From NCBI GenBank assembly GCA_948466345.1, contig CAOKAC010000003.1, positions 140,812 through 204,811 of the forward strand: DNA of 64,000 bases, given 5' to 3'. Positions 1 to 64,000 of the stretch are shown in pieces; position 1 is the first letter of the stretch; the number at the start of each line of letters is the position of its first letter. Position numbers and translations under genes: made by a program. This DNA comes from an uncultured Clostridia bacterium. Its GTDB lineage: Bacteria; Bacillota; Clostridia; Oscillospirales; CAG-272. The notes beneath the pieces were generated by a model, which worked only from the letters and a program-made list of their open reading frames with translations, had not been told where the DNA came from and did no database searches.

Positions 1-132
1 TCCAGCTCCGGTTCTTTCTGTCTATCGGCGGCTACGATTGACGGAACGCCGGTTGGGGGTCGTGCACCGCAGATTCTGGAAGTCCTTCGGCGGGATTTAA
101 TGGCCGACTGGCTTCAGGCAACAAACGGATAA
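1..132 (+). CDS. 3' end of an upstream gene (partial, function unknown)
   Basis: Frame +1 is open from the window edge to TAA at 130-132 (...LEVLRRDLMADWLQATNG*). Too short to assign. Confidence 0.3.
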   Translation, partial: SSSGSFCLSAATIDGTPVGGRAPQILEVLRRDLMADWLQATNG

Positions 133-156
133 TACAAAATAGAGAGGAAACCAGAA

Positions 157-1221
157 ATGACGCAGGAAGAACTTACGCTGGAAAACTTGGGGAGTAGCCT
201 GGATGATTTGGCAAATCTGGATCCACGGGGATATGGCGTGTGTAAAATACTTTATCGGGGCGCTCGGGCATTTCAGGGTGAGGCGCTGACGATGAATGCG
301 GCGAAAAAATTGTGCGCTGCGTTGCGGCAGGATGATGTTGTATATTTAATCAGTGGATTTGTGCTGCGTCCTTATAATAAGGCTGAGACAGATGGTATTA
401 TCAGCACGATGCTGTTGGCCCGTTGTCTGATCCAGGGGTTCGGCGTGCGTCCTGTGGTGATTTGCCCGGATGAGTGCATGAATACGGTAGAAGGACTGGC
501 TTCTATATTAGGCTTCCATCTGACCGATTTGCCCGATCTGTTTTCTATTCCATTAACAATGGCAGCCGTATCTTTTCCGAAGGACACAGCAGCCGCTGAG
601 GATTTTTCGAATACAGTTATTGATACTACCGGTATGCCAAGGGCGGTCGTTTCTATAGAAGCGCCTGGGGCCAATGCCCAAGGCGTGTACCATAATGCTA
701 TCGGTAAATCGGTAACTAATTTGGAGGCAAAAACAGACATACTGTGGGAGAAGCTGTGCAATGCAGGCGTGTTGAATATCGCGATTGGAGACTTGGGCAA
801 TGAAATTGGTATGGGCGCTATTGCAGAGCATATTGAAAAATATATTCCTTATGCTGGAACAGGCGCGTGCTCATGTGGATGTAGCGATGGAATCTTAGCA
901 AAGACAAAAACAGACAACTTAATCACAGCTACTGTTTCAGATTGGGGCTGTTATGGCATGATAGCTGCCATTGCATATTTAAAGAACAATCTTGAACTGT
1001 TTCATGACGGTGCGATGCAGGAGCGTGCTATGCGTAAAGCCGCAGAATGCGGCGTGATCGATATGTATGGATGGGCTGTTCCGGCTATTGATGGAATCGG
1101 GATTGAAATGACCTGCGCGATTGTAGAAGCAATGCGAGGTTGTATAGAGTATACGCTGCGGCTGCGTGAAACCTGTAGCACTTGGTTTGAAAAAACCATT
1201 GAAAAGGGATTCTTTGCATAA
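157..1221 (+). CDS. DUF4392-like (glutamate-cyclase-domain) protein
   Basis: 354-aa ORF, first gene of a tightly packed six-gene operon. Motifs LDPRGYG and IGDLGNEIGMG recall the DUF4392 / D-glutamate-cyclase-like family (recalled from memory, not searched). Confidence 0.5.
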   Translation: MTQEELTLENLGSSLDDLANLDPRGYGVCKILYRGARAFQGEALTMNAAKKLCAALRQDDVVYLISGFVLRPYNKAETDGIISTMLLARCLIQGFGVRPVVICPDECMNTVEGLASILGFHLTDLPDLFSIPLTMAAVSFPKDTAAAEDFSNTVIDTTGMPRAVVSIEAPGANAQGVYHNAIGKSVTNLEAKTDILWEKLCNAGVLNIAIGDLGNEIGMGAIAEHIEKYIPYAGTGACSCGCSDGILAKTKTDNLITATVSDWGCYGMIAAIAYLKNNLELFHDGAMQERAMRKAAECGVIDMYGWAVPAIDGIGIEMTCAIVEAMRGCIEYTLRLRETCSTWFEKTIEKGFFA

Positions 1222-1240
1222 GGAAAAGGGAGGCTTTTGT

Positions 1241-1963
1241 ATGGGATATAAACTGCTTACCTGCGGTGAGTGCGCTGTTACAGTGGAGTTTTCCAGGGAG
1301 ATGGATCCGCACGCCGGAAAAGCGGCGGTAGGGCTTGCGGGGGAGCTCAGACGGCGGGAAACGACAGGAATTTATGAGATTATCCCTACATATCGTTCTG
1401 TGACAATATGCTTTGATCCCCTTACCATTTCTTACAAAGCAGTAAAGCGATTGATATCCAACTGTATGCGCTGCAGGCACACAGAAGCGAGGGAAAAAAA
1501 CGTTCGGCGTTTTTTTCTCCCTGTTTGCTATGGCGGATCATATGGGATGGATTTGAATGATATTGCACAGCGAACCGGTTTGGATCCTCGCGAGGTGGTT
1601 CGGCGGCATATCAGCCGCGAGTATCCGATTAATATGATCGGCTTTTTGCCTGGATTTCCCTATTTGACCGGGATGGATTCCACGATTGCAGTCCCAAGAT
1701 TAGAAAATCCAAGAGAAAAAATTCCTGCTGGATCTGTGGGAATCGGCGGGGAACAGACTGGAGTGTATCCGATTGATTCCCCTGGCGGCTGGCGCCTTAT
1801 CGGCAGAACCCCTGTACGTCTATATGATCCTGACCGAACTCCCCCGGTATTGTATAATGCCGGTGATTGGATTCGTTTTTATCCTGTAAGCGAACAGGAA
1901 TACTTTAGAATAGAAGCAGCAGTGGCTGCGGGTACATATACAGTGGAGACGGAGGAAGTGTAA
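1241..1963 (+). CDS. pxpB: 5-oxoprolinase subunit B (PxpB/KipI, allophanate hydrolase subunit 1 family)
   Basis: ATG 1241 follows GGGAGG; the longer 1166 start would overlap the upstream gene. GFLPGFPYL and SPGGWRLIGRTP motifs are typical of KipI/PxpB. The stop overlaps the pxpC start (TAATG). Confidence 0.85.
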   Translation: MGYKLLTCGECAVTVEFSREMDPHAGKAAVGLAGELRRRETTGIYEIIPTYRSVTICFDPLTISYKAVKRLISNCMRCRHTEAREKNVRRFFLPVCYGGSYGMDLNDIAQRTGLDPREVVRRHISREYPINMIGFLPGFPYLTGMDSTIAVPRLENPREKIPAGSVGIGGEQTGVYPIDSPGGWRLIGRTPVRLYDPDRTPPVLYNAGDWIRFYPVSEQEYFRIEAAVAAGTYTVETEEV

Positions 1964-2910
1964 TGTGTATACGGATAGAAGTACCCGGCCCGCTGACTAC
2001 AGTGCAGGATCTGGGCAGAGTCGGACATATGCACAGCGGATTCCAGCAGTCTGGCGCTATGGACTGGTATGCTGCATCCCTTGCAAATATTTTGTGCGGC
2101 AATGATGTAAACAGTGCGGTATTGGAGATGACCCTGGGTGGAATTACCTGCCGCTTCTTGGAACCGGTGGTCTTTGCCTTATGCGGTGCGGATATGTCTG
2201 CTGTATTAGATGGAGCAGCCGTTCCCATGCAGCAGGCAGTGCTGGCGCCTGCCGGAAGTCTTTTGAAAATGGGAATAGCACAGACTGGATGCCGTACATA
2301 TATGGCGGTGTCGGGCGGGCTGGACGTACCCCTTATTATGGGGAGTCGTTCTACGAACCTGCGTTGCAGGCTCGGCGGCTTTGCAGGCCGAAGCCTGCAA
2401 GCGGGCGATGTACTGTCGGTATTGCCTAGCGTGTCTTTGGTAAGCGGCTCTTGTGTCCCTTGTGAAAAGCCTGCCCATGGCGAGGCTTTGATTCGTGCTG
2501 TTCCTGGTCCGCAAAACGACTATTTTACGAAAAATGGTATACAAACATTTTTTACTGAAGCTTATACTGTAACGCCTGCATCGGATCGGATGGGAATGAA
2601 GCTGTCCGGCCCTGCACCGCAGGCGGTGTCTGGCACGGACATTATCTCGGATGGCATTGCTTTGGGCAGCGTGCAGATACCTGCCGGCGGTCAGCCGATT
2701 ATTTTGCTTTCCGACCGCCAGACAGTCGGGGGATATGCTAAGATTGCTACGGTGATAAAAGCCGATCTGCCAAGATTGGCCCAACTCCGGCCAGGAGATA
2801 CGATCCGATTTGTAAAAACTGGCAGAAAAGAGGCGCTGTCCGCTTTGAATAAAATGCGGGAGCGTTTGACAGACATCCAAGCACAGATACAAATGCAAAG
2901 AAAGGTATAG
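1963..2910 (+). CDS. pxpC: 5-oxoprolinase subunit C (PxpC/KipA, allophanate hydrolase subunit 2 family)
   Basis: 315 aa. [10 protein letters not shown] near the N-terminus and SDRMGMKL / [14 protein letters not shown] motifs are typical of KipA/PxpC. Translationally coupled to pxpB. Confidence 0.85.
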
Positions 2911-2917
2911 CCGAAAT

Positions 2918-3703
2918 ATGAATGATATACACGCCACACCAGCACAGGTACGGGAAAAGATTCGTCAGGGGATTATTACTGGTCAGACCGCAGGTATGTG
3001 TAACGGATATGCACAGGCAAATTTGTGTGTGCTTCCTCGGGAATATGCTTATGACTTTTTGCTGTTTGCCCAGCGGAATCCTGCTCCATGTCCTATTTTG
3101 GAGGTCAGTGATCCTGGAGAACGGCTGCTGTATACGATTGCAAAGAATGCGGACATTGCAACGGATTTTCCCAAATATCGAATTTACATAGACGGTGTAC
3201 TGAAAGAGGAAACGACCGACGCGTCTTCCTTTTGGAGAGAAGACCTTGTTTCCTTTTTAATCGGTTGTTCCTTCTCTTTTGAAGGAGAGCTGTTGGCTGC
3301 CGGAATTCCCGTGCGACATATTGAAGAGGGAAGGAATGTGCCTATGTTTCTTACAAATATTCCTTGCCGGCCGGCGGGTATCTTCCATGGCAATATGGTT
3401 GTGTCGATGCGTCCTATGCCGGCAGACCAGGTTGTGCGCGCAGTAAATGCTACAGCCGCTATGCCGAAGGTACACGGCGCTCCTGTGCATATTGGGGATC
3501 CTGCAGGAATCGGTATTGCTGATATTCACCGACCAGATTTTGGTGACGCAGTAACCGTATATCCTGGCGAGGTACCGGTGTTCTGGCCCTGTGGTGTAAC
3601 ACCGCAAGCCGCTGTGATGGAGGCAAAACCATCCTTTGCGATTACCCATGCGCCGGGACATATGCTGATCACAGATATTCCCAATGCGGCGTTGAAATAT
3701 TGA
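2918..3703 (+). CDS. DUF1445 putative hydro-lyase (YcsI-like, D-glutamate-cyclase-like)
   Basis: 261 aa. N-terminal [26 protein letters not shown] and C-terminal [12 protein letters not shown] are characteristic of UPF0317/DUF1445. A DUF1445 gene (ycsI) likewise lies within the B. subtilis ycsF-kipI-kipA cluster. Confidence 0.75.
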
Positions 3704-3716
3704 ATCGAGGTGTCTG

Positions 3717-4490
3717 ATGAGAAAAAAAGTAGATTTAAACTGTGACTTGGGCGAGGGCTTTGGCACGTATCACATGCATATGGATGGCGACATTATCCGC
3801 TGTATCACATCCGCTAATATCGCGTGCGGATATCACGCTTCCGATCCGCTTATCATGGATCAAACCGTACAGATGGCCCTCCGCGCCGGTGTAGGTCTTG
3901 GCGCGCATCCTGGATATCCCGATCTGATGGGATTTGGCCGCCGCAATCTGCAAGCGTCTCCTGCCGAGGTACAGGCATATGTAACCTATCAGTTGGGAGC
4001 GCTTCATGCCTTTGCCTTGTCACATGGCGGGCGCTTATCCCATGTAAAGCCTCATGGAGCTATGTACAATATGGCGGCAAAGGAGCCATCCCTTGCTAAA
4101 GCTATTTGCGCCGCAGTATACCAATTTGACAAAAGCCTTATTTTACTTGGCCTTTCTGGTAGTTGTATGCTGGAAGAGGCAGAGAAAATGGGGCTCCCTG
4201 TCGCTAGAGAAGTATTTGCAGATCGAGCATATGAGTCGGACGGCACGCTGGTCGCCCGTACAAAATCTGGCGCCATGATTGAAGATGAAGATTTAGCAGT
4301 GGAGCGGGTGGTACGCATGGTGCAGGATGGATGGGTGCAGGCTATCGACGGAACAGACATAGCGATTTGCGCAGATTCCATATGTGTTCATGGTGACGGC
4401 CCCAAAGCCCTGCTATTTACGCAGAAAATCCGAATGGCCTTGGAAAACGCAGGTATACAAATAGCGCCTCTTGCAGAAGTGGTAGGGTAA
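3717..4490 (+). CDS. pxpA: 5-oxoprolinase subunit A (PxpA, LamB/YcsF family)
   Basis: MRKKVDLNCDLGEGFG N-terminus and KPHGAMYN motif are diagnostic of LamB/YcsF. Sits in the operon with pxpB/pxpC. Confidence 0.9.
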   Translation: MRKKVDLNCDLGEGFGTYHMHMDGDIIRCITSANIACGYHASDPLIMDQTVQMALRAGVGLGAHPGYPDLMGFGRRNLQASPAEVQAYVTYQLGALHAFALSHGGRLSHVKPHGAMYNMAAKEPSLAKAICAAVYQFDKSLILLGLSGSCMLEEAEKMGLPVAREVFADRAYESDGTLVARTKSGAMIEDEDLAVERVVRMVQDGWVQAIDGTDIAICADSICVHGDGPKALLFTQKIRMALENAGIQIAPLAEVVG

Positions 4491-4514
4491 AACATTCAAT
4501 TTTGGAGTGACGCA

Positions 4515-5669
4515 ATGGGATATCAACGAATTTGTGCAAAAATTGACTTGAACGCGGTGGAAAAAAATGTTGCAGGAGTGCGCGCACGTATTCCCGGCAG
4601 CACAAAAATTATGGCGGTGATTAAAGCCGATGCTTATGGCCATGGCGCAGTTTTTCTTTCCGAATTTTTAAAAAATCAAGTAGACTGGTTTGGTGTTGCC
4701 ACGGCAGACGAGGCGTTGGAACTCCGAAATCATGGATGTGAAAAACCGATTCTTATTTTGGGATATGTCCATCCGGAAGAATATCCGATGCTTGTGGGAA
4801 AAAATATAACTACAACGATTTTTCGGTATGCAGATGCAAAATCATTGTCAGATGTGGCGCTGCTGCAAGAAAAGAAAGCGGAAGTGCATATCAAAATCGA
4901 TACGGGTATGGGGCGGATCGGCTATCCGGTCAGTCGGGAGACCGCAGAGGAAATTCAGAAAATTTCCCATCTTCCAGGACTTTGCATTACCGGTATATTT
5001 AGTCATTTCTATGGAGCTGATGCGAAGGATAAAACAGCGGTGCTCGCCCAGCGTGACCGTTTTGACCGTATGATTAATATGCTGGATAAAATAGGCGTGG
5101 ATATCCCTCTGAAGCATTTAAACAATAGCGCCGGTACTATGGAACTGGATAAACACTACGATATGGTGCGTATGGGCATCATGCTGTACGGCATCTATCC
5201 GTCCGATGAAATGGATCTATCCTATCCTTTATATCCTGCAATGGAACTTATTTCCCATATTTCCCATGTGAAAACGATCCAAGCGGGAGAGGGTGTCAGT
5301 TATGGACACATCTATGTAGCCAGTCATACTGAACGGCTAGCGACCATTCCTGTTGGGTACGCAGACGGGTATCCTAGAAGCCTATCCAATAAAGGCTATG
5401 TCTTGATACGCGGCAAACGCTGTCCAATTCGTGGCAGGGTTTGTATGGACCAGATGATGGTGGATGTCTCGGACATAGAGAATGTGCAGGTAGGCGAGTC
5501 GGTGGTTTTGATGGGCTGCGATGGAGAAGAGCAGCTTACTGCAGCACAAGTGGGAGATACTGCCGGGTCCTTCAGTTATGAGTTTGTCAGCGGTATCGGA
5601 ATGCGGGTTCCACGAGTGTATTATTATAATGGTAAAGAAGTAAAATTGATAAATCGACTGCAAAATTAA
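4515..5669 (+). CDS. alr: alanine racemase
   Basis: 384 aa. PLP-lysine motif AVIKADAYGHG plus a C-terminal beta-domain (VSYG, GYADGYPR). Starts 25 nt after pxpA, so probably co-transcribed. Confidence 0.9.
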   Translation: MGYQRICAKIDLNAVEKNVAGVRARIPGSTKIMAVIKADAYGHGAVFLSEFLKNQVDWFGVATADEALELRNHGCEKPILILGYVHPEEYPMLVGKNITTTIFRYADAKSLSDVALLQEKKAEVHIKIDTGMGRIGYPVSRETAEEIQKISHLPGLCITGIFSHFYGADAKDKTAVLAQRDRFDRMINMLDKIGVDIPLKHLNNSAGTMELDKHYDMVRMGIMLYGIYPSDEMDLSYPLYPAMELISHISHVKTIQAGEGVSYGHIYVASHTERLATIPVGYADGYPRSLSNKGYVLIRGKRCPIRGRVCMDQMMVDVSDIENVQVGESVVLMGCDGEEQLTAAQVGDTAGSFSYEFVSGIGMRVPRVYYYNGKEVKLINRLQN

Positions 5670-5741
5670 GATAAATTTGCATTATCATAAAAATTGTACC
5701 AATTCATACAAATATAATTGTACTTTTTCTGTAAATTTTAC

Positions 5742-5770
5742 TTGACATTACCCGTCAAACAGTATATAAT
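5742..5770 (+). promoter_or_regulatory. sigma-A-type promoter of the surface-protein gene
   Basis: TTGACA (5742-5747), 17-nt spacer, TATAAT (5765-5770), about 40 nt upstream of ATG 5809. Confidence 0.7.
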
Positions 5771-5808
5771 GAACCCATAGAATATGATATGGAGGTGCAA
5801 ATACGCAC

Positions 5809-7941
5809 ATGAAAAAGCTGTTTTCTATTGTTTTAATGGCAGCTCTGCTTGTTGCTTGCATCACACCGGCGCTCTATTCCTCCGCAGCGGACGTTGCTCC
5901 GTCCTTTGTGGTTGCAGAGAACACCGATTTTGATGAAAACGCAGGCACGGTCGACGTAACTTTTGGTATTGCAAACAACCCAGGCATTTCCGAATTAAAG
6001 GTGCTGGTGTACTACCTTGAATCTGAATTGTCTATTGCTAAGTTTTCGAATGGAACTGTTTTTGATGCTGCTGATAACGTGCAGGGAGCAACGCTAAAGT
6101 CTGATAACAGAAATATGAAACCATATTTCTCGGCAGAGGAGTTTGGTGATGTTGTCTATAATGTAACCGAGTTTGATGTATATGCTCCGACTATGGACGC
6201 AGACGAAACTGAAAATGGAACATTTCTTAACTTAACTTTCAATTTTGCTGGCGCACATCCTGCAGGTGCAGAATTTACATATGGTATTAAAGTAATGTCT
6301 GCAACTAATGCTGAAGGTGACCCTATTGACTTTGCTGGTAAGCAGGAAGGCAAAGTTACTGCTACTCCTGATCCCTACAAAGATGTTTACGACAACTTTA
6401 CTGTGTTCACTACAGACGGAACTGTGGATGTGGATGCAAAGGAAGTAACTGTAGACCTTCGTCTTGTAAATAACCCTGGTATCAATGCGCTTCGTATTTT
6501 CATTGCTTACGATGAAGCATTGCAGCTGACCACTCTCCAGCCTGTTGACGGTATCTTTACCGGAAGCGAGTTCGAGGTAAGTGAAGATAAGCATGCAGAT
6601 CCTTCTGCAAGCGCATCCGCAAAGAATGCTTTCGCGCATAAGAATATTTCCCTTGATGGAAAAGCTTGCGCTATTATTCTGGCAACAGCAGACAAAGAAG
6701 AAAACAGAACTGCCGGCGGCGTTTTGGCTCGTCTTACCTTTGCATTGCCCGAAGATATGAAGCAGGGCGATAGTTTCCCCATTGACTTCTGCTGGACTGG
6801 TACAGATATAGTACAGCTTGATATGGACAACATGGATGAGTATGGCAAGCCTGTACTGAAATTCTTGGAACCTGACAATCCTACCTGCGCTGTTGGAACC
6901 AAGGTTTGTGAGCATCCGAATGTAGTTCTCACAGAAACAACAGCTCCTTCTTGTACAGCAACAGGCGTAAAGAGCGGTGAGTGTCCGGATTGCGGTCAAA
7001 CTGTTGAAGAAGTTATTCCTATGCTTCCGCATACACCTTCTGCTGATACCAAAGTAACACCTCCTACTTGTACTGAAGCGGGTAAGATTACAACTGTATG
7101 TGAAGTTTGTGGCAACGATATTGAAACAGTAGATGATCCTGATAACGCTGCACTGGGTCATGATGAAGTAAATGTAAGAGAAAATATTACTAAACCCGCA
7201 ACTTGTGCAGAAGCAGGTCTTAAAGATATTATTTGCGGTAGATGTGATGTAGTTCTGCAAAAAGATGTAGAAATTACTAAATTGCCTCATACAGAAGCAA
7301 CTAGAGTTGTAGATCCTACTTGTACAGAAGGTGGTAAGATTGTTACCTACTGCTCTGTTTGTAACGAAATCATTAATGAAGAGGTAGATCCTGATCATGC
7401 GGACGCTTTGGGTCATACTGCAGGCGCACCTGTAGTGACCAAGCCTGCAACCTGCAAAGAAGAAGGTTCTCAGGATATCTACTGCACAGTATGCGAAGAA
7501 AAAATTGCAACAGAAACTATTGAGATGCTGGAGCATGATGTAGTTACAGTAGTAGTGGATCCTACTTGTGTTGATGCAGGTAAAATTGTTACGAAATGTT
7601 CTCTTTGTGGTGATATATTCAGTGAAGAAGAGGATGTAGATCATCCCGCAACCGGTGTGCACACTCCTGGTGAACCTGAGATTGTTGAGCCGACAGCTAC
7701 AGAAGAAGGCACTAAGACAATTAAGTGCTCCGTTTGTGGCGAAGTGCTCTCCACTGAAAAGATCCCCGCAAAAGGCGTTGATTCTAGTGATGCAGGCACA
7801 ACAAAAGCTCCTGACAAGAATACAGGCAAAAATCCTGTGACTGGCGATAACATGGTATATGTAATCGTTATTGCTGCTGTTGCAGTTATTGGTTGCAGTG
7901 CTGTAGTTGTTATTAGAAAGAAGAAAGCTTCTGAAAGATAA
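5809..7941 (+). CDS. secreted cell-surface protein: two cohesin-like domains, seven His/Cys3 mini-repeats, NPxTG-type sorting signal
   Basis: Signal peptide MKKLFSIVLMAALLVACITPALYSSAA. Two cohesin-like beta-sandwich regions (aa ~30-185 and ~195-355, e.g. VTVDLRLVNNPGINALRIFIAYD). A Cys-rich repeat block. C-terminus is KNPVTGD, then a hydrophobic helix, then RKKKASER. Confidence 0.8.
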   Translation: MKKLFSIVLMAALLVACITPALYSSAADVAPSFVVAENTDFDENAGTVDVTFGIANNPGISELKVLVYYLESELSIAKFSNGTVFDAADNVQGATLKSDNRNMKPYFSAEEFGDVVYNVTEFDVYAPTMDADETENGTFLNLTFNFAGAHPAGAEFTYGIKVMSATNAEGDPIDFAGKQEGKVTATPDPYKDVYDNFTVFTTDGTVDVDAKEVTVDLRLVNNPGINALRIFIAYDEALQLTTLQPVDGIFTGSEFEVSEDKHADPSASASAKNAFAHKNISLDGKACAIILATADKEENRTAGGVLARLTFALPEDMKQGDSFPIDFCWTGTDIVQLDMDNMDEYGKPVLKFLEPDNPTCAVGTKVCEHPNVVLTETTAPSCTATGVKSGECPDCGQTVEEVIPMLPHTPSADTKVTPPTCTEAGKITTVCEVCGNDIETVDDPDNAALGHDEVNVRENITKPATCAEAGLKDIICGRCDVVLQKDVEITKLPHTEATRVVDPTCTEGGKIVTYCSVCNEIINEEVDPDHADALGHTAGAPVVTKPATCKEEGSQDIYCTVCEEKIATETIEMLEHDVVTVVVDPTCVDAGKIVTKCSLCGDIFSEEEDVDHPATGVHTPGEPEIVEPTATEEGTKTIKCSVCGEVLSTEKIPAKGVDSSDAGTTKAPDKNTGKNPVTGDNMVYVIVIAAVAVIGCSAVVVIRKKKASER
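6907..7773 (+). repeat. seven tandem ~40-45-aa coding repeats, H-x(9-13)-C-x(3-4)-G-x(5-6)-C-x2-C
   Basis: Repeats read directly, e.g. HTPSADTKVTPPTCTEAGKITTVCEVCG, HTEATRVVDPTCTEGGKIVTYCSVCN, HDVVTVVVDPTCVDAGKIVTKCSLCG. The last unit has lost its first Cys (EPTATEEGTKTIKCSVCG). Similarity is also visible at DNA level. Confidence 0.8.
7831..7938 (+). other. C-terminal cell-wall sorting-signal-like region (NPVTGD + TM + basic tail)
   Basis: NPVTGD is followed by NMVYVIVIAAVAVIGCSAVVVI and RKKKASER. This tripartite layout is typical of sortase substrates, with an NPxTG variant motif. Confidence 0.55.
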
Positions 7942-7970
7942 GCTGTTTTAGCACATATTGTGTAAATATA

Positions 7971-8003
7971 AAAAGCCTTGGGAAATATTCCAGGGCTTTT
8001 TAT
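7971..8003 (+). terminator. intrinsic terminator
   Basis: GCCTTGG / CCAGGGC stem (one G-U pair) with an 8-nt loop, then TTTTT. Confidence 0.65.
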
Positions 8004-8095
8004 TTAGGAAAAAATTATACTATTATATGCAAGGCTTCTTGTAAAATTTCAGTTCACGTGGTACAATACATAGTATAAAGTAAAAGGAGGATAAC

Positions 8096-8761
8096 ATGAA
8101 CAAGAGAATAAGTGTAGTACTCCTTCTTTTATTATCGAGCTTTCTATTTTCTAGCTGCGGTGTTAGGGACTTTCTCTCTACACTTGGTTTTGATACGCAC
8201 GATTACGAGGGCGAAGAACTATTAGAGACATACGATGGGGATACCGAAAAAGCAGATGAATTAACAGAAATGTTAGAAATTTTGACGATTCATTCCCCTC
8301 TACTCATGCCATTTGAGGGAGCTAAAGAGGCTATGATCTCCTGTCGTGATTCTGTTCTGAATTATATGCTAAATAAAAGCTATTCAAAATATACTGGAAA
8401 CATTACGCTTTTAGATCAGGTGAAAGAAGCATACCCACATATGCAGGTTTCAGCAATTATTCCTGCTGAGGATTTTGAAAATACAGTCTATACTTATTTC
8501 GGAGGCAGACAAAAAATCAAAAATGTAACCAGCACGCTTTTTATGTATTTGGAAAAAGTCAATGCATATATTACTGTTGCCCAGCCGCAGGAGAGTAATG
8601 TACAATTTGAAATTCAAAAAATAGAAGAAACAGAAAATACCTACCGTGTCTATTTTCGGTGTATATTGTATGAAGAAGTATCTCCTTTGTACAAAACACT
8701 GATTATCAAACGTGACGATGGCAATTCTTATTTCCGTTATCTGCGAGAGTATGATGCGTAA
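8096..8761 (+). CDS. putative lipoprotein, unknown function
   Basis: AAAGGAGG RBS. Signal peptide with lipobox (LLLLLSSFLFSSCG). No recognisable catalytic motif. Confidence 0.6.
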   Translation: MNKRISVVLLLLLSSFLFSSCGVRDFLSTLGFDTHDYEGEELLETYDGDTEKADELTEMLEILTIHSPLLMPFEGAKEAMISCRDSVLNYMLNKSYSKYTGNITLLDQVKEAYPHMQVSAIIPAEDFENTVYTYFGGRQKIKNVTSTLFMYLEKVNAYITVAQPQESNVQFEIQKIEETENTYRVYFRCILYEEVSPLYKTLIIKRDDGNSYFRYLREYDA

Positions 8762-8790
8762 AAAAACCACCAGCTATGCTGGTGGTTTTA
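8761..8790. terminator. bidirectional intrinsic terminator
   Basis: AACCACCAGC-tat-GCTGGTGGTT perfect hairpin flanked by an A-run and a T-run, between convergent genes. Confidence 0.75.
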
Positions 8791-8793
8791 GTT

Positions 8794-9324
8794 TTATCTA
8801 AAAATATGATGCGCACGTTTTTCCACGGCAAACAACAGAATGAATCCAAGGCCAACGCCAGCAATTAATTCTCCAATTCCAATTGTTAGTGTTAAAAACC
8901 AGATTGCCGAAGTATCGCCATATACGAAACGAAGCACCCACGGCACGATAAGTATGTTAGCCAGTAAATTAGGGAAGGGGAGAGACAATTTAAGAAAAAA
9001 GGCTTTCTTGCTCTTTCCAGTACTTTTTTTGATACATTTGCCGATCCAGTAGGCACCCAATGCACCCAAAAGCGTTGCCACAGATCCGAAAAGGATGTCC
9101 CAAGGCGCACACCCAGTTACCAAATTGGCTATAGCGCATCCAACGAATAGCCCTGGTATCGCTGCTGGTGTAAAGAGAGGAAGTACACATAAAGCTTCTG
9201 AAATCCGTACTTGGATCACACCAGATGCAAGCCCTGCCATAGCCGATACTAAGGTGAGAGCCACATAGACAGCCGCGATAAGACCTGCTTGCACAATAAA
9301 GAATAGCGTCTTTTTGTTTTTCAT
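8794..9324 (-). CDS. queT: queuosine-precursor transporter QueT (ECF S-component-like)
   Basis: Start at MKNKKTLFF (ATG 9324). About 5 TM helices. IQVRISEAL motif is typical of QueT. Preceded by a preQ1 riboswitch. Confidence 0.75.
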   Translation of the reverse strand: MKNKKTLFFIVQAGLIAAVYVALTLVSAMAGLASGVIQVRISEALCVLPLFTPAAIPGLFVGCAIANLVTGCAPWDILFGSVATLLGALGAYWIGKCIKKSTGKSKKAFFLKLSLPFPNLLANILIVPWVLRFVYGDTSAIWFLTLTIGIGELIAGVGLGFILLFAVEKRAHHIFR

Positions 9325-9334
9325 ATTTAGTTTT

Positions 9335-9376
9335 CTCCGTAGTTTTGTTTTTTGTGAGGATTTTGCGAACTCACAG
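9335..9376 (-). promoter_or_regulatory. preQ1-I riboswitch
   Basis: Minus-strand RNA: CUGUGAG-UUCGCAAAAUC-CUCAC-AAAAAACAAAACUA-CGGAG. P1 is GUGAG/CUCAC, the loop starts UUCGC, and an A-rich tail ends in CUA directly before the SD (GGAG), 10 nt from the ATG. Confidence 0.7.
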
Positions 9377-9381
9377 GATAT

Positions 9382-9410
9382 AGTATAACACAAATATTGA
9401 CACTTGTAAA
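9382..9410 (-). promoter_or_regulatory. sigma-A-type promoter of the preQ1-queT unit
   Basis: On the minus strand: TTTACA (9410-9405), 17-nt spacer, TATACT (9387-9382). Confidence 0.65.
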
Positions 9411-9411
9411 G

Positions 9412-10119
9412 CTATTTCATAGCTTCTATAAATTGAATACCGCCAAAGTCAGATAACGGTCCGTCCCAGAGCTCAACAATAGGGATTTTTTTCTTGCGGC
9501 AAAATTCTAGCAAAGCATGCCCTGTGCTGCAGCGCTTAGCCTGACCATATATATAAACGGTGTCTTTCCAGACCCCACCGCAGCCGCCGATAAAGCCTGT
9601 ATTATACCCCGAAAGCCGTATGTCCCCGCCCGGAACTTTATATATGGGGATCCCGATTCGTTCACCTGCACGACAAATTGATGGATCTGCCGTCACTAGC
9701 GTTCCGCCTATATATAAAGTAGAACATCCTGCATACCCTTGCTTTGTATCTGCTGCCAAATAGGGCAGCAATTCTGGCACAAGGGAAGAGCGGCGGGCGA
9801 TTACTTGCTGTCTATCAGGTAAAACCAGCGCATTTACCCCCACATCTAAAGGATATAGTGCTGCACGCGGTGCAGCTGTACAAATTAAATTCAGCTTGCA
9901 CAGTTCAAGAATTCTATCAATTACTTGATGTGCCAAGCAATAATATTCCCGATGGCAAAATAATTTGCCATCTAGAATGACAATTAACATATCTGGATGA
10001 TGTGCAACTGGTGGGGCTAGCTGGGGATCGGCTGGTAGTCTCAATATTTCAAAATTTTTAGAAAGTTTTTTCGCTGCAGCTGCGGGACAATTTTCACTAA
10101 TAATTGCGAGAACGGACAT
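9412..10119 (-). CDS. hypothetical protein (possibly a DUF6873-type amidinotransferase-fold protein)
   Basis: Start at MSVLAII (ATG 10119) behind GAGGTG. 235 aa, soluble, Cys in FIGGCGGVW near the C-terminal third. The family call is recollection only. Confidence 0.4.
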   Translation of the reverse strand: MSVLAIISENCPAAAAKKLSKNFEILRLPADPQLAPPVAHHPDMLIVILDGKLFCHREYYCLAHQVIDRILELCKLNLICTAAPRAALYPLDVGVNALVLPDRQQVIARRSSLVPELLPYLAADTKQGYAGCSTLYIGGTLVTADPSICRAGERIGIPIYKVPGGDIRLSGYNTGFIGGCGGVWKDTVYIYGQAKRCSTGHALLEFCRKKKIPIVELWDGPLSDFGGIQFIEAMK

Positions 10120-10180
10120 AATGTACACCTCTTTTCAAAACAAAAACTCCCGCCAGAAGGCGGGAGCAATGTGTCAACGA

Positions 10181-10366
10181 TTATGCACGTTCAACCTTGC
10201 CGGAACGCAAGCAGCGAGAGCAAACATGAACGGTTTTGTGTGTTCCCTGAACAACAGCACGCACTTTTCTAATGTTGGGTTTCCACATTCTGTTTGTTTT
10301 GCGGTTGGAATGAGAAACATTGTGACCAAACACAACGCCTTTGCCGCAGATTTCACATTTAGCCAT
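10181..10366 (-). CDS. rpmB: 50S ribosomal protein L28
   Basis: 61 aa, MAKCEICGKGVVFGHNVSHSNRKTNRMWKPNIRKV... is canonical L28. Confidence 0.95.
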   Translation of the reverse strand: MAKCEICGKGVVFGHNVSHSNRKTNRMWKPNIRKVRAVVQGTHKTVHVCSRCLRSGKVERA

Positions 10367-10488
10367 TTTCTACCTCCGTTTATATGGATCCATATAATCA
10401 AAATTCAACAGATAATATTTTATCATATATATTTGAGAATTGCAATACCTTTTGCAATTTTTTTACAGATTTTCATTGAATAATAAAT

Positions 10489-12117
10489 TCAATTTTTATA
10501 AATTTTTTTACAAATCTGTGCAAAGGAAAGTCCATATTTGTCAGCGATGTCTTTGGCATAACTTTTTCCATCCGGCTTTTTTCGAATTACACGAAAAGTC
10601 CTTCGGCCATCTTCAGCCACTTCTGCAACCATATTGTCGATGGGAACACCGCCTTTGGGAATACAAGTCTGATTTATTTGTTCTACGGCGGCCGCAAGAT
10701 CGTGCAGATGTGTTGAAAAAATCAGTCTGCATCCAACCATGCTGAACCCGGAAAGTACTTCGGATGCAATATATGCGCCTTCATAAGAACCTGTAGAGGA
10801 TAGTGACTCGTCCAATAATACCAGACTGTGCGCAGTAACCTTGTCAAAGATTGCATCCAGACGGGCGCATTCTTCTCCAAGTCGGCCTTTTTCTACAGTA
10901 TCTTCGCTTCCGGTAGGAAAATGCGTAAAAATACAGTCACAGGGACTGATAACGACCTTTTCTGCACAAACAGGAAGACCAAGCTGAGCCATAGCAAAAG
11001 CATGCCCTACAGAACAGGTTAGCACACTTTTACCGCCTCGGTTGGGGCCGGTGATTACATATATCATAGCGCTGCTGTCAAAGGTGATATCGTTGGAGAT
11101 TAAAGGAGAATCTGTTTTTGCAGAAATAACCGGGTTACAAAGTCCCTTTGCCTGAAATATATTTTCCGACATGTTTCGAATTTCCGGTACACATAAAGGA
11201 CAACCGCGTTCCTGCAGCTGTCGAATCAGAGCTGCCCCTTTTGTGACAAACTCAATCTCTGGTATCATATGCAGGAGAAAATCCGTATTGTCCAGAACAT
11301 AATATTGGACCGCACTCTTCCAAGAACGAATAGAAGTTTTAAATACATCGGCAATGGCGTTGTTAAAAGCGTTCATCATTGCCATTTGCTGATTTTCATT
11401 TTGTCCCTTATAAAAAGGAATCAAACTCGCAATACAGGTCATATCGTCGTTTTTAAAGTCCAAACGCATAACCTTGTCAAAAAATTCTCCACTTTTAAAC
11501 CGATCACTGTTTACTGATAATACTCCAGCAGATTCTGGAAACAAACGAGCATCTAGATTTACGCCAATGGTAACGCTACGGATATCTCGTACCCGCGATG
11601 CCAGACTGTTGAGCTTTTCTGTTAGATCTTTGTAATATTTGCTTTCTGTTAGTAACGAAATTCGTTCTATAAGATTTTGCAGTGCAGGCGAATGGACTCG
11701 GTCTTTGAAGGGGAGCAGTTCTTTTTGCAGCATAGACATCAATGAAGTATATATTTCAATTTCAGATATACTATATAAATAACTGTCGCCCACGGCAGTG
11801 TTAGAATACATTTTGCGCAGTTCTGTAATATCATATAGAAAGGGAAGCATGCGAACAAGGACATCACACAGTGCTGAATGCGCCGTGAGGTCAGCAAAAG
11901 TTTTTTGACGGTACTGGATTACTTGCACATCTGTTGTAAAAAAACTTCCGATATCGCTGGAGGAAAGCTCGATGAGTCTATACAATTCCAGCTGTTCGGC
12001 GCTGTCATTTGGCAGGCCATATGAAGATCGATAGGATGCGGACCGCGTCTGTGCATCTGGATACAGCAAGCTGATATCGGACAACATTGTCGTCAAGTCT
12101 TTTTCATTTTTGTCCAT
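10489..12117 (-). CDS. MutS-related ATPase (MutS domain V only; no mismatch-binding or Smr domain)
   Basis: Start MDKNEKDL (ATG 12117). Walker A GPNRGGKSV, Walker B LVLLDESLSSTG and STHLHDL are typical of the MutS ABC-ATPase domain. The N-terminal ~330 aa are unrecognisable. Confidence 0.7.
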   Translation of the reverse strand: MDKNEKDLTTMLSDISLLYPDAQTRSASYRSSYGLPNDSAEQLELYRLIELSSSDIGSFFTTDVQVIQYRQKTFADLTAHSALCDVLVRMLPFLYDITELRKMYSNTAVGDSYLYSISEIEIYTSLMSMLQKELLPFKDRVHSPALQNLIERISLLTESKYYKDLTEKLNSLASRVRDIRSVTIGVNLDARLFPESAGVLSVNSDRFKSGEFFDKVMRLDFKNDDMTCIASLIPFYKGQNENQQMAMMNAFNNAIADVFKTSIRSWKSAVQYYVLDNTDFLLHMIPEIEFVTKGAALIRQLQERGCPLCVPEIRNMSENIFQAKGLCNPVISAKTDSPLISNDITFDSSAMIYVITGPNRGGKSVLTCSVGHAFAMAQLGLPVCAEKVVISPCDCIFTHFPTGSEDTVEKGRLGEECARLDAIFDKVTAHSLVLLDESLSSTGSYEGAYIASEVLSGFSMVGCRLIFSTHLHDLAAAVEQINQTCIPKGGVPIDNMVAEVAEDGRRTFRVIRKKPDGKSYAKDIADKYGLSFAQICKKIYKN

Positions 12118-12355
12118 GTTTATTCCTGCCTTTCTAACTATAATATTAAGATACCACAAATCCATATAAATAGAAATAGATTTCATGGAAAATTAAAATT
12201 TACGTCAAATATTTTGTCAAATAAATGTATAAATTTCGTTGCAGAATATTCGCCATTGTGATATAATACAAATATGGGATTTTACATATTATTTCAAAGA
12301 AAATTTGAATAGAAAATAAACCTATGGAAAGGAACCGGATATACCGGGAGAAACC

Positions 12356-13813
12356 ATGAAAAAAACACTTGCTTTTCTTGCATTGATACTTGTTTTTTCA
12401 ATGCTTTGGCTGGCTGGATGTGATGAAGATAAAAAAAGCAAAGATACTACCCAGACTGAAGAAGAAACTACAGAAGAAACGACAGAAGCAGATACCACGG
12501 AACTAGAAACGACGGAAGCAGAATCTGTGGAGGAACAGACAACTGAAGAAACAGCCAAGGAAACAGATTCTATGGCGGCGGGGACCCCCGATACTTGGGT
12601 CGATACTTCTTGGAGCGACGGAGAACTTTCCGGTGGAGGAGAGCTGTATAATGGTGGGGATCCTTCGGGCGGTAATGAGAATACACCAGGAAATGGATTT
12701 ACTGGAAATGGGAGCAGCGGCGAAAATATTGGACCGGTTGAAACGCCTACAGGTAAAGTTTTAATTCATACATATTCTGACAGGCCGGTAGCTAGGGATG
12801 AGGATAATTCTACCACGGTGCCTTATTTGCCAATGATTAGCAGCACAGTTTTGCCTTCTATGAATGAAATGTATAATGTGCCAAGATTGCTAATGAAGGA
12901 TATAAAGCCCGGGATGGTTTGTGAGAATGTAATTATTGGTTATGACGATTATATGTTTTATGAAGATACATTAAATGATTTTATTGGATCAGGATTTTTA
13001 ACAGATACTGTGTATAACCGTGCAGTTAAGACTTTGATAGAACGCAACAATTGGGCTGAGTCTCACGGAAAGAAATTTTATTTTGTGATTGCTCCTAATA
13101 AAAATACCGTATACCCAGACTACATGCCGGAAGGGTATACTATGGCGTCTTATAGAAGATACGATCAGTTTGTAGAAATGCTGCAAAGCGCAGGAATTAC
13201 AGCGGTGGATCTGCGCGGGACTATGGCTGCAGCAGTGCGGGAGGTGCCAGAACGGAATTTGTATTATAAATATGATACCCATTGGAACAACCACGCTGGT
13301 TACTTTGCTTATCGAGCCGCAATGGATATGATACGTGCAGATTTCCCCAATGTAGTGATTCATGATAAGAGCGAATATCAAATCAATTATTGCGAAACCT
13401 ATATGAAGGACATGGCGTACTATTTGGGATATTACAGTCGTCTAAAAGATTACGGCCCGGTTTATACACTGAAAAGCGGCAGAACTGCACAGCTAGCAAA
13501 TTATACGCCTAAAAGCGCATGGGGACAGTTTGCTTTTGCTTATGAGGGGCCGGATGGATATAGCGATAGGCTGTACTATTTCCAGTATTTGAATAATTAC
13601 AATCAAAGTGCGCCGAATGCATATATTATGCGTGACTCTTATAGTATCGCAATGGTACCTTTTTTGAAAGATAGCTTTTACAAAAGCACCTATAACTGGA
13701 CCTTTAGCTTTAGTGAAAGTGAGATTTTAAAGGCGGATGCCGATGTTATTATGGTAATTGTGGCTGAACGGAATTTGCGCAGCTATGTCAATGGTGAGGC
13801 CGTAGCAAACTAA
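12356..13813 (+). CDS. lipoprotein with AlgJ/AlgX-like (DHHW-type) SGNH acyltransferase/esterase domain
   Basis: Lipobox LWLAGCDE, a T/E-rich low-complexity linker, then FYFVIAPNKNTVYPDYMP and YYKYDTHWNNHAGY motifs typical of AlgJ/AlgX-N-like O-acetyltransferases. Confidence 0.6.
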   Translation: MKKTLAFLALILVFSMLWLAGCDEDKKSKDTTQTEEETTEETTEADTTELETTEAESVEEQTTEETAKETDSMAAGTPDTWVDTSWSDGELSGGGELYNGGDPSGGNENTPGNGFTGNGSSGENIGPVETPTGKVLIHTYSDRPVARDEDNSTTVPYLPMISSTVLPSMNEMYNVPRLLMKDIKPGMVCENVIIGYDDYMFYEDTLNDFIGSGFLTDTVYNRAVKTLIERNNWAESHGKKFYFVIAPNKNTVYPDYMPEGYTMASYRRYDQFVEMLQSAGITAVDLRGTMAAAVREVPERNLYYKYDTHWNNHAGYFAYRAAMDMIRADFPNVVIHDKSEYQINYCETYMKDMAYYLGYYSRLKDYGPVYTLKSGRTAQLANYTPKSAWGQFAFAYEGPDGYSDRLYYFQYLNNYNQSAPNAYIMRDSYSIAMVPFLKDSFYKSTYNWTFSFSESEILKADADVIMVIVAERNLRSYVNGEAVAN

Positions 13814-13872
13814 TGATTCATGTCAAAGGCATATTTGTCTGGGCATAAAGACCAATGAAAAGAGGAAATAAT

Positions 13873-14439
13873 ATGAAAAAAATCAACTTGTTTCTTGTGC
13901 TGTCTCTGCTTGTTTGCTGCTTTGCAGGACTTGTAGGATGTGAAAAAACAGATGTGCCTAACACACCGGAGAAAAACATTAAGGTCACAGGTGAACTGTC
14001 CGATATCGTTTCGGCAGTGGATGAGAAAATTTCTTTTGAAAAAAATGTCAGTGAAGTGATTTACAAAGCAGAAGACGATAGCGAAATGATGATGCTTCTG
14101 TATGGTGTAGTGGATATACCTGCGGCAGATCATTTAATAGATTATGTAATAACAAGTCCCGCAAATACCCATCACACCTTTGCTGTGTTTGTTTTTGATG
14201 ATGAAATGACTGAAGACGATTTTACGCAGGTACGCGAAACGGTTAACGAAACTTATATGCAAACCCGTGCGTCCTCCTTACAAATGTATTTTCCGGAAGA
14301 ATATGCGACCATGACCTGGGCTATAGACAATCCGGATCTGGTGTGGAGACAGTACGACAATGCGCTGGTACTGATTATCAATGGAGACGAAGAACCAACC
14401 GGAGCTTTTGAAGCTTTTGAAGCTGCTGCACTGAAGTAA
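13873..14439 (+). CDS. putative lipoprotein, unknown function
   Basis: ATG 13873 behind GAGGA. Signal peptide with lipobox (LLVCCFAGLVGCEK). Confidence 0.55.
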   Translation: MKKINLFLVLSLLVCCFAGLVGCEKTDVPNTPEKNIKVTGELSDIVSAVDEKISFEKNVSEVIYKAEDDSEMMMLLYGVVDIPAADHLIDYVITSPANTHHTFAVFVFDDEMTEDDFTQVRETVNETYMQTRASSLQMYFPEEYATMTWAIDNPDLVWRQYDNALVLIINGDEEPTGAFEAFEAAALK

Positions 14440-14470
14440 ATAAAGGCTGCATATATTATGCAGCCTTTAT
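14440..14470. terminator. bidirectional intrinsic terminator
   Basis: Perfect 14-bp inverted repeat ATAAAGGCTGCATA / TATGCAGCCTTTAT between convergent genes. Confidence 0.75.
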
Positions 14471-15388
14471 TTATATTTCACCGCACAGACGGGCAGTGAG
14501 AAATTTATAAAATTTTTCTTTATCCTTCCAAGAAACGGCACAGTCCATCATTTTACCACGCATAGGATCAATGAGTGAGAGCCCTTTGTCACTTACATAT
14601 ACAGGGAGTTTTTGATAGTTCAGCAGGTCTTTTGAAATAAGTGCATATACACCTACCGTATCAAAGAGTCCAGATGTAGGTCCATGATAATTATAGTTCA
14701 TATTTTTGAACCAGATATCTGTGTTTTCCACAAGTGCGGCCATCAAAGGATCGTTTGCAGCTGTCTCACGGATATGATCAAAATACTCCGTTTCTAAAAT
14801 CGTGAACCCGGAAACATCCAGGGGAATCAGTTCTACTTCCCAGTCATTTTGTTCCACACCAATCCGATATGCGTCAATACTGACGTTAATGTTGCTTTCT
14901 GTTCCCAGAGGGGGATACCAACCTTTCACAGCTCCGTTGTACAGGTTAGCGCCAAGAAATACAAGACGGCTTTTTTCCACGATGCGGGGTTCTTTTTGTA
15001 TTGCCGCAGCCAGATTTGTGCAGGGACCGATAGCCAGCACTGTAATTTTTTCGTCAGAGTGCATGATAAGATCTACCATGGCTGCAACACCGTCTTCATG
15101 AAGATTGGGATAGGAGGACAGCTCGTAATCTTCTACCCAATCTAGAATGTTGCTGCATCCTTCCAGACTGCCGGTTCCGTGTACACCCACACCAACCGGA
15201 ACATCCTCTCTGCCGGCAATCTGCAGCATTTTTGCTGCCAGCTTTGCCTGATATGTAGTGTCGAAGGCTGCGGAGACAACCATACGCAAATCAATTTCCG
15301 GACTGCGCAGGATCATAGCAAGCGCCCAGGTATCATCGATATCACAGCCGATATCTGTGTCTAATATAAGGGGAACAGGTTTCTTCAT
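14471..15388 (-). CDS. nucleoside hydrolase (inosine/uridine-preferring family)
   Basis: N-terminal ILDTDIGCDIDDTWALAMIL (DxDxxxDD Ca-binding motif), about 305 aa. Confidence 0.85.
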   Translation of the reverse strand: MKKPVPLILDTDIGCDIDDTWALAMILRSPEIDLRMVVSAAFDTTYQAKLAAKMLQIAGREDVPVGVGVHGTGSLEGCSNILDWVEDYELSSYPNLHEDGVAAMVDLIMHSDEKITVLAIGPCTNLAAAIQKEPRIVEKSRLVFLGANLYNGAVKGWYPPLGTESNINVSIDAYRIGVEQNDWEVELIPLDVSGFTILETEYFDHIRETAANDPLMAALVENTDIWFKNMNYNYHGPTSGLFDTVGVYALISKDLLNYQKLPVYVSDKGLSLIDPMRGKMMDCAVSWKDKEKFYKFLTARLCGEI

Positions 15389-15514
15389 AATAGGATCCTT
15401 TCCATTGCAAATAATACAATACGCTTATTCTATCATATTTTATCCAAATTGTATATGGATTTTTTTCATTTTTCCGTATACGCATAAATTTCTTAAAAAA
15501 ATATAAAAAATCCG

Positions 15515-15543
15515 TTGACAAGATTGTTTTTGGATGCTATAAT
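15515..15543 (+). promoter_or_regulatory. sigma-A-type promoter of the T-box leader
   Basis: TTGACA (15515-15520), 17-nt spacer, TATAAT (15538-15543). Confidence 0.75.
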
Positions 15544-15552
15544 ACTAAAAAA

Positions 15553-15808
15553 GCGTGGAAGGGGACCCCCGTTCCAATGCGCAAGATGCAGAGAGACGCT
15601 GGTTGGTGAAAAGCGTTGCTTGTGTGGAACTACTCGCCCCTGAGCTGTCGGCTGAAATTTTTTTAGTAGGCCAGACCGGAACCCTCCGTTATCTTAGGGA
15701 AGGGCATGTAGTGCCTAATGAGTGGACGCATGATTTGCGTCAATAAGAGTGGTACCGCGGAAGCTATGCTTTCGTCTCTTGCTTTAGTGCAGAGACGAAA
15801 GCTTTTTT
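15553..15808 (+). promoter_or_regulatory. T-box riboswitch leader (probable Leu, CUC specifier)
   Basis: K-turn GCGUGGAAGGGG / CCCCUGAGC. AG bulge AGAGAG (15590-15595). Distal loop GGUUGGUGAAA. Specifier loop 3' side UA-CUC-G (CUC 15633-15635). T-box sequence AAUAAGAGUGGUACCGCGG (15743-15760). Terminator GCTTTCGTCTCT / AGAGACGAAAGC + TTTTTT (15768-15808). Confidence 0.85.
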
Positions 15809-15883
15809 ATTTGCATTTTTCCAGGTAATCGTCTCTGATCAATACTTTGAAAAAATTATTGAGGAGAAAGGTAGAATGATTTT

Positions 15884-18415
15884 ATGAAACTCGCATTTTC
15901 TACATTAGGTTGTCCGAATTTTAGCTGGCCTGATATTTACGCTATGGCGAAAGATGTCGGCTTTAGCGGCATTGAACTCAGAGGTCTTGGCGATGAAATT
16001 TTTTCTGTTCACGCGGAGCCCTTTAGTGAAGAAAATATTGAGAAGACCAAAGAAAAACTGAAAAAATTACATTTGGAAATTCCGTGTCTTTCTTCCGGCT
16101 GCGCTCTGCGCTTTGCAGAACATTTGGAAGAAAACGTGCAAGAGATTGGTGAATATATTCGTCTGGCGAAACAGCTTGGAACTCCCTATATCCGTATTTT
16201 AGGAGACCGCACTGCAGAAGTTACAACAGATTTTGATGATACTGTAGTGGTAGAAGCTTTGCGGAGGCTGGCGCCGCAGGCGGAAGCTGCGGGGGTCATG
16301 CTGCTTGTGGAGACAAACGGTGTATATACAGATACACAGCGTTTATGCTCCGTGCTCAACGCGGTAGAAAGTGATGCGGTGGGAGCTCTTTGGGATATGC
16401 ATCATCCTTATCGATTTGGCGGAGAAAAGCCACAGCAGACGATTCAAAATCTTGGCGCGTATATTAAATATACCCATATCAAAGATTCTGTTATGAACGG
16501 CGAAATAGTAGAGTATCGAATGATGGGAGAAGGGAATCTTCCTATTTCTGACTTTCTGGCGGCGCTCCGTTCTATCAATTATGAGGGGTACATTTCTCTG
16601 GAGTGGCTCAAACGCTATATGCCCGATTTGGAGTCCTCCGGAATCGTATTCCCGCATTTTGTAAACTACATGCAGCAGTACATCGGTTCTTCCGACATGG
16701 CGGGCAGATTGCAGACCAGTGCTAGAGGCGATGGAAAATATGTATGGCCCAAAGAAAGACTGATTGATCTGACTTTTCCCCAGGTGCTGGATCGTATGTG
16801 TGACGAGTTCCCGAATCAGTATGCATTCCGATATACCACCTGCGATTATACCAGAACATACAGCCAGTTCCGAGAAGACGTGGATAATTTTGCCCGGTCC
16901 CTTATTGGTATGGGTGTCAAACAGGGAGATCATGTAGCAATTTGGGCGACAAACGTACCTGCGTGGTATATTACCTTTTGGGCGACAGTGAAAATCGGCG
17001 CTGTGCTTGTAACAGTTAATACCGCGTATAAGATCCATGAACTGGAATATTTGCTTCGTCAATCAGATACACATACTCTTGTTATGGTGGACAGCTATAA
17101 AGACTCCGATTATGTGAAAATCATCAACGAATTGTGTCCGGAACTGCAGACCGCAAAGAAGGGAGCCCCCCTGCGGATTAAGAAATTGCCATTCTTACGC
17201 AATATTATTACCTGTGAGTCTGACCAGAAGGGATGTTGGAATTGGGAAGAGGCTTTAGCGGCAGGAGAGAGTGTGCCTGTCAGCGAAGTATATCGTCGTG
17301 CGTCTATGATCAGCAAGCATGATGTATGTAATATGCAGTATACCTCCGGTACAACCGGGTTTCCCAAGGGCGTCATGCTTACCCATTATAATGTGGTAAA
17401 TAACGGCAAAGCAATTGGAGACTGTATGGATTTATCTACAGCAGACCGGATGATGATTCAGGTGCCAATGTTCCACTGTTTCGGTATGGTGTTGGCTATG
17501 ACCGCATCTATGACGCATGGTGTCACTATGAGTCCGATTCCTGCATTTTCTCCCAGCAAGGGACTGGCCTGTATTACAAAGGAGAAAATCACTTGTTTTC
17601 ATGGTGTGCCTACTATGTTTATCGCTATGCTTGGGCATGCTGACTTTGAAAAAACGGATTTCAGTCACATGCGTACCGGCATTATGGCCGGCAGCCCTTG
17701 TCCCATTAAGGTAATGGAGCAGGTAATCGAAAAAATGCATATGAGCGAGATCTGTATCACATATGGGCAGACCGAGGCGTCTCCGGCAACAACGATGTCT
17801 AAAATTACAGATTCTATTGAAACCAGAGTAAACACGGTGGGAAGTCCTATCTTTGGCGTAGAATGCAAAATTGTAGATCCGGAAACGGGTGAAGAGCTTC
17901 CCGACAATGTGGACGGTGAATTTGTGGCCAGAGGCTATAATATCATGAAAGGATATTATAAAATGCCTGAAGCTACTGCTGCTGCAATTGATGCAGACGG
18001 CTGGCTCCATTCCGGGGATATGCTGCGTCGTCTGCCGGATGGGAACTACAAAGTAACCGGCCGCTTAAAGGATATGATTATTCGCGGCGGAGAAAATATT
18101 TATCCAAAAGAAATTGAAGATTTTATTTATACCCACCCGAAGGTAAACGATGTGCAGGTGATTGGTGTTCCCGACAAGGATTACGGAGAAGAGATCATGG
18201 CCTGCGTCATTCTGAAGGAGGGTGAGACATCTACAGAAGAAGAGATCAAGGCATATGTACGGGATCATATGGCAAAGCACAAAACGCCCCGATATGTGGC
18301 TTTTGTAGATGCGTTCCCCATGAATGCGGCGGGTAAAATCCTTAAGTATAAAATGCGCGAGGATGCGGTGAAGCTGCTGAATCTTACAGATGCTAGCAAG
18401 ATTGTAACGGCATAA
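15884..18415 (+). CDS. fusion protein: xylose-isomerase-like TIM-barrel (AP endonuclease 2 family) domain + AMP-forming acyl-CoA synthetase
   Basis: Single 843-aa ORF. aa 1-~270 (MKLAFSTLGCPNFSW...YISLEW) look like sugar-phosphate isomerase/epimerase TIM barrels. aa ~290-843 carry adenylate-forming motifs (MQYTSGTTGFPKGVMLTH, YGQTE, GWLHSGD, IIRGGENIYPKEIE). Confidence 0.85.
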   Translation: MKLAFSTLGCPNFSWPDIYAMAKDVGFSGIELRGLGDEIFSVHAEPFSEENIEKTKEKLKKLHLEIPCLSSGCALRFAEHLEENVQEIGEYIRLAKQLGTPYIRILGDRTAEVTTDFDDTVVVEALRRLAPQAEAAGVMLLVETNGVYTDTQRLCSVLNAVESDAVGALWDMHHPYRFGGEKPQQTIQNLGAYIKYTHIKDSVMNGEIVEYRMMGEGNLPISDFLAALRSINYEGYISLEWLKRYMPDLESSGIVFPHFVNYMQQYIGSSDMAGRLQTSARGDGKYVWPKERLIDLTFPQVLDRMCDEFPNQYAFRYTTCDYTRTYSQFREDVDNFARSLIGMGVKQGDHVAIWATNVPAWYITFWATVKIGAVLVTVNTAYKIHELEYLLRQSDTHTLVMVDSYKDSDYVKIINELCPELQTAKKGAPLRIKKLPFLRNIITCESDQKGCWNWEEALAAGESVPVSEVYRRASMISKHDVCNMQYTSGTTGFPKGVMLTHYNVVNNGKAIGDCMDLSTADRMMIQVPMFHCFGMVLAMTASMTHGVTMSPIPAFSPSKGLACITKEKITCFHGVPTMFIAMLGHADFEKTDFSHMRTGIMAGSPCPIKVMEQVIEKMHMSEICITYGQTEASPATTMSKITDSIETRVNTVGSPIFGVECKIVDPETGEELPDNVDGEFVARGYNIMKGYYKMPEATAAAIDADGWLHSGDMLRRLPDGNYKVTGRLKDMIIRGGENIYPKEIEDFIYTHPKVNDVQVIGVPDKDYGEEIMACVILKEGETSTEEEIKAYVRDHMAKHKTPRYVAFVDAFPMNAAGKILKYKMREDAVKLLNLTDASKIVTA

Positions 18416-18420
18416 AAATA

Positions 18421-18457
18421 AAAAAAGGCCTGTCAAAATTTATGACAGGCCTTTTTT
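18421..18457. terminator. bidirectional intrinsic terminator
   Basis: AAAAAAGGCCTGTCA / TGACAGGCCTTTTTT, a perfect hairpin with an A-run and a T-run. Confidence 0.8.
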
Positions 18458-18464
18458 AGTATGA

Positions 18465-18839
18465 TTATTTTTTTACATTTTTGAATCCGCAATATATAAG
18501 AAATGTGCCGGTGAAAACACCGCACGCAATAACAAATAATCCAAAGCCTCCAAATACGGTCCCGCAGTTATTATAAAAAATTTCGGCTACCGTGTTACCG
18601 GAAACAGAAGCAAGGCGAGACATATTTTCGGCCCCATTCAGCATTTGAATGCCGCCAAACAAGCAAAGCAGAAAAGTAAGCCCGGCAGCAATGAAGCAAA
18701 TAATAGATACCGGACCTCTTTTGGACCTTTTAGGAACAGGCTGACTTTCTGCTTGAGGACAAGCGAGATTATTGTTGCACTCCCTGCAAAAGGTCTGACC
18801 ATCTGAAATTTCTTTGCCGCATAATCCGCAAAATGCCAT
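18465..18839 (-). CDS. zinc-ribbon membrane protein, unknown function
   Basis: ATG 18839 behind GGAGG. N-terminal CGLCG...CREC zinc ribbon followed by 2-3 TM helices. Confidence 0.6.
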   Translation of the reverse strand: MAFCGLCGKEISDGQTFCRECNNNLACPQAESQPVPKRSKRGPVSIICFIAAGLTFLLCLFGGIQMLNGAENMSRLASVSGNTVAEIFYNNCGTVFGGFGLFVIACGVFTGTFLIYCGFKNVKK

Positions 18840-18940
18840 TTTAACCTCCAAATAAATTTAAATATTTGTCAAATTGTATCATAAATGCTTGAATAAATCA
18901 ACCTTGTATATACATATTTGTGCATAATTGCATAATATTG

Positions 18941-19007
18941 TTGACAATTGTTTCACAGTTATGATATACTAAATACGCGTATGACTTGTTTTCCAAAAAC
19001 AAGTCAT
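18941..19007 (+). promoter_or_regulatory. promoter plus 5'-proximal perfect 12-bp inverted repeat upstream of fakB
   Basis: TTGACA (18941-18946), 18-nt spacer, TATACT (18965-18970). Then ATGACTTGTTTT-cca-AAAACAAGTCAT (18981-19007). Confidence 0.6.
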
Positions 19008-19054
19008 TTTCAATGGATTCATCGTTTTTATGCATATATTAAAAAAGGATAGGT

Positions 19055-19927
19055 ATGCTTATGGTAGATTCATTTATTATATTGACAGATTCCGGAAGCG
19101 ATATTACCCAAGAAATGGCTGAAAGCATGCAGGTGCAGGTGATGCCGCTCATGTATACCTTAGACGAGGAAGATCCAATGCCTGGGGATGAGGTAGATAT
19201 TAAGAACTTTTATCGCCAGCTGCGTGAGGGGAAAAGTGCCAAAACCTCTGCTGCCAATTATGAAGATTTGACAAGAACGCTGGAGACGATTGTCTGTGGC
19301 GGACATGATGTATTATATATTGCATTTTCATCGGGGCTTAGCAGTACTGCTAGCACAGCGATGCTGGTTGCAGGAGAACTCTGCGAGAAATATCCGGAGC
19401 GAAAAATTTTTGTGGTAGATTCGCTGGCGGCTTCCCTTGGACATGGACTGCTTGTATATTTAGCTTCCCGCTGTCGCGCAGATGGAAAATCTATCGAGCA
19501 GGTACGAGACTTTGTGGAGGAAAACAGACTTCGCCTTTGCCACTGGTTTACAGTGGATGATCTGCATCATTTGAAGCGGGGCGGTCGCGTATCCGCAGCT
19601 ACAGCGGCTATCGGCACCATGCTGTCTATCAAACCGGTGCTGCATGTAGATGATGCGGGACACCTGATCAATGTATCTAAAGCGAGAGGACGCAAGGCAT
19701 CGCTTGTATCGTTAGTGGAGCAGATGGAGAAAACAGCCGTTGATCCGGCGGGACAAACTGTATTTATCAGTCACGGAGACGCGCTGGAGGACGCCCAGCA
19801 GGTTGCGCAGATGGTACGTGAAAAGATGGGTGTGCAGGATATACAAATCGGGTATATTGGCCCGGTAATCGGTGCACATTCCGGGCCCGGCACTGTTGCG
19901 TTGTTTTTCCTTGGCACACAGCGTTAA
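19055..19927 (+). CDS. DegV family fatty-acid-binding protein (FakB-like)
   Basis: 290 aa. IILTDSGSDI N-terminus and the overall pattern are typical of DegV. Immediately upstream of a FakA-like DAK2 gene. Confidence 0.85.
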   Translation: MLMVDSFIILTDSGSDITQEMAESMQVQVMPLMYTLDEEDPMPGDEVDIKNFYRQLREGKSAKTSAANYEDLTRTLETIVCGGHDVLYIAFSSGLSSTASTAMLVAGELCEKYPERKIFVVDSLAASLGHGLLVYLASRCRADGKSIEQVRDFVEENRLRLCHWFTVDDLHHLKRGGRVSAATAAIGTMLSIKPVLHVDDAGHLINVSKARGRKASLVSLVEQMEKTAVDPAGQTVFISHGDALEDAQQVAQMVREKMGVQDIQIGYIGPVIGAHSGPGTVALFFLGTQR

Positions 19928-19955
19928 ATTTTGTCTTACAAGAGGAAGTCACAAA

Positions 19956-21596
19956 ATGAAGATGAATGGTTCTATGTATCGGGATATGGTGGTTTCTGCC
20001 GCTTGTTCTCTGGACAACCAAAAAGATGTAATTAATAATTTGAATGTTTTTCCTGTGCCTGACGGTGATACTGGCATTAATATGAGTCTGACAATGAGCG
20101 GCGTGCGTGGAGATTTTGTGTCCTTTGCCGGGACGCTTGGCGAATGTGCACAAAAGGCCGCCAATTTGATGCTGCGGGGAGCCAGAGGCAATTCAGGTGT
20201 AATTCTATCCCTGTTTTTTCGCGGTATCGCAAAGGCATGGGCCAATGTAGAAGAGGCAGCGGACTGTAGGGAAATTGTAAAAGGATTTTCCAAAGGTGTT
20301 TCAGAAGCCTATAAGGCTGTTATGAATCCAACAGAGGGTACGATTCTCACTGTTATGCGGGTCATGACGGAAACGGCTGTGTCCAAAATAGAAGAAGAGC
20401 AGTGGGAAGACAATATACAGGAGTTATTTGGTTTGATGCTGGAGGCAGCAAAGAGTGCGCTGGAAAAAACACCGGAACAGCTTCCTATTTTAAAGCAGGC
20501 TGGCGTAGTAGATTCTGGCGGATGTGGGTTTGTTGCCGTTATCGAGGGAATGAAAGCTTGTTTGGATGGTCGTCCGATTACGGCGGCAGCATCGGATCTC
20601 CAACCAAATGAGGCGGCAGACTTTCGTGCCTTTCAAACAGAGGATATACGCTATGCCTATTGTACGGAATGTATTGTAGGCAAAAGCCCTCGATATGCAG
20701 GTGAAAATACTACGGAGGATTTGCACCGCTTTATTATGAAGCTGGGGGACAGTGTAGTCTATGTGGATGATAGTGAATTGATTAAGCTCCATGTGCACAC
20801 GAACGATCCTGGAAGGGTACTTACAGAAGCACTGCGGTACGGTGTTCTGGAAACTGTAAAAATAGAAAATATGAAACAGCAGCACTCATCGCTATCCGGA
20901 TCACAGCCTGCGACTTCATCCTCTCAGATTACAGAACCGGAAAAGAAATATGGTTTTGTAACTGTGTGTATAGGGCAGGGAATGGAAGATTTGTTTCGCG
21001 ACCTGGCAGCAGATCAGATCGTAAGCGGCGGACAGACGATGAATCCCAGTACAGATGAGATTGTAGATGCTGTGCAAAGGACACCAGCAAAAACGGTATT
21101 TGTACTTCCCAACAATAAAAATATTTATATGGTCAGTCAGCAGGCTGCAAAAATTGTGAATGATCGTAAGGTAGTGGTGTTGAATACTACTTCTGTGCCG
21201 GAAGGGGTGGCAGCAATGCTGGCTTTTGATTCTGAGGCTGACTGTGAAACCAATACGGCGGCGATGGAGGCTGCTATCAAACATGTTACTACTTTGTCCG
21301 TCACTTATGCGGTACGAGATACGGAGATTGGGGAGACACTTATTAAAGAAGGCGAGATACTCGGACTGATAAACGGAAAGATTGCATGTTCTTCCTCTAC
21401 ACAGGAAGGTTGTGTAGGCAGTATGATAGAGTCCGTTCCAGAAGCATCGGTTGTTACGGTGTATTATGGAGAAGGAGTGACTGCTTTGCAGGCGGAAGCT
21501 GTGTCGTCATTGTTGCAAAAACGATATCCAGAGGCAGAAGTGATGTCTCTTTATGGCGCACAGCCGGTGTATAGTTACATTATTTCTATTGAATAA
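19956..21596 (+). CDS. DAK2-domain protein (YloV/FakA-like fatty acid kinase ATP-binding subunit)
   Basis: ATG 19956 behind AGAGGAAG. LNVFPVPDGDTGINM and ARGNSGVILS motifs of the DhaL/DAK2 domain. About 546 aa, like YloV/FakA. Confidence 0.8.
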   Translation: MKMNGSMYRDMVVSAACSLDNQKDVINNLNVFPVPDGDTGINMSLTMSGVRGDFVSFAGTLGECAQKAANLMLRGARGNSGVILSLFFRGIAKAWANVEEAADCREIVKGFSKGVSEAYKAVMNPTEGTILTVMRVMTETAVSKIEEEQWEDNIQELFGLMLEAAKSALEKTPEQLPILKQAGVVDSGGCGFVAVIEGMKACLDGRPITAAASDLQPNEAADFRAFQTEDIRYAYCTECIVGKSPRYAGENTTEDLHRFIMKLGDSVVYVDDSELIKLHVHTNDPGRVLTEALRYGVLETVKIENMKQQHSSLSGSQPATSSSQITEPEKKYGFVTVCIGQGMEDLFRDLAADQIVSGGQTMNPSTDEIVDAVQRTPAKTVFVLPNNKNIYMVSQQAAKIVNDRKVVVLNTTSVPEGVAAMLAFDSEADCETNTAAMEAAIKHVTTLSVTYAVRDTEIGETLIKEGEILGLINGKIACSSSTQEGCVGSMIESVPEASVVTVYYGEGVTALQAEAVSSLLQKRYPEAEVMSLYGAQPVYSYIISIE

Positions 21597-21627
21597 AAAA
21601 ACGGACTATATAGTCCGTTTTTTTATT
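21595..21627 (+). terminator. intrinsic terminator
   Basis: AAAAAAACGGACTATATAGTCCGTTTTTTT palindromic hairpin with a T-run. Confidence 0.8.
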
Positions 21628-21681
21628 TGCTTTGGTTACGTGTAAAACACTTTGAAAGATATGTATAACCTTTTTGCAGAA

Positions 21682-21777
21682 AGGACCTCCAAGCTGGGAT
21701 ATGATAATTTTTGCAAAAGCTGCATTGGGCTTTTTAATTTTTACGGGATACTGCAGTTTTTTTTCGTACAACCACAT
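21682..21777 (-). pseudogene. cotJC: cotJC 5' fragment (Mn-catalase-like spore coat protein, truncated after ~32 codons)
   Basis: MWLYEKKLQYPVKIKKPNAAFAKIIISQLGGP matches the CotJC N-terminus (B. subtilis MWVYEKKLQYPVKV...EQYGG). The remaining ~155 codons are absent and the reading frame runs into the fakA terminator. Confidence 0.75.
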
Positions 21778-21813
21778 ATTTTAATTCTGCAAAGCAGTTC
21801 CTTTCCTTAAATT

Positions 21814-22083
21814 TTATCGCGAAGTGTTGGCGCTGTATTCCCAAGGCCAAGGTCCCTTTATCCAACTCCAGCAGTCGTTGTCCGTACCGCCGTGAATAGT
21901 TAAAGGCCCATATTGGGATTCATATGCTAGATACGCTTCTTCCAGCAGACGGTTGTATTTATTATAGCAAGCAATGGCAGCTTGATCACCAGGATGCGTA
22001 TCCAAATACAAATTAACTTCTACCAGAGCGAACCCATATACTTGAATATCATGCATCAATGCGTTTCTATCTTTAGGCATCAT
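21814..22083 (-). CDS. cotJB: spore coat protein CotJB
   Basis: ALMHDIQVYGFALVEVNLYLDTHP...YNKYNRLLEEA pattern of CotJB. The likely start ATG 22083 overlaps the cotJA stop (ATGA) behind AAAGGGG. Confidence 0.85.
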   Translation of the reverse strand: MMPKDRNALMHDIQVYGFALVEVNLYLDTHPGDQAAIACYNKYNRLLEEAYLAYESQYGPLTIHGGTDNDCWSWIKGPWPWEYSANTSR

Positions 22084-22508
22084 CAGCGGCACCCCTTTCT
22101 CGGACAAGCCGTAGGGTAAAAGGGAAAATCCAGTTCTTTGAATAGAGTTCCCCTTTCAAAGCCAGGTTCCAGATCGTAAAGATTTCTCCATTCCTGCATG
22201 GGTACATAGGCCATGGCAAGAGGCATTCCTGCAAGTCTGTCTTCACCATGCACCCTACACTGACCAGATGTGCGGCCCGGACAGGAAGCGCCTAATCCCC
22301 TATTGCATCCACATCCGTTTTGCCTGGGCATACCGACTTTGTTGCGTGTGGGGCAGATTGTTGCCTGCGACAAGGTAGAAACTGCCTCACGGCTCTCCTG
22401 TTTACCGTATTTCTGCGTCGGCATTTGTCCTACATGGCTGAACAGTTCTTCACCAATGCGGTCGCGCGGGGTTCTGTTTTCAGCATTGTAATTCATAATT
22501 ATGCACAT
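22083..22508 (-). CDS. cotJA: spore coat-associated protein CotJA (with long N-terminal extension)
   Basis: C-terminal LAMAYVPMQEWRNLYDLEPGFERGTLFKELDFPFY is the CotJA signature. The start is uncertain (22508 or 22496). Confidence 0.8.
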   Translation of the reverse strand: MCIIMNYNAENRTPRDRIGEELFSHVGQMPTQKYGKQESREAVSTLSQATICPTRNKVGMPRQNGCGCNRGLGASCPGRTSGQCRVHGEDRLAGMPLAMAYVPMQEWRNLYDLEPGFERGTLFKELDFPFYPTACPRKGCR

Positions 22509-22698
22509 TCCTTTCTTTGCATTTGTGTCACTCTAATAGCAAGGGACACAAATGAGGTTTGAAAACACTGTATCTGCTCTGTTTTCAAACGTATTGCTTT
22601 TTTTGTTCTATGCTTTTTTTGGCAGAGCGGCAGACCGCTCTCGCTATAGTATATGCTGATCTTTATGCACTGTACATGCATGACATTGCCGACGCCTC

Positions 22699-22727
22699 TT
22701 GAAAATGTCACGGTTTTGTGGTAATAT
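22699..22727 (+). promoter_or_regulatory. sigma-A-type promoter of rnhA
   Basis: TTGAAA (22699-22704), 17-nt spacer, TGgTAATAT extended -10 (22719-22727). Confidence 0.6.
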
Positions 22728-22766
22728 AGCAGAAGTGTCAATAGAGATTTCAGAAAGAGAGAAAAG

Positions 22767-23222
22767 GTGAAAAAAGTAGAAATTTATACAGATGGGTCCT
22801 GTAAGCAAAATCCTGGACCTGGGGGCTGGGGAGCAATTTTAGTATACCAGGGCAAGGAGATGGAATTGTCAGGGGGAGAGGCAGATACTACCAATAATCG
22901 AATGGAACTGACAGCGGTAATTGAGGCGCTGCGGCGGCTGCGGGAACCCTGCCAGGTTTTGCTGACCACCGATTCTAAATATGTTTCCGATGGGATTTCC
23001 AAGGGCTGGGCTGTTTCCTGGAGATCCCGAGGATGGAAGAAAGCTGATAAGAGTCCTGCATTGAACCCAGATCTGTGGGGGACTCTGTTGGAATTGTGTG
23101 AAATCCATTCTGTCAAATTTCATTGGGTAAAGGGTCATGCAGGGCATCCATACAACGAGCGATGTGATACATTGGCGCAGGGAGAAGCCCAAAAAATTGC
23201 TGATAAAAAGGACAGGGCGTAG
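22767..23222 (+). CDS. rnhA: ribonuclease HI
   Basis: GTG start at 22767. VEIYTDGSC...GPGGWGAIL...TNNRMEL...[18 protein letters not shown] is canonical RNase H1. Confidence 0.9.
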
Positions 23223-23236
23223 GCCCTGTCCTTTTT
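23205..23236. terminator. bidirectional intrinsic terminator
   Basis: AGGACAGGGC-gtag-GCCCTGTCCT flanked by an A-run and a T-run. The rnhA stop lies in the loop. Confidence 0.8.
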
Positions 23237-23237
23237 A

Positions 23238-25778
23238 TCAGTCAATGACTTCAATGCACATATGATCGGTAAGCTTTTCTGTAGGTATGAAAAGCTTTTG
23301 TGTCTGCATCAGGGAGTCGAATACCCCTTCTGCAGTCTCTTTGTTAATTGTAAAGGTGCGTGTTCCTCGTTCTTCGTTGCGGTACGACAGGGTGAGCGGG
23401 CGTCCTTTGACGCTAATTTCAATTTTTGCCGCTTTGCAGGGCATCACAGCAGGCGTCTGAATGGTAAGTCCATCCAAAGTAGGCGCGATGCCAAATCCAT
23501 ATTTAATCATTTCCTTGACAAGAACGGCACCGCTGCCAGTGTACCAGTCGCCCATGGAACCGCCGTCGATTTCATAATCCGGATTTTCACAGTAGGAGTT
23601 CGGCATGGCAAAGGTGGTCATAGTGCAGTTGTCGTGGGTGATTACCATGGACTTTTCCATCTGCATCCATGCCTTTTCGGATTCACCCAGACAAAATAGT
23701 GCCATAATACCAAACATACTTGCATGCACATAAGCGCAGGAATTTTCATAGGTACCGGGTGTTATATAGGAGATGCGTCCGGCCTCAGGCAGCGCGTAGG
23801 GGAAGGGAACATCAAAGGTTTTCAGTCCATATTTGGAGTCCATTGCATCCAGCGTATCCATGATTACCGCTTTCATGGAAGGATCCTTTTGGGTCATACC
23901 GGTGATGGCCCAGAAGGCGTTGGAGGTGATGCTCCGGCGGGACTTGCCGTCAACATCCTTCCATGATCCTAGTTTATAGGATATTTTATCTCCCCAGCCA
24001 TGAATGATCCGGCGTTGGCCGGCATCATTCACATCAATTCCATATTTTTTAAGCCCTTCTTCAATTCCATGGCTATACGCTGCATATTCGCTGATTTTTT
24101 CTGTGTACTTACCGATTTTGGTGAGAATCTTTGTCATTTCCTGCAGATTCTGATAAAACTGCAAAGTTGCCATAACTGTAACGCCAGAGCCATATTTTTT
24201 ACCAGAATCCTTGGTTTTTCCAAGACCATCCAGCGCGTCATTCCAGTCGCCGTACAAGGCGCGCAGGCAATTTGTGCCGTATTCTCGATCCAAATTTCCG
24301 GCAAGGAAGTCCATGATCCGCAGCAAGTGTTCCAGCACCGTGTCCTGAATATCACTTTTTTGCATTACATAGTTGTGATCCGGATGTGCTACATAGTAGG
24401 AGCAAATTTCGTCCAATATGGAGTAGTCATCCGTATAGGACAGATATGTGTAAATCGTGGAAATGATCCATACGCCCTGATCGATATATTCCCGCATGTC
24501 CATATCCGGCAAAGTATCTGGCGTAGCAGGTACAGAGAACTGACGAGGAGGCCGGCCATCTTCCAAGATATAGTTGAGCGCTACGACGATTTTTTCACGG
24601 CTTAGTGCAGGCTGCCAAATCAGAGAACCTTCCAACTGCTGGAATACGTCTCGAATCCCGATATGGGGACCCGCATAGTTTTTACCCAGCGCACAGAAGC
24701 TAGTCTGTTTTTGCACATTGCGGATAAAGCGGTTCAGTACAGCAGGATGCAGATCGGTTTTTCCATTCCAGTCTGCAAAGGTGATTTTCATGTTGTCCAA
24801 GTCACGGCATTCTTCCTCTTCCCATGCAAACAAAGCACTATCAATGGACGCTGTATCAATAGGGTCTTTTGCGTGGGATTTCGCATCATCAATGCTGTGA
24901 TAGTAGGACAGATCATACTCCCGGCGTACCATTTCGCCGCCGTCCAGTTCCATGTGAATCATATCGCATGCGGCGGGAATTTCTGTGGTAGTTGCTTCCC
25001 GCGCCTGCTTTTGGAAGTGACCAGTACGCAGTGCTTCTGCATTTGTCAGGCCTCTGCCTCGATATCCTAAAAAGTCTGATTTTGCCATAGTATAATATAC
25101 GTCTGTAATGGTTCCGCCGTCAGAACAGGTGTTGATGAGCAGGCAGTGTTCTGAAGTGCGCAGAAGACTGGAATTTTCACAGAGTCGGGATCCAAATTTG
25201 TTCATCCGATCCCAAAAGGCTTCGGTCTCTTCAAATTTGAGGATAGCGTAATGATAAGACGCAAGGTAAAAAGGAATTTTGTTCTGTGTCTTATTAATAG
25301 CGGTTAGTGCAAAATGAATATGCTTCTTTTTATCTGTATGCAGGCGAACCGCAAAGGTGACCTGCTCGGTATCTGTGATATAGTAGGCGCAACGGGGAGA
25401 ATATACCACATATCGGTTTACAGCCAGCGGTTCAAACAGTTGTCTGCTGGCACCGAGAAGAGAAATCGGATAGTAATCGCCGCTGTCCATAGGGATGCCT
25501 GCAAAAAAGTTGACAGAAGGATCCTCGGAAAAGTGAACTGTTTGAAAAATATTGAAGGTGGATTCACAAGCTTCTATGTACCCGGAAGAGCGGGCCCACA
25601 CCACTAGCCCGTCCGCGTCATAGGGGTAACGGGATTCGCCGTTTTCCCTAGGATAGCATACGATATCCCGCTCACCCAGGTAAAAGGTGTTTTGCGGGAG
25701 CTTTTTGTCAGGAGAGGGATGGGCTTCCAATTCCTGAATCTGAGACAGAATCGATTCAATTTTTTGTCTGAGCGTCAT
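23238..25778 (-). CDS. GH94-like glycoside phosphorylase/hydrolase ((alpha/alpha)6-barrel, cellobiose-phosphorylase-type)
   Basis: 846 aa. YGDWNDALDGLG aligns by eye with the GH94 catalytic RADWNDCL region. GTYENSCAYVHA and DWYTGSGA...GIAPTLDGLTI resemble C-terminal GH94 blocks. Substrate unknown. Confidence 0.55.
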   Translation of the reverse strand: MTLRQKIESILSQIQELEAHPSPDKKLPQNTFYLGERDIVCYPRENGESRYPYDADGLVVWARSSGYIEACESTFNIFQTVHFSEDPSVNFFAGIPMDSGDYYPISLLGASRQLFEPLAVNRYVVYSPRCAYYITDTEQVTFAVRLHTDKKKHIHFALTAINKTQNKIPFYLASYHYAILKFEETEAFWDRMNKFGSRLCENSSLLRTSEHCLLINTCSDGGTITDVYYTMAKSDFLGYRGRGLTNAEALRTGHFQKQAREATTTEIPAACDMIHMELDGGEMVRREYDLSYYHSIDDAKSHAKDPIDTASIDSALFAWEEEECRDLDNMKITFADWNGKTDLHPAVLNRFIRNVQKQTSFCALGKNYAGPHIGIRDVFQQLEGSLIWQPALSREKIVVALNYILEDGRPPRQFSVPATPDTLPDMDMREYIDQGVWIISTIYTYLSYTDDYSILDEICSYYVAHPDHNYVMQKSDIQDTVLEHLLRIMDFLAGNLDREYGTNCLRALYGDWNDALDGLGKTKDSGKKYGSGVTVMATLQFYQNLQEMTKILTKIGKYTEKISEYAAYSHGIEEGLKKYGIDVNDAGQRRIIHGWGDKISYKLGSWKDVDGKSRRSITSNAFWAITGMTQKDPSMKAVIMDTLDAMDSKYGLKTFDVPFPYALPEAGRISYITPGTYENSCAYVHASMFGIMALFCLGESEKAWMQMEKSMVITHDNCTMTTFAMPNSYCENPDYEIDGGSMGDWYTGSGAVLVKEMIKYGFGIAPTLDGLTIQTPAVMPCKAAKIEISVKGRPLTLSYRNEERGTRTFTINKETAEGVFDSLMQTQKLFIPTEKLTDHMCIEVID

Positions 25779-25909
25779 ATGTTATGTACCTTTCAGAAAA
25801 TTGTTTGATTTATTGTATCATAGAAGTTTTAGGGCTGCAAGGCGATACTTGATTTTTTCTTTGCTATTTTGTAAAATAAGACAGATTAAATATGCAGCGG
25901 GAGATTTTT

Positions 25910-27403
25910 ATGAAACGTATACTGACTGGCGCACAAATGAAAGAATGTGATGCAGCGCAAATCCGTGCTGGAACGCCGTCCTATGTGTTGATGGAGCGGG
26001 CGGCCAGATCGGTGGTGGATGAGATATATCGCAATGGATGGGAAAAGATGCAAGTACTGGTAGTATGCGGCAATGGAAACAACGGAGGCGATGGTTTGAT
26101 TGCAGCGCGTCTTTTGCATATGGATGGCGTATCTGTTCATGTTTGTTTTGTTGGAGATGCGACACACTGTACACCTGAAACCGGACAGGCGTATACAGAC
26201 GCGCTGCAATCCGGTGTATTTTTTGCACGGTCTCCAATTGGGAGCAGTTATGGATTGATTGTAGACGCCTTGTTTGGAATTGGGCTATCCCGTGCACCAG
26301 AAGGACAGTATAGAGAAATCATTCAGCAAATAAACCGCTGTGACGCAAAAGTTTTAGCTGTCGATATTCCATCGGGGATATGTGCCGATACAGGAAAGGC
26401 ACCGGGGGCGGCAGTACGTGCTGATGTGACGGTGGCTATGGCAGCATATAAAAGAGGACATGTACTTGAAAAGGGCGTGGACTATAGCGGAAAGGTAGTT
26501 TGCGCGGACATAGGGATTAGCACGGAGCTGTTCGATATAACGGATAATGCAGCGGCTTTGGCTTATGTGATTGAGGAGAGGGAACTGTCCCTGATCCCTC
26601 GGAGAAAAAGAGATGCCAACAAGGGCACTTTTGGGCGGGTTTTGATAATCGGTGGATCGCGGGGTATGTGTGGCGCGGCATATTTGTGTGCAAAAGCGGC
26701 CTACAGAAGCGGCGCGGGGCTAGTGGAGATTTTTACCTGTGAAGAAAATCGGCAGCCGTTGCAGATTTTGCTTCCTGAGGCGATTGTGACCGCTTATACA
26801 GGAGATATACCAGATCTGACCCTTTTGGCTGCCGCTCTGGAGCGGGCCAGCTTTGTTGTGCTGGGGCCAGGACTAGGACAGAATGCTGGAGCAGAATTTT
26901 TAGTGCGTGAAACCCTTTGGCGAACGCGCGTGCCTCTTGTCTGTGATGCGGACGCGCTAAATGTGTGTGCGGCACACGCTCTTGCATATCCCGATGATAT
27001 CCCGGTTATTGTGACGCCTCATCCGGGGGAGTTTTCCAGAATGACAGGTCAGAATATAGAGGCCCTCTCACAGGATCCTCAGAGTAGCGCGATACAGTAT
27101 GCTCTGGAAAATAAGGTAATTTGTGTGCTGAAATTTGCCCGCACAGTAATTACCGATGGAAGTGCATTGTTTGTCAATATGAGCGGCGGTCCCGTTCTTT
27201 CTAAGGGTGGAAGCGGAGACGTGTTGTGTGGTGTGATTGCCGGTATGCTGTGCAGTGGGATGTCTCCTATTGGGGCAGCTTGCTTGGGCGTTTATGTGCA
27301 CGGAAGAGCAGGGGAGGCTGCGCAGTCTGCATATGGAGAATACTCTCCTCTTGCCTCAGAAGTATGCGATGAGATTGCGGGTATATTAAAAAAAGCACAT
27401 TAG
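25910..27403 (+). CDS. nnr: bifunctional NAD(P)H-hydrate repair enzyme Nnr (epimerase + ADP-dependent dehydratase)
   Basis: ATG 25910 behind GGGAGA. N-terminal YjeF-N (VVCGNGNNGGDG) and C-terminal carbohydrate-kinase-like domain (GTFGRVLIIGGS...KGGSGDVLCG). Confidence 0.9.
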   Translation: MKRILTGAQMKECDAAQIRAGTPSYVLMERAARSVVDEIYRNGWEKMQVLVVCGNGNNGGDGLIAARLLHMDGVSVHVCFVGDATHCTPETGQAYTDALQSGVFFARSPIGSSYGLIVDALFGIGLSRAPEGQYREIIQQINRCDAKVLAVDIPSGICADTGKAPGAAVRADVTVAMAAYKRGHVLEKGVDYSGKVVCADIGISTELFDITDNAAALAYVIEERELSLIPRRKRDANKGTFGRVLIIGGSRGMCGAAYLCAKAAYRSGAGLVEIFTCEENRQPLQILLPEAIVTAYTGDIPDLTLLAAALERASFVVLGPGLGQNAGAEFLVRETLWRTRVPLVCDADALNVCAAHALAYPDDIPVIVTPHPGEFSRMTGQNIEALSQDPQSSAIQYALENKVICVLKFARTVITDGSALFVNMSGGPVLSKGGSGDVLCGVIAGMLCSGMSPIGAACLGVYVHGRAGEAAQSAYGEYSPLASEVCDEIAGILKKAH

Positions 27404-28569
27404 TTATAAAGCTCTCCGAAAACCTGGCGGCATAAATCTTGACAATATGCAAGGGAAAAATCCGGGTCACTGCTGCAAATTTCATTTTCTTCTGCCAGAT
27501 TCTGTGTGTAATCTGACAGCTTATAGGTGGTAATCTGTCCTGCTCCTGTACGTACATGGGTGACCAGAGGCAATACGCCGTAGTCTAGAATATAGGCTTT
27601 GCCTTGGGCATCCATGGAAATGGTAACCTGGGCCATAGCACCCACCATACGGTTAGCGATACCCTTACCAGTTTCAGCGGTGGCATTGATAAAATTGCCA
27701 AGCGAATAGTATACAAGCATATTTCCATTGTCCCCGGTAATCATTTTTACCGGTTCGATTACGTGGGGGTGGGTACCGATTACCAGATTTACACCGCATT
27801 CATAGAAAAGCTGGGTCCATTTATCTTGACTCGCATCCGGTTTGAGTGTGTATTCTGTTCCCCAATGGGGGGCTACGATAACGAAATCCGCAGCATCTTT
27901 TGCCTGGGCTATATCAGCGCGTACCTTAGCTTCCTCCAGAAGATTTATGGTATAGGCTGATCCGTTGGGAAGCGTCATCCCATTTGTACCATAGGTATAA
28001 TTTAAAATAGCGATCCGAATGCCATTTATTTCCCGTACATAGACGGTGTCCCCAGCGGCTGCACTATCGTATATCCCCAGCACTCCAATATCAGGATAGC
28101 TTGTCTTCCAAAAGCTTAGGCAGTTGCGTATGCCAGCTTCCTTTTTGTCCAGTGCGTGATTGGTGGCGTGAAGCACTATATCGAATCCTGCGCGGACGAG
28201 GGCATCTCCTACTTCAAAGGCGCCATTAAAATTGGGATATCCGGAAAGTCCAAGCTCCCTGCCTCCAAGGATTACTTCTTGATTGACAATAGCAAGATCT
28301 GCTGCTGCGATTTCGTCTCGCACGTTTTGAAAAAGGTGATCGTATAGGTAGCTGCCGTCTGCCATGCGCCCGCTGTCGGATACCGTTTCATGCAGCAATA
28401 CGTCTCCTACCATGGAGAGGGTTACGCTCGTCGGCTGAGGAGCTTCTGTTTCGAGAGTGGTTGTTTCTTCCCTTGCAGTTGTTTCATCATATGGCGGATT
28501 GGACTGTACCGTCTTCGCACAGCCGGTCAGTAAAAGGATTATCAGAACCCAAATAAACGATTTTTTCAT
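27400..28569 (-). CDS. CapA-family metallophosphoesterase lipoprotein
   Basis: ATG 28569. Lipobox LLLTGCAK. SMVGDVLLHE, ATNHALD and APHWGTEY motifs of the PGA_cap/CapA family. Confidence 0.8.
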   Translation of the reverse strand: MKKSFIWVLIILLLTGCAKTVQSNPPYDETTAREETTTLETEAPQPTSVTLSMVGDVLLHETVSDSGRMADGSYLYDHLFQNVRDEIAAADLAIVNQEVILGGRELGLSGYPNFNGAFEVGDALVRAGFDIVLHATNHALDKKEAGIRNCLSFWKTSYPDIGVLGIYDSAAAGDTVYVREINGIRIAILNYTYGTNGMTLPNGSAYTINLLEEAKVRADIAQAKDAADFVIVAPHWGTEYTLKPDASQDKWTQLFYECGVNLVIGTHPHVIEPVKMITGDNGNMLVYYSLGNFINATAETGKGIANRMVGAMAQVTISMDAQGKAYILDYGVLPLVTHVRTGAGQITTYKLSDYTQNLAEENEICSSDPDFSLAYCQDLCRQVFGELYN

Positions 28570-28635
28570 ATGCTGTTCTTTCCAAAACATGCCCGACGGA
28601 CGCATTCGAGTCCATCGGGCATGTTTTTATAATTT

Positions 28636-29463
28636 TTATAAATTGATAGATTTTAAGTATTCGATGCTAGCCCGGGCGCATTCCATTTGATCCATTCCTA
28701 GAGAGGGATTGTCCTGTTCAACGATTATCCATTTGGAACCTGCATCTTTTGCGGCTTCCAAAATCGCAGGGATATTCAGCATTCCTTCTCCTGTGGGCCG
28801 AAATTCCAGTTTGGACTCCCCTTCGTCTGCTTCTGTCTCAGGCAAGCCAATCAGCGCATACAGATGCGCGGGCTTTTCACCGCTCATATAAAAATCTTTT
28901 AAATGCACCACCGGGCAGCGGCCGGTAAATTTGCGGATATAAGCGGCCGGGTCTTCTCCGGAGACGGTTACCCAGCAGGTGTCAAGCTCTGCCTGCAGTT
29001 CTTTGGGCGTCAAATGGTCAAACTGGTATTCCAATTTATACTGACCGTCTATTTTCTCAAATTCAAATTCATGATTGTGGTACAGCATCTGGATGCCTTT
29101 GGACCCGGCCTGCTTTCCAATTAGGCGCATGTTTTCCAAAACGGTTTCATAGTCCGCGTCTCCTGGGCGCTGTCCTTCAACCATATAAGGGTATGCAATA
29201 TATTCAACTCCCAAGGTTTGATAAAGAGAAAGCTGGTTTTCCAGATCTGTTGTAAGCATATTATAAGATACATGGGCGCTGATGATTTTCAGTCCCAGTT
29301 CATCGCATAATGCACGAAATGTATGTGGGTCCATATCGTATGAACCGCCGCAGGGTTCTATCCCATCATATCCCATGGCGGCGATTTGCCTCAGGGTACC
29401 TGCGGGATCCTTTTCCATAAAATCTCTGACGCTGTATAGCTGAATTGCGATTGGCAGTGCCAT
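28636..29463 (-). CDS. sugar phosphate isomerase/epimerase (xylose-isomerase-like TIM barrel)
   Basis: ATG 29463 behind GGAGG. MALPIAIQLYSVRD start and HNHEFEF metal-site motif. Confidence 0.75.
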   Translation of the reverse strand: MALPIAIQLYSVRDFMEKDPAGTLRQIAAMGYDGIEPCGGSYDMDPHTFRALCDELGLKIISAHVSYNMLTTDLENQLSLYQTLGVEYIAYPYMVEGQRPGDADYETVLENMRLIGKQAGSKGIQMLYHNHEFEFEKIDGQYKLEYQFDHLTPKELQAELDTCWVTVSGEDPAAYIRKFTGRCPVVHLKDFYMSGEKPAHLYALIGLPETEADEGESKLEFRPTGEGMLNIPAILEAAKDAGSKWIIVEQDNPSLGMDQMECARASIEYLKSINL

Positions 29464-29572
29464 AAAAACCTCCAAGCTGATATGATTCATATTATTATAT
29501 ACGCTTCTATGCAAAAAAACAAGATAAAAACCAAGGTTTTCCATAAAAAATCATTTCCAGTCAACGCATCTC

Positions 29573-29601
29573 TTGACATCGCTGGGGTGTTGCTATATAA
29601 T
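29573..29601 (+). promoter_or_regulatory. sigma-A-type promoter of guaB
   Basis: TTGACA (29573-29578), 17-nt spacer, TATAAT (29596-29601). Confidence 0.7.
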
Positions 29602-29609
29602 AAATATAA

Positions 29610-31103
<1,494 letters not shown>

Positions 31104-31146
31104 ATCGCCTTTTGGCGCACATTGAAAGAAAGGCATGGTGGATACC

Positions 31147-32136
31147 ATGAAAAAGCTTGTTACATTGATTTTGACTGCTGCATTGCTGTTATCGTTGTTT
31201 GCAGTGCAGGTGTTTGCAGCAGAGAACTCTGTTTCCATTTCCATCAAGGGAGCCCAAGGAAAGCCTGGTGATATAGTAAAAGTTCAGTTATATATGGATG
31301 AAAATCCAGGACTTTGGTGCTGCGGACTTGATATAGTCTATAACCCTTCCTACTTCCAGTTGGGAGATGTGGAAAATGGTGAAGTATTTAGTGATGCTGC
31401 ATTTGTAAAGAGTCGGATTACGCCGACGGGCAATTATCGGTTTTATGCACAATATAACACCGATGAAAATACTGATAAAACAGGCGTTTTGGCAACATTT
31501 TATTTCAAAATTTTAGAGGCTGCTCCCAATGGTTCTCATAATATTTCTATCAAACTGCCTGACGGGGAGTGGATTTTAAAGGTTTTGCCGGGCTATAAAC
31601 AGGAAGATGTCACCGTTCATATCGGGGACGCAGCAACAATAAAGGTTACTGATTCGACTGCGACTGCGCCTGTAAAGGATACAACTACAGATGACCCATC
31701 TGAAACAACGGATAAGTCAGAAAATACTACCGGACGGCCTGTAACAAAACATGTGACTGATGACGAAAGCTATGCTGTTACGGACAAGGACGGCAAGTAT
31801 GTAACAGAGATCGTTACCAGCGTGGTTACAGACAGTAATGGGGATACACAGTATGATGAAGCAGGGAACCCTGTTACTGAAATTGTGACGGAAACAGTGC
31901 CGGTGCCGGAGTCTACACAGCCTGAGAATGAAGATGAAACACAGAAAAATGTAGGCACAAAAAGAATTATTTTGATTGTTGGCATTATTTTGCTTGTAGT
32001 CGCCGCAGGAATTATACTGGTTATTTTGTACAATGCTCGTAAAAACGGCAAGGGGCCTGGAAATGATGGAGAAAGCGGAAGTGAACCTTCATCAGATTCT
32101 TCGAATAAAAATACAGATACAGCCAGCAAGGAATAA
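31147..32136 (+). CDS. membrane-anchored cohesin-domain surface protein
   Basis: Signal peptide MKKLVTLILTAALLLSLFAVQVFA. Cohesin-like domain (GDIVKVQLYMDENPGLWCCGLDIVYNPSYFQL...GVLATFYFKILE). T/D/E-rich linker, one TM helix, acidic/Ser-rich cytoplasmic tail. No sortase motif. Confidence 0.7.
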   Translation: MKKLVTLILTAALLLSLFAVQVFAAENSVSISIKGAQGKPGDIVKVQLYMDENPGLWCCGLDIVYNPSYFQLGDVENGEVFSDAAFVKSRITPTGNYRFYAQYNTDENTDKTGVLATFYFKILEAAPNGSHNISIKLPDGEWILKVLPGYKQEDVTVHIGDAATIKVTDSTATAPVKDTTTDDPSETTDKSENTTGRPVTKHVTDDESYAVTDKDGKYVTEIVTSVVTDSNGDTQYDEAGNPVTEIVTETVPVPESTQPENEDETQKNVGTKRIILIVGIILLVVAAGIILVILYNARKNGKGPGNDGESGSEPSSDSSNKNTDTASKE

Positions 32137-32143
32137 AAAAGAG

Positions 32144-32170
32144 AGCCACCGAAGTTCGGTGGCTTTCTTT
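32144..32170. terminator. intrinsic terminator between convergent genes
   Basis: AGCCACCG-aagtt-CGGTGGCT hairpin followed by TTCTTT. Confidence 0.65.
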
Positions 32171-33500
32171 ACGCATATTTATATTTTTTCCGTTTTGCAA
32201 TAAGAAAAATAGCAGATATGATGCAGGCAAAAATTTCTGCTGCTGAGATGGCCCACCATATGCCGTCAACCCCAAAGAATACAGGCAGTATAAGAACCGC
32301 TGCCGCTTGAAATATGAGCGTGCGCAAAAAAGAGATTGCCGCTGAGACAGCGCCATTATTCAGAGCGGTAAAGAAGGACGATGAAAAAATATTGCATCCT
32401 GCCAATAAAAAGGAGAGAGAAAATACACGAAAGGCATGTTTTGTCAGCTGATATAGTTCTAAATCATACCCGACAAACAGCTTTGCAAGCGGGGCGGCAA
32501 GAACAGATGCCAGTACAGAAAGCGTAATGCCGGCAATGCTCATCAAGCCTATACTTTTTCCAAGCATGTTTTTTACTTCAGAGTGGTTACTGGCGCCAAA
32601 GTGATAACTAACAATCGGAGCGCTTCCAATTGCATATCCGATAAAGATGGCGATAAAAATAAACTGTACATACATAAGCACGCCATATGCAGAAACGCCA
32701 TTCTCTCCTGCAAAATGCAGTAGTTGGAAATTGTACAGCATGCTAACGAAAGAAGCGGAGATATTGCTCATCAATTCGGAAGAACCATTGGTGCATGCCT
32801 TCAAAATTGGCCGCCAGGCGAGCTTTGTTTTCATTAGCCGCAAGAGACTGGTATTCGGACGAAGAAAATATATGAGCGGAAACAATCCGCCAACACATTG
32901 ACTGATTCCGGTAGCAACGGCTGCTCCGACAACACCCAACCCGAATCCGGCGATAAACAGTGCGTCCAGCGCCATATTAGTAACACCCGCCGCTATAGTT
33001 GTAACAAGGCCAAGCTTGGGCTTCTGTGCTGCGATCAGAAAACTTTGAAATACGTTTTGCAGCATAAATGCAGGGGTAAAACCGGTTACAATTCTGCCGT
33101 ACAGGATGCAATGGTTTATCATTCCATCAGTTGCGCCAAGAAAATGTGCTACAGGACGCATAAAAGTGATACCAATAACAGCTAATACGATACCTAAAAG
33201 CAGCGTGAAAAGCACCATGATAGAAAAATAGCGGTTTGCTCGTTCTCTATTTTGCTCACCTAGCACTTTAGATACTAGGGCGGTCCCTCCTGTTCCAATC
33301 ATAAAGCCCATTCCGCCGAGAATCATTATAAACGGCATAACTAGGTTGATGGATGCGAAAGGTGTTTTCCCAACAAAATTGGATACAAATAATCCGTCTA
33401 CCACGCCATAAATAGAGGTAAACACCATCATTACAATAGATGGGAGTACAAACCGCAGCAACTTTTTATATGTAAAATGATCGGATAATTGTATGCTCAT
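32169..33500 (-). CDS. MATE family efflux transporter
   Basis: Start MSIQLSDHFTYKKLLRFVLPSIV (ATG 33500, ATGA overlap with the marR stop). 12 predicted TM helices and a typical MATE N-terminus. Confidence 0.85.
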   Translation of the reverse strand: MSIQLSDHFTYKKLLRFVLPSIVMMVFTSIYGVVDGLFVSNFVGKTPFASINLVMPFIMILGGMGFMIGTGGTALVSKVLGEQNRERANRYFSIMVLFTLLLGIVLAVIGITFMRPVAHFLGATDGMINHCILYGRIVTGFTPAFMLQNVFQSFLIAAQKPKLGLVTTIAAGVTNMALDALFIAGFGLGVVGAAVATGISQCVGGLFPLIYFLRPNTSLLRLMKTKLAWRPILKACTNGSSELMSNISASFVSMLYNFQLLHFAGENGVSAYGVLMYVQFIFIAIFIGYAIGSAPIVSYHFGASNHSEVKNMLGKSIGLMSIAGITLSVLASVLAAPLAKLFVGYDLELYQLTKHAFRVFSLSFLLAGCNIFSSSFFTALNNGAVSAAISFLRTLIFQAAAVLILPVFFGVDGIWWAISAAEIFACIISAIFLIAKRKKYKYA

Positions 33501-33937
33501 TCTGCACCTCCTATTTCGTTTGTTTTGTCTTTCAATATTTCTGTATACTTTCGGAAAAGAGACAGAAACATTGCGCGCTCCTGCTCGGAAAGCGCAAGAA
33601 GGGCGCTTTGCTCCGCCAGCATAACAGAATCTACCGTATCCCTTGCAAGGCAAATCCCTTTTTCGGTGAGCATGACACATTTGCTGCGCCGATTCTGGCC
33701 ATAGGAAAGCGTGATATATCCTTCGGCCTCCAAGCTTTTCAATGCAGAATTTACGGTTTGCTTTGGCTCATGCAAGATTTCACAGATTTCTGTTTGTGTT
33801 ATCCTGTTTTGCTCTTCACGCAGTGTATATAAAATCCAAAAGGTGCATGCGGATAGCCCGAGTCTTTTACAAAGCGCGCGGTAGATACCGTCATTTTCCT
33901 TGATTAAATCGTTATATGCAGGCAGCGGATTGTTCAT
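33497..33937 (-). CDS. MarR family transcriptional regulator
   Basis: 146 aa. Winged-helix region (ITQTEICEILHEPKQTVNSALKSLEAEGYI). Translationally coupled to the MATE gene. Confidence 0.85.
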   Translation of the reverse strand: MNNPLPAYNDLIKENDGIYRALCKRLGLSACTFWILYTLREEQNRITQTEICEILHEPKQTVNSALKSLEAEGYITLSYGQNRRSKCVMLTEKGICLARDTVDSVMLAEQSALLALSEQERAMFLSLFRKYTEILKDKTNEIGGAE

Positions 33938-33960
33938 AGCATCTTTCCTTAAAAGAAAAA

Positions 33961-34011
33961 ATATCCGAAATCGGACTTTTATAGTATAGTCCGATTTCGG
34001 ATATTTGTCAA
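33961..34011 (-). promoter_or_regulatory. marR promoter overlapped by a perfect 17-bp inverted repeat (likely MarR operator)
   Basis: ATATCCGAAATCGGACT (33961-33977) / AGTCCGATTTCGGATAT (33988-34004). Minus-strand -35 TTGACA (34011-34006), 17-nt spacer, -10 TATACT (33988-33983). Confidence 0.7.
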
Positions 34012-34028
34012 GATGAATAGAAATGAAG

Positions 34029-34646
34029 TTACAAATTATTAAAATGCAATCCTGAAAGCGTTCCTGCGTTCAAATATGCGTCTTTTGAAATGGAGCACAC
34101 GCCGACCGCTACGCTTTTACCTTTGGCCATAAGAGGCTCATGGGCAAATCCTTCAAAGGTCATGCCGGCCTTTTCCATTACTTTTCTGGAGGGGATATTG
34201 CCTTCCATAAATCGGGATTCTACCCGATTCAGTCCGAGCACTTCAAAGGCAAATTGGACAACTCTTTGCAGTGCTTCCGGGGCAAGACCCTGGCCCCAAT
34301 AGTTTTTATTAAGTACATATCCCACTTCACCCAAACTTTTTTTGCAGTCAATTCGGGTAAATCCGCAGGTTCCGATCATTTTATTTTCTGTGCGGAGAAC
34401 CAATGCCCAATCAAAAAATTCTCCCGCTTTGTAGCGGCTGGAAACATAGGTAAGATACCGGCGGGTAAACGCCTCATCAGGGTGAGGCTCCCAAGTGAGA
34501 AAGCGGGTTACAGTAGGATCCTTAGCGTACGCAAACATATCGCTGCTGTCGCTGCGCTGCATACGGCGCAATGTCAGTCGATTGGTCTGCAGTACCGGCG
34601 GATTCCGAAAAATAGATTTGAGCATGTTTGCCATAGTAGACTCCAT
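34029..34646 (-). CDS. GNAT family N-acetyltransferase (RimJ/RimL-like)
   Basis: TNRLTLRRM...WEPHPD...GYVLNKNYWGQGLAPEA pattern. The start may be ATG 34634 (MANML), which has a GGAG RBS. Confidence 0.8.
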   Translation of the reverse strand: MESTMANMLKSIFRNPPVLQTNRLTLRRMQRSDSSDMFAYAKDPTVTRFLTWEPHPDEAFTRRYLTYVSSRYKAGEFFDWALVLRTENKMIGTCGFTRIDCKKSLGEVGYVLNKNYWGQGLAPEALQRVVQFAFEVLGLNRVESRFMEGNIPSRKVMEKAGMTFEGFAHEPLMAKGKSVAVGVCSISKDAYLNAGTLSGLHFNNL

Positions 34647-34902
34647 TTCGCCGGATGGCGGCGATATAAATGAATTTTGCTATTATAGTATAGCATATTT
34701 TATCAAAGAAAGATAGCGTTTTTCCTGCTTATTTATTCCGGTGAATGTCCAGTTTTTATATTAAGATATTGTATGTCAAACGCAGGACAGAGGAAATCCA
34801 CATGGAAATTTTTATAATTTTATTGATGTATTCATAAAAATATGATACACTGATAATAAACTTTTATGTAGTATTGTCTTTTACATTGGAAAGGAATAAA
34901 GA

Positions 34903-35718
34903 ATGGAATTTCATAAAATTGCAGTTTTAGGTACGGGAAATATGGGACGGGCCATTACCGACGGGATGCTTTCTTCCGGAATGCTGCAGCCCGGCGAATT
35001 GGTTTTGGCAGATTTGCAGGCGGAGCGACTGCAATCTTATGAAGAGATGGGCTGCGCAGTGACTGCTGACGCCGTACAGGCATGTCAGCAGGGGGACGTG
35101 TGGATTTTGGGCGTAAAGCCACAGGTTTTGCCAGCATTGCTTGAGAACCTGCGGCCCTACTGTGCTGAAAAACTGGTGATTTCCATAGCCGCAGGCGTTT
35201 CTATAGATACAATTGAGTCCACATTGCCAATGTGCTCGGTGGTGCGGGTCATGCCTAACACTCCGCTTATGGTTGGCAAGGGAGTCAGCGCGTTGTGCTG
35301 TGGAGCACGTGTTGATGCGGCGCAGCGTGCCTTTGCAGAAAAGATATTCTCCTGTGCGGGAAGCGTTCTTTGGTGTGGGGAAGAACTTCTCAATCCTATA
35401 ACGGCGCTTACCTCTAGCTCTGTGGCATATTTTGCCCGCCTTATTGCAGATATGTGTGCGTGGGCGGAACAAAATGGATTTCAAGCATTTGACAAATCGG
35501 CTGTTGTTCAATGGGTTTGCGATACGGCTGCCGGCACTGCCGCATTGATAACGGAACGAAAAATGGATCCGGCGGCTCTGGTTCGTGCGGTAGCTTCCCC
35601 AGGCGGAACGACCCAGCGCGCACTAGACGTTTTTGATGAACGGGATTTAAGCGGTCTTGTTTTGGAAGCGATGGATGCGTGTCTGCGCCGCGCTGACGAA
35701 TTGTCCGGAAAAGCATAA
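34903..35718 (+). CDS. proC: pyrroline-5-carboxylate reductase
   Basis: IAVLGTGNMGRAI NADP-binding fold and C-terminal SPGGTTQRAL motif. Confidence 0.9.
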   Translation: MEFHKIAVLGTGNMGRAITDGMLSSGMLQPGELVLADLQAERLQSYEEMGCAVTADAVQACQQGDVWILGVKPQVLPALLENLRPYCAEKLVISIAAGVSIDTIESTLPMCSVVRVMPNTPLMVGKGVSALCCGARVDAAQRAFAEKIFSCAGSVLWCGEELLNPITALTSSSVAYFARLIADMCAWAEQNGFQAFDKSAVVQWVCDTAAGTAALITERKMDPAALVRAVASPGGTTQRALDVFDERDLSGLVLEAMDACLRRADELSGKA

Positions 35719-35780
35719 TAAAACTGGAATGGAAAAGCCCTCTTGCGCATAGGATGTACTAAAAAGGAGCGGGGGCTATC

Positions 35781-36296
35781 ATGACAGAAGAAAAAGAGTT
35801 TATATTTGGAGAAGTGCGGGAAAAAAAGCGGTCTTATTTGGTATATTTGCCGATTGCTGCATTTTTGATTTGTATTGCCGCAGGAACATATATAGGGGGA
35901 GACGGCGGCGCTTTTGTTCGTTTGGAAAATCCCTTTGATAAAGACACCTCCTTTTTCTTCACCTGTGCGGGGATATGCTTTTTAGATATTGTACAAACTT
36001 TGCTGATTGGAGTGGGTGCAGGTCAGCGTATGTTTATTCCCGTTGCAACGGGAATCGGGGCGCTTCGAGGAATGGCTCTTGGTGCAGCAATTTCTTTTTG
36101 TACCGAAAATGCGCTTCCCAGTGCGGCAGTCGGCATGACAGCTTCGTTTGGTGCCGTATCGGCACTGCTCCTTTGTTACGGGACATTTATGCATCGCATC
36201 TCTTGTGAGACCGGTTTTTTGTATCGTATTCTATGTTATTTTGCAGTAAGCGGAGCAGCAGCGCTGCTGCGATTGCTGCCGTATCTGTTGCTTTGA
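35781..36296 (+). CDS. hypothetical integral membrane protein
   Basis: 171 aa, about 4-5 hydrophobic helices, no recognisable motif. Confidence 0.5.
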   Translation: MTEEKEFIFGEVREKKRSYLVYLPIAAFLICIAAGTYIGGDGGAFVRLENPFDKDTSFFFTCAGICFLDIVQTLLIGVGAGQRMFIPVATGIGALRGMALGAAISFCTENALPSAAVGMTASFGAVSALLLCYGTFMHRISCETGFLYRILCYFAVSGAAALLRLLPYLLL

Positions 36297-36324
36297 AAGA
36301 AGTTTTACAGAGAAAGGAAGTCAA

Positions 36325-37362
36325 ATGGCAAAAAAGTATGAAAATATGGGCGATAAAAACGCTTATGATAAGGAACCCCAAAAGAAAAAGCGCTTCACGC
36401 TGAATCCTTTTGAAAATATGTATCAAAAGGAGGGGAAGGGAGTTGGGCTGGAGGAACTCCATGTACTGGAGAAGCCGAATCTGCGAACCTTTTTTAAGCT
36501 TCTGCGCCGCAAGTTGAATTATATTTTTTCCATAAATATTTTGATGGTTGTGGGGAATTTTCCGCTTTTATTTGCATTGTTTGCTGTGGCGTATACATTA
36601 AATGAAGCTTTTGCCCCTAATTATCAGATTTATTCTGTACTCCAGGGAGCAGCGTATTTTGATAATTCGCCGCCGATTCTATCGCTTCTGGGTATATATG
36701 GATTGCAGGACAGTGTATCTATTTTTACGACAGCATCTTATGTGTTCTTGGGGCTCTCTGCACTGGTTCTGTTTACCTTCGGACCGGTAAATGTAGGAAC
36801 CACCTATATTTTGCGTAATATGGTACGAGAAGAACCGGTATTTGTGTGGAGTGATTTTTGGTATGCTGTGAAGCGAAATATTAAACAAGGGATTTTATTC
36901 GGAATCATTGATTTGGCGATGATTGCAATTCTGGCATTTGATATGCTGGCATATCGAATCAATATTTTAAATAGTACGCTGTATTTCGGGTTGTATATTC
37001 TCAGCTTCGGGATGATGATCATGTATTTCTTTATTCGAATGTATGCGTATCCCATGATCGTTACTTTTGATATGAGCCTTTGGAAGATTTTTAAAAATTC
37101 TATTTTCTTTGCCATTTTGGGAATCAAACGAAATATCTTGGCACTCCTTGGCACAGTGATTCTTTTTGTACTGGACTTTTACCTCATGGGCATTTTCTTG
37201 CCTTTGGGATTGATTTTGCCCTTTGTTATTTTGCTTGGCATGGCAGGCTTTATGTGCAATTATGCCTCGTTCCCTAAAATCAAACAGATTATGATAGATC
37301 CGTATTATAAAGAAGTAGACGCAATGAACGGCGGAGAAAATATGGCTGCATCACAGAAATGA
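36325..37362 (+). CDS. YesL-like (DUF624) membrane protein
   Basis: 345 aa, multi-TM. The N-terminal cytoplasmic segment followed by INILMVVGNFPLLFALFAV resembles DUF624. Confidence 0.45.
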   Translation: MAKKYENMGDKNAYDKEPQKKKRFTLNPFENMYQKEGKGVGLEELHVLEKPNLRTFFKLLRRKLNYIFSINILMVVGNFPLLFALFAVAYTLNEAFAPNYQIYSVLQGAAYFDNSPPILSLLGIYGLQDSVSIFTTASYVFLGLSALVLFTFGPVNVGTTYILRNMVREEPVFVWSDFWYAVKRNIKQGILFGIIDLAMIAILAFDMLAYRINILNSTLYFGLYILSFGMMIMYFFIRMYAYPMIVTFDMSLWKIFKNSIFFAILGIKRNILALLGTVILFVLDFYLMGIFLPLGLILPFVILLGMAGFMCNYASFPKIKQIMIDPYYKEVDAMNGGENMAASQK

Positions 37363-37364
37363 AG

Positions 37365-37399
37365 AAAAACCAGGTCAACAAAGTTGACCTGGTTTTTTT
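37365..37399. terminator. bidirectional intrinsic terminator
   Basis: CCAGGTCAAC-aaa-GTTGACCTGG flanked by an A-run and a T-run. Confidence 0.8.
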
Positions 37400-37407
37400 A
37401 TAGTTAT

Positions 37408-38250
37408 TTAGTTTCCGCAGCCGCAGCGCTTGCCGTTGTCCGTACTGCATCCCCTAGCTAGACTGCCTGCAGAAGGCGGGCAGAACTCATTTACAGGGAA
37501 AGCCATACTGTGGAACAATCGGCAGGGATCATCTTCGTGTACTTCCTGGCAAACTTTTTCGGGAACGCAGTATTCCACTGCATTTACCAGATATTGCGCA
37601 GGGCGCTCAATACGAATTACGGAGAAGAGTCCTAGGGTAACAACCAATTTGTCTCCCTCTGTGTCACAAATGTCACCGCCGGATACTGTGCAGCAAACTC
37701 CCTGAGGAATTTCGTCACAGCAGCAGCAACAGCAACAGCATTTCTGTTCTGGCTTTACAATTTTGCAGGACAGAATAATCGGGTCTACTGCTTCTACGAC
37801 AGCAATGGGAAGATTTGTAGTCATAGGGCATCCGCAGCCGTCTTTGGGCGGGCAGAAGCCGGAGCAGTTATTATCGCTTTTGAATACGCTTACATTGCCT
37901 TCGCTGCCAAACAGAATGACCTTTTTCTCAACAACAGCGATACCTTCTACTTCCTGTATATTTCCGGGAGAAATACACGCTTCGCAGGTAACACGGATAT
38001 AGATCTTAATAGTCAACTGATAGAATCCTCTGTTGAATGGAACACAATCAATGTTGATATAAGACCATACGATTCTGGCACATTTGCAGCGTACTGCAAC
38101 TCCTCTATCAACAAGCTCCTGGCCGTATCCGGTCAGAAATACACGTACATCCTCGAAACAGTCCTTGTCGCGGCAGGAATCAAGAACCCGGTATGTATCG
38201 ATACATACCATTTCCCGGGACGAGGGCTGACACTGTCTGTTATCAGACAT
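37408..38250 (-). CDS. cysteine-rich protein (~32 Cys in 280 aa, C8 run), unknown function
   Basis: ATG 38250 behind GGAGG. Sequence reads ...EQKCCCCCCCCDEIPQGVCCTV... plus many CxC/CxxC pairs. No signal peptide or TM helix seen. Confidence 0.7.
   Translation of the reverse strand: MSDNRQCQPSSREMVCIDTYRVLDSCRDKDCFEDVRVFLTGYGQELVDRGVAVRCKCARIVWSYINIDCVPFNRGFYQLTIKIYIRVTCEACISPGNIQEVEGIAVVEKKVILFGSEGNVSVFKSDNNCSGFCPPKDGCGCPMTTNLPIAVVEAVDPIILSCKIVKPEQKCCCCCCCCDEIPQGVCCTVSGGDICDTEGDKLVVTLGLFSVIRIERPAQYLVNAVEYCVPEKVCQEVHEDDPCRLFHSMAFPVNEFCPPSAGSLARGCSTDNGKRCGCGN
37717..37740 (-). repeat. (TGY)8 trinucleotide tract encoding eight consecutive cysteines
   Basis: Plus strand ACA GCA GCA GCA ACA GCA ACA GCA, which is minus-strand TGC TGT TGC TGT TGC TGC TGC TGT, in frame with the CDS. 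Confidence 0.9.
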
Positions 38251-38333
38251 ATATATTATACCTCCTCTGAGCATAAGACAGCAAGTATTTACTGCCTTCG
38301 CTATATCATATGCGCAGGTATACAAGTTGACAA

Positions 38334-38654
38334 TCAGATGTCCGCCTCTATAAAATCCGGGAAAGCTTCTTCTAAAAGCTGAAATCCTCGTAAAATCGCC
38401 ATAGTATTGTCCAAAATCAAGGCGTTATCGTCCGGCAGTTCAAAATCCATTCGTACATATCCTGCAGAAAAATCTTCTCTGTAACGCTCAATTTTTCCTT
38501 CCTCGTATGCTTCACGCAGCAGGGCACGCAGTGTGTAACATAAAATCGACACCGCAGAGCATAAAATATCCTGTCCGGCAGAGGCATATTCTGTATGTCC
38601 AACACATTCAAATAAGTACGTGTCATAATACGTGTCAAAAGAAATTTTGGTCAT
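38334..38654 (-). CDS. Prp/YsxB-like cysteine protease (phage-associated)
   Basis: 106 aa. GHTEYASAGQDILCSAVSIL aligns with the Prp catalytic His/Cys block (GHAG...GQDIVCAAIS in B. subtilis YsxB). ATGA overlap with the portal stop. Confidence 0.7.
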   Translation of the reverse strand: MTKISFDTYYDTYLFECVGHTEYASAGQDILCSAVSILCYTLRALLREAYEEGKIERYREDFSAGYVRMDFELPDDNALILDNTMAILRGFQLLEEAFPDFIEADI

Positions 38655-40288
38655 TGTAAAAGCTCCTTTGAGGAGATAGGTGCAGGAGAAAGAGACCTTT
38701 CACCGTTTTCACGCACCCGGCGCAAAATTTCTTCTTTTCCCTCGAATTCCATGATTTCAAGACAAAGCTGTGCCTCATTGCTGCGATGGGGTTCAAAAAT
38801 ACCCATTTTATACAGTTCACAGGCAAGCTCATTCATAGCCATTCTGGAGAATGCTGTTTTTTTGTGTGCACGAACTTTGATATCAAAGATAGGCTGCGCA
38901 CGCAAGAAGGATTCATCATCGTTTTGACCAAATATATCGCTTCCACATTGAATAAACGCTTCCAGACCGTCAGCGCCCACAATGCGGAAGCAGCGCGGCC
39001 AGGTATAAAATTGGCGGATTAGATCGATCAGAAAAATACAGATATCTTCATAAGCACGATATGCTCCGGAAAGCATATCTCGGGAGCTTTTGTTACCGGC
39101 TTCCTGAAGCGCCGCAATGGCAGATGCTGCAGTGACACCGCCGCTGGTAGACCCTTGGGAGAAATCCCGGTTGCCAGTGGTTTCTTTTATCTCGTCAATT
39201 TTATTGTTTAGTATAGCGACATAAACTTCTGAAAGAGTGGGAACGGTGATGGGCATAATGGATGTGGATGGATCTCCGGATCCGGAATAGTGCACAAAGG
39301 GCTGGTCCCACTTGGCAAATTCTTTTTCGTTAATGCTGCCGTCGCTGCGTACAAAAAAGCGTCTTTCAGCTGCCATTCTGGCATTGCGTACAATGGCACT
39401 GCTTAAAATATCTATTTCTTTCTGGGTGCCCCGCATAGCGTCAATTACACTGAAGCCGCAGGGTGACCCTTGTATTGGATACATTTTGTCAATTACAAAG
39501 GGATATCTTCCATGATTATAAAATCCGATTTCCCGATACAGCGGATCATTTTCTGAGGCGTACAGGAGAATTCCATTGCAGAATTTACAAAAGTGCAGAC
39601 ATTCTTTCCCATCTTTTTTTGTTTTATAGTACCAATCGATTACAGCTGATTTGTCGGAGGTATCAACAGTATCGTCATAAATATACTGTGTGATATCAAA
39701 AGTTGGTGTGGCAAGACAGTCCTGCAATACTGGATATTCTTCCTGCAAGTAGTCATTATCCCAAAGATCCACGTGAAAAATATTTTGTGATTTCTGTATG
39801 TCTGTGATGCCTGGCTCCCAGAAAAGGTTGAGCAGGTCAATGCGCCGTACATCAATGTTACCAAGGCCCTCGTCCAGAGATTGATTCCAGAAAACTCCGT
39901 AGCATGCGGCGCCGTACTTTAGTTTATCATACCAGCATTCGGAGTAGGTACTTTCAAAATGGTTTCGTTCCAAAATAAGCGGCAGGATGTCAGTAAGCAG
40001 ACGCGCTGCTGGTCCATCGCTTTTTTCACGCGGTAAACACGTTGCCTCCGGGATATTGTCCATGGCATCGGCATGTTTGTTAATAATTGTGTTAAACAGC
40101 CAGCCGGTAGCGATAGAGTCCTCACTTTTGTCATCGTAATGCCGCATTTTCCACCACTGCTCACTGTCGATGATGCGTTTTTCGAACGATGCTTTTCCTG
40201 CCTTATATTTTTCCAGTATGGCGTATGCCGCACATACGGTGTCATTTGTGATTGGCTCCGCTGTACGCCCTTTTTTTTGTTTTTTCAT
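38651..40288 (-). CDS. phage portal protein
   Basis: 545 aa directly downstream of the large terminase. GGAGG RBS. The N-terminal YKAGKASFEKRIIDSEQWWKMRH and the overall size fit Firmicute siphophage portal families. Confidence 0.7.
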   Translation of the reverse strand: MKKQKKGRTAEPITNDTVCAAYAILEKYKAGKASFEKRIIDSEQWWKMRHYDDKSEDSIATGWLFNTIINKHADAMDNIPEATCLPREKSDGPAARLLTDILPLILERNHFESTYSECWYDKLKYGAACYGVFWNQSLDEGLGNIDVRRIDLLNLFWEPGITDIQKSQNIFHVDLWDNDYLQEEYPVLQDCLATPTFDITQYIYDDTVDTSDKSAVIDWYYKTKKDGKECLHFCKFCNGILLYASENDPLYREIGFYNHGRYPFVIDKMYPIQGSPCGFSVIDAMRGTQKEIDILSSAIVRNARMAAERRFFVRSDGSINEKEFAKWDQPFVHYSGSGDPSTSIMPITVPTLSEVYVAILNNKIDEIKETTGNRDFSQGSTSGGVTAASAIAALQEAGNKSSRDMLSGAYRAYEDICIFLIDLIRQFYTWPRCFRIVGADGLEAFIQCGSDIFGQNDDESFLRAQPIFDIKVRAHKKTAFSRMAMNELACELYKMGIFEPHRSNEAQLCLEIMEFEGKEEILRRVRENGERSLSPAPISSKELLQ

Positions 40289-40327
40289 ATTTGATTCATC
40301 CTCCTTGCCGCTATGCGGCTTTTTATT

Positions 40328-41713
40328 TTAATATGTAAATTGTCTATATTTTTGTCCGTTCGCCAACAGATTTAATGGATCGTCGCTTGCTGATTGAACA
40401 GCAGACGCGGGATTCGGCCGGATGGGCCGGTTCATACAGAAATATCGAAAGGAATCGGCAAAGTGATCTTCCTGGGAAGTATCCAAATCTTCGGGACAAT
40501 GTTCGCTATAAGTGAGTAAGGGCAGGGTGCGTATGGCGTGTTTACAGGTATTAAAAAAATATACCATTGGTTTCCCATCCCCATCAAAAGCAAGTCGATA
40601 ATGGCACTGCATCCATCCTGGCAGGCGCTTGTTGTCTCCGGGCTGAAAGTATACATAATGTCGGTCTGCTGCTTCAATAATGGCTTCTCCACGGGACGCG
40701 TCCCATATGGAAGGGTCGGCAACTCCGAAAATTTGTTTGCCCCGCAGCCAGCGGTGTTCTGCTTCAATTTTGTGGATTTCCCGAAAAATTCGATCGGGAT
40801 CCCATTTTACCCCTTCGTTGGGGTTTATACAGCCATATAGCTGCAGGATCAAGTAGGCGCGCCCTTCAAAATCAATTGCCCACCAGTCACAGGAAAAAGG
40901 TTTAGAATATCCAAAGTCAAAGCTACGGTACAGTTTCCAATCCGGCGGAACTTCAAAGGGATCAATTACATGGGTATAGAGCTTGTCGCGATAGTGGGAT
41001 GCATCGTCGGTAAATTCTTCAAAAAACTGTCCCTCAAAAATATCCCAGTCACCCTCCAGCCAAGCTTTACGCAGTTTGGGAGGCAATGCTTCCAGCTTTT
41101 GAATATATCCGGGATCACTTTGCATCAGCGCTGTATTATCTGTGACAAGAGAGCGGATAAACATATACTCGTCTGCCTCTTCTCCTGGTTTAGTGGCTTT
41201 ATCAACAAATAGCCGTTTTACCCAGCCATGTCCTACGCCTCCCGGATTACAGGTGAGATAAATTCGTTTTGGATAGGTATTTACACCGCGAACGCAGGCC
41301 TTGATTCGATCATACATTTCTTCCGGGAATTGTGTTGCCTCATCTATAAACAGCACATCGGTTTCTGTTCCTTGAAATTTATCCAGGTCTGCTACATTAC
41401 GACAGTAGCGAAAAGCAATAACCGATCTGTTTTTAAAGGTCATATCCCGAGTAGATTCCTTGTATGTAGCAATTCCATGGAGTAGAGGAATCATAGGCAC
41501 GATGTGGTTTTGCCGCAGCTCTGGGTAGGTACGGCGCACAATCATAATACGAATACCAGGATAATGCAGGGCTAACAAGGCTGCCTTAATGCGTACAGCC
41601 CAGCTTTTGCCCCCTCCGCGGGCACCGCCAAAAGCGATGTATCGATGTGTATCCGCAAGAAATAGTTCCTGCCGAGGGGAGGGCCTTGGAATTTGAAGGG
41701 TTACTTTGCCCAT
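40328..41713 (-). CDS. phage terminase large subunit
   Basis: 461 aa. Walker A FGGARGGGKSW, Walker B VLFIDEAT, C-terminal RNase-H-like nuclease region (FDFGYS...DHFADSFRY). Confidence 0.85.
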   Translation of the reverse strand: MGKVTLQIPRPSPRQELFLADTHRYIAFGGARGGGKSWAVRIKAALLALHYPGIRIMIVRRTYPELRQNHIVPMIPLLHGIATYKESTRDMTFKNRSVIAFRYCRNVADLDKFQGTETDVLFIDEATQFPEEMYDRIKACVRGVNTYPKRIYLTCNPGGVGHGWVKRLFVDKATKPGEEADEYMFIRSLVTDNTALMQSDPGYIQKLEALPPKLRKAWLEGDWDIFEGQFFEEFTDDASHYRDKLYTHVIDPFEVPPDWKLYRSFDFGYSKPFSCDWWAIDFEGRAYLILQLYGCINPNEGVKWDPDRIFREIHKIEAEHRWLRGKQIFGVADPSIWDASRGEAIIEAADRHYVYFQPGDNKRLPGWMQCHYRLAFDGDGKPMVYFFNTCKHAIRTLPLLTYSEHCPEDLDTSQEDHFADSFRYFCMNRPIRPNPASAVQSASDDPLNLLANGQKYRQFTY

Positions 41714-42138
41714 TTTTCAATGTCCCCCTCCAGCACCACGTTTATGGCGGTATCGCAGTCTTCAGTATCGGCTTCTTCCAGTCCACGGATTACAGCAGCC
41801 AATTCTTTTGCGGCAAGAGTCAGTTCCTTTAGCTGACGGATATCCGCATGGTCACCGTTTTCCAATGCTCCCTTCATTTCGGCGGCCATTTTGTCAATAA
41901 TTTCTGCTATGGTTTCTACAGCTAACCGCAGCCGCGTACTTTGGCCTTCATTTTCTTGTCGGGGCTGTGAACCGTTAGGAGAATATTGGCTTTTTTTTTG
42001 GCGTGTATGGTACCATCCATCCTTTCTACCAATTTTTTGTAAGCTAGGAACTGGGATGCCATATTTATCTGCAAGGCTTTTATAGCTGGCTCCTAACATG
42101 AAATCATGCCGAATCATCTTTAATCTTTCATCTGTCAA
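41701..42138 (-). CDS. phage terminase small subunit (HTH)
   Basis: TTG start at 42138 behind AAAGGAG. N-terminal HTH (GASYKSLADKYGIPVPSLQKIGRKDGW). 13-nt overlap with terL. Confidence 0.65.
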   Translation of the reverse strand: MTDERLKMIRHDFMLGASYKSLADKYGIPVPSLQKIGRKDGWYHTRQKKSQYSPNGSQPRQENEGQSTRLRLAVETIAEIIDKMAAEMKGALENGDHADIRQLKELTLAAKELAAVIRGLEEADTEDCDTAINVVLEGDIEKWAK

Positions 42139-42342
42139 TCGTCACACTCCTTTCTGACAGTACATAGCATAGCGGACTTTGGCTGTCATTTCTCCCCATC
42201 AGGAATATACTGGTATAGGATTGTAAAAAGAGGCGGTAAAAAGGAAGAACGCGAAATAGCAGTTTTTCAGGCTGGTTTACAGAAAAACAACTGAATTTTT
42301 AAAGTAAAAAAGGCGGGAGCCAATGAAAGGAAAGGGAACAGT

Positions 42343-42564
42343 ATGATGTGTATAGCGGCAATGAAGAATATGACAGCCGCCATAAAAGGGAGAAGTGCAC
42401 TGGAATTGGTGGGAATACGGTGTACAATTGTTAGTTTGGAACCTACACTGACAAAACGGGGATGTGCGTATGGACTGAGTTTTCCATGTGCATATTTGGA
42501 TAAGGTAAAATCTGTTTTGTCGTCCAAACGGATCAACTATGGTGAAATACTGGGCGGCAGATGA
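42343..42564 (+). CDS. DUF3343 domain protein (putative S/Se carrier-like)
   Basis: 73 aa. The pattern ...A...L...GI.C.IVSLEPTLTKRGCAYGLSF... fits DUF3343. Its stop lies 15 nt before the class-V aminotransferase start, a common pairing. Confidence 0.6.
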   Translation: MMCIAAMKNMTAAIKGRSALELVGIRCTIVSLEPTLTKRGCAYGLSFPCAYLDKVKSVLSSKRINYGEILGGR

Positions 42565-42578
42565 AAGGGGGAAGGCGG

Positions 42579-43712
42579 ATGATATATCTTGATAATGCGG
42601 CGACTACGTATCCAAAGCCGGAGTCTGTCGTACAGGCAATGACTACGTGTATGCGGGAATATTGCGGAAATCCAGGGCGAGGAAGTCATACTATGGCGGT
42701 ACGTGCATCGGAAAAGCTGTATGAGTGCCGGCAAGAGGCTACGGAACTATTCGGCGCCGACAGCCCAGAAAATGTAGCGTTTACTTTAAATACTACGTAT
42801 GCACTGAATATGGCGATTAAGGGACTTATTCCTGCGGGATCCCATGTAATTCTATCGGACATGGAGCATAATAGCGTGCTTCGCCCGGTAGAGGAACTAC
42901 GCAGGAGCAGTGGCGTCCATTATGATATTTTTCGTACAGGCGGCAGTGACTTCGAAACACTGGAACGCATCCGCCGCCTGATTAAGCGGGATACAGTGGC
43001 TGTTATATGTACTGGCTGCTCGAATATCATTAACCGCACACTACCAATACGTGATATTGGAAGACTGTGTGAAAACCATGGTCTATATTTTATTTTGGAT
43101 GGGGCGCAGGGCGCTGGTATATATGATATCAACATGCGTCGGGATAAGATTACAGCACTTTGTGTTCCAGGCCATAAAGGATTGATGGGGCCCCAAGGAA
43201 CTGGTCTTTTGATTCTGCGTGAAGATGTGACGATTGATACACTCGTAGAAGGCGGCAGCGGTATTCATTCAGCGGATCCGGGCATGCCGGATTTTCTTCC
43301 GGACAGACTGGAGGCTGGAACGATGCCCACACCTGGTATCGCAGGACTTTGTGAAGGGATTCGATATGTGCGCAGCAGGGGAGTGGAAGAGATACGCGCC
43401 CATGAGGCAGGGCTTTATCGGGCATTGATGAACACCTTGCGGGGAGATTCTAGGTTGGTAATTTACAGCAGTAGAGTTCCAGGTGCAATTGTTCTGTTTA
43501 ATATTAAAGGCGTCAGTGCCCAAAAGACAGGATATGAGTTGGATAGAAGGGGGATTTGTGTGCGCAGTGGACTGCATTGTGCACCACTTGCCCACGAAAC
43601 GTTAGGAACGCCGGATGGCGGCGCGGTGAGAGTAAGCTTTGGTCCGCTTTCTTCCATGAACGATGTTACAGGTTTTTGTAATGCGCTGCACGATGTGATA
43701 AAAGCGGAATAG
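42579..43712 (+). CDS. class V aminotransferase-fold PLP enzyme (cysteine desulfurase family)
   Basis: MIYLDNAATTYPKP start, PLP-lysine region VPGHKGLMGPQGTG, C-terminal VRSGLHCAP. Confidence 0.8.
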   Translation: MIYLDNAATTYPKPESVVQAMTTCMREYCGNPGRGSHTMAVRASEKLYECRQEATELFGADSPENVAFTLNTTYALNMAIKGLIPAGSHVILSDMEHNSVLRPVEELRRSSGVHYDIFRTGGSDFETLERIRRLIKRDTVAVICTGCSNIINRTLPIRDIGRLCENHGLYFILDGAQGAGIYDINMRRDKITALCVPGHKGLMGPQGTGLLILREDVTIDTLVEGGSGIHSADPGMPDFLPDRLEAGTMPTPGIAGLCEGIRYVRSRGVEEIRAHEAGLYRALMNTLRGDSRLVIYSSRVPGAIVLFNIKGVSAQKTGYELDRRGICVRSGLHCAPLAHETLGTPDGGAVRVSFGPLSSMNDVTGFCNALHDVIKAE

Positions 43713-43754
43713 TCAAAGCCGGCGCTCAGTTTGTTACTGAGCGCCGGCTTTGAC
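43712..43754. terminator. 19-bp perfect GC-rich hairpin between convergent genes
   Basis: GTCAAAGCCGGCGCTCAGT-ttgtt-ACTGAGCGCCGGCTTTGAC. There is no U-tract on either side, so function as an intrinsic terminator is uncertain. Confidence 0.5.
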
Positions 43755-44296
43755 TACGTACTTTTACAGTTTTTTATATGTGCCTTTAACTTTTTGATTG
43801 CCCAATCATAATGACTGGAGGTGTCACTTATAAAATACGAACCCAAAGTGCTTTTTCCAACCCATTGGTAAGTTCCCTTAGTAAACAGTTCTTCATTGGA
43901 AAAGGTCTCCGCCAATGACACTACATCTTTATGAGATTTCTCAAGCATTTTTTTGGCTTCCTCTAAAGTGGTGTCCTGGTGCTTTTCCCAAAATTTTATA
44001 TTCATATCCCCATAGGTTTTCCAGTTGTACGGCTCTGGAATAAATGGCTTGCTGTCCCCATTTTGATTGGATTGTACCCAATTCAGTAAAAGCTGGTGCC
44101 ATTCATAGAGATGGATCAGGATGTCACGCAGGTTTCGATCTCGTCTCCAATGCGCTTCTTTTTTCTTCTCATCCTTTGAAAAATCAAAGGGGGTAGCCAA
44201 TTCTTTTTCCGTCAAACTGGCAATCAGCGCATTCATTTTCTCATATCCTGCTGTTGCCGCATTTAACAAATCTGTTTTTGTTGTCGGTCTGCCCAT
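43754..44296 (-). CDS. ClbS/DfsB family four-helix-bundle protein (DUF1706)
   Basis: 180 aa. TKTDLL...Y.KM...I..L, ILIHLYEWHQLL and SSHYDWA motifs recalled from ClbS/DfsB. The gene and its flanks look more AT-rich than neighbours by eye. Confidence 0.65.
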   Translation of the reverse strand: MGRPTTKTDLLNAATAGYEKMNALIASLTEKELATPFDFSKDEKKKEAHWRRDRNLRDILIHLYEWHQLLLNWVQSNQNGDSKPFIPEPYNWKTYGDMNIKFWEKHQDTTLEEAKKMLEKSHKDVVSLAETFSNEELFTKGTYQWVGKSTLGSYFISDTSSHYDWAIKKLKAHIKNCKST

Positions 44297-44426
44297 CGTT
44301 ATTTTTTTAGCTCCAATCTTGCTTTTTTATTATGTCAATGCGGAGAAATATTTTCCCAGTGGATATGATTATGAAAACAAATCTATAAAATTATGTTATG
44401 AAAATTACTATTTCAAAAAAATACAT

Positions 44427-45308
44427 TCATTTTTTATTATAAAAAATATGTGGGCCCGTGCAAGTTTTACATAAGAAAGCAGTAGCACCCGTGGCCTGCA
44501 ACTTTGTAACAGCGAGTTCTGCAGTGTGCTCACTTTCAAATATTCCAAATACTGCTGGTCCACTGCCGCTCATCATAGCGAGGCGAGCCCCAGCCTCTTC
44601 CAGAATTTTTTTGCAGGCGGACGCCTCCTTATGTATCGGTAAAACGACTGATTCAAATATATTAAACATTGCAGTATGCATATCATTCCAGCTTTGGATA
44701 TGCTGCGTATCCCAATCCTCTGGTTTAGCAGGAAGTTTTTTTCCATATGCTGCATCCAGCATATGGTAGGCGGCAGGCGTGGACACACCGGCACCACCTC
44801 TAGCAATAACCATATGTATAGGTTTCAGCGGTGTCAGGGGCGTAATTACTTCTCCTCTGCCGCGGCACAGTGCAGTACCGCCAGTCATGCAAAAGGGCAC
44901 ATCAGCTCCTAGATTTCCACCAATCTGTAAAAGCGCATCCATTGAAATAGGACTATCAAATAAGCGATGCAGGAGCAGAAGAACAGCTCCTGCATCGGTA
45001 CTGCCGCCTGCTAGGCCACTGGCAACGGGGATTTTTTTATTCAAAGTAATAGATACCCCTGCATTCTCTATACCACTTTCCCGAAAAAAATTCAAAGCGG
45101 CACGATATGCCAAATTTTTTTCATCACAGGGTAGGGAGATGTCCGAACACTGTAACGTAATACCCGATGGCGTTTTTTCCACTGTAATGGTATCGTATAA
45201 AGACACGGTTTGCATGACACTGCAAACCGTGTGGTATCCGTCTGCTTGGACGGGACCCACATCTAAAAATAAATTTATTTTTGCCGGTGCAAGGGCACTA
45301 AGCTGCAT
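44427..45308 (-). CDS. ispE: 4-(cytidine 5'-diphospho)-2-C-methyl-D-erythritol kinase
   Basis: APAKINLFLDV N-terminus and GHMP-kinase motif PVASGLAGGSTDAGA. Confidence 0.9.
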   Translation of the reverse strand: MQLSALAPAKINLFLDVGPVQADGYHTVCSVMQTVSLYDTITVEKTPSGITLQCSDISLPCDEKNLAYRAALNFFRESGIENAGVSITLNKKIPVASGLAGGSTDAGAVLLLLHRLFDSPISMDALLQIGGNLGADVPFCMTGGTALCRGRGEVITPLTPLKPIHMVIARGGAGVSTPAAYHMLDAAYGKKLPAKPEDWDTQHIQSWNDMHTAMFNIFESVVLPIHKEASACKKILEEAGARLAMMSGSGPAVFGIFESEHTAELAVTKLQATGATAFLCKTCTGPHIFYNKK

Positions 45309-45319
45309 ATGCTACTCTT

Positions 45320-46489
45320 TCAGCGGACAAGCCGCAAAATAAAATTTTTTTGAATTTTTACAGCGTTTTTTGGACACATTTCCTGACAGCAGTAACAACG
45401 AATGCAGTTTTTATCCTGCACGTTCAACCGTTTTTTTCCATTCTGTTCTTTTATGGTAATCGTCTTTTTAGGACAGGACGCAGCGCACACGCCGCATCCG
45501 ACACATTTTTTTTGATCAATTTTGGGGCGCGGTTCCAAAAATCGTACCAATCGTCCCCCAAACAGATCTGGAAAATCCCGCAGAATGGACCGTCGGCTTG
45601 TATCCGGTGGGATGACATTTGCTGTAATATGCTGTTTGTAATCTGTACCTGCTATGGTCAGTTGGGCAATATCAACTGGACAAACACCGCGCTGGATAGA
45701 AGCCTGTACAGATGGGACAGTACCGTTAAAGCCCAGCAGATGTTCCGCAAGGAGGTCCAGAGAAAAAGGTGAAAGGGAGGTCATAAGCACGCCGTATTTC
45801 CTGGGTGTGCCGCCAGTGGGGCCATTGCCTTCCATGCCACAAATCCCATCACAGATGGTAATCATCGTTTTATTATCTAATAGCATTTGCGCCAAATCGC
45901 AGAGCATTTGGGTAAAACTTTCTACCCGACTGAACCTGGCATGCATTTCCACTTTCTCGGTGCCGGGGATTACCCCATATAAATTTTTTACGCCACAGCT
46001 CATTTTTGTAAGAGAATGCGTCTTCAGCTTGCATATGTTTACAATAATATCCGCGTCGCAAATAGGCTGAATGACATGAAAACTTCGACAGGCTGCCCCG
46101 TCAGGAAACTGCATCGTCGAAGCCCCCGTTTTATAGTTCAGCGTAATATTCTCTTGTTGGGCTATTTCTTTTATGCCGCATCCATTATAATGAAGACGTA
46201 TGGTGGTTTCTGTATATGGGCCACCGGAGCTTTCTGCAAGTAATAAAGCGTCAGCTCCCATGCTGCGTAGAGCACGGGCGGCACCTGCGATTACGGCCGG
46301 ATGGGTAGTAGCAGCGAAATCCGGATTTTTGCTCATTACCAAATTGGGTTTTAGTACAATTTTTTTTCCAGCCAGCATTTCTTTTGTTACACCAGCCAAT
46401 GCCATTTGCTGTTCTAAAATCTTTGCAATATTTTCTATGTTATATTCTGTGCAGCCGTTAAGGGTTACAGGATAAATCTGCATACTCAA
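45320..46489 (-). CDS. DUF362 domain protein fused to a 2x[4Fe-4S] ferredoxin domain
   Basis: KIVLKPNLV and LKTHSLTKMSCGVKNLYG (DUF362-like). C-terminal CVGCGVCAASCP and CIRCYCCQEMCP clusters. Sits 16 nt after nadB and 11 nt before ispE. Confidence 0.7.
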   Translation of the reverse strand: MSMQIYPVTLNGCTEYNIENIAKILEQQMALAGVTKEMLAGKKIVLKPNLVMSKNPDFAATTHPAVIAGAARALRSMGADALLLAESSGGPYTETTIRLHYNGCGIKEIAQQENITLNYKTGASTMQFPDGAACRSFHVIQPICDADIIVNICKLKTHSLTKMSCGVKNLYGVIPGTEKVEMHARFSRVESFTQMLCDLAQMLLDNKTMITICDGICGMEGNGPTGGTPRKYGVLMTSLSPFSLDLLAEHLLGFNGTVPSVQASIQRGVCPVDIAQLTIAGTDYKQHITANVIPPDTSRRSILRDFPDLFGGRLVRFLEPRPKIDQKKCVGCGVCAASCPKKTITIKEQNGKKRLNVQDKNCIRCYCCQEMCPKNAVKIQKNFILRLVR

Positions 46490-46505
46490 AGCCTTTCAAG
46501 GATGT

Positions 46506-48044
46506 TTAATCTGCAATATAGTGAGCGCCTATACTTTCTTTTCGTGCACACGCTGCGTCCAAAATCATTTTTGCGGTTTGCGCCATGTTACAGATTTCGT
46601 AGGCATCTTTTCTATCTAAGCATAAAGACTGGTATTTATCAAAAATATCACCTACGATTTTTCTTCCTGCTTCCAAGTTCTTACTGTACCGAACAGCCCC
46701 TGCATATTTTGTCAGCGTTTGGCGAATGATTTCGCGGTCTTGCATGATTTCTTCAAGCACTGCTGTTTTACCGCAGGGTACAGAATCGGGAAGGAGAATA
46801 CTTCGCATTTGACGATCTATTGTATTTATATGACGCGCTGCACGGCGAGCAAATACCAAGCATTCCAACACAGAATTGCTGGCGAGGCGATTGGCTCCAT
46901 GAATACCGGTAGATGCTACTTCACCGCATGCATACAGTCCATCTATATTGGTCATTGCATCCAGATTCGTTTTGATACCGCCCATTATATAATGTTGCGC
47001 GGGACGAACGGGTATCTGATCCGTAGGTACCATAATACCGAATTTATGACATTCTTCGTAAATGGTTGGAAAACGGGCAGAGAAAAATTCGTCCGTCATT
47101 GAAGATACATCCAAAAATACGTTTTTTTCACCAGTTCGGTCTAATTCAGCTAAAATACATCTTGTAACAATATCCCGCGGAGCCAAATCTCGCAGCTTAT
47201 GCATATCATGCATAAAGGCCTCGCCATTACGATTGCGCAATATGCCGCCTTCTCCGCGGACCGCCTCTGAAATAAGGAACAGTCTATCGCTATGTTTCGG
47301 TGAAATCAGCGTGGTGGGATGGAACTGGATCATTTCCATATTTTCGCATACAACGCCGGCACGACTGGCGCATGCCATCCCATCTCCTACAGCGCCTCTG
47401 GGATTGGTGGTGTATTGGTATAAATAGCCTACTCCGCCAGTTGCGAGGATCACGTTAGGTGCGTGCAGAATAAAAGGCGCCTCATCTGCACCGGCGACAA
47501 TGCATCCGGAGGCATTGTCGCTTACCGTAAGCAGGTCGATCAAATAGGTATTATAAAATAATGTAATGTTTTCTCTTTCTTGGGCGATATGTCCAAGCTG
47601 TTTGGTGGTTTCCCGTCCTGTTGCATCTCCGCCGCAGTGTACAATTCTGCGGCAGGAGTGTCCACCCTCACGGGTAATCTGCAGCTCTCCTTCGGGATTG
47701 GTATCAAAGGGAACATTTAGATCAACCAGTTCCTGAATGTTTTCCGGTCCTTCTTCTACAAGCACGCGAACTGCTTCTTCGTTACACAGTCCTGCGCCGG
47801 CAATCAGGGTATCTTCAATATGCGACTCAAAATTATCTGTGGGAGACAATACGGCGGCAATACCGCCTTGGGCATAATAGGAATTGCTCTTTTTCAGGTT
47901 TTCCTTTGTGACGAGAGCGACTCGTAGAGAGGCATCGATATGCAGCGCAGCATACAGACCTGCGATGCCGCTGCCAATAATTACTACATCATAGTTATGA
48001 GAGGGAAGAGCAGAAAAAGAACCACTGTATAAATATCTTCGCAT
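46506..48044 (-). CDS. nadB: L-aspartate oxidase
   Basis: DVVIIGSGIAGL FAD fold, HYIMGGI and GANRLASNS motifs. Adjacent to nadC. Confidence 0.9.
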   Translation of the reverse strand: MRRYLYSGSFSALPSHNYDVVIIGSGIAGLYAALHIDASLRVALVTKENLKKSNSYYAQGGIAAVLSPTDNFESHIEDTLIAGAGLCNEEAVRVLVEEGPENIQELVDLNVPFDTNPEGELQITREGGHSCRRIVHCGGDATGRETTKQLGHIAQERENITLFYNTYLIDLLTVSDNASGCIVAGADEAPFILHAPNVILATGGVGYLYQYTTNPRGAVGDGMACASRAGVVCENMEMIQFHPTTLISPKHSDRLFLISEAVRGEGGILRNRNGEAFMHDMHKLRDLAPRDIVTRCILAELDRTGEKNVFLDVSSMTDEFFSARFPTIYEECHKFGIMVPTDQIPVRPAQHYIMGGIKTNLDAMTNIDGLYACGEVASTGIHGANRLASNSVLECLVFARRAARHINTIDRQMRSILLPDSVPCGKTAVLEEIMQDREIIRQTLTKYAGAVRYSKNLEAGRKIVGDIFDKYQSLCLDRKDAYEICNMAQTAKMILDAACARKESIGAHYIAD

Positions 48045-48058
48045 GAAAGGGCCTCCAC

Positions 48059-48904
48059 TCAGACGAGTTTGAATTTCAGACTGATATCCATGGCGCGTAC
48101 AGAATGGGTTAGGGCGCCGATACTGATAAGATCCACGCCGGTTTGGGCAACCTGAGCCAAATCTTTTTCTCCCATGTTTCCAGATGCTTCCACTAGGGCG
48201 CGTCCATTCACGATTTCTACAGCTTTTTGCATTTCGTCACAGGACATATTATCCAGCATTACAATATCCGCTCCAGCCTCAAGCGCTTCCTGAAGCATGT
48301 CCATATTTTCTACTTCAACCTCAATCTTTAAGGTGTGTGGGGCTGCAGCTCTGGCGGCAGCAACAGCCTTTTGAATACCGCCGGCTGCAACGATGTGATT
48401 ATCTTTAATAAGCACGCCGTCGGACAGATTAAATCGATGATTGATGCCGCCGCCGCAGCGAACGGCATATTTTTCCAGATAACGCAGCCCGGGTGTTGTC
48501 TTTCTGGTTTCTGTAATTTTGGCCTTATATCCAGACACACTGGATACGGCCTTAGCGGTAGCGGTAGCGATTCCACTCATATGCTGGAGTAGATTTAGGC
48601 CGACTCTCTCTCCGGTAAGAACGCTCCGTGCGTTTCCGGAAACCTCGGCCAACACATCTCCTGCATGAAAGGTAGCTCCTTCCTGCAAAAATGCCTGCAG
48701 CGTAATATCTGCATCTAATAGATCAAAGACTGCACGGACGATATCCATGCCACAGAGCACTCCATCCTCCTTGGCAATATACCGGCCGTGTGCTACAGCG
48801 TCGCCGGGGATCGTTGACAGAGTGGTTATATCGCCTCCGCCGGCGTCTTCTTCCAGAGCGGTACGCAAGAGACTTTGCACAGAAGGAATAGATGTGATTT
48901 TCAT
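48059..48904 (-). CDS. nadC: nicotinate-nucleotide pyrophosphorylase (carboxylating)
   Basis: 281 aa. TRKTTPGLR, LIKDNHI and MLDNM motifs of QPRTase. Confidence 0.9.
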   Translation of the reverse strand: MKITSIPSVQSLLRTALEEDAGGGDITTLSTIPGDAVAHGRYIAKEDGVLCGMDIVRAVFDLLDADITLQAFLQEGATFHAGDVLAEVSGNARSVLTGERVGLNLLQHMSGIATATAKAVSSVSGYKAKITETRKTTPGLRYLEKYAVRCGGGINHRFNLSDGVLIKDNHIVAAGGIQKAVAAARAAAPHTLKIEVEVENMDMLQEALEAGADIVMLDNMSCDEMQKAVEIVNGRALVEASGNMGEKDLAQVAQTGVDLISIGALTHSVRAMDISLKFKLV

Positions 48905-48965
48905 GATGTAAACTGCCTTTCTCGTCTATCTATTTGGGAATATTTGATTTGCATATACTTATTTT

Positions 48966-48994
48966 AGTATAGCACAGTTTATATACCAATGCAA
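48966..48994 (-). promoter_or_regulatory. sigma-A-type promoter of the nadC-nadB-DUF362-ispE operon
   Basis: Minus strand TTGCAT (48994-48989), 17-nt spacer, TATACT (48971-48966). Confidence 0.6.
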
Positions 48995-48995
48995 G

Positions 48996-49034
48996 AAAAA
49001 GCGCAAACTTTGCCATAGGGGTTTTCGTTTGCGC
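48996..49034 (-). terminator. probable intrinsic terminator of the upstream minus-strand gene
   Basis: GCGCAAAC / GTTTGCGC stem (18-nt loop) followed on the minus strand by TTTTTC. Confidence 0.45.
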
Positions 49035-49073
49035 CGCAGCCTTTTTATGGTTTAAAAATTGCTTAATGTTTTC

Positions 49074-49946
49074 TCAGCTTTGTTTCCCGATACTCAGTCC
49101 GCAAAAGGACTCGGAACGCGGTTCATAAAATAGAATCAGTTGTTTGCCCACAGTATTGGTGCCGATTGTAAGAAGCATGTTATGGTAACTGACGATTTGC
49201 ACATGATGAGAAAAATCAAAAAATGCCCATGGAATGTATATTTCATTATAATTGCCTAGGGAATCCTCCGAGTAAGAATAAACCGCACACAACTGGGAAT
49301 ACTGTGTCCAAAACTTTATTAGGGGATTGAATATGTGTATATCTTTTACTTCAGCGTTTATTTCCAAATCATTTGGGACCGATAGAATGTTACTGAACGT
49401 ATTTTCTGCTTCCTGCATAATTTTCTGCAATCGTTCGGTTGCTTGTTCCTGCTGTTTTGTAGTCAAAGGAGTTTCCGAAACTGGCGTACAGGTATAATAT
49501 AATAATTCAGCGCTTGCAGCGTCTGCTGCAAGCGTTAGTGTATACGGATCACCATCTGTTTCATATCTGTATTCTTTAAGAAACAGATACTGCTTTGATT
49601 CGTCATATTCTAAATAATTGGCTGGATCAAATGTTTCATTTCCTGGGGCTGCGCGGGGGCTGAGCTGCTGTACGATCTGACGAATTTGCAGGTTTCCTTC
49701 TTGGATTTGCTGCCAAGACAGCGACAGGGAAAGGTTCTTTTTTGTATCGTAGCAGTTCCAGGGATAAAGCGTCAGTGTTTCGCTTTCGGCAATATATAGT
49801 GGATAGCTTCCCATGTCCATTTTTGTTTTTGACAGCACATTTTCTTCCCGACACGGAATATGTTCCAGTAAGGCAGCAGTGGCAAACCCAGCACATAATA
49901 TTAGCACGGCAAGCAGATAAGGTAAAATGTTTTGCATCCGTCGCAT
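49074..49946 (-). CDS. hypothetical membrane-anchored protein
   Basis: GGAGG RBS. N-terminal TM/signal anchor (ILPYLLAVLILCAGFATAALL). Downstream of the two-component system. Confidence 0.55.
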   Translation of the reverse strand: MRRMQNILPYLLAVLILCAGFATAALLEHIPCREENVLSKTKMDMGSYPLYIAESETLTLYPWNCYDTKKNLSLSLSWQQIQEGNLQIRQIVQQLSPRAAPGNETFDPANYLEYDESKQYLFLKEYRYETDGDPYTLTLAADAASAELLYYTCTPVSETPLTTKQQEQATERLQKIMQEAENTFSNILSVPNDLEINAEVKDIHIFNPLIKFWTQYSQLCAVYSYSEDSLGNYNEIYIPWAFFDFSHHVQIVSYHNMLLTIGTNTVGKQLILFYEPRSESFCGLSIGKQS

Positions 49947-49976
49947 TTGTTGCCTCCTTTTCGCTGAAACGGTTTT

Positions 49977-51401
49977 CTAACCTCCCGATGTGGGCATAAC
50001 CAGCCACACTATCGTGCCCTTTCCCTCATGGCTGCGAATATGCAGCTGTGTATTATGCAGATGCGCAATTTCACTGCACAAGGAAAGTCCAAGTCCTGCC
50101 CCATTTTCCTTACGACTGCGAGCTTTATCTGCCATATAAAACGGTTCTGTCGCGTGCTGCAGCTGCTGTGCATTCATTCCGATCCCGTGATCCTCAACCG
50201 CGATAATGCTTTTCCCTCGTCTGGTTTTGCAGGACAATCGGATTTCGCTGCCAGTATGTGAGGCCTTTACTGCATTGTCTATTAAATTATAAAGCAGGGA
50301 TTTAAACAATTCTTTGTCTATTGTAAGAATCGTCTTATCACAGTGTACAGAAAGCCGGACACGGTTATGCAGGCACATTGGCGCTGTCGCCACGCGGATT
50401 TCTTCAAACAGAGCCGCTGCAAACACTTGTTGCTGTTCGGTCTGTACGTGTTCTGCAGTGGCAAGCTGAAGAAGCTTGCCTGAAAGCGTTTGCAGACGTT
50501 TGGCTTCTGTAACGATGATCTGTGCGTATTCCTGACGCATTCCTGCGTCCATGGAGCGTGTAACACGCATTAGATCCCCGAATCCCATTATAGAAGTCAG
50601 CGGTGTTTTCAATTCATGAGCAAAACTGTCTACAAATTGCTTGCGTGAATCAGCAGTTTGCTGCAGTTGTTCCATATGCTGCTCCGTTGCCTCTGCCATA
50701 TCGTTGATATGTGCGGCCAACTGTCGTAATTCTACCGCTCCTTTGGATTTGATTCGTGTGTGGTAGTCTCCTTGTGTAATCTGTTCCAAACCTATTTGAA
50801 TAGCAGAAAGGGGCCGTAAATGTAAGTATGTTGTTACCAGAAGCAATACTGCGATTACGGATGCGGTCAGCAAGTTTATATAACAAATCATTCGCATCTG
50901 TTCCGCTTTTGCAGCATATAATGCATTCAAACTTTTTTCTGTGTACAGCAGATAATCCTTTTCTTCTATTGTTAAAATAGATCCGTTCATTAAATAGACA
51001 GAATGCGCATCGTGAATAATTTGCTGCAGGCAGACATCTTTTTCCTGAATGCTGTCGACAAAGACTTTTGCTCTTTCCGCTGCTTGCGCTGGATATATTT
51101 GGACCACTGTGCCGTCCAAATATAACGCCGCACCGCTGATGTCGATATTTTCGTTCAGAAAGGTACCGGCAATCTGCTGCACTTGCTTTTCTCCCAACGC
51201 CGGCAGGGAGAAGAGCATTCTTTGATATACAATTTGACTGGAAATTCCTGCTGCTAAATTTGCATGCGCAGCTGCGGCTCGTTCTTTTTCTTGTTGAATT
51301 GTACTACGGAAGTTTTTGCTTTGAATCATCCATCCGGTTATCGTTGTTGCCAGTATAACGAGTAGGAGTGCAGTGAGAAATATTCTCTGCCAAAGTTTCA
51401 T
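49977..51401 (-). CDS. sensor histidine kinase (HAMP-HisKA-HATPase)
   Basis: Two TM helices, H-box FAHELKTPLTSI, and N/G boxes (DNAVKAS, DHGIGM, GAGLGLS). Confidence 0.9.
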   Translation of the reverse strand: MKLWQRIFLTALLLVILATTITGWMIQSKNFRSTIQQEKERAAAAHANLAAGISSQIVYQRMLFSLPALGEKQVQQIAGTFLNENIDISGAALYLDGTVVQIYPAQAAERAKVFVDSIQEKDVCLQQIIHDAHSVYLMNGSILTIEEKDYLLYTEKSLNALYAAKAEQMRMICYINLLTASVIAVLLLVTTYLHLRPLSAIQIGLEQITQGDYHTRIKSKGAVELRQLAAHINDMAEATEQHMEQLQQTADSRKQFVDSFAHELKTPLTSIMGFGDLMRVTRSMDAGMRQEYAQIIVTEAKRLQTLSGKLLQLATAEHVQTEQQQVFAAALFEEIRVATAPMCLHNRVRLSVHCDKTILTIDKELFKSLLYNLIDNAVKASHTGSEIRLSCKTRRGKSIIAVEDHGIGMNAQQLQHATEPFYMADKARSRKENGAGLGLSLCSEIAHLHNTQLHIRSHEGKGTIVWLVMPTSGG

Positions 51402-52057
51402 TGGATTCGCTTCAACCGATATCCTATTTTCGGAATCGTTACCAAACGGTCGTGCAGTTTTAGCTTCGCGCGGAGTTGCTGAACGTGGATATCTACGGTT
51501 CGCGTTTCCCCGGCAAAGTCATATCCCCATACTGCCGTGAGCAGACGCTCTCGTGTCAGCGCAATATCCGCGTTTTCAATGAAAAAAACCAGCAAGTCAA
51601 ACTCTTTCGGAGTTAGAGCAATCGCTTTTTCAATCCTTTTAACCACATGCCGGTTTAAATCGACTTGTATGTCTCCATATGTCAGAAGCTTTTGTGCCTT
51701 GTTTGTTCGCCGCAGTACGACTTCAATACGTGCCAACAACTCCACCACTTCAAAAGGCTTGACGATATAATCTTCCGCTCCACTTCGCAGTCCCCGCACA
51801 CGGTCACTGACTTCCTGCATGGCTGTTAGAAAAATAACAGGAACACCTTTGGTTCGAATTTGTTCCATAACGCCAAAACCGTCTAACTGGGGCAGCATAA
51901 CATCTAAAAGAACAAGGCTGAATGATTCGTGCATAATTCGGTAGACAGCAGTTTTTCCATCTCCACACTGCTCGCTTTTATATCCAACAATGTCAAGCGC
52001 TGCTGCAATCATTTTTGATATATGCGGGTCATCTTCCACAATCAGTATCTTTATCAA
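51398..52057 (-). CDS. OmpR-family response regulator
   Basis: MIKILIVEDD receiver domain (D at LLDVMLP) plus winged-helix output (LTPKEFDLL...GYRL). ATGA overlap with the kinase gene. Confidence 0.9.
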   Translation of the reverse strand: MIKILIVEDDPHISKMIAAALDIVGYKSEQCGDGKTAVYRIMHESFSLVLLDVMLPQLDGFGVMEQIRTKGVPVIFLTAMQEVSDRVRGLRSGAEDYIVKPFEVVELLARIEVVLRRTNKAQKLLTYGDIQVDLNRHVVKRIEKAIALTPKEFDLLVFFIENADIALTRERLLTAVWGYDFAGETRTVDIHVQQLRAKLKLHDRLVTIPKIGYRLKRIQ

Positions 52058-52338
52058 CTACCAGTCACCTCCAAAAGGGGAGAATATATAAATATACCGC
52101 AATTTTTTTAATAAAAGTATACCATATGCACCGACAAATTACAAAGTCAACTTTTCCTTTTTTACATTTTTCTTACATCTTTTTGCGGACATGCTGTCCG
52201 TTTTTTCGTAAGATACAAACAGCGGCGCCGCAAGACGCATCCCTCTTTTCATCGTTTTCTCCATCTTTCTTCCACGCGGCGCCGCAATCGATTTTCATTC
52301 TTTTTGTGCCGCTGTAGGGTGGCAGGAAGGAGAGTACT

Positions 52339-53172
52339 ATGCGACAACACCATTTATTCATTGTTCTGCTTGCCGGATTGCTTATTCTTTTGTGTGCTTT
52401 GTGCGCGTGCGGTGATGCACAGGCGCCTATACCAATACAAACATCTGCTAATACAAATGCACAGGAATCATCTGCTTCCATAAATACAGATACAGACCCT
52501 TCTCCCAAAGGAATAATCCTGATTGATCCGGGGCACGGCTTCGATGATCCCGGCTGTACGGCTTATGACGGCAGTTTTACTGAGGCGCAGATCACAGAAG
52601 CTGTTGCCGGCCTGCTGCAAAAGGAGCTGGCGTCAAGGGGATGGAATGTGGAATTGACCCATGACGGTAGGCATATGCCCGATGCGGAACTGCTATATGA
52701 TAGCGCACAGAAGATGCCTATACAAAACGATATAAATGTAAATCCACAGGAATGGGTGTGTGACAACAATCTGTTCAGTAAATACGAACGTGTACTTTAC
52801 GCCAATGCCCGCAATCGAGAAACGCCGGTCATTTTGTTCCTGTCGCTGCATGTCAATTTTGTTGAGACTTCTGCACAGACGGTGCGGGGATTCGAAATTG
52901 ATTATTACAAAGATCATCCTGGTGCATCGGCTGCCTGCAGTTTTTCCGAAACGCTTGGCCGCATACTTGCAGATACGTTTCATCAAAAAGTAAAGCTTTT
53001 TGCAGATAATAAAAAGGAAGCGTTTGTGGTAACAAAATATACGGATATGCCTTCGGTGCTCCTTGAAATGGGGTATGCCAGCAATACCGAGGATGCGGCT
53101 CTGCTCGCTAGCGTGAAGTTTCAGACGCGGTTGGCACAGGCAATTGCAGTAGCGGTGGATAATATTTTTTGA
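52339..53172 (+). CDS. N-acetylmuramoyl-L-alanine amidase (Amidase_3), lipoprotein
   Basis: Lipobox LCALCACGD. IILIDPGHGFDDPG and LSLHVN Zn-site motifs. Confidence 0.8.
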   Translation: MRQHHLFIVLLAGLLILLCALCACGDAQAPIPIQTSANTNAQESSASINTDTDPSPKGIILIDPGHGFDDPGCTAYDGSFTEAQITEAVAGLLQKELASRGWNVELTHDGRHMPDAELLYDSAQKMPIQNDINVNPQEWVCDNNLFSKYERVLYANARNRETPVILFLSLHVNFVETSAQTVRGFEIDYYKDHPGASAACSFSETLGRILADTFHQKVKLFADNKKEAFVVTKYTDMPSVLLEMGYASNTEDAALLASVKFQTRLAQAIAVAVDNIF

Positions 53173-53458
53173 ATAAAAATGTCAAAAAGTGTTGACAATT
53201 GATATAAAAATATGTTAAATTGTAAAATACAATTTATTAAAAATGCAAAAAACAAAAAATCAAAATAAAGAAAGGCGGTGAATTTTTTTAACGCTCAGGG
53301 CATTTCCAATTTGCTTACATTTTGAAAGGAGTCTGTACAGGAAGAGATTATTATTATATGTACTATGTGCAGCGGTAGTTGTATTATAAATGTGGGCTGC
53401 ATTTTTGAACTGCCAAAGCGTAATAAAAACATATTAACGAAACGAAGGGATTTTACTT

Positions 53459-54541
53459 ATGAAAAAGATTATCAAAGGTTTTATTATTACATTGACAGCG
53501 GCTGTTTGCCTGCAGTTTTGCCTGATTTTTACGGCAGCTGCAGATTTGTCAGCAGAGGACTGGGACATCGGTGATTCTATTTCTTTAAATGTATCCCCTG
53601 CATATGCGGATGAAATTTTAACGGACGCATTGAGCGCGTTTGATGACTTCGGAATAAAAGCGGCTTATATTGCCGAAAAACAGGTTCGTGACGGAAACAT
53701 CTACTTGAGCCTGCTTCTTGTTGCAAACGAAGATACGCAGATTGATACGCTGGTGTCACAACTAGAGGCAGATGTACGTTTTACAAAAGTGCGCAGCAAT
53801 GCAGTGGTCAATACATTACATTTGACCGTCTCTTCCGATACTGTGAAGGTAGGGGAAACGCTGACTATTCGGCCGGAAGGAATTTTGAATGTGGATGATA
53901 GGTCCTACGGTCTTTCATACGCATCTGTTGATGTTCTTACAGAGAATTACGATCCTGAAAAGGAATATACGCCCGCAGACTTTCCGCAGTTTGCCTTTTC
54001 TGCGGTAAATAAAACTGCCCTTGCAGGCGGCAACGCATACTTCACACTGACATTGTCCGAGCCTGGATATTGTAATTTTTATAGAGCAATAAATGCGCTT
54101 GCCTTGGATCCTGCTATTTTGTATGTGAGGCCCACACCTACTATAATTCCGTGTGTTGTTAATAAACCTGTTTGGGAGATTTCCGATACATCGGTCGCTG
54201 CATTTGTAACGTCTGATCCGATAGAAAACAGAGAGAGGATAATTAAGGGCTTGCAGCCGGGAACAGTCACAGTGACCTATATTCCTTCTCTTGGATATCA
54301 CCTGGCGAGAGACTATGCGGTTACGTATGAAATCACGGTAACGGAAGCGGACACTGCTCCTGTGGAAACAACGGAATCGAGATCTGGCAGTGAAACGACG
54401 AATACAGAATCTGGAAATACGAAAGCCAATCCACAAACGGGCGATAAGGGGATGGCATCCCTGTGTGTGCTTGCCGGCGCAGCGCTTGTCGGATGCACGG
54501 CGGTAGCGGTTATTCGGTATAGGAGAAGAAATTCCCTCTGA
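53459..54541 (+). CDS. secreted surface protein with Ig-like (Big_2-type) region and NPQTG-type sorting signal
   Basis: Signal peptide. IKGLQPGTVTVTYIP is an Ig-like motif. C-terminus is ANPQTGDKG, then a hydrophobic helix, then RYRRRNSL. Confidence 0.7.
   Translation: MKKIIKGFIITLTAAVCLQFCLIFTAAADLSAEDWDIGDSISLNVSPAYADEILTDALSAFDDFGIKAAYIAEKQVRDGNIYLSLLLVANEDTQIDTLVSQLEADVRFTKVRSNAVVNTLHLTVSSDTVKVGETLTIRPEGILNVDDRSYGLSYASVDVLTENYDPEKEYTPADFPQFAFSAVNKTALAGGNAYFTLTLSEPGYCNFYRAINALALDPAILYVRPTPTIIPCVVNKPVWEISDTSVAAFVTSDPIENRERIIKGLQPGTVTVTYIPSLGYHLARDYAVTYEITVTEADTAPVETTESRSGSETTNTESGNTKANPQTGDKGMASLCVLAGAALVGCTAVAVIRYRRRNSL
54428..54538 (+). other. C-terminal cell-wall sorting-signal-like region (NPQTGD + TM + basic tail)
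   Basis: AAT CCA CAA ACG GGC GAT at 54428-54445, followed by MASLCVLAGAALVGCTAVAVI and RYRRRNSL. Confidence 0.55.
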
Positions 54542-54560
54542 TAGGTGAGTATGTATTTTA

Positions 54561-54593
54561 AAAAGCTTACAGGAATTTTTCCTGTAAGCTTTT
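54561..54593 (+). terminator. intrinsic terminator
   Basis: AAAAGCTTACAGG / CCTGTAAGCTTTT hairpin. Confidence 0.75.
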
Positions 54594-54710
54594 TGATATG
54601 TTCATTATTTAACGACTATGAGGGTGTGTGCAGGCCCGGTTGACAAAGGCGCAGCTTTGGGGTATACTATGTAAGAATTGCATTACACAGTGTAAAAGGG
54701 ATCGTTATAA

Positions 54711-55589
54711 ATGAAAAAACTACTATTTTTAATCAATCCCACTTCCGGGAAAAGGGCGCTGGAAGATTCTCTCATGCATGTAGTGTCTACTTTTTCCGAT
54801 GCAGGATTTGATGTGAATATTCATTTATCAAAAGATCAGGAAGATCTTTATAATTGTGCATATAACGGTGGTGCTTACGACTTAATCGTTTGCTGCGGCG
54901 GAGATGGTACGCTGAATATCGTAGTAAATGCGGTATATCGGTCGGGAAACAATACGCTCATTGGGTATATCCCAGGAGGTACTACCAACGATTTTGCAAA
55001 TAGTCGGCACATTGATAGTATAGCAACGGGCGCAGCAAAGCAGATTGCCGAGGGAATTATACGGGATGTTGATTTAGGAATCCTGGAAGAAAAGCCTTTT
55101 GTCTATGTAGCTGCTTTTGGCATGTTTGCAGATGTTTCATATCTGACGAGCCGGGAGAATAAGCAAAATTTTGGGCATGCAGCTTATGTATTCAGTGGAA
55201 TTAAATCTTTTGCAAAGGCCAAAACGTATAGCCTGCGCATAGAACATGATGGAGAAGTGCTTGAAGGGGATTTTATTTTTGGTATGGTCAGCAATTCCAA
55301 GCGGATCGGTGGGTTTGAACTGCCTATTATCAAAAATGTTCTGTATGATGATGGGGAGATGGAGGTTATGCTGGTTCGTAAGCCGAAAAATACGATGGAT
55401 ACAACGCATCTCCTAAACTGTCTGCTCACGCAGTCTTCTGATGAATCCAATATTCATACGTTTAAAACCGCTTCTTTGCGTTTTTCTTGTGATGAAGAAA
55501 TTCCCTGGTCTCTGGATGGAGAATTCGGAGGCACTTTTAAGAGCGGAGAAATTCAGGTAAAAGGCGGCGCTGTCCGCATGATTTTTTAA
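54711..55589 (+). CDS. diacylglycerol/lipid kinase (YegS/BmrU/DagK family)
   Basis: LFLINPTSG start and the VCCGGDGTLN nucleotide-binding motif. Confidence 0.85.
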   Translation: MKKLLFLINPTSGKRALEDSLMHVVSTFSDAGFDVNIHLSKDQEDLYNCAYNGGAYDLIVCCGGDGTLNIVVNAVYRSGNNTLIGYIPGGTTNDFANSRHIDSIATGAAKQIAEGIIRDVDLGILEEKPFVYVAAFGMFADVSYLTSRENKQNFGHAAYVFSGIKSFAKAKTYSLRIEHDGEVLEGDFIFGMVSNSKRIGGFELPIIKNVLYDDGEMEVMLVRKPKNTMDTTHLLNCLLTQSSDESNIHTFKTASLRFSCDEEIPWSLDGEFGGTFKSGEIQVKGGAVRMIF

Positions 55590-55613
55590 TTTTGAAACAA
55601 CACGAGGATTTTT

Positions 55614-57218
55614 ATGATTACAGTTAGCAACTTATCCTTTCAATTTGACGGACAGTATTTGTTTAAAAATGTTGATCTGAAATTTACGCCGGGCAACTGC
55701 TACGGTGTAATCGGTGCAAATGGTGCAGGAAAATCTACATTTTTTAAGCTTTTGTATGGAGAATTGGAACCTACTACAGGAAATGTGGAGATTCCTCAGA
55801 CGGTGCGTATGTCCGTACTGCGTCAGGACCATTTTGCGTTCGACGCCTTTTCCGTTCTGGACACGGTTATTATGGGGAATCAACGTCTGTATGATATCAT
55901 GAAAGAGAAAGACGCCATCTATGCTAAGGAAGACTTTAGCGACGAAGACGGGATTCGCGCGGCGGAGCTGGAAGGCGAATTTGCCGAGCTGAACGGATGG
56001 GAAGCAGAGAGCGATGCAGCAAAGCTGCTGCAGGGACTAGGGCTGTCGATTGATATCCTGGAAACGGAAATGAGCGCGTTGCGTGACAGCGATAAAGTAA
56101 AAGTATTGCTGGCCCAGGCTCTTTTTGGAAATCCAGATATTATTTTGCTGGACGAGCCTACAAACGGACTGGATCTTGCTGCTACCAGATGGTTGGAGGA
56201 TTTTTTGGCAGATTATTTCGGTACGGTACTGGTAATCTCCCATGACCGGCATTTTCTAAACAATGTGTGTACCAACATTGTAGATATTGATTACAATGAA
56301 ATCAAAATGTATGTGGGGAACTACGAGTTTTGGTATGAGTCCAGCCAGCTGATCCAGCGGCTGATGAAGGCGCAGAATAAGAAAAACGAAGAAAAAATTA
56401 AGGATCTGCAGGAATTTATTTCTCGCTTCTCCGCAAATAAGTCTAAGTCTAGACAGGCTACCAGCCGTAAGAAGCTGTTGGACAAGCTGACGGTGCAGGA
56501 ATTGCCGGCATCCAGCAGACGCTATCCTTTTATAGGATTTGATATGGATCGGACGCCTGGAAAGGATATTTTATTCGTAACGGATCTTAAGAAAAGCGAA
56601 AACGGGCAGCCGCTTTTTTCGAATGTATCCTTTACGGTGGGGCGGGATGATAAAATTGCTTTTGTAGGTAATGAGCTTGCGATTACCGCTCTTTTTCGAG
56701 TTTTGATGGAAGAAACAGAGCCGGATGCCGGTTCCTTTAAATGGGGAATCAGTATTACTAAGTCTTATTTCCCGCATGACCATTCTGCGTATTTTAACGG
56801 GCATGATGAAAATATGCTGGACTGGCTGCGACCCCTTGCAAAAGATCAAACGGAAACGTATCTGCGGGGAATGCTGGGGCGCATGTTATTTTCCGGAGAC
56901 GCGCCTTTGAAAAAGGTCAGCGTGCTGTCCGGTGGGGAAAAGGTGCGGTGTATGTTTTCTAGAATGATGCTATTTGGGTCAAACTTTTTGATTGTAGACC
57001 AGCCCACCGATCACTTGGATTTGGAATCCATTACTGCAGTAAACAACGGTCTGCGGGATTTCAAGGGAAATGTCCTGCTTTCATCGCATGACTATGAGAT
57101 TGTAAATACCGTAGCAAACCGCATTATAGAAATCCGTCCGGACGGAATGACAGATTTCCTAGGTACATATGACGAGTATGTAGCCAAAAAGGAAGAAGAG
57201 GCGGTTCGATTAGCTTAG
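55614..57218 (+). CDS. ABC-F family ATPase (translation factor type)
   Basis: Two ABC cassettes (GANGAGKST, LLDEPTN; LSGGEKVR, IVDQPTDHLD) separated by a charged linker. No TM domain. Confidence 0.9.
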   Translation: MITVSNLSFQFDGQYLFKNVDLKFTPGNCYGVIGANGAGKSTFFKLLYGELEPTTGNVEIPQTVRMSVLRQDHFAFDAFSVLDTVIMGNQRLYDIMKEKDAIYAKEDFSDEDGIRAAELEGEFAELNGWEAESDAAKLLQGLGLSIDILETEMSALRDSDKVKVLLAQALFGNPDIILLDEPTNGLDLAATRWLEDFLADYFGTVLVISHDRHFLNNVCTNIVDIDYNEIKMYVGNYEFWYESSQLIQRLMKAQNKKNEEKIKDLQEFISRFSANKSKSRQATSRKKLLDKLTVQELPASSRRYPFIGFDMDRTPGKDILFVTDLKKSENGQPLFSNVSFTVGRDDKIAFVGNELAITALFRVLMEETEPDAGSFKWGISITKSYFPHDHSAYFNGHDENMLDWLRPLAKDQTETYLRGMLGRMLFSGDAPLKKVSVLSGGEKVRCMFSRMMLFGSNFLIVDQPTDHLDLESITAVNNGLRDFKGNVLLSSHDYEIVNTVANRIIEIRPDGMTDFLGTYDEYVAKKEEEAVRLA

Positions 57219-57247
57219 TCGTAATCCTTACTTTTTCGATAGCGCAT

Positions 57248-57277
57248 AAAAAAGGACACAGTACTGTGTCCTTTTTT
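57248..57277. terminator. bidirectional intrinsic terminator
   Basis: GGACACAGTACTGTGTCC palindrome flanked by an A-run and a T-run. Confidence 0.8.
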
Positions 57278-57288
57278 ATTACGAAGTA

Positions 57289-58392
57289 TTATGCTTTTTC
57301 CCGTTCAAAGAAATATTTTTGATTGTGACATTTGATACTCTGCACCAGCCCAATAAGCATATACATTGCCAGCAGAGAAGAGCCACCGTAACTCATAAAG
57401 GGAAGGGTGATTCCAATTACCGGCAGCATCGCCAGACACATTCCGATATTTTCCAGCGTTTGAAACATAAGAACCGCAACGACTCCGGCACAGATATATG
57501 CCCCGTAATCCTTTCGGGCGATGCGTGCAATCCAAATCAGACGGATTACCAGTGTGGTCATCAGCGCCATATATAAGAAACAGCCGAAAAATCCAAACTT
57601 TTCTGCAAGAATGGCGAAAATGAAATCGGAATAGCAGTCGGGAATGAGCTTATATTGAGTTCCTCCGGAAAATCCGGAGCCAAGAAATCCTCCAGCCGCT
57701 ATAGCAGTACGGCTGCTCAGTGCTTGAAACCCTTTTCCAAGAGGATCTAATTCTGGGTCGAACCCACAGATAATTCTCTGCCTCTGCGTTTCGCTCAAAA
57801 ATTTCCATAAAACAGGCGACGCTGCCGCGACAAGGGCAAACGCCCCGATAAAATACCAGATAGAAAGCCCGCCTACAAGGAGCATAACGGCGATGATTCC
57901 AAGATATACTAAGGCGGATCCCAGGTCTCCGGTCATTAAAACCAAACCAAAAATGATACCTCCATGAATAGCCAAGCCGGCTACATTTTTTATATGATTG
58001 ATATCGTCCTGTACACGTTTGATGTGCCGGGAATAAGTAATGATAAATAAAAACTTTACATATTCTGACGGCTGTATATCGAAAGGTACACCAGGGATAC
58101 GCAACCATGCCTTGTTTCCACGATCTCCTGCTCCAAAGACGATTACGGAGGCCATTGCAAGGACTGCTAGGACAAAAATCCATATACCGAAGCGTTTGAC
58201 CAGCTTGTCATAATCCAAATATGCCAGAACAAACATAACGCAGATGCCAAGGAGCGCCGCAATAGATTGCACTATCGCGTACCGTGAGCCAACTTTGTTT
58301 GCAGCTCCTGCTAGTGTAACAATAGAAAGGGCGGTCATACCCAGCACGCAAAATAGGATTACATAATCGATTTGACGCAGCTTTTCTTTCAA
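57289..58392 (-). CDS. FtsW/RodA/SpoVE family peptidoglycan glycosyltransferase
   Basis: 367 aa, about 10 TM helices. SEYVKF, GDLGSAL and PFMSYGGSS motifs of SEDS proteins. Confidence 0.85.
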   Translation of the reverse strand: MKEKLRQIDYVILFCVLGMTALSIVTLAGAANKVGSRYAIVQSIAALLGICVMFVLAYLDYDKLVKRFGIWIFVLAVLAMASVIVFGAGDRGNKAWLRIPGVPFDIQPSEYVKFLFIITYSRHIKRVQDDINHIKNVAGLAIHGGIIFGLVLMTGDLGSALVYLGIIAVMLLVGGLSIWYFIGAFALVAAASPVLWKFLSETQRQRIICGFDPELDPLGKGFQALSSRTAIAAGGFLGSGFSGGTQYKLIPDCYSDFIFAILAEKFGFFGCFLYMALMTTLVIRLIWIARIARKDYGAYICAGVVAVLMFQTLENIGMCLAMLPVIGITLPFMSYGGSSLLAMYMLIGLVQSIKCHNQKYFFEREKA

Positions 58393-58449
58393 AGAAACAG
58401 AAAACTCTTTCAGGGTAAAACCTCCTTTCTATATTAAATTCTCATATTT

Positions 58450-59889
58450 TTAATATGCGATTGCCCAGTATACCATATGCTTTGCAGGTTTACCGCAGCA
58501 GACGCACCGATCGGACAACTTCTCCTGCTGAAAGGGAATACACCGAGAGCATACACCCGTTTCTTCTTTTACCTGGTCTTCACAGGCTTCTTCACCGCAC
58601 CACATGGCCTTAACAAAGCCCTCTCCATTTTGCGCAATAGCGGTTTTAATTTCTTCTATGGTAGTGCAGGCGTAAGTATGCGCAGTCCGATTGGACAGCG
58701 CCTTTTCGTACATACCTGCACGCACCTGCTCTAACCGTTCTGCCACCACTTTTTCGATGTTTTCCAGTCCATCAAAATTCTTTTCACGATTGTGACGCTG
58801 GACAGTAACACATTTGCCTTCCGCAATATCCCGAGGCCCGATTTCAATACGAAGGGGAACACCCTTCATTTCATACTCGGCAAACTTCCATCCAGGAGAA
58901 TTGTCGCTGTCGTCTACTTTTACCCGGAATTGGCCCTTGAGACGATCCCGCAGAGCGTACGCTGCTTCCAATACTCCATCCTTTTGTTGCTGTACCGGAA
59001 TAATTACAACTTGAATGGGCGCTATAGCCGGAGGAAGTACTAGACCGTTGTTGTCGCCGTGAGACATAATGAGTCCGCCGATCATCCGGGTAGAAACGCC
59101 CCAGGACGTCTGGAAGGGATGTACCAGCTTATTTTCTTTATCGGTGTATTTTATATCAAAGGCTTTGGCAAAACCATCTCCGAAATAATGAGAGGTGCCT
59201 GCCTGCAACGCTTTTCCATCGTGCATAAGCGCCTCAATGGCGTAAGTGGCTTCCGCACCGGCAAACTTATCGCTTTCTGTTTTTCTTCCCTTGATCACCG
59301 GAATGGCCAAATCCTGTTCATGGAAATCAGCATAGCAGTTTAGCATACGAATGGTTTCTTCTTCTGCCTCTTTTGCTGTAGCATGAATAGTATGACCCTC
59401 CTGCCAAAGAAATTCTCTGGAACGCAGGAAAGGGCGAGTGGTTTTTTCCCACCGCACAACGGAACACCATTGATTATACAGTTTAGGCAGATCCCGGTAA
59501 GATTTCACTACGTTTGCATAGTGCTCACAGAATAGTGTTTCCGAGGTAGGGCGCACACAGATCCGTTCGGTGAGAGGCTCGCTTCCTCCATGCGTGACCC
59601 ATGCCACTTCCGGTGCAAAGCCCTCTACGTGTTCTTTTTCTTTATTTAACAGGGATTCCGGGATAAACATGGGCATATATACGTTTTCATGCCCGGTTTC
59701 TTTAAAACGAGCGTCCAGATTTTTTTGAATCAGCTCCCAGATTGCATATCCGTAAGGGCGGATTACCAGACAGCCTTTTACGCTGGAATATTCAATCAGT
59801 TCTGCTTTTTTGCAGATATCTGTATACCATTTTGCAAAATCCTCGTCCATGGAGGTGATTTGATCCACCATTTTTTTATCGTTTGCCAT
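58450..59889 (-). CDS. proS: proline--tRNA ligase (archaeal/eukaryote-like type)
   Basis: 479 aa. [36 protein letters not shown]-terminus, class II motifs, and a C-terminal Zn-binding domain ending ...WAIAY. Confidence 0.9.
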
Positions 59890-59958
59890 TGGTTACCTCT
59901 TTTATAAATGTAAATATAGTAAATATTGTATATCAGAATCGTCTGTTTGTCAAATAGC

Positions 59959-62442
59959 TTATTCCTTTTTTAGTCTAGCAAAGGATGCCATCAGCTTTTT
60001 AATTCCTATTTTATCAAATTCGACTTCATACAGTATATCTGATCCCATCGGTTTTACAGACAGTATTGTTCCGCTGCCAAAAGTAGTATGCCGGACTCTA
60101 GCTCCTTTATCAAAGCGTTCCAGTGATGCTGCCGCTGCAGTACGTGGGACGGCGCCCGTTTTGGGTCGCGGGGCTCCCATGCCGGATAAATTTCCAGTAT
60201 AAGCTGCCCGTTCTTCTCCGGTTCCGTACCCACTGCCGGGTGCGTTTTTGTTGTAGATAGGAGTGCTGCCGGAGTGTTGGAATGTTCCCTTGGTATAAGC
60301 GCGCTCACCGACCGACTGATAATCGGTAAAGGTATCGTCTGCCTCTTGTAAAAGCCAAGGTGGAATCTCACCAGCAAAGCGGGATTTTTTATTGTATTGG
60401 GTGCTGCCGTTAAGCATACGCTGGTGTACATGGGTGATGTAAAGCCGCTGCCTAGCCCGGGTAATAGCTACATATGCCAGGCGTCGCTCCTCCTCGATTT
60501 CCGTAGGGTTCATGATAGCCTGAAATCCCGGAAAGATGCCTTCCTCCCAACCGGGGAGAAATACATTTTGAAATTCCAATCCCTTTGCGCTGTGAATGGT
60601 CATTAGCACTACAGCGTCCGCAGCTTCGTCATATCGGTCAATATCCGAGACAAGCGCTACGTCTTCCAGAAATTCAGACAGGGAAGGGGTGGCAGTTGTA
60701 CTTTCGTACTGCGCAGCGGTGGAAACCAATTCACCGATATTATCCAGCCGTTCCTTCTCCGCGTCGCCGGCTGCGATCCACATTGCCTGATACCCGGATT
60801 TTACACAGACTTTTTCAATAAGTGCAGAGATTTTTGAATCCTTTGCATCTGTCCTCAGTTCATCTATCAGCTTTGCCAAGGCCATCATAGCCTTGGCAGC
60901 GCTGGAGGGAATTGCAGTATATGTATTCGCACGTGCTAAAACATCCAGCAGGGGAATCTGTAGTTCATCGGCAATTGCCATAGCCGCCCCGATGCTTTTT
61001 TCACCAATTCCACGGCGAGGCGTATTGATAATTCTTCGCAGGCGCACGCTGTCCGCCGGGTTATTGACAACGGATACATAGGCTAAGACATCTTTGATTT
61101 CTAAGCGGTCAAAGAATCGTAAGGCTCCCAGCATGCGATAGGGAATACCGCTTTTGGCCAGCGCCTGTTCAATAGCGCGGGACATGGCGTTGGTTCGGTA
61201 CAGAACGGCAAAGGAAGAAAATGCGCCGCCGTCCTCGTGCAGTTCTCCAATCGTATCCGATATAAAACGGGCTTCGTCTAACTGAGTAGAGAGCTTTTTC
61301 AAAAAGATTTTTTCTCCTTCATCTCCCTGGGTCCACAGTTTTTTGCCTTTTCTTTCTTTGTTATGCACAATAACCGCATTTGCAGCGTCCAAAATTCGTT
61401 TGGTAGAACGGTAGTTTTGCTCTAGGCGAATTACTTTTGCGTTTGGATAGGTATTGTCAAAAGTGAGGATATTTTCAATGGTAGCGCCACGAAATTTGTA
61501 GATGGACTGGTCGTCGTCTCCAACTACCATCAGATTTTTATATCCCCCTGCTAGAAGGGATACCAGCTCAAATTGGGCGCGGTTTGTATCCTGATATTCG
61601 TCAATGGAAATATAGCGAAACCGGTTTTGCAGATTTTGCCGTACGTTCTCAAAGCTTTGCAGCAGGGTGACTGTCTGCATGATGATATCGTCAAAGTCCA
61701 GCAGGTTGGAAGCCTGCAGACGGGACTGATATAATTCGTAAACCTGACCGATTTTGCGCAGCCGGCTGTCGCTTCCTACTTCCGTTTGGTACTCTTCCGG
61801 AGTCATTAGATGGTTTTTGGCTCTACTGATTTCTGTAAGAATGCTTTTGGCAGGAAGAAATTTAGCGTCAATATTCAACTGCTTCATACATTCCGCAATC
61901 AGCTTTTTCTGGTCGTCTGTATCCGCGATACCAAAGCCGGATCCATACCCTACCAATTCTCCGTGTCTACGCAGGATTCTCATGCAAACAGAGTGAAACG
62001 TACCGGTCCAGATATCCTGTACCTGTGATGCGTCCTCTCCAAAAATAGAAGTAAGCCTTGCCTTGATTTCCCCGGCAGCTTTATTTGTGAAGGTGACAGC
62101 TAATACAGACCATGCCGGCGGTGGGTTTACCGCGAAGCGCTCTAAATATTCCCCGAGCTGTTCTCCATCCAACTGCATAGCTTCTGTCATAGACTGTAAG
62201 TCGTCGGAGGTACAGTCTTCCGGTACATAATCTGTCATGTATGCGTCGCCGTAACGAATGATGTACGCAAGACGACTAACAAGAACGGTTGTTTTTCCAC
62301 TGCCCGCTCCTGCTAAAATCATCAGCGGATGATGAATGGTATAGATACATTCCCGCTGTTGGCTGTTCAGGTGGCCATAATATTTATCAAATAGCTTACG
62401 TTTCTGCACAGTATACTGCAGACGCAGAGTTTCGTTTTCCAT
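59959..62442 (-). CDS. pcrA: ATP-dependent DNA helicase PcrA/UvrD
   Basis: Walker A AGAGSGKTT, DEYQDTN, VGDDDQSIY, TIHSAKGLEF and VAITRA helicase motifs. C-terminal Tudor-like FGSGTI. Confidence 0.9.
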   Translation of the reverse strand: MENETLRLQYTVQKRKLFDKYYGHLNSQQRECIYTIHHPLMILAGAGSGKTTVLVSRLAYIIRYGDAYMTDYVPEDCTSDDLQSMTEAMQLDGEQLGEYLERFAVNPPPAWSVLAVTFTNKAAGEIKARLTSIFGEDASQVQDIWTGTFHSVCMRILRRHGELVGYGSGFGIADTDDQKKLIAECMKQLNIDAKFLPAKSILTEISRAKNHLMTPEEYQTEVGSDSRLRKIGQVYELYQSRLQASNLLDFDDIIMQTVTLLQSFENVRQNLQNRFRYISIDEYQDTNRAQFELVSLLAGGYKNLMVVGDDDQSIYKFRGATIENILTFDNTYPNAKVIRLEQNYRSTKRILDAANAVIVHNKERKGKKLWTQGDEGEKIFLKKLSTQLDEARFISDTIGELHEDGGAFSSFAVLYRTNAMSRAIEQALAKSGIPYRMLGALRFFDRLEIKDVLAYVSVVNNPADSVRLRRIINTPRRGIGEKSIGAAMAIADELQIPLLDVLARANTYTAIPSSAAKAMMALAKLIDELRTDAKDSKISALIEKVCVKSGYQAMWIAAGDAEKERLDNIGELVSTAAQYESTTATPSLSEFLEDVALVSDIDRYDEAADAVVLMTIHSAKGLEFQNVFLPGWEEGIFPGFQAIMNPTEIEEERRLAYVAITRARQRLYITHVHQRMLNGSTQYNKKSRFAGEIPPWLLQEADDTFTDYQSVGERAYTKGTFQHSGSTPIYNKNAPGSGYGTGEERAAYTGNLSGMGAPRPKTGAVPRTAAAASLERFDKGARVRHTTFGSGTILSVKPMGSDILYEVEFDKIGIKKLMASFARLKKE

Positions 62443-62645
62443 AACATCTCCGTTCTTTTGGGAAAAAGTATCAATTAAAATTATACCATATCGCTCTATT
62501 CTTGTCTATAAAGGGACGACAAATTTCCATGAAATCTTTCTCTATTTTACGTTTGACACGGTATTTTTATAAAATCTATTTACAGAATCAAATTAAATGT
62601 GGTATGATATTGTTGCAATATTATTAAGAAGAGGATGTGAATCCA

Positions 62646-63953
62646 ATGGAAAGATATTATCAGCCTGAGATTGAGTGCGCGCCGATTGAGAAAATCAAGG
62701 CGTGGCAAAATGAAAAGCTCGCCTCTCAGGTGCGGCATGTATGGGACAATGTGGCCTACTACAGGAATCTGATGCAGGAAAAGGGGGTTACGCCTGACGA
62801 TATCCGCAGCACAGATGATTTATATAAGCTGCCTTTTTTAACAAAAACGGATCTGCGGGATGCATATCCTTACGCCCTTTTGGCAAAGCCCCTGTCCGAC
62901 TGTGTCCGTATTCAGTCAACCAGCGGCACTACCGGTAAGCGTGTTGTAGCGTTTTATACGCAGAAGGATGTGGATTTGTGGGAAGAATGCTGTGCAAGAG
63001 CCATTGTAGCAGCTGGTGGTACAAAGGATGATGTATGTCAGGTTTGCTACGGATATGGTTTGTTTACCGGCGGACCTGGACTGCATGGTGGCTCCCACAA
63101 GGTTGGATGTCTGACCCTTCCTATGTCCAGCGGTAATACAGAACGGCAGATTCAATTTATGCTGGATCTGCAGTCTACAATTTTATGCTGTACCCCTTCT
63201 TATGCAGTATACATAGGCGAGACACTTCGGGAGATGGGATATTCTAAAGAGGATATCCATTTGAAAGCGGGCATCTTTGGTGCAGAACCATGGACCCAGG
63301 AAATGCGTCGGGATATTGAGAATACGTTGGGTATTCGGGCATATGATATATATGGACTGACGGAGACTTCCGGTCCTGGTGTGTCGTTCGAGTGCAGTGA
63401 ACAAACCGGGATGCATATCAATGAAGACCACTTCCTGGCGGAGATTATCGATCCCAACACGGGAGAGGTGCTGCCGGAGGGAAGCAAAGGAGAACTGGTA
63501 TTTACCAGCCTGGATAAAGAGGCGTTTCCGTTGCTACGATATCGGACAAGAGATATATGCGTGCTCAGTCGGAAAAAGTGTTCCTGCGGCAGAACCCATA
63601 TTAAAATGAGTAAGCCTATGGGCCGCAGTGATGATATGATGATTATCCGTGGAGTAAATGTTTTCCCATCTCAAATTGAAGCGGTACTACTGAAGCAGGG
63701 GTATACCTCCAATTATCAGATTGTAGTGGACCGGGTAGGCAGTACAGATACCTTTGATGTATATGTGGAAGTTACGGAAGAGCAATTTGCCGATACGGTA
63801 CGAGAACTGACATTGCATGAAGAACAGCTTGCTGGTGCTATGAAGCTGATGCTTGGCATCAATCCGAAGGTACATCTGGTACAGCCAAAATCCATTGCAC
63901 GCAGCGAGGGAAAAGCTGTACGAGTAGTTGACAAAAGAAAGCTGCATGACTAA
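62646..63953 (+). CDS. phenylacetate--CoA ligase family protein (PaaK-like)
   Basis: ATG 62646 behind GAGGA. MERYYQPEIE start, SSGTTGK-type motif (STSGTTGKRV), YGLTE, RYRTRD. Confidence 0.85.
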   Translation: MERYYQPEIECAPIEKIKAWQNEKLASQVRHVWDNVAYYRNLMQEKGVTPDDIRSTDDLYKLPFLTKTDLRDAYPYALLAKPLSDCVRIQSTSGTTGKRVVAFYTQKDVDLWEECCARAIVAAGGTKDDVCQVCYGYGLFTGGPGLHGGSHKVGCLTLPMSSGNTERQIQFMLDLQSTILCCTPSYAVYIGETLREMGYSKEDIHLKAGIFGAEPWTQEMRRDIENTLGIRAYDIYGLTETSGPGVSFECSEQTGMHINEDHFLAEIIDPNTGEVLPEGSKGELVFTSLDKEAFPLLRYRTRDICVLSRKKCSCGRTHIKMSKPMGRSDDMMIIRGVNVFPSQIEAVLLKQGYTSNYQIVVDRVGSTDTFDVYVEVTEEQFADTVRELTLHEEQLAGAMKLMLGINPKVHLVQPKSIARSEGKAVRVVDKRKLHD

Positions 63954-63979
63954 TTGGCAGCAGAGAAAGGATGAAATCC

Positions 63980-64000
63980 ATGAGTGTCAAACAAGTTTCT
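63980..64000 (+). CDS. 5' end of probable ACT-domain protein (partial)
   Basis: AAAGGA RBS and an MSVKQVS start, typical of the small ACT proteins that follow PaaK-like genes. Only 7 codons are visible. Confidence 0.35.

Follow-up and report, generated by a model that had tools for sequence, protein, structure and literature searches.

A phage-derived DNA-packaging operon without neighbouring capsid genes in the chromosome of Candidatus Avispirillum and related gut Clostridia

The minus strand of the window, i.e. the complete stretch of 64 kb of DNA analysed here, carries between positions 42138 and 38334 four intact and closely spaced genes that encode a TerS-like small terminase, a large terminase (TerL), a portal protein and a Prp-type protease. 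The terS and terL genes overlap by 13 nt, and the portal and Prp genes share an overlapping ATGA. The features of this region are the following:

42343..43712, plus strand: DUF3343 (Se/S-carrier-like) protein and class-V cysteine desulfurase, divergent from the module (PF11823, PF00266, TIGR01977)
42166..42197, minus strand: predicted promoter GGGGAGAA-N18-TATGCT, a conserved motif upstream of terS
42147..42158, minus strand: leader and ribosome-binding site GTCAGAAAGGAG, which precedes the TTG start of terS (direct reading)
41701..42138, minus strand: TerS-like small terminase, 145 aa, TTG start (phrog_1206, 1.5e-5; phrog_4151, 1.1e-6)
40328..41713, minus strand: large terminase TerL, 461 aa, ATPase and RNase-H-like nuclease, Walker A GGARGGGKS
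38651..40288, minus strand: portal protein of the P22/SU10 type, 545 aa (PF16510, phrog_156)
38334..38654, minus strand: phage-type Prp cysteine protease, 106 aa, contains GHTEYASAGQDILCSAVS (PF04327, phrog_4478)
37408..38250, minus strand: Cys-rich protein CysR, 280 aa from the ATG at 38250, a conserved flank

A preliminary description of this DNA had reported four co-directional genes with phage hallmarks, and its coordinates, overlaps, Walker A motif and TTG start were all confirmed when the sequence was read again. Profile searches placed TerL, the portal protein and Prp above the curated cut-offs, and gave a weaker match for TerS. TerL matched Terminase_6N (2.4e-12), Terminase_3 (3.6e-12), phrog_2 (1.6e-45) and TIGR01547, with the Pfam scores above their cut-offs; the portal protein matched P22_portal (PF16510, 2.7e-29, 102.6 bits for a cut-off of 26.1) and phrog_156 (2.7e-76), and Prp matched PF04327 (1.2e-11, 45.2 bits for a cut-off of 27) and phrog_4478 (9.6e-12). 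In 26 species, the Walker A and Walker B (LFIDEA) motifs of TerL and its nuclease motifs FDFGYSKPFS, ADPSIWD and EDHFADSFRY are invariant, and so are 48% of all its residues. Likewise, the His of GH and the Cys of ILCSAVS, which form the catalytic dyad of Prp (defined in PMC9405229), are invariant in 29 sequences. It was considered that this protein could be the host ribosomal Prp (the ysxB orthologue), and this was rejected given that its best NCBIfam score was 35 bits, against equivalog cut-offs of 133-225; its gene adjoins the portal gene and not rplU/rpmA, and no L27 gene lies within the window. For TerS there was no Pfam match, and its assignment is further backed by its position, by the overlap with terL and by its homology to the TerS proteins of related phage-like clusters, including those named L006 and L162 below.

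Pfam and PHROG scans over most of the other large ORFs of the window revealed no further phage gene. The claim that capsid, tail, lysis and integrase genes are absent holds for the whole 64 kb, where integration, replication and lysogeny genes, tRNAs and att-like repeats were not found either, and no repressor gene is present at the module. The flanks are, as previously proposed, ordinary chromosomal genes: DUF3343 and the desulfurase on one side, and CysR on the other, followed by a DUF624 (YesL-like) protein and proC.

The same four genes between the same neighbours, i.e. desulfurase and DUF3343 divergent from terS-terL-portal-Prp, which is followed by cysR, were found in approximately 30 species-representative genomes of Candidatus Avispirillum and its relatives (the orphan clade). 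This seven-gene neighbourhood is kept while the outer flanks differ between genomes. The DUF3343/desulfurase pair adjoins the module in 22 orphan loci, and CysR is encoded downstream of Prp throughout the clade; in two loci (L019 and L021) approximately 2.7 kb separate both genes, and in L019 this gap is occupied by two unrelated genes. Portal identity to the window goes down to 58%, and no complete prophage occupies this site in any of the recovered clade members (portal identity of at least 58%). All the ORFs of the module are full length, free of frameshifts and stops, in 26-29 genomes. Strong purifying selection was evident from the dN/dS values of TerL (0.027), the portal protein (0.040), Prp (0.045) and TerS (0.147). 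dS is saturated, and these values (0.03-0.05; TerS, 0.15) are as low as those of the flanking housekeeping genes (desulfurase, 0.040; YesL-like protein, 0.045; proC, 0.094). The distances of terL and the desulfurase gene co-vary (r=0.83, Mantel p=0.001), NJ trees recover the orphan clade as a single lineage (bootstrap of 100/100 for portal and 65/100 for terL), and the GC and GC3 of the module equal the host values. The clade is absent from the 2.9 million viral contigs of IMG/VR, in which the best match was 51% identical. From these results we conclude that the four genes constitute a phage-derived DNA-packaging operon that an ancestor of Candidatus Avispirillum and related uncultured gut Clostridia acquired in its chromosome, that this operon lost, or was parted from, everything downstream of Prp, and that since then it has been vertically inherited under strong purifying selection with its catalytic motifs and its own predicted promoter intact. 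Retention for such a long time under strong selection indicates that the cell still uses the packaging genes.

The predicted promoter has a −10 box similar to that recognized by sigma-A, and an unusual conserved 8-mer occupies the −35 position. The motif is present upstream of terS, with the same spacing, in all the orphan-clade loci, and occurs once in the window, where 0.08 occurrences are expected by chance; the leader and ribosome-binding site are kept in most of the aligned loci. The same motif (GGGGAGAA-N18-TATnAT) precedes the late operons of related phages and GTA-like elements and is the putative late promoter of the family. In these elements a second copy is located exactly after Prp and before the scaffold gene, and a third one further downstream; the end of the orphan module therefore corresponds to a natural boundary between transcription units. 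The exact motif is present in L006 and a variant with one mismatch (GGGCAGAA-N18-TACTAT) in L162, and no copy was found in L007. A second copy in L036 and the matches in L166 and L167 were dismissed since they resemble chance matches. Just upstream of the putative late promoter, related phages encode a small Cys-rich protein (CPxY...CEG) that is a candidate late regulator, and neither the window nor the orphan loci encode a homologue of it. Control by sporulation factors or the SOS response was also considered; in an informal comparison by eye with the consensus sequences of sigma-E/F/G/K, sigma-H and LexA, no match was observed.

The relatives with portal proteins of up to 53% identity and enough downstream sequence all continue into a head module after the portal gene, nearly always with recognisable genes for a scaffold protein and an N4-gp56-type major capsid protein (MCP). 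These MCP and scaffold proteins begin with the Prp/L27 cleavage motif (NLQFFA; (N/D)LQ(F/L)FA; PMC9405229), and it has been shown that Prp cleaves the capsid and scaffold proteins of phage 80alpha (PMC5744158). The preliminary description was right in that no Prp substrate gene is nearby: neither the window nor the orphan loci contain one with such a leader. Since selection persists on Prp and on the portal protein while a local substrate is missing, partners encoded elsewhere are implied, and the unit may work with them. The clusters closest to the module, L006, L007 and L162, resemble GTAs. Two of them, L006 and L162, span 12-13 kb, encode structural proteins only and lie between host genes, and L007 is preceded directly by host genes; in the sequence seen, all three lack integrase and replication genes. 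Capsid, scaffold, tail and lysis genes were not found within the sequence surrounding the orphan loci (up to 10 kb per side, less on short contigs). In a profile search with the nearest MCPs, the matches listed were relatives 55-100% identical from other taxa, none of them tied to the clade; one that was followed up is another full GTA-like cluster. A metagenome scan for the promoter together with the leader recovered one further orphan locus and phages with internal promoter copies, and no portal-less head operon.

As expected for a GTA, the phage-derived genes of the module have a constant chromosomal site, are passed on vertically and evolve under purifying selection, and no genes for integration, replication or lysogeny were found in the window. 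The explanation that we favor, with about even chances in our estimation, is that the operon supplies the packaging functions of a GTA-like particle system that has been split, with its head genes at unlinked sites. In such a system, some factor would recognize GGGGAGAA at the −35 position and switch on this operon along with unlinked head, tail and lysis operons; the portal protein would nucleate procapsids assembled from N4-gp56-type capsid and scaffold proteins whose genes lie at other sites, Prp would remove the (N/D)LQ(F/L)FA leaders from these proteins, and TerS-TerL would cleave DNA and translocate it into the heads. The preliminary description had proposed a retained packaging unit; the domesticated form of this idea agrees with the observed selection, the co-divergence with the flanks, the catalytic motifs and the predicted promoter, whereas its satellite-like form does not stand, as discussed below.

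In known domesticated elements, i.e. GTAs, tailocins and PBSX-like particles, the head and tail genes stay beside the remaining machinery; here the unit kept comprises only the packaging enzymes, the portal protein and the maturation protease, evolving as slowly as housekeeping genes in approximately 30 gut species. No description of a conserved packaging-only module was found in the literature. Should head genes exist at other sites, a further lineage would join the gut Oscillospirales in which GTA activity has recently been recognised, and the locus would illustrate how GTA operons come apart at the limits of promoter-defined units; without any head genes, this would represent a new bacterial use of phage parts. 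The shared promoter GGGGAGAA-N18-TATAAT provides a concrete means of tracing the partner operons and the regulator.

A different possibility, which we regard as unlikely, is that the module belongs to the host, lacks its own capsid partner and is activated when a phage of the same family infects the cell or is induced, with the late regulator of that phage acting on the shared late promoter. The portal protein and the terminase would then seize the capsid and scaffold proteins of the phage, sabotage its packaging and fill the heads with host DNA. This proposal would explain that the putative late promoter of the phage family has been kept, yet no regulator gene is nearby and the candidate regulator is encoded only in phages; it also agrees with the lack of local capsid genes and with the abundance in gut viromes of phages with portals 45-51% identical. 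However, a second, phage-borne portal homologue was present in none of the approximately 29 orphan-clade assemblies, no PADLOC defence model matched, and long vertical retention would need a lasting fit to fast-evolving phage capsid and scaffold proteins. To our knowledge, no hijacker formed only by a portal and a terminase has been described, although the redirection of helper capsids by satellites is an established principle (PMC6893505).

The packaging genes could also have been exapted for a task independent of capsids, in which the motor, the nuclease or Prp would serve cellular DNA translocation, DNA processing or protein maturation; such a process may be tied to the neighbours CysR or cysteine desulfurase/DUF3343. 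We consider this quite unlikely. Besides the failure to find a capsid gene, the conserved neighbourhood with variable outer flanks speaks in its favor, as does CysR, which is extremely constrained (dN/dS of 0.012), is not separated from Prp by any terminator that could be found, and in other Clostridia occurs without the module, following a small P-loop protein instead. Nevertheless, cysR has its own predicted promoter (TTGTCA-17-TATGAT at 38333-38305), and other genes intervene in L019 and probably in L021. CysR is probably outside the packaging machine. The idea that it could be a hidden scaffold or capsid protein was rejected, given that it does not align with scaffold proteins and that members of its family are found where the module is absent; no sequence match was found in Pfam, PHROG, NCBIfam or PDB, and its AlphaFold model (pLDDT 67.5, beta-rich) showed no significant PDB or viral fold match and no capsid-like fold. 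Exaptation is also at odds with the preservation of the nuclease and ATPase motifs of TerL together with the Prp dyad, considering that the known substrates of Prp are capsid/scaffold or L27 leaders. We know of no role of these four protein types other than capsid assembly and packaging, and of no precedent for a portal functioning outside a capsid. Taken in general, it is possible, if rather doubtful, that the clade lacks capsid genes of its own and that the module is either a host-owned 'packaging parasite' or a capsid-free exaptation for DNA handling. Either would be a domestication of phage genes of a previously undescribed kind, and in the former the capsids of an invading phage would become carriers of host DNA, combining defence and gene transfer.

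An active satellite still moving between genomes is very improbable. Like capsid-forming PICIs, the module has its own terS, terL and portal, and could exploit the structural proteins of another element (PMC6893505); in contrast with these satellites, which are mobile and carry an integrase, att sites, regulation and replication modules and, in the cf-PICIs, capsid genes, it has none of these, nor a tRNA or a repressor, it occupies a fixed chromosomal position where it has diverged together with its flanks, and it is missing from the viral contigs. The reading of the locus as a very recent deletion remnant, or as a cryptic or decaying prophage, is suggested only by the local picture of phage genes that stop abruptly after Prp between chromosomal flanks, and is refuted to the point of being scarcely credible by the same truncation at the same site in some 30 species with saturated dS, low dN/dS values, intact ORFs in every copy and a composition ameliorated to that of the host.

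Returning to the split GTA-like system, several likenesses to known systems are apparent. In Faecalibacterium prausnitzii, FpGTA is encoded in two operons 125 kb apart and its TerS has no DNA-binding domain (PMC12946183). FpGTA and the similar Oscillospirales clusters L006, L007 and L162 share with the module a chromosomal phage-derived terS-terL-portal(-Prp) cluster without integrase or replication genes. Further likenesses to the FpGTA type are a portal of the P22 type, the podovirus-like (N4-gp56-type) head genes of the relatives, a short TerS without DNA-binding domain in most members, and genes that can be split over unlinked operons. Unlike the window locus, FpGTA operon I and the three clusters have scaffold, capsid and other structural genes directly after portal or Prp. 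RcGTA, which represents an unrelated lineage from the Alphaproteobacteria, likewise derives from a phage whose packaging machine was domesticated and is transmitted vertically under purifying selection, with genes over several loci and a TerS without sequence-specific DNA binding; in contrast, its terminase and portal genes are clustered with protease and capsid genes, and we know of no packaging-only locus described for it. Phage 80alpha depends on a Cys/His protease of the Prp family whose substrates carry an N-terminal ...LQ(F/L)FA leader (PMC5744158, PMC9405229), exactly matched in the capsid and scaffold proteins of the relatives; there the protease is the host ribosomal Prp, whereas in the window it is a phage-type Prp encoded after the portal, with no substrate nearby.

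The TerS of the window is formed by an N-terminal HTH of approximately 60 aa and a helical core of approximately 80 aa that ends in ...EKWAK and overlaps terL. The core was found in all the orphan loci, and the HTH only in the subclade of the window (8 species), where packaging may be more site-selective; in most clade members TerS is an HTH-less protein of approximately 80 aa, and for this reason sequence-independent packaging of host DNA is predicted for them, as in RcGTA and FpGTA. This HTH-less TerS may be an indirect hint of random packaging of host DNA; the short TerS of L162 lacks the HTH as well.

The orphan module consists of four ORFs in the same direction on the minus strand, and its layout in the window sequence is the one the preliminary description had reported: the ORFs themselves, a TTG start, a 13-nt overlap between terS and terL, and an ATGA overlap between the portal and Prp genes.

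Genes of the orphan module (42138 to 38334, minus strand), in order of transcription
Minus strand, TerS-like protein, 145 aa, TTG start preceded by GTCAGAAAGGAG
Minus strand, large terminase TerL, 461 aa, Pfam Terminase_6N/Terminase_3, phrog_2 (1.6e-45)
Minus strand, portal, 545 aa, Pfam P22_portal (2.7e-29), phrog_156 (2.7e-76)
Minus strand, Prp-type protease, 106 aa, PF04327 (1.2e-11), phrog_4478

Pfam and PHROGs agreed with the proposed identity of TerL, the portal and Prp. The small terminase was sustained by its position and by its homology to TerS of related clusters, whereas its profile matches are weak (phrog_1206, 1.5e-5). It was ruled out that the module Prp is the host ribosomal Prp, given that its score of 35 bits falls short of the NCBIfam equivalog cut-offs (133-225). 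The GC and GC3 content of the four genes falls inside the host range; Pfam and PHROG scans of most other large ORFs of the 64 kb revealed ordinary chromosomal functions only, and neither a tRNA nor an att-like direct repeat was found in the window.

Relatives were gathered by portal, with one genome per species, and the window proteins together with phage scaffold and capsid proteins were mapped onto all the collected loci (L-numbers; the coordinates that follow them are those of each locus). The loci split cleanly by portal identity, at least 58% or at most 53%. The first group, referred to here as the orphan clade, includes about 30 species, namely Candidatus Avispirillum and uncultured Clostridia, Eubacteriales and Oscillospiraceae MAGs from mouse, rabbit, chicken, ruminant and human gut. 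Where the contig is long enough, a desulfurase and DUF3343 pair diverges from terS-terL-portal-Prp, which is followed by the gene of a Cys-rich protein (CysR), and no scaffold or capsid gene was mapped onto any of these loci. In two lineages (L020 and L036) no desulfurase/DUF3343 match was detected upstream, and outside the seven conserved genes the flanks vary among distant members. The orphan clade is monophyletic (portal 100/100, terL 65/100), and a search of 2.9 million IMG/VR contigs turned up none of its members, the closest portal there being 51% identical.

The module ORFs are full-length in all copies. In TerL, 48% of the residues are invariant across 26 species, including Walker A, Walker B and the three nuclease motifs, and the His and Cys of Prp are invariant in 29 sequences. 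The pairwise dN/dS values inside the window's subclade, where dS has reached about 1-2 for proteins that are still 90% identical, were as follows.

Pairwise dN/dS of module and host genes
terL, 0.027
portal, 0.040
Prp, 0.045
terS, 0.147
desulfurase (host), 0.040
YesL-like (host), 0.045
proC (host), 0.094

In addition, module and flanking genes diverge in step, as the distances of terL and desulfurase show (r=0.83, Mantel p=0.001). Judged from sequence comparison, the packaging operon with its family-specific promoter is vertically inherited, under selection and, by its motifs, catalytically intact. The recent deletion considered in the preliminary description is refuted by the shared layout of some 30 species with full-length ORFs and low dN/dS; its other reading, a retained packaging unit, is supported by the low dN/dS, the invariant motifs, the co-variation with the flanks and the monophyly, and the data refute both circumstances that would have counted against it, a full prophage of relatives at the same position and neutral evolution.

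All the loci with a portal at most 53% identical, given enough downstream sequence, run on into a head module, and in nearly all of them the order terL-portal-(Prp)-scaffold-major capsid can be recognised; in L038, L040 and L047 the head regions are divergent or arranged differently. The capsid protein of these full relatives belongs to the N4-gp56 family, and their capsid and/or scaffold proteins start with M..(N/D)LQ(F/L)FA. A leader of this type is cut from L27 by Prp (PMC9405229), and in phage 80alpha the substrates of Prp include the capsid protein and the scaffold protein (PMC5744158). Neither the window nor any orphan locus was found to contain an ORF with a Prp-type leader.

The nearest full relatives differ from ordinary prophages. 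L006 (8093-20941; its portal was read on 24 contigs) and L162 (5692-17598; its TerL is 70% identical to that of the window) are compact structural-plus-lysis clusters of 12-13 kb, from terS to a GH25 lysin, with host genes directly on both sides; L007 has host genes immediately upstream and its far end lies past the sequence seen. Neither integrase nor replication genes were present in the sequence seen of these three loci. By gene content, L006 and L162 are GTA-like elements of Ruminococcaceae/Oscillospirales-type MAGs. Clusters of the L006/L162/L007 type resemble FpGTA of Faecalibacterium in layout. FpGTA forms 40 nm particles with about 8.5 kb of host DNA inside, and its genes are placed in two operons 125 kb apart (PMC12946183).

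A promoter motif, GGGGAGAA-N18-TAT(G/C/T)AT, precedes terS in every orphan locus aligned, and in most of them GTCAGAAAGGAG and a start codon follow 10-16 nt after it. In the window it lies at 42197-42166 on the minus strand, the sole match in 64 kb. The same motif precedes terS in L006 (7999) and L039, and in L162 with one mismatch. In a family of gut Clostridia phages and GTA-like clusters, GGGGAGAA-N18-TATAAT occurs two to three times per late operon: the Faecalibacterium phage-like loci carry the motif before terS and again exactly after Prp, ahead of scaffold; L006 has a near-match (about 11990) at the latter position; and another phage group has an extra internal copy 3' of the capsid gene.

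Further sites of the promoter motif
L043, 3778 and 8283
L082-L096
L164, L170, L171

To judge by this motif, the conserved promoter ties the orphan module to the phage/GTA-like family, and since the second copy sits right after Prp, the module ends at a natural boundary between two units that each have a promoter. The −35 position does not resemble TTGACA, which points to a dedicated activator or sigma factor. Many related phages encode a small protein rich in Cys (about 70 aa; CP[FY]Y ... I.CEG ... C..C) directly 5' of the late promoter and terS. This protein may be the late regulator, and neither the window nor the orphan loci contain a homologue.

Genes of the CPxY...CEG protein
L043, 3512-3724
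L039, 7353-7583
L007, 8025-8246

The TerS core is found in every orphan-clade member. Its N-terminal HTH (window 41959-42138, the first ~60 codons) is confined to the window's subclade (8 species) and L006, so two TerS subclades may differ in DNA-recognition specificity. In the remaining members TerS is about 80 aa long and lacks the HTH, as does that of L162 (87 aa); FpGTA TerS lacks a DNA-binding domain (PMC12946183). A TerS without HTH, the form seen in most members, predicts that host DNA is packaged non-specifically.

We know of no role for portals, terminases or a capsid-leader protease outside capsids; this, together with the selection acting on all four module genes, leads us to infer that capsids are available. 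Their most economical source, to which we give an even chance, would be a split GTA-like system in which the capsids come from unlinked head, tail and lysis operons that lie in the module's own genome and share its promoter; these partner genes and the mechanism are what we infer. A metagenome scan with the promoter motif yielded just one additional orphan locus, and the matches listed by a major capsid protein search were taken up by closer relatives of the query. It is unlikely that the module serves piracy or defence, with an infecting phage that supplies the capsids and switches on the shared promoter through its late regulator; against a resident helper phage, none of the orphan-clade assemblies from the portal search contains a second portal homologue. 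Somewhat less probable again is a cellular function independent of capsids. A mobile satellite is contradicted by the data and highly improbable, and a decaying remnant, equally contradicted, is scarcely credible. No account of a conserved packaging-only module turned up in the literature searched; the orphan module is best placed with GTAs and domesticated phages, and there is a real, though less than even, chance that it represents something more unusual.

CysR (window 37408-38250, minus strand, 280 aa from the ATG at 38250) has its own predicted sigma-70-like promoter right after the Prp stop. It belongs to a large, very conserved Clostridial family without annotation (2827 matches, dN/dS 0.012), whose proteins of about 280 aa share an invariant CIDTYRVLDSCRDKDCF, a poly-Cys tract and a C-terminus that reads CGC. 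Pfam, NCBIfam and PDB gave no match to CysR, and its predicted beta-rich fold has no counterpart in PDB or viral models. A relationship with scaffold proteins was rejected, as no similarity to them was found. In L019 (7594-9668) two unrelated genes, encoding a secreted 281-aa protein and a 388-aa lipoprotein, are inserted between Prp and the Cys-rich gene, and the gap in L021 is of the same size; by eye, the 281-aa protein looks like a lectin joined to an M23 peptidase. CysR also occurs in other Clostridia that lack the module there; of four such loci outside the orphan clade (L008, L010, L173, L174), three have it behind PGI and a 135-aa P-loop ORF. We regard CysR and the divergent DUF3343/desulfurase pair as conserved flanks that lie outside the machine itself; they may be linked to the module in function.

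In human faecal viromes, five 'Bacteriophage sp.' records without annotation (MT835750, MT835961, MT837948, MT837707, MT836298) encode CysR homologues with 33-43% identity, and may be bacterial DNA (contamination or transduction) and not phage genomes. Perfect inverted repeats occur between convergent genes, of 21 nt at 43710-43756 (desulfurase/DUF1706) and of 15 nt at 37363-37399 (YesL-like/CysR); they probably serve as terminators in both directions and delimit the conserved block.

Elsewhere in the window, ORFs of 710 aa (5809-7941, plus strand) and 221 aa (8096-8761, plus strand) have no Pfam or PHROG match, and an 843-aa fusion (15884-18415, plus strand) joins a xylose-isomerase-like TIM barrel (AP_endonuc_2) to an AMP-binding (acyl-CoA-ligase-type) enzyme. 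The spore-coat genes of CotJB and CotJA (21814-22508, minus strand) and a cell-cycle gene of the FtsW/RodA/SpoVE family (57289-58392) indicate that the host is probably a spore former.
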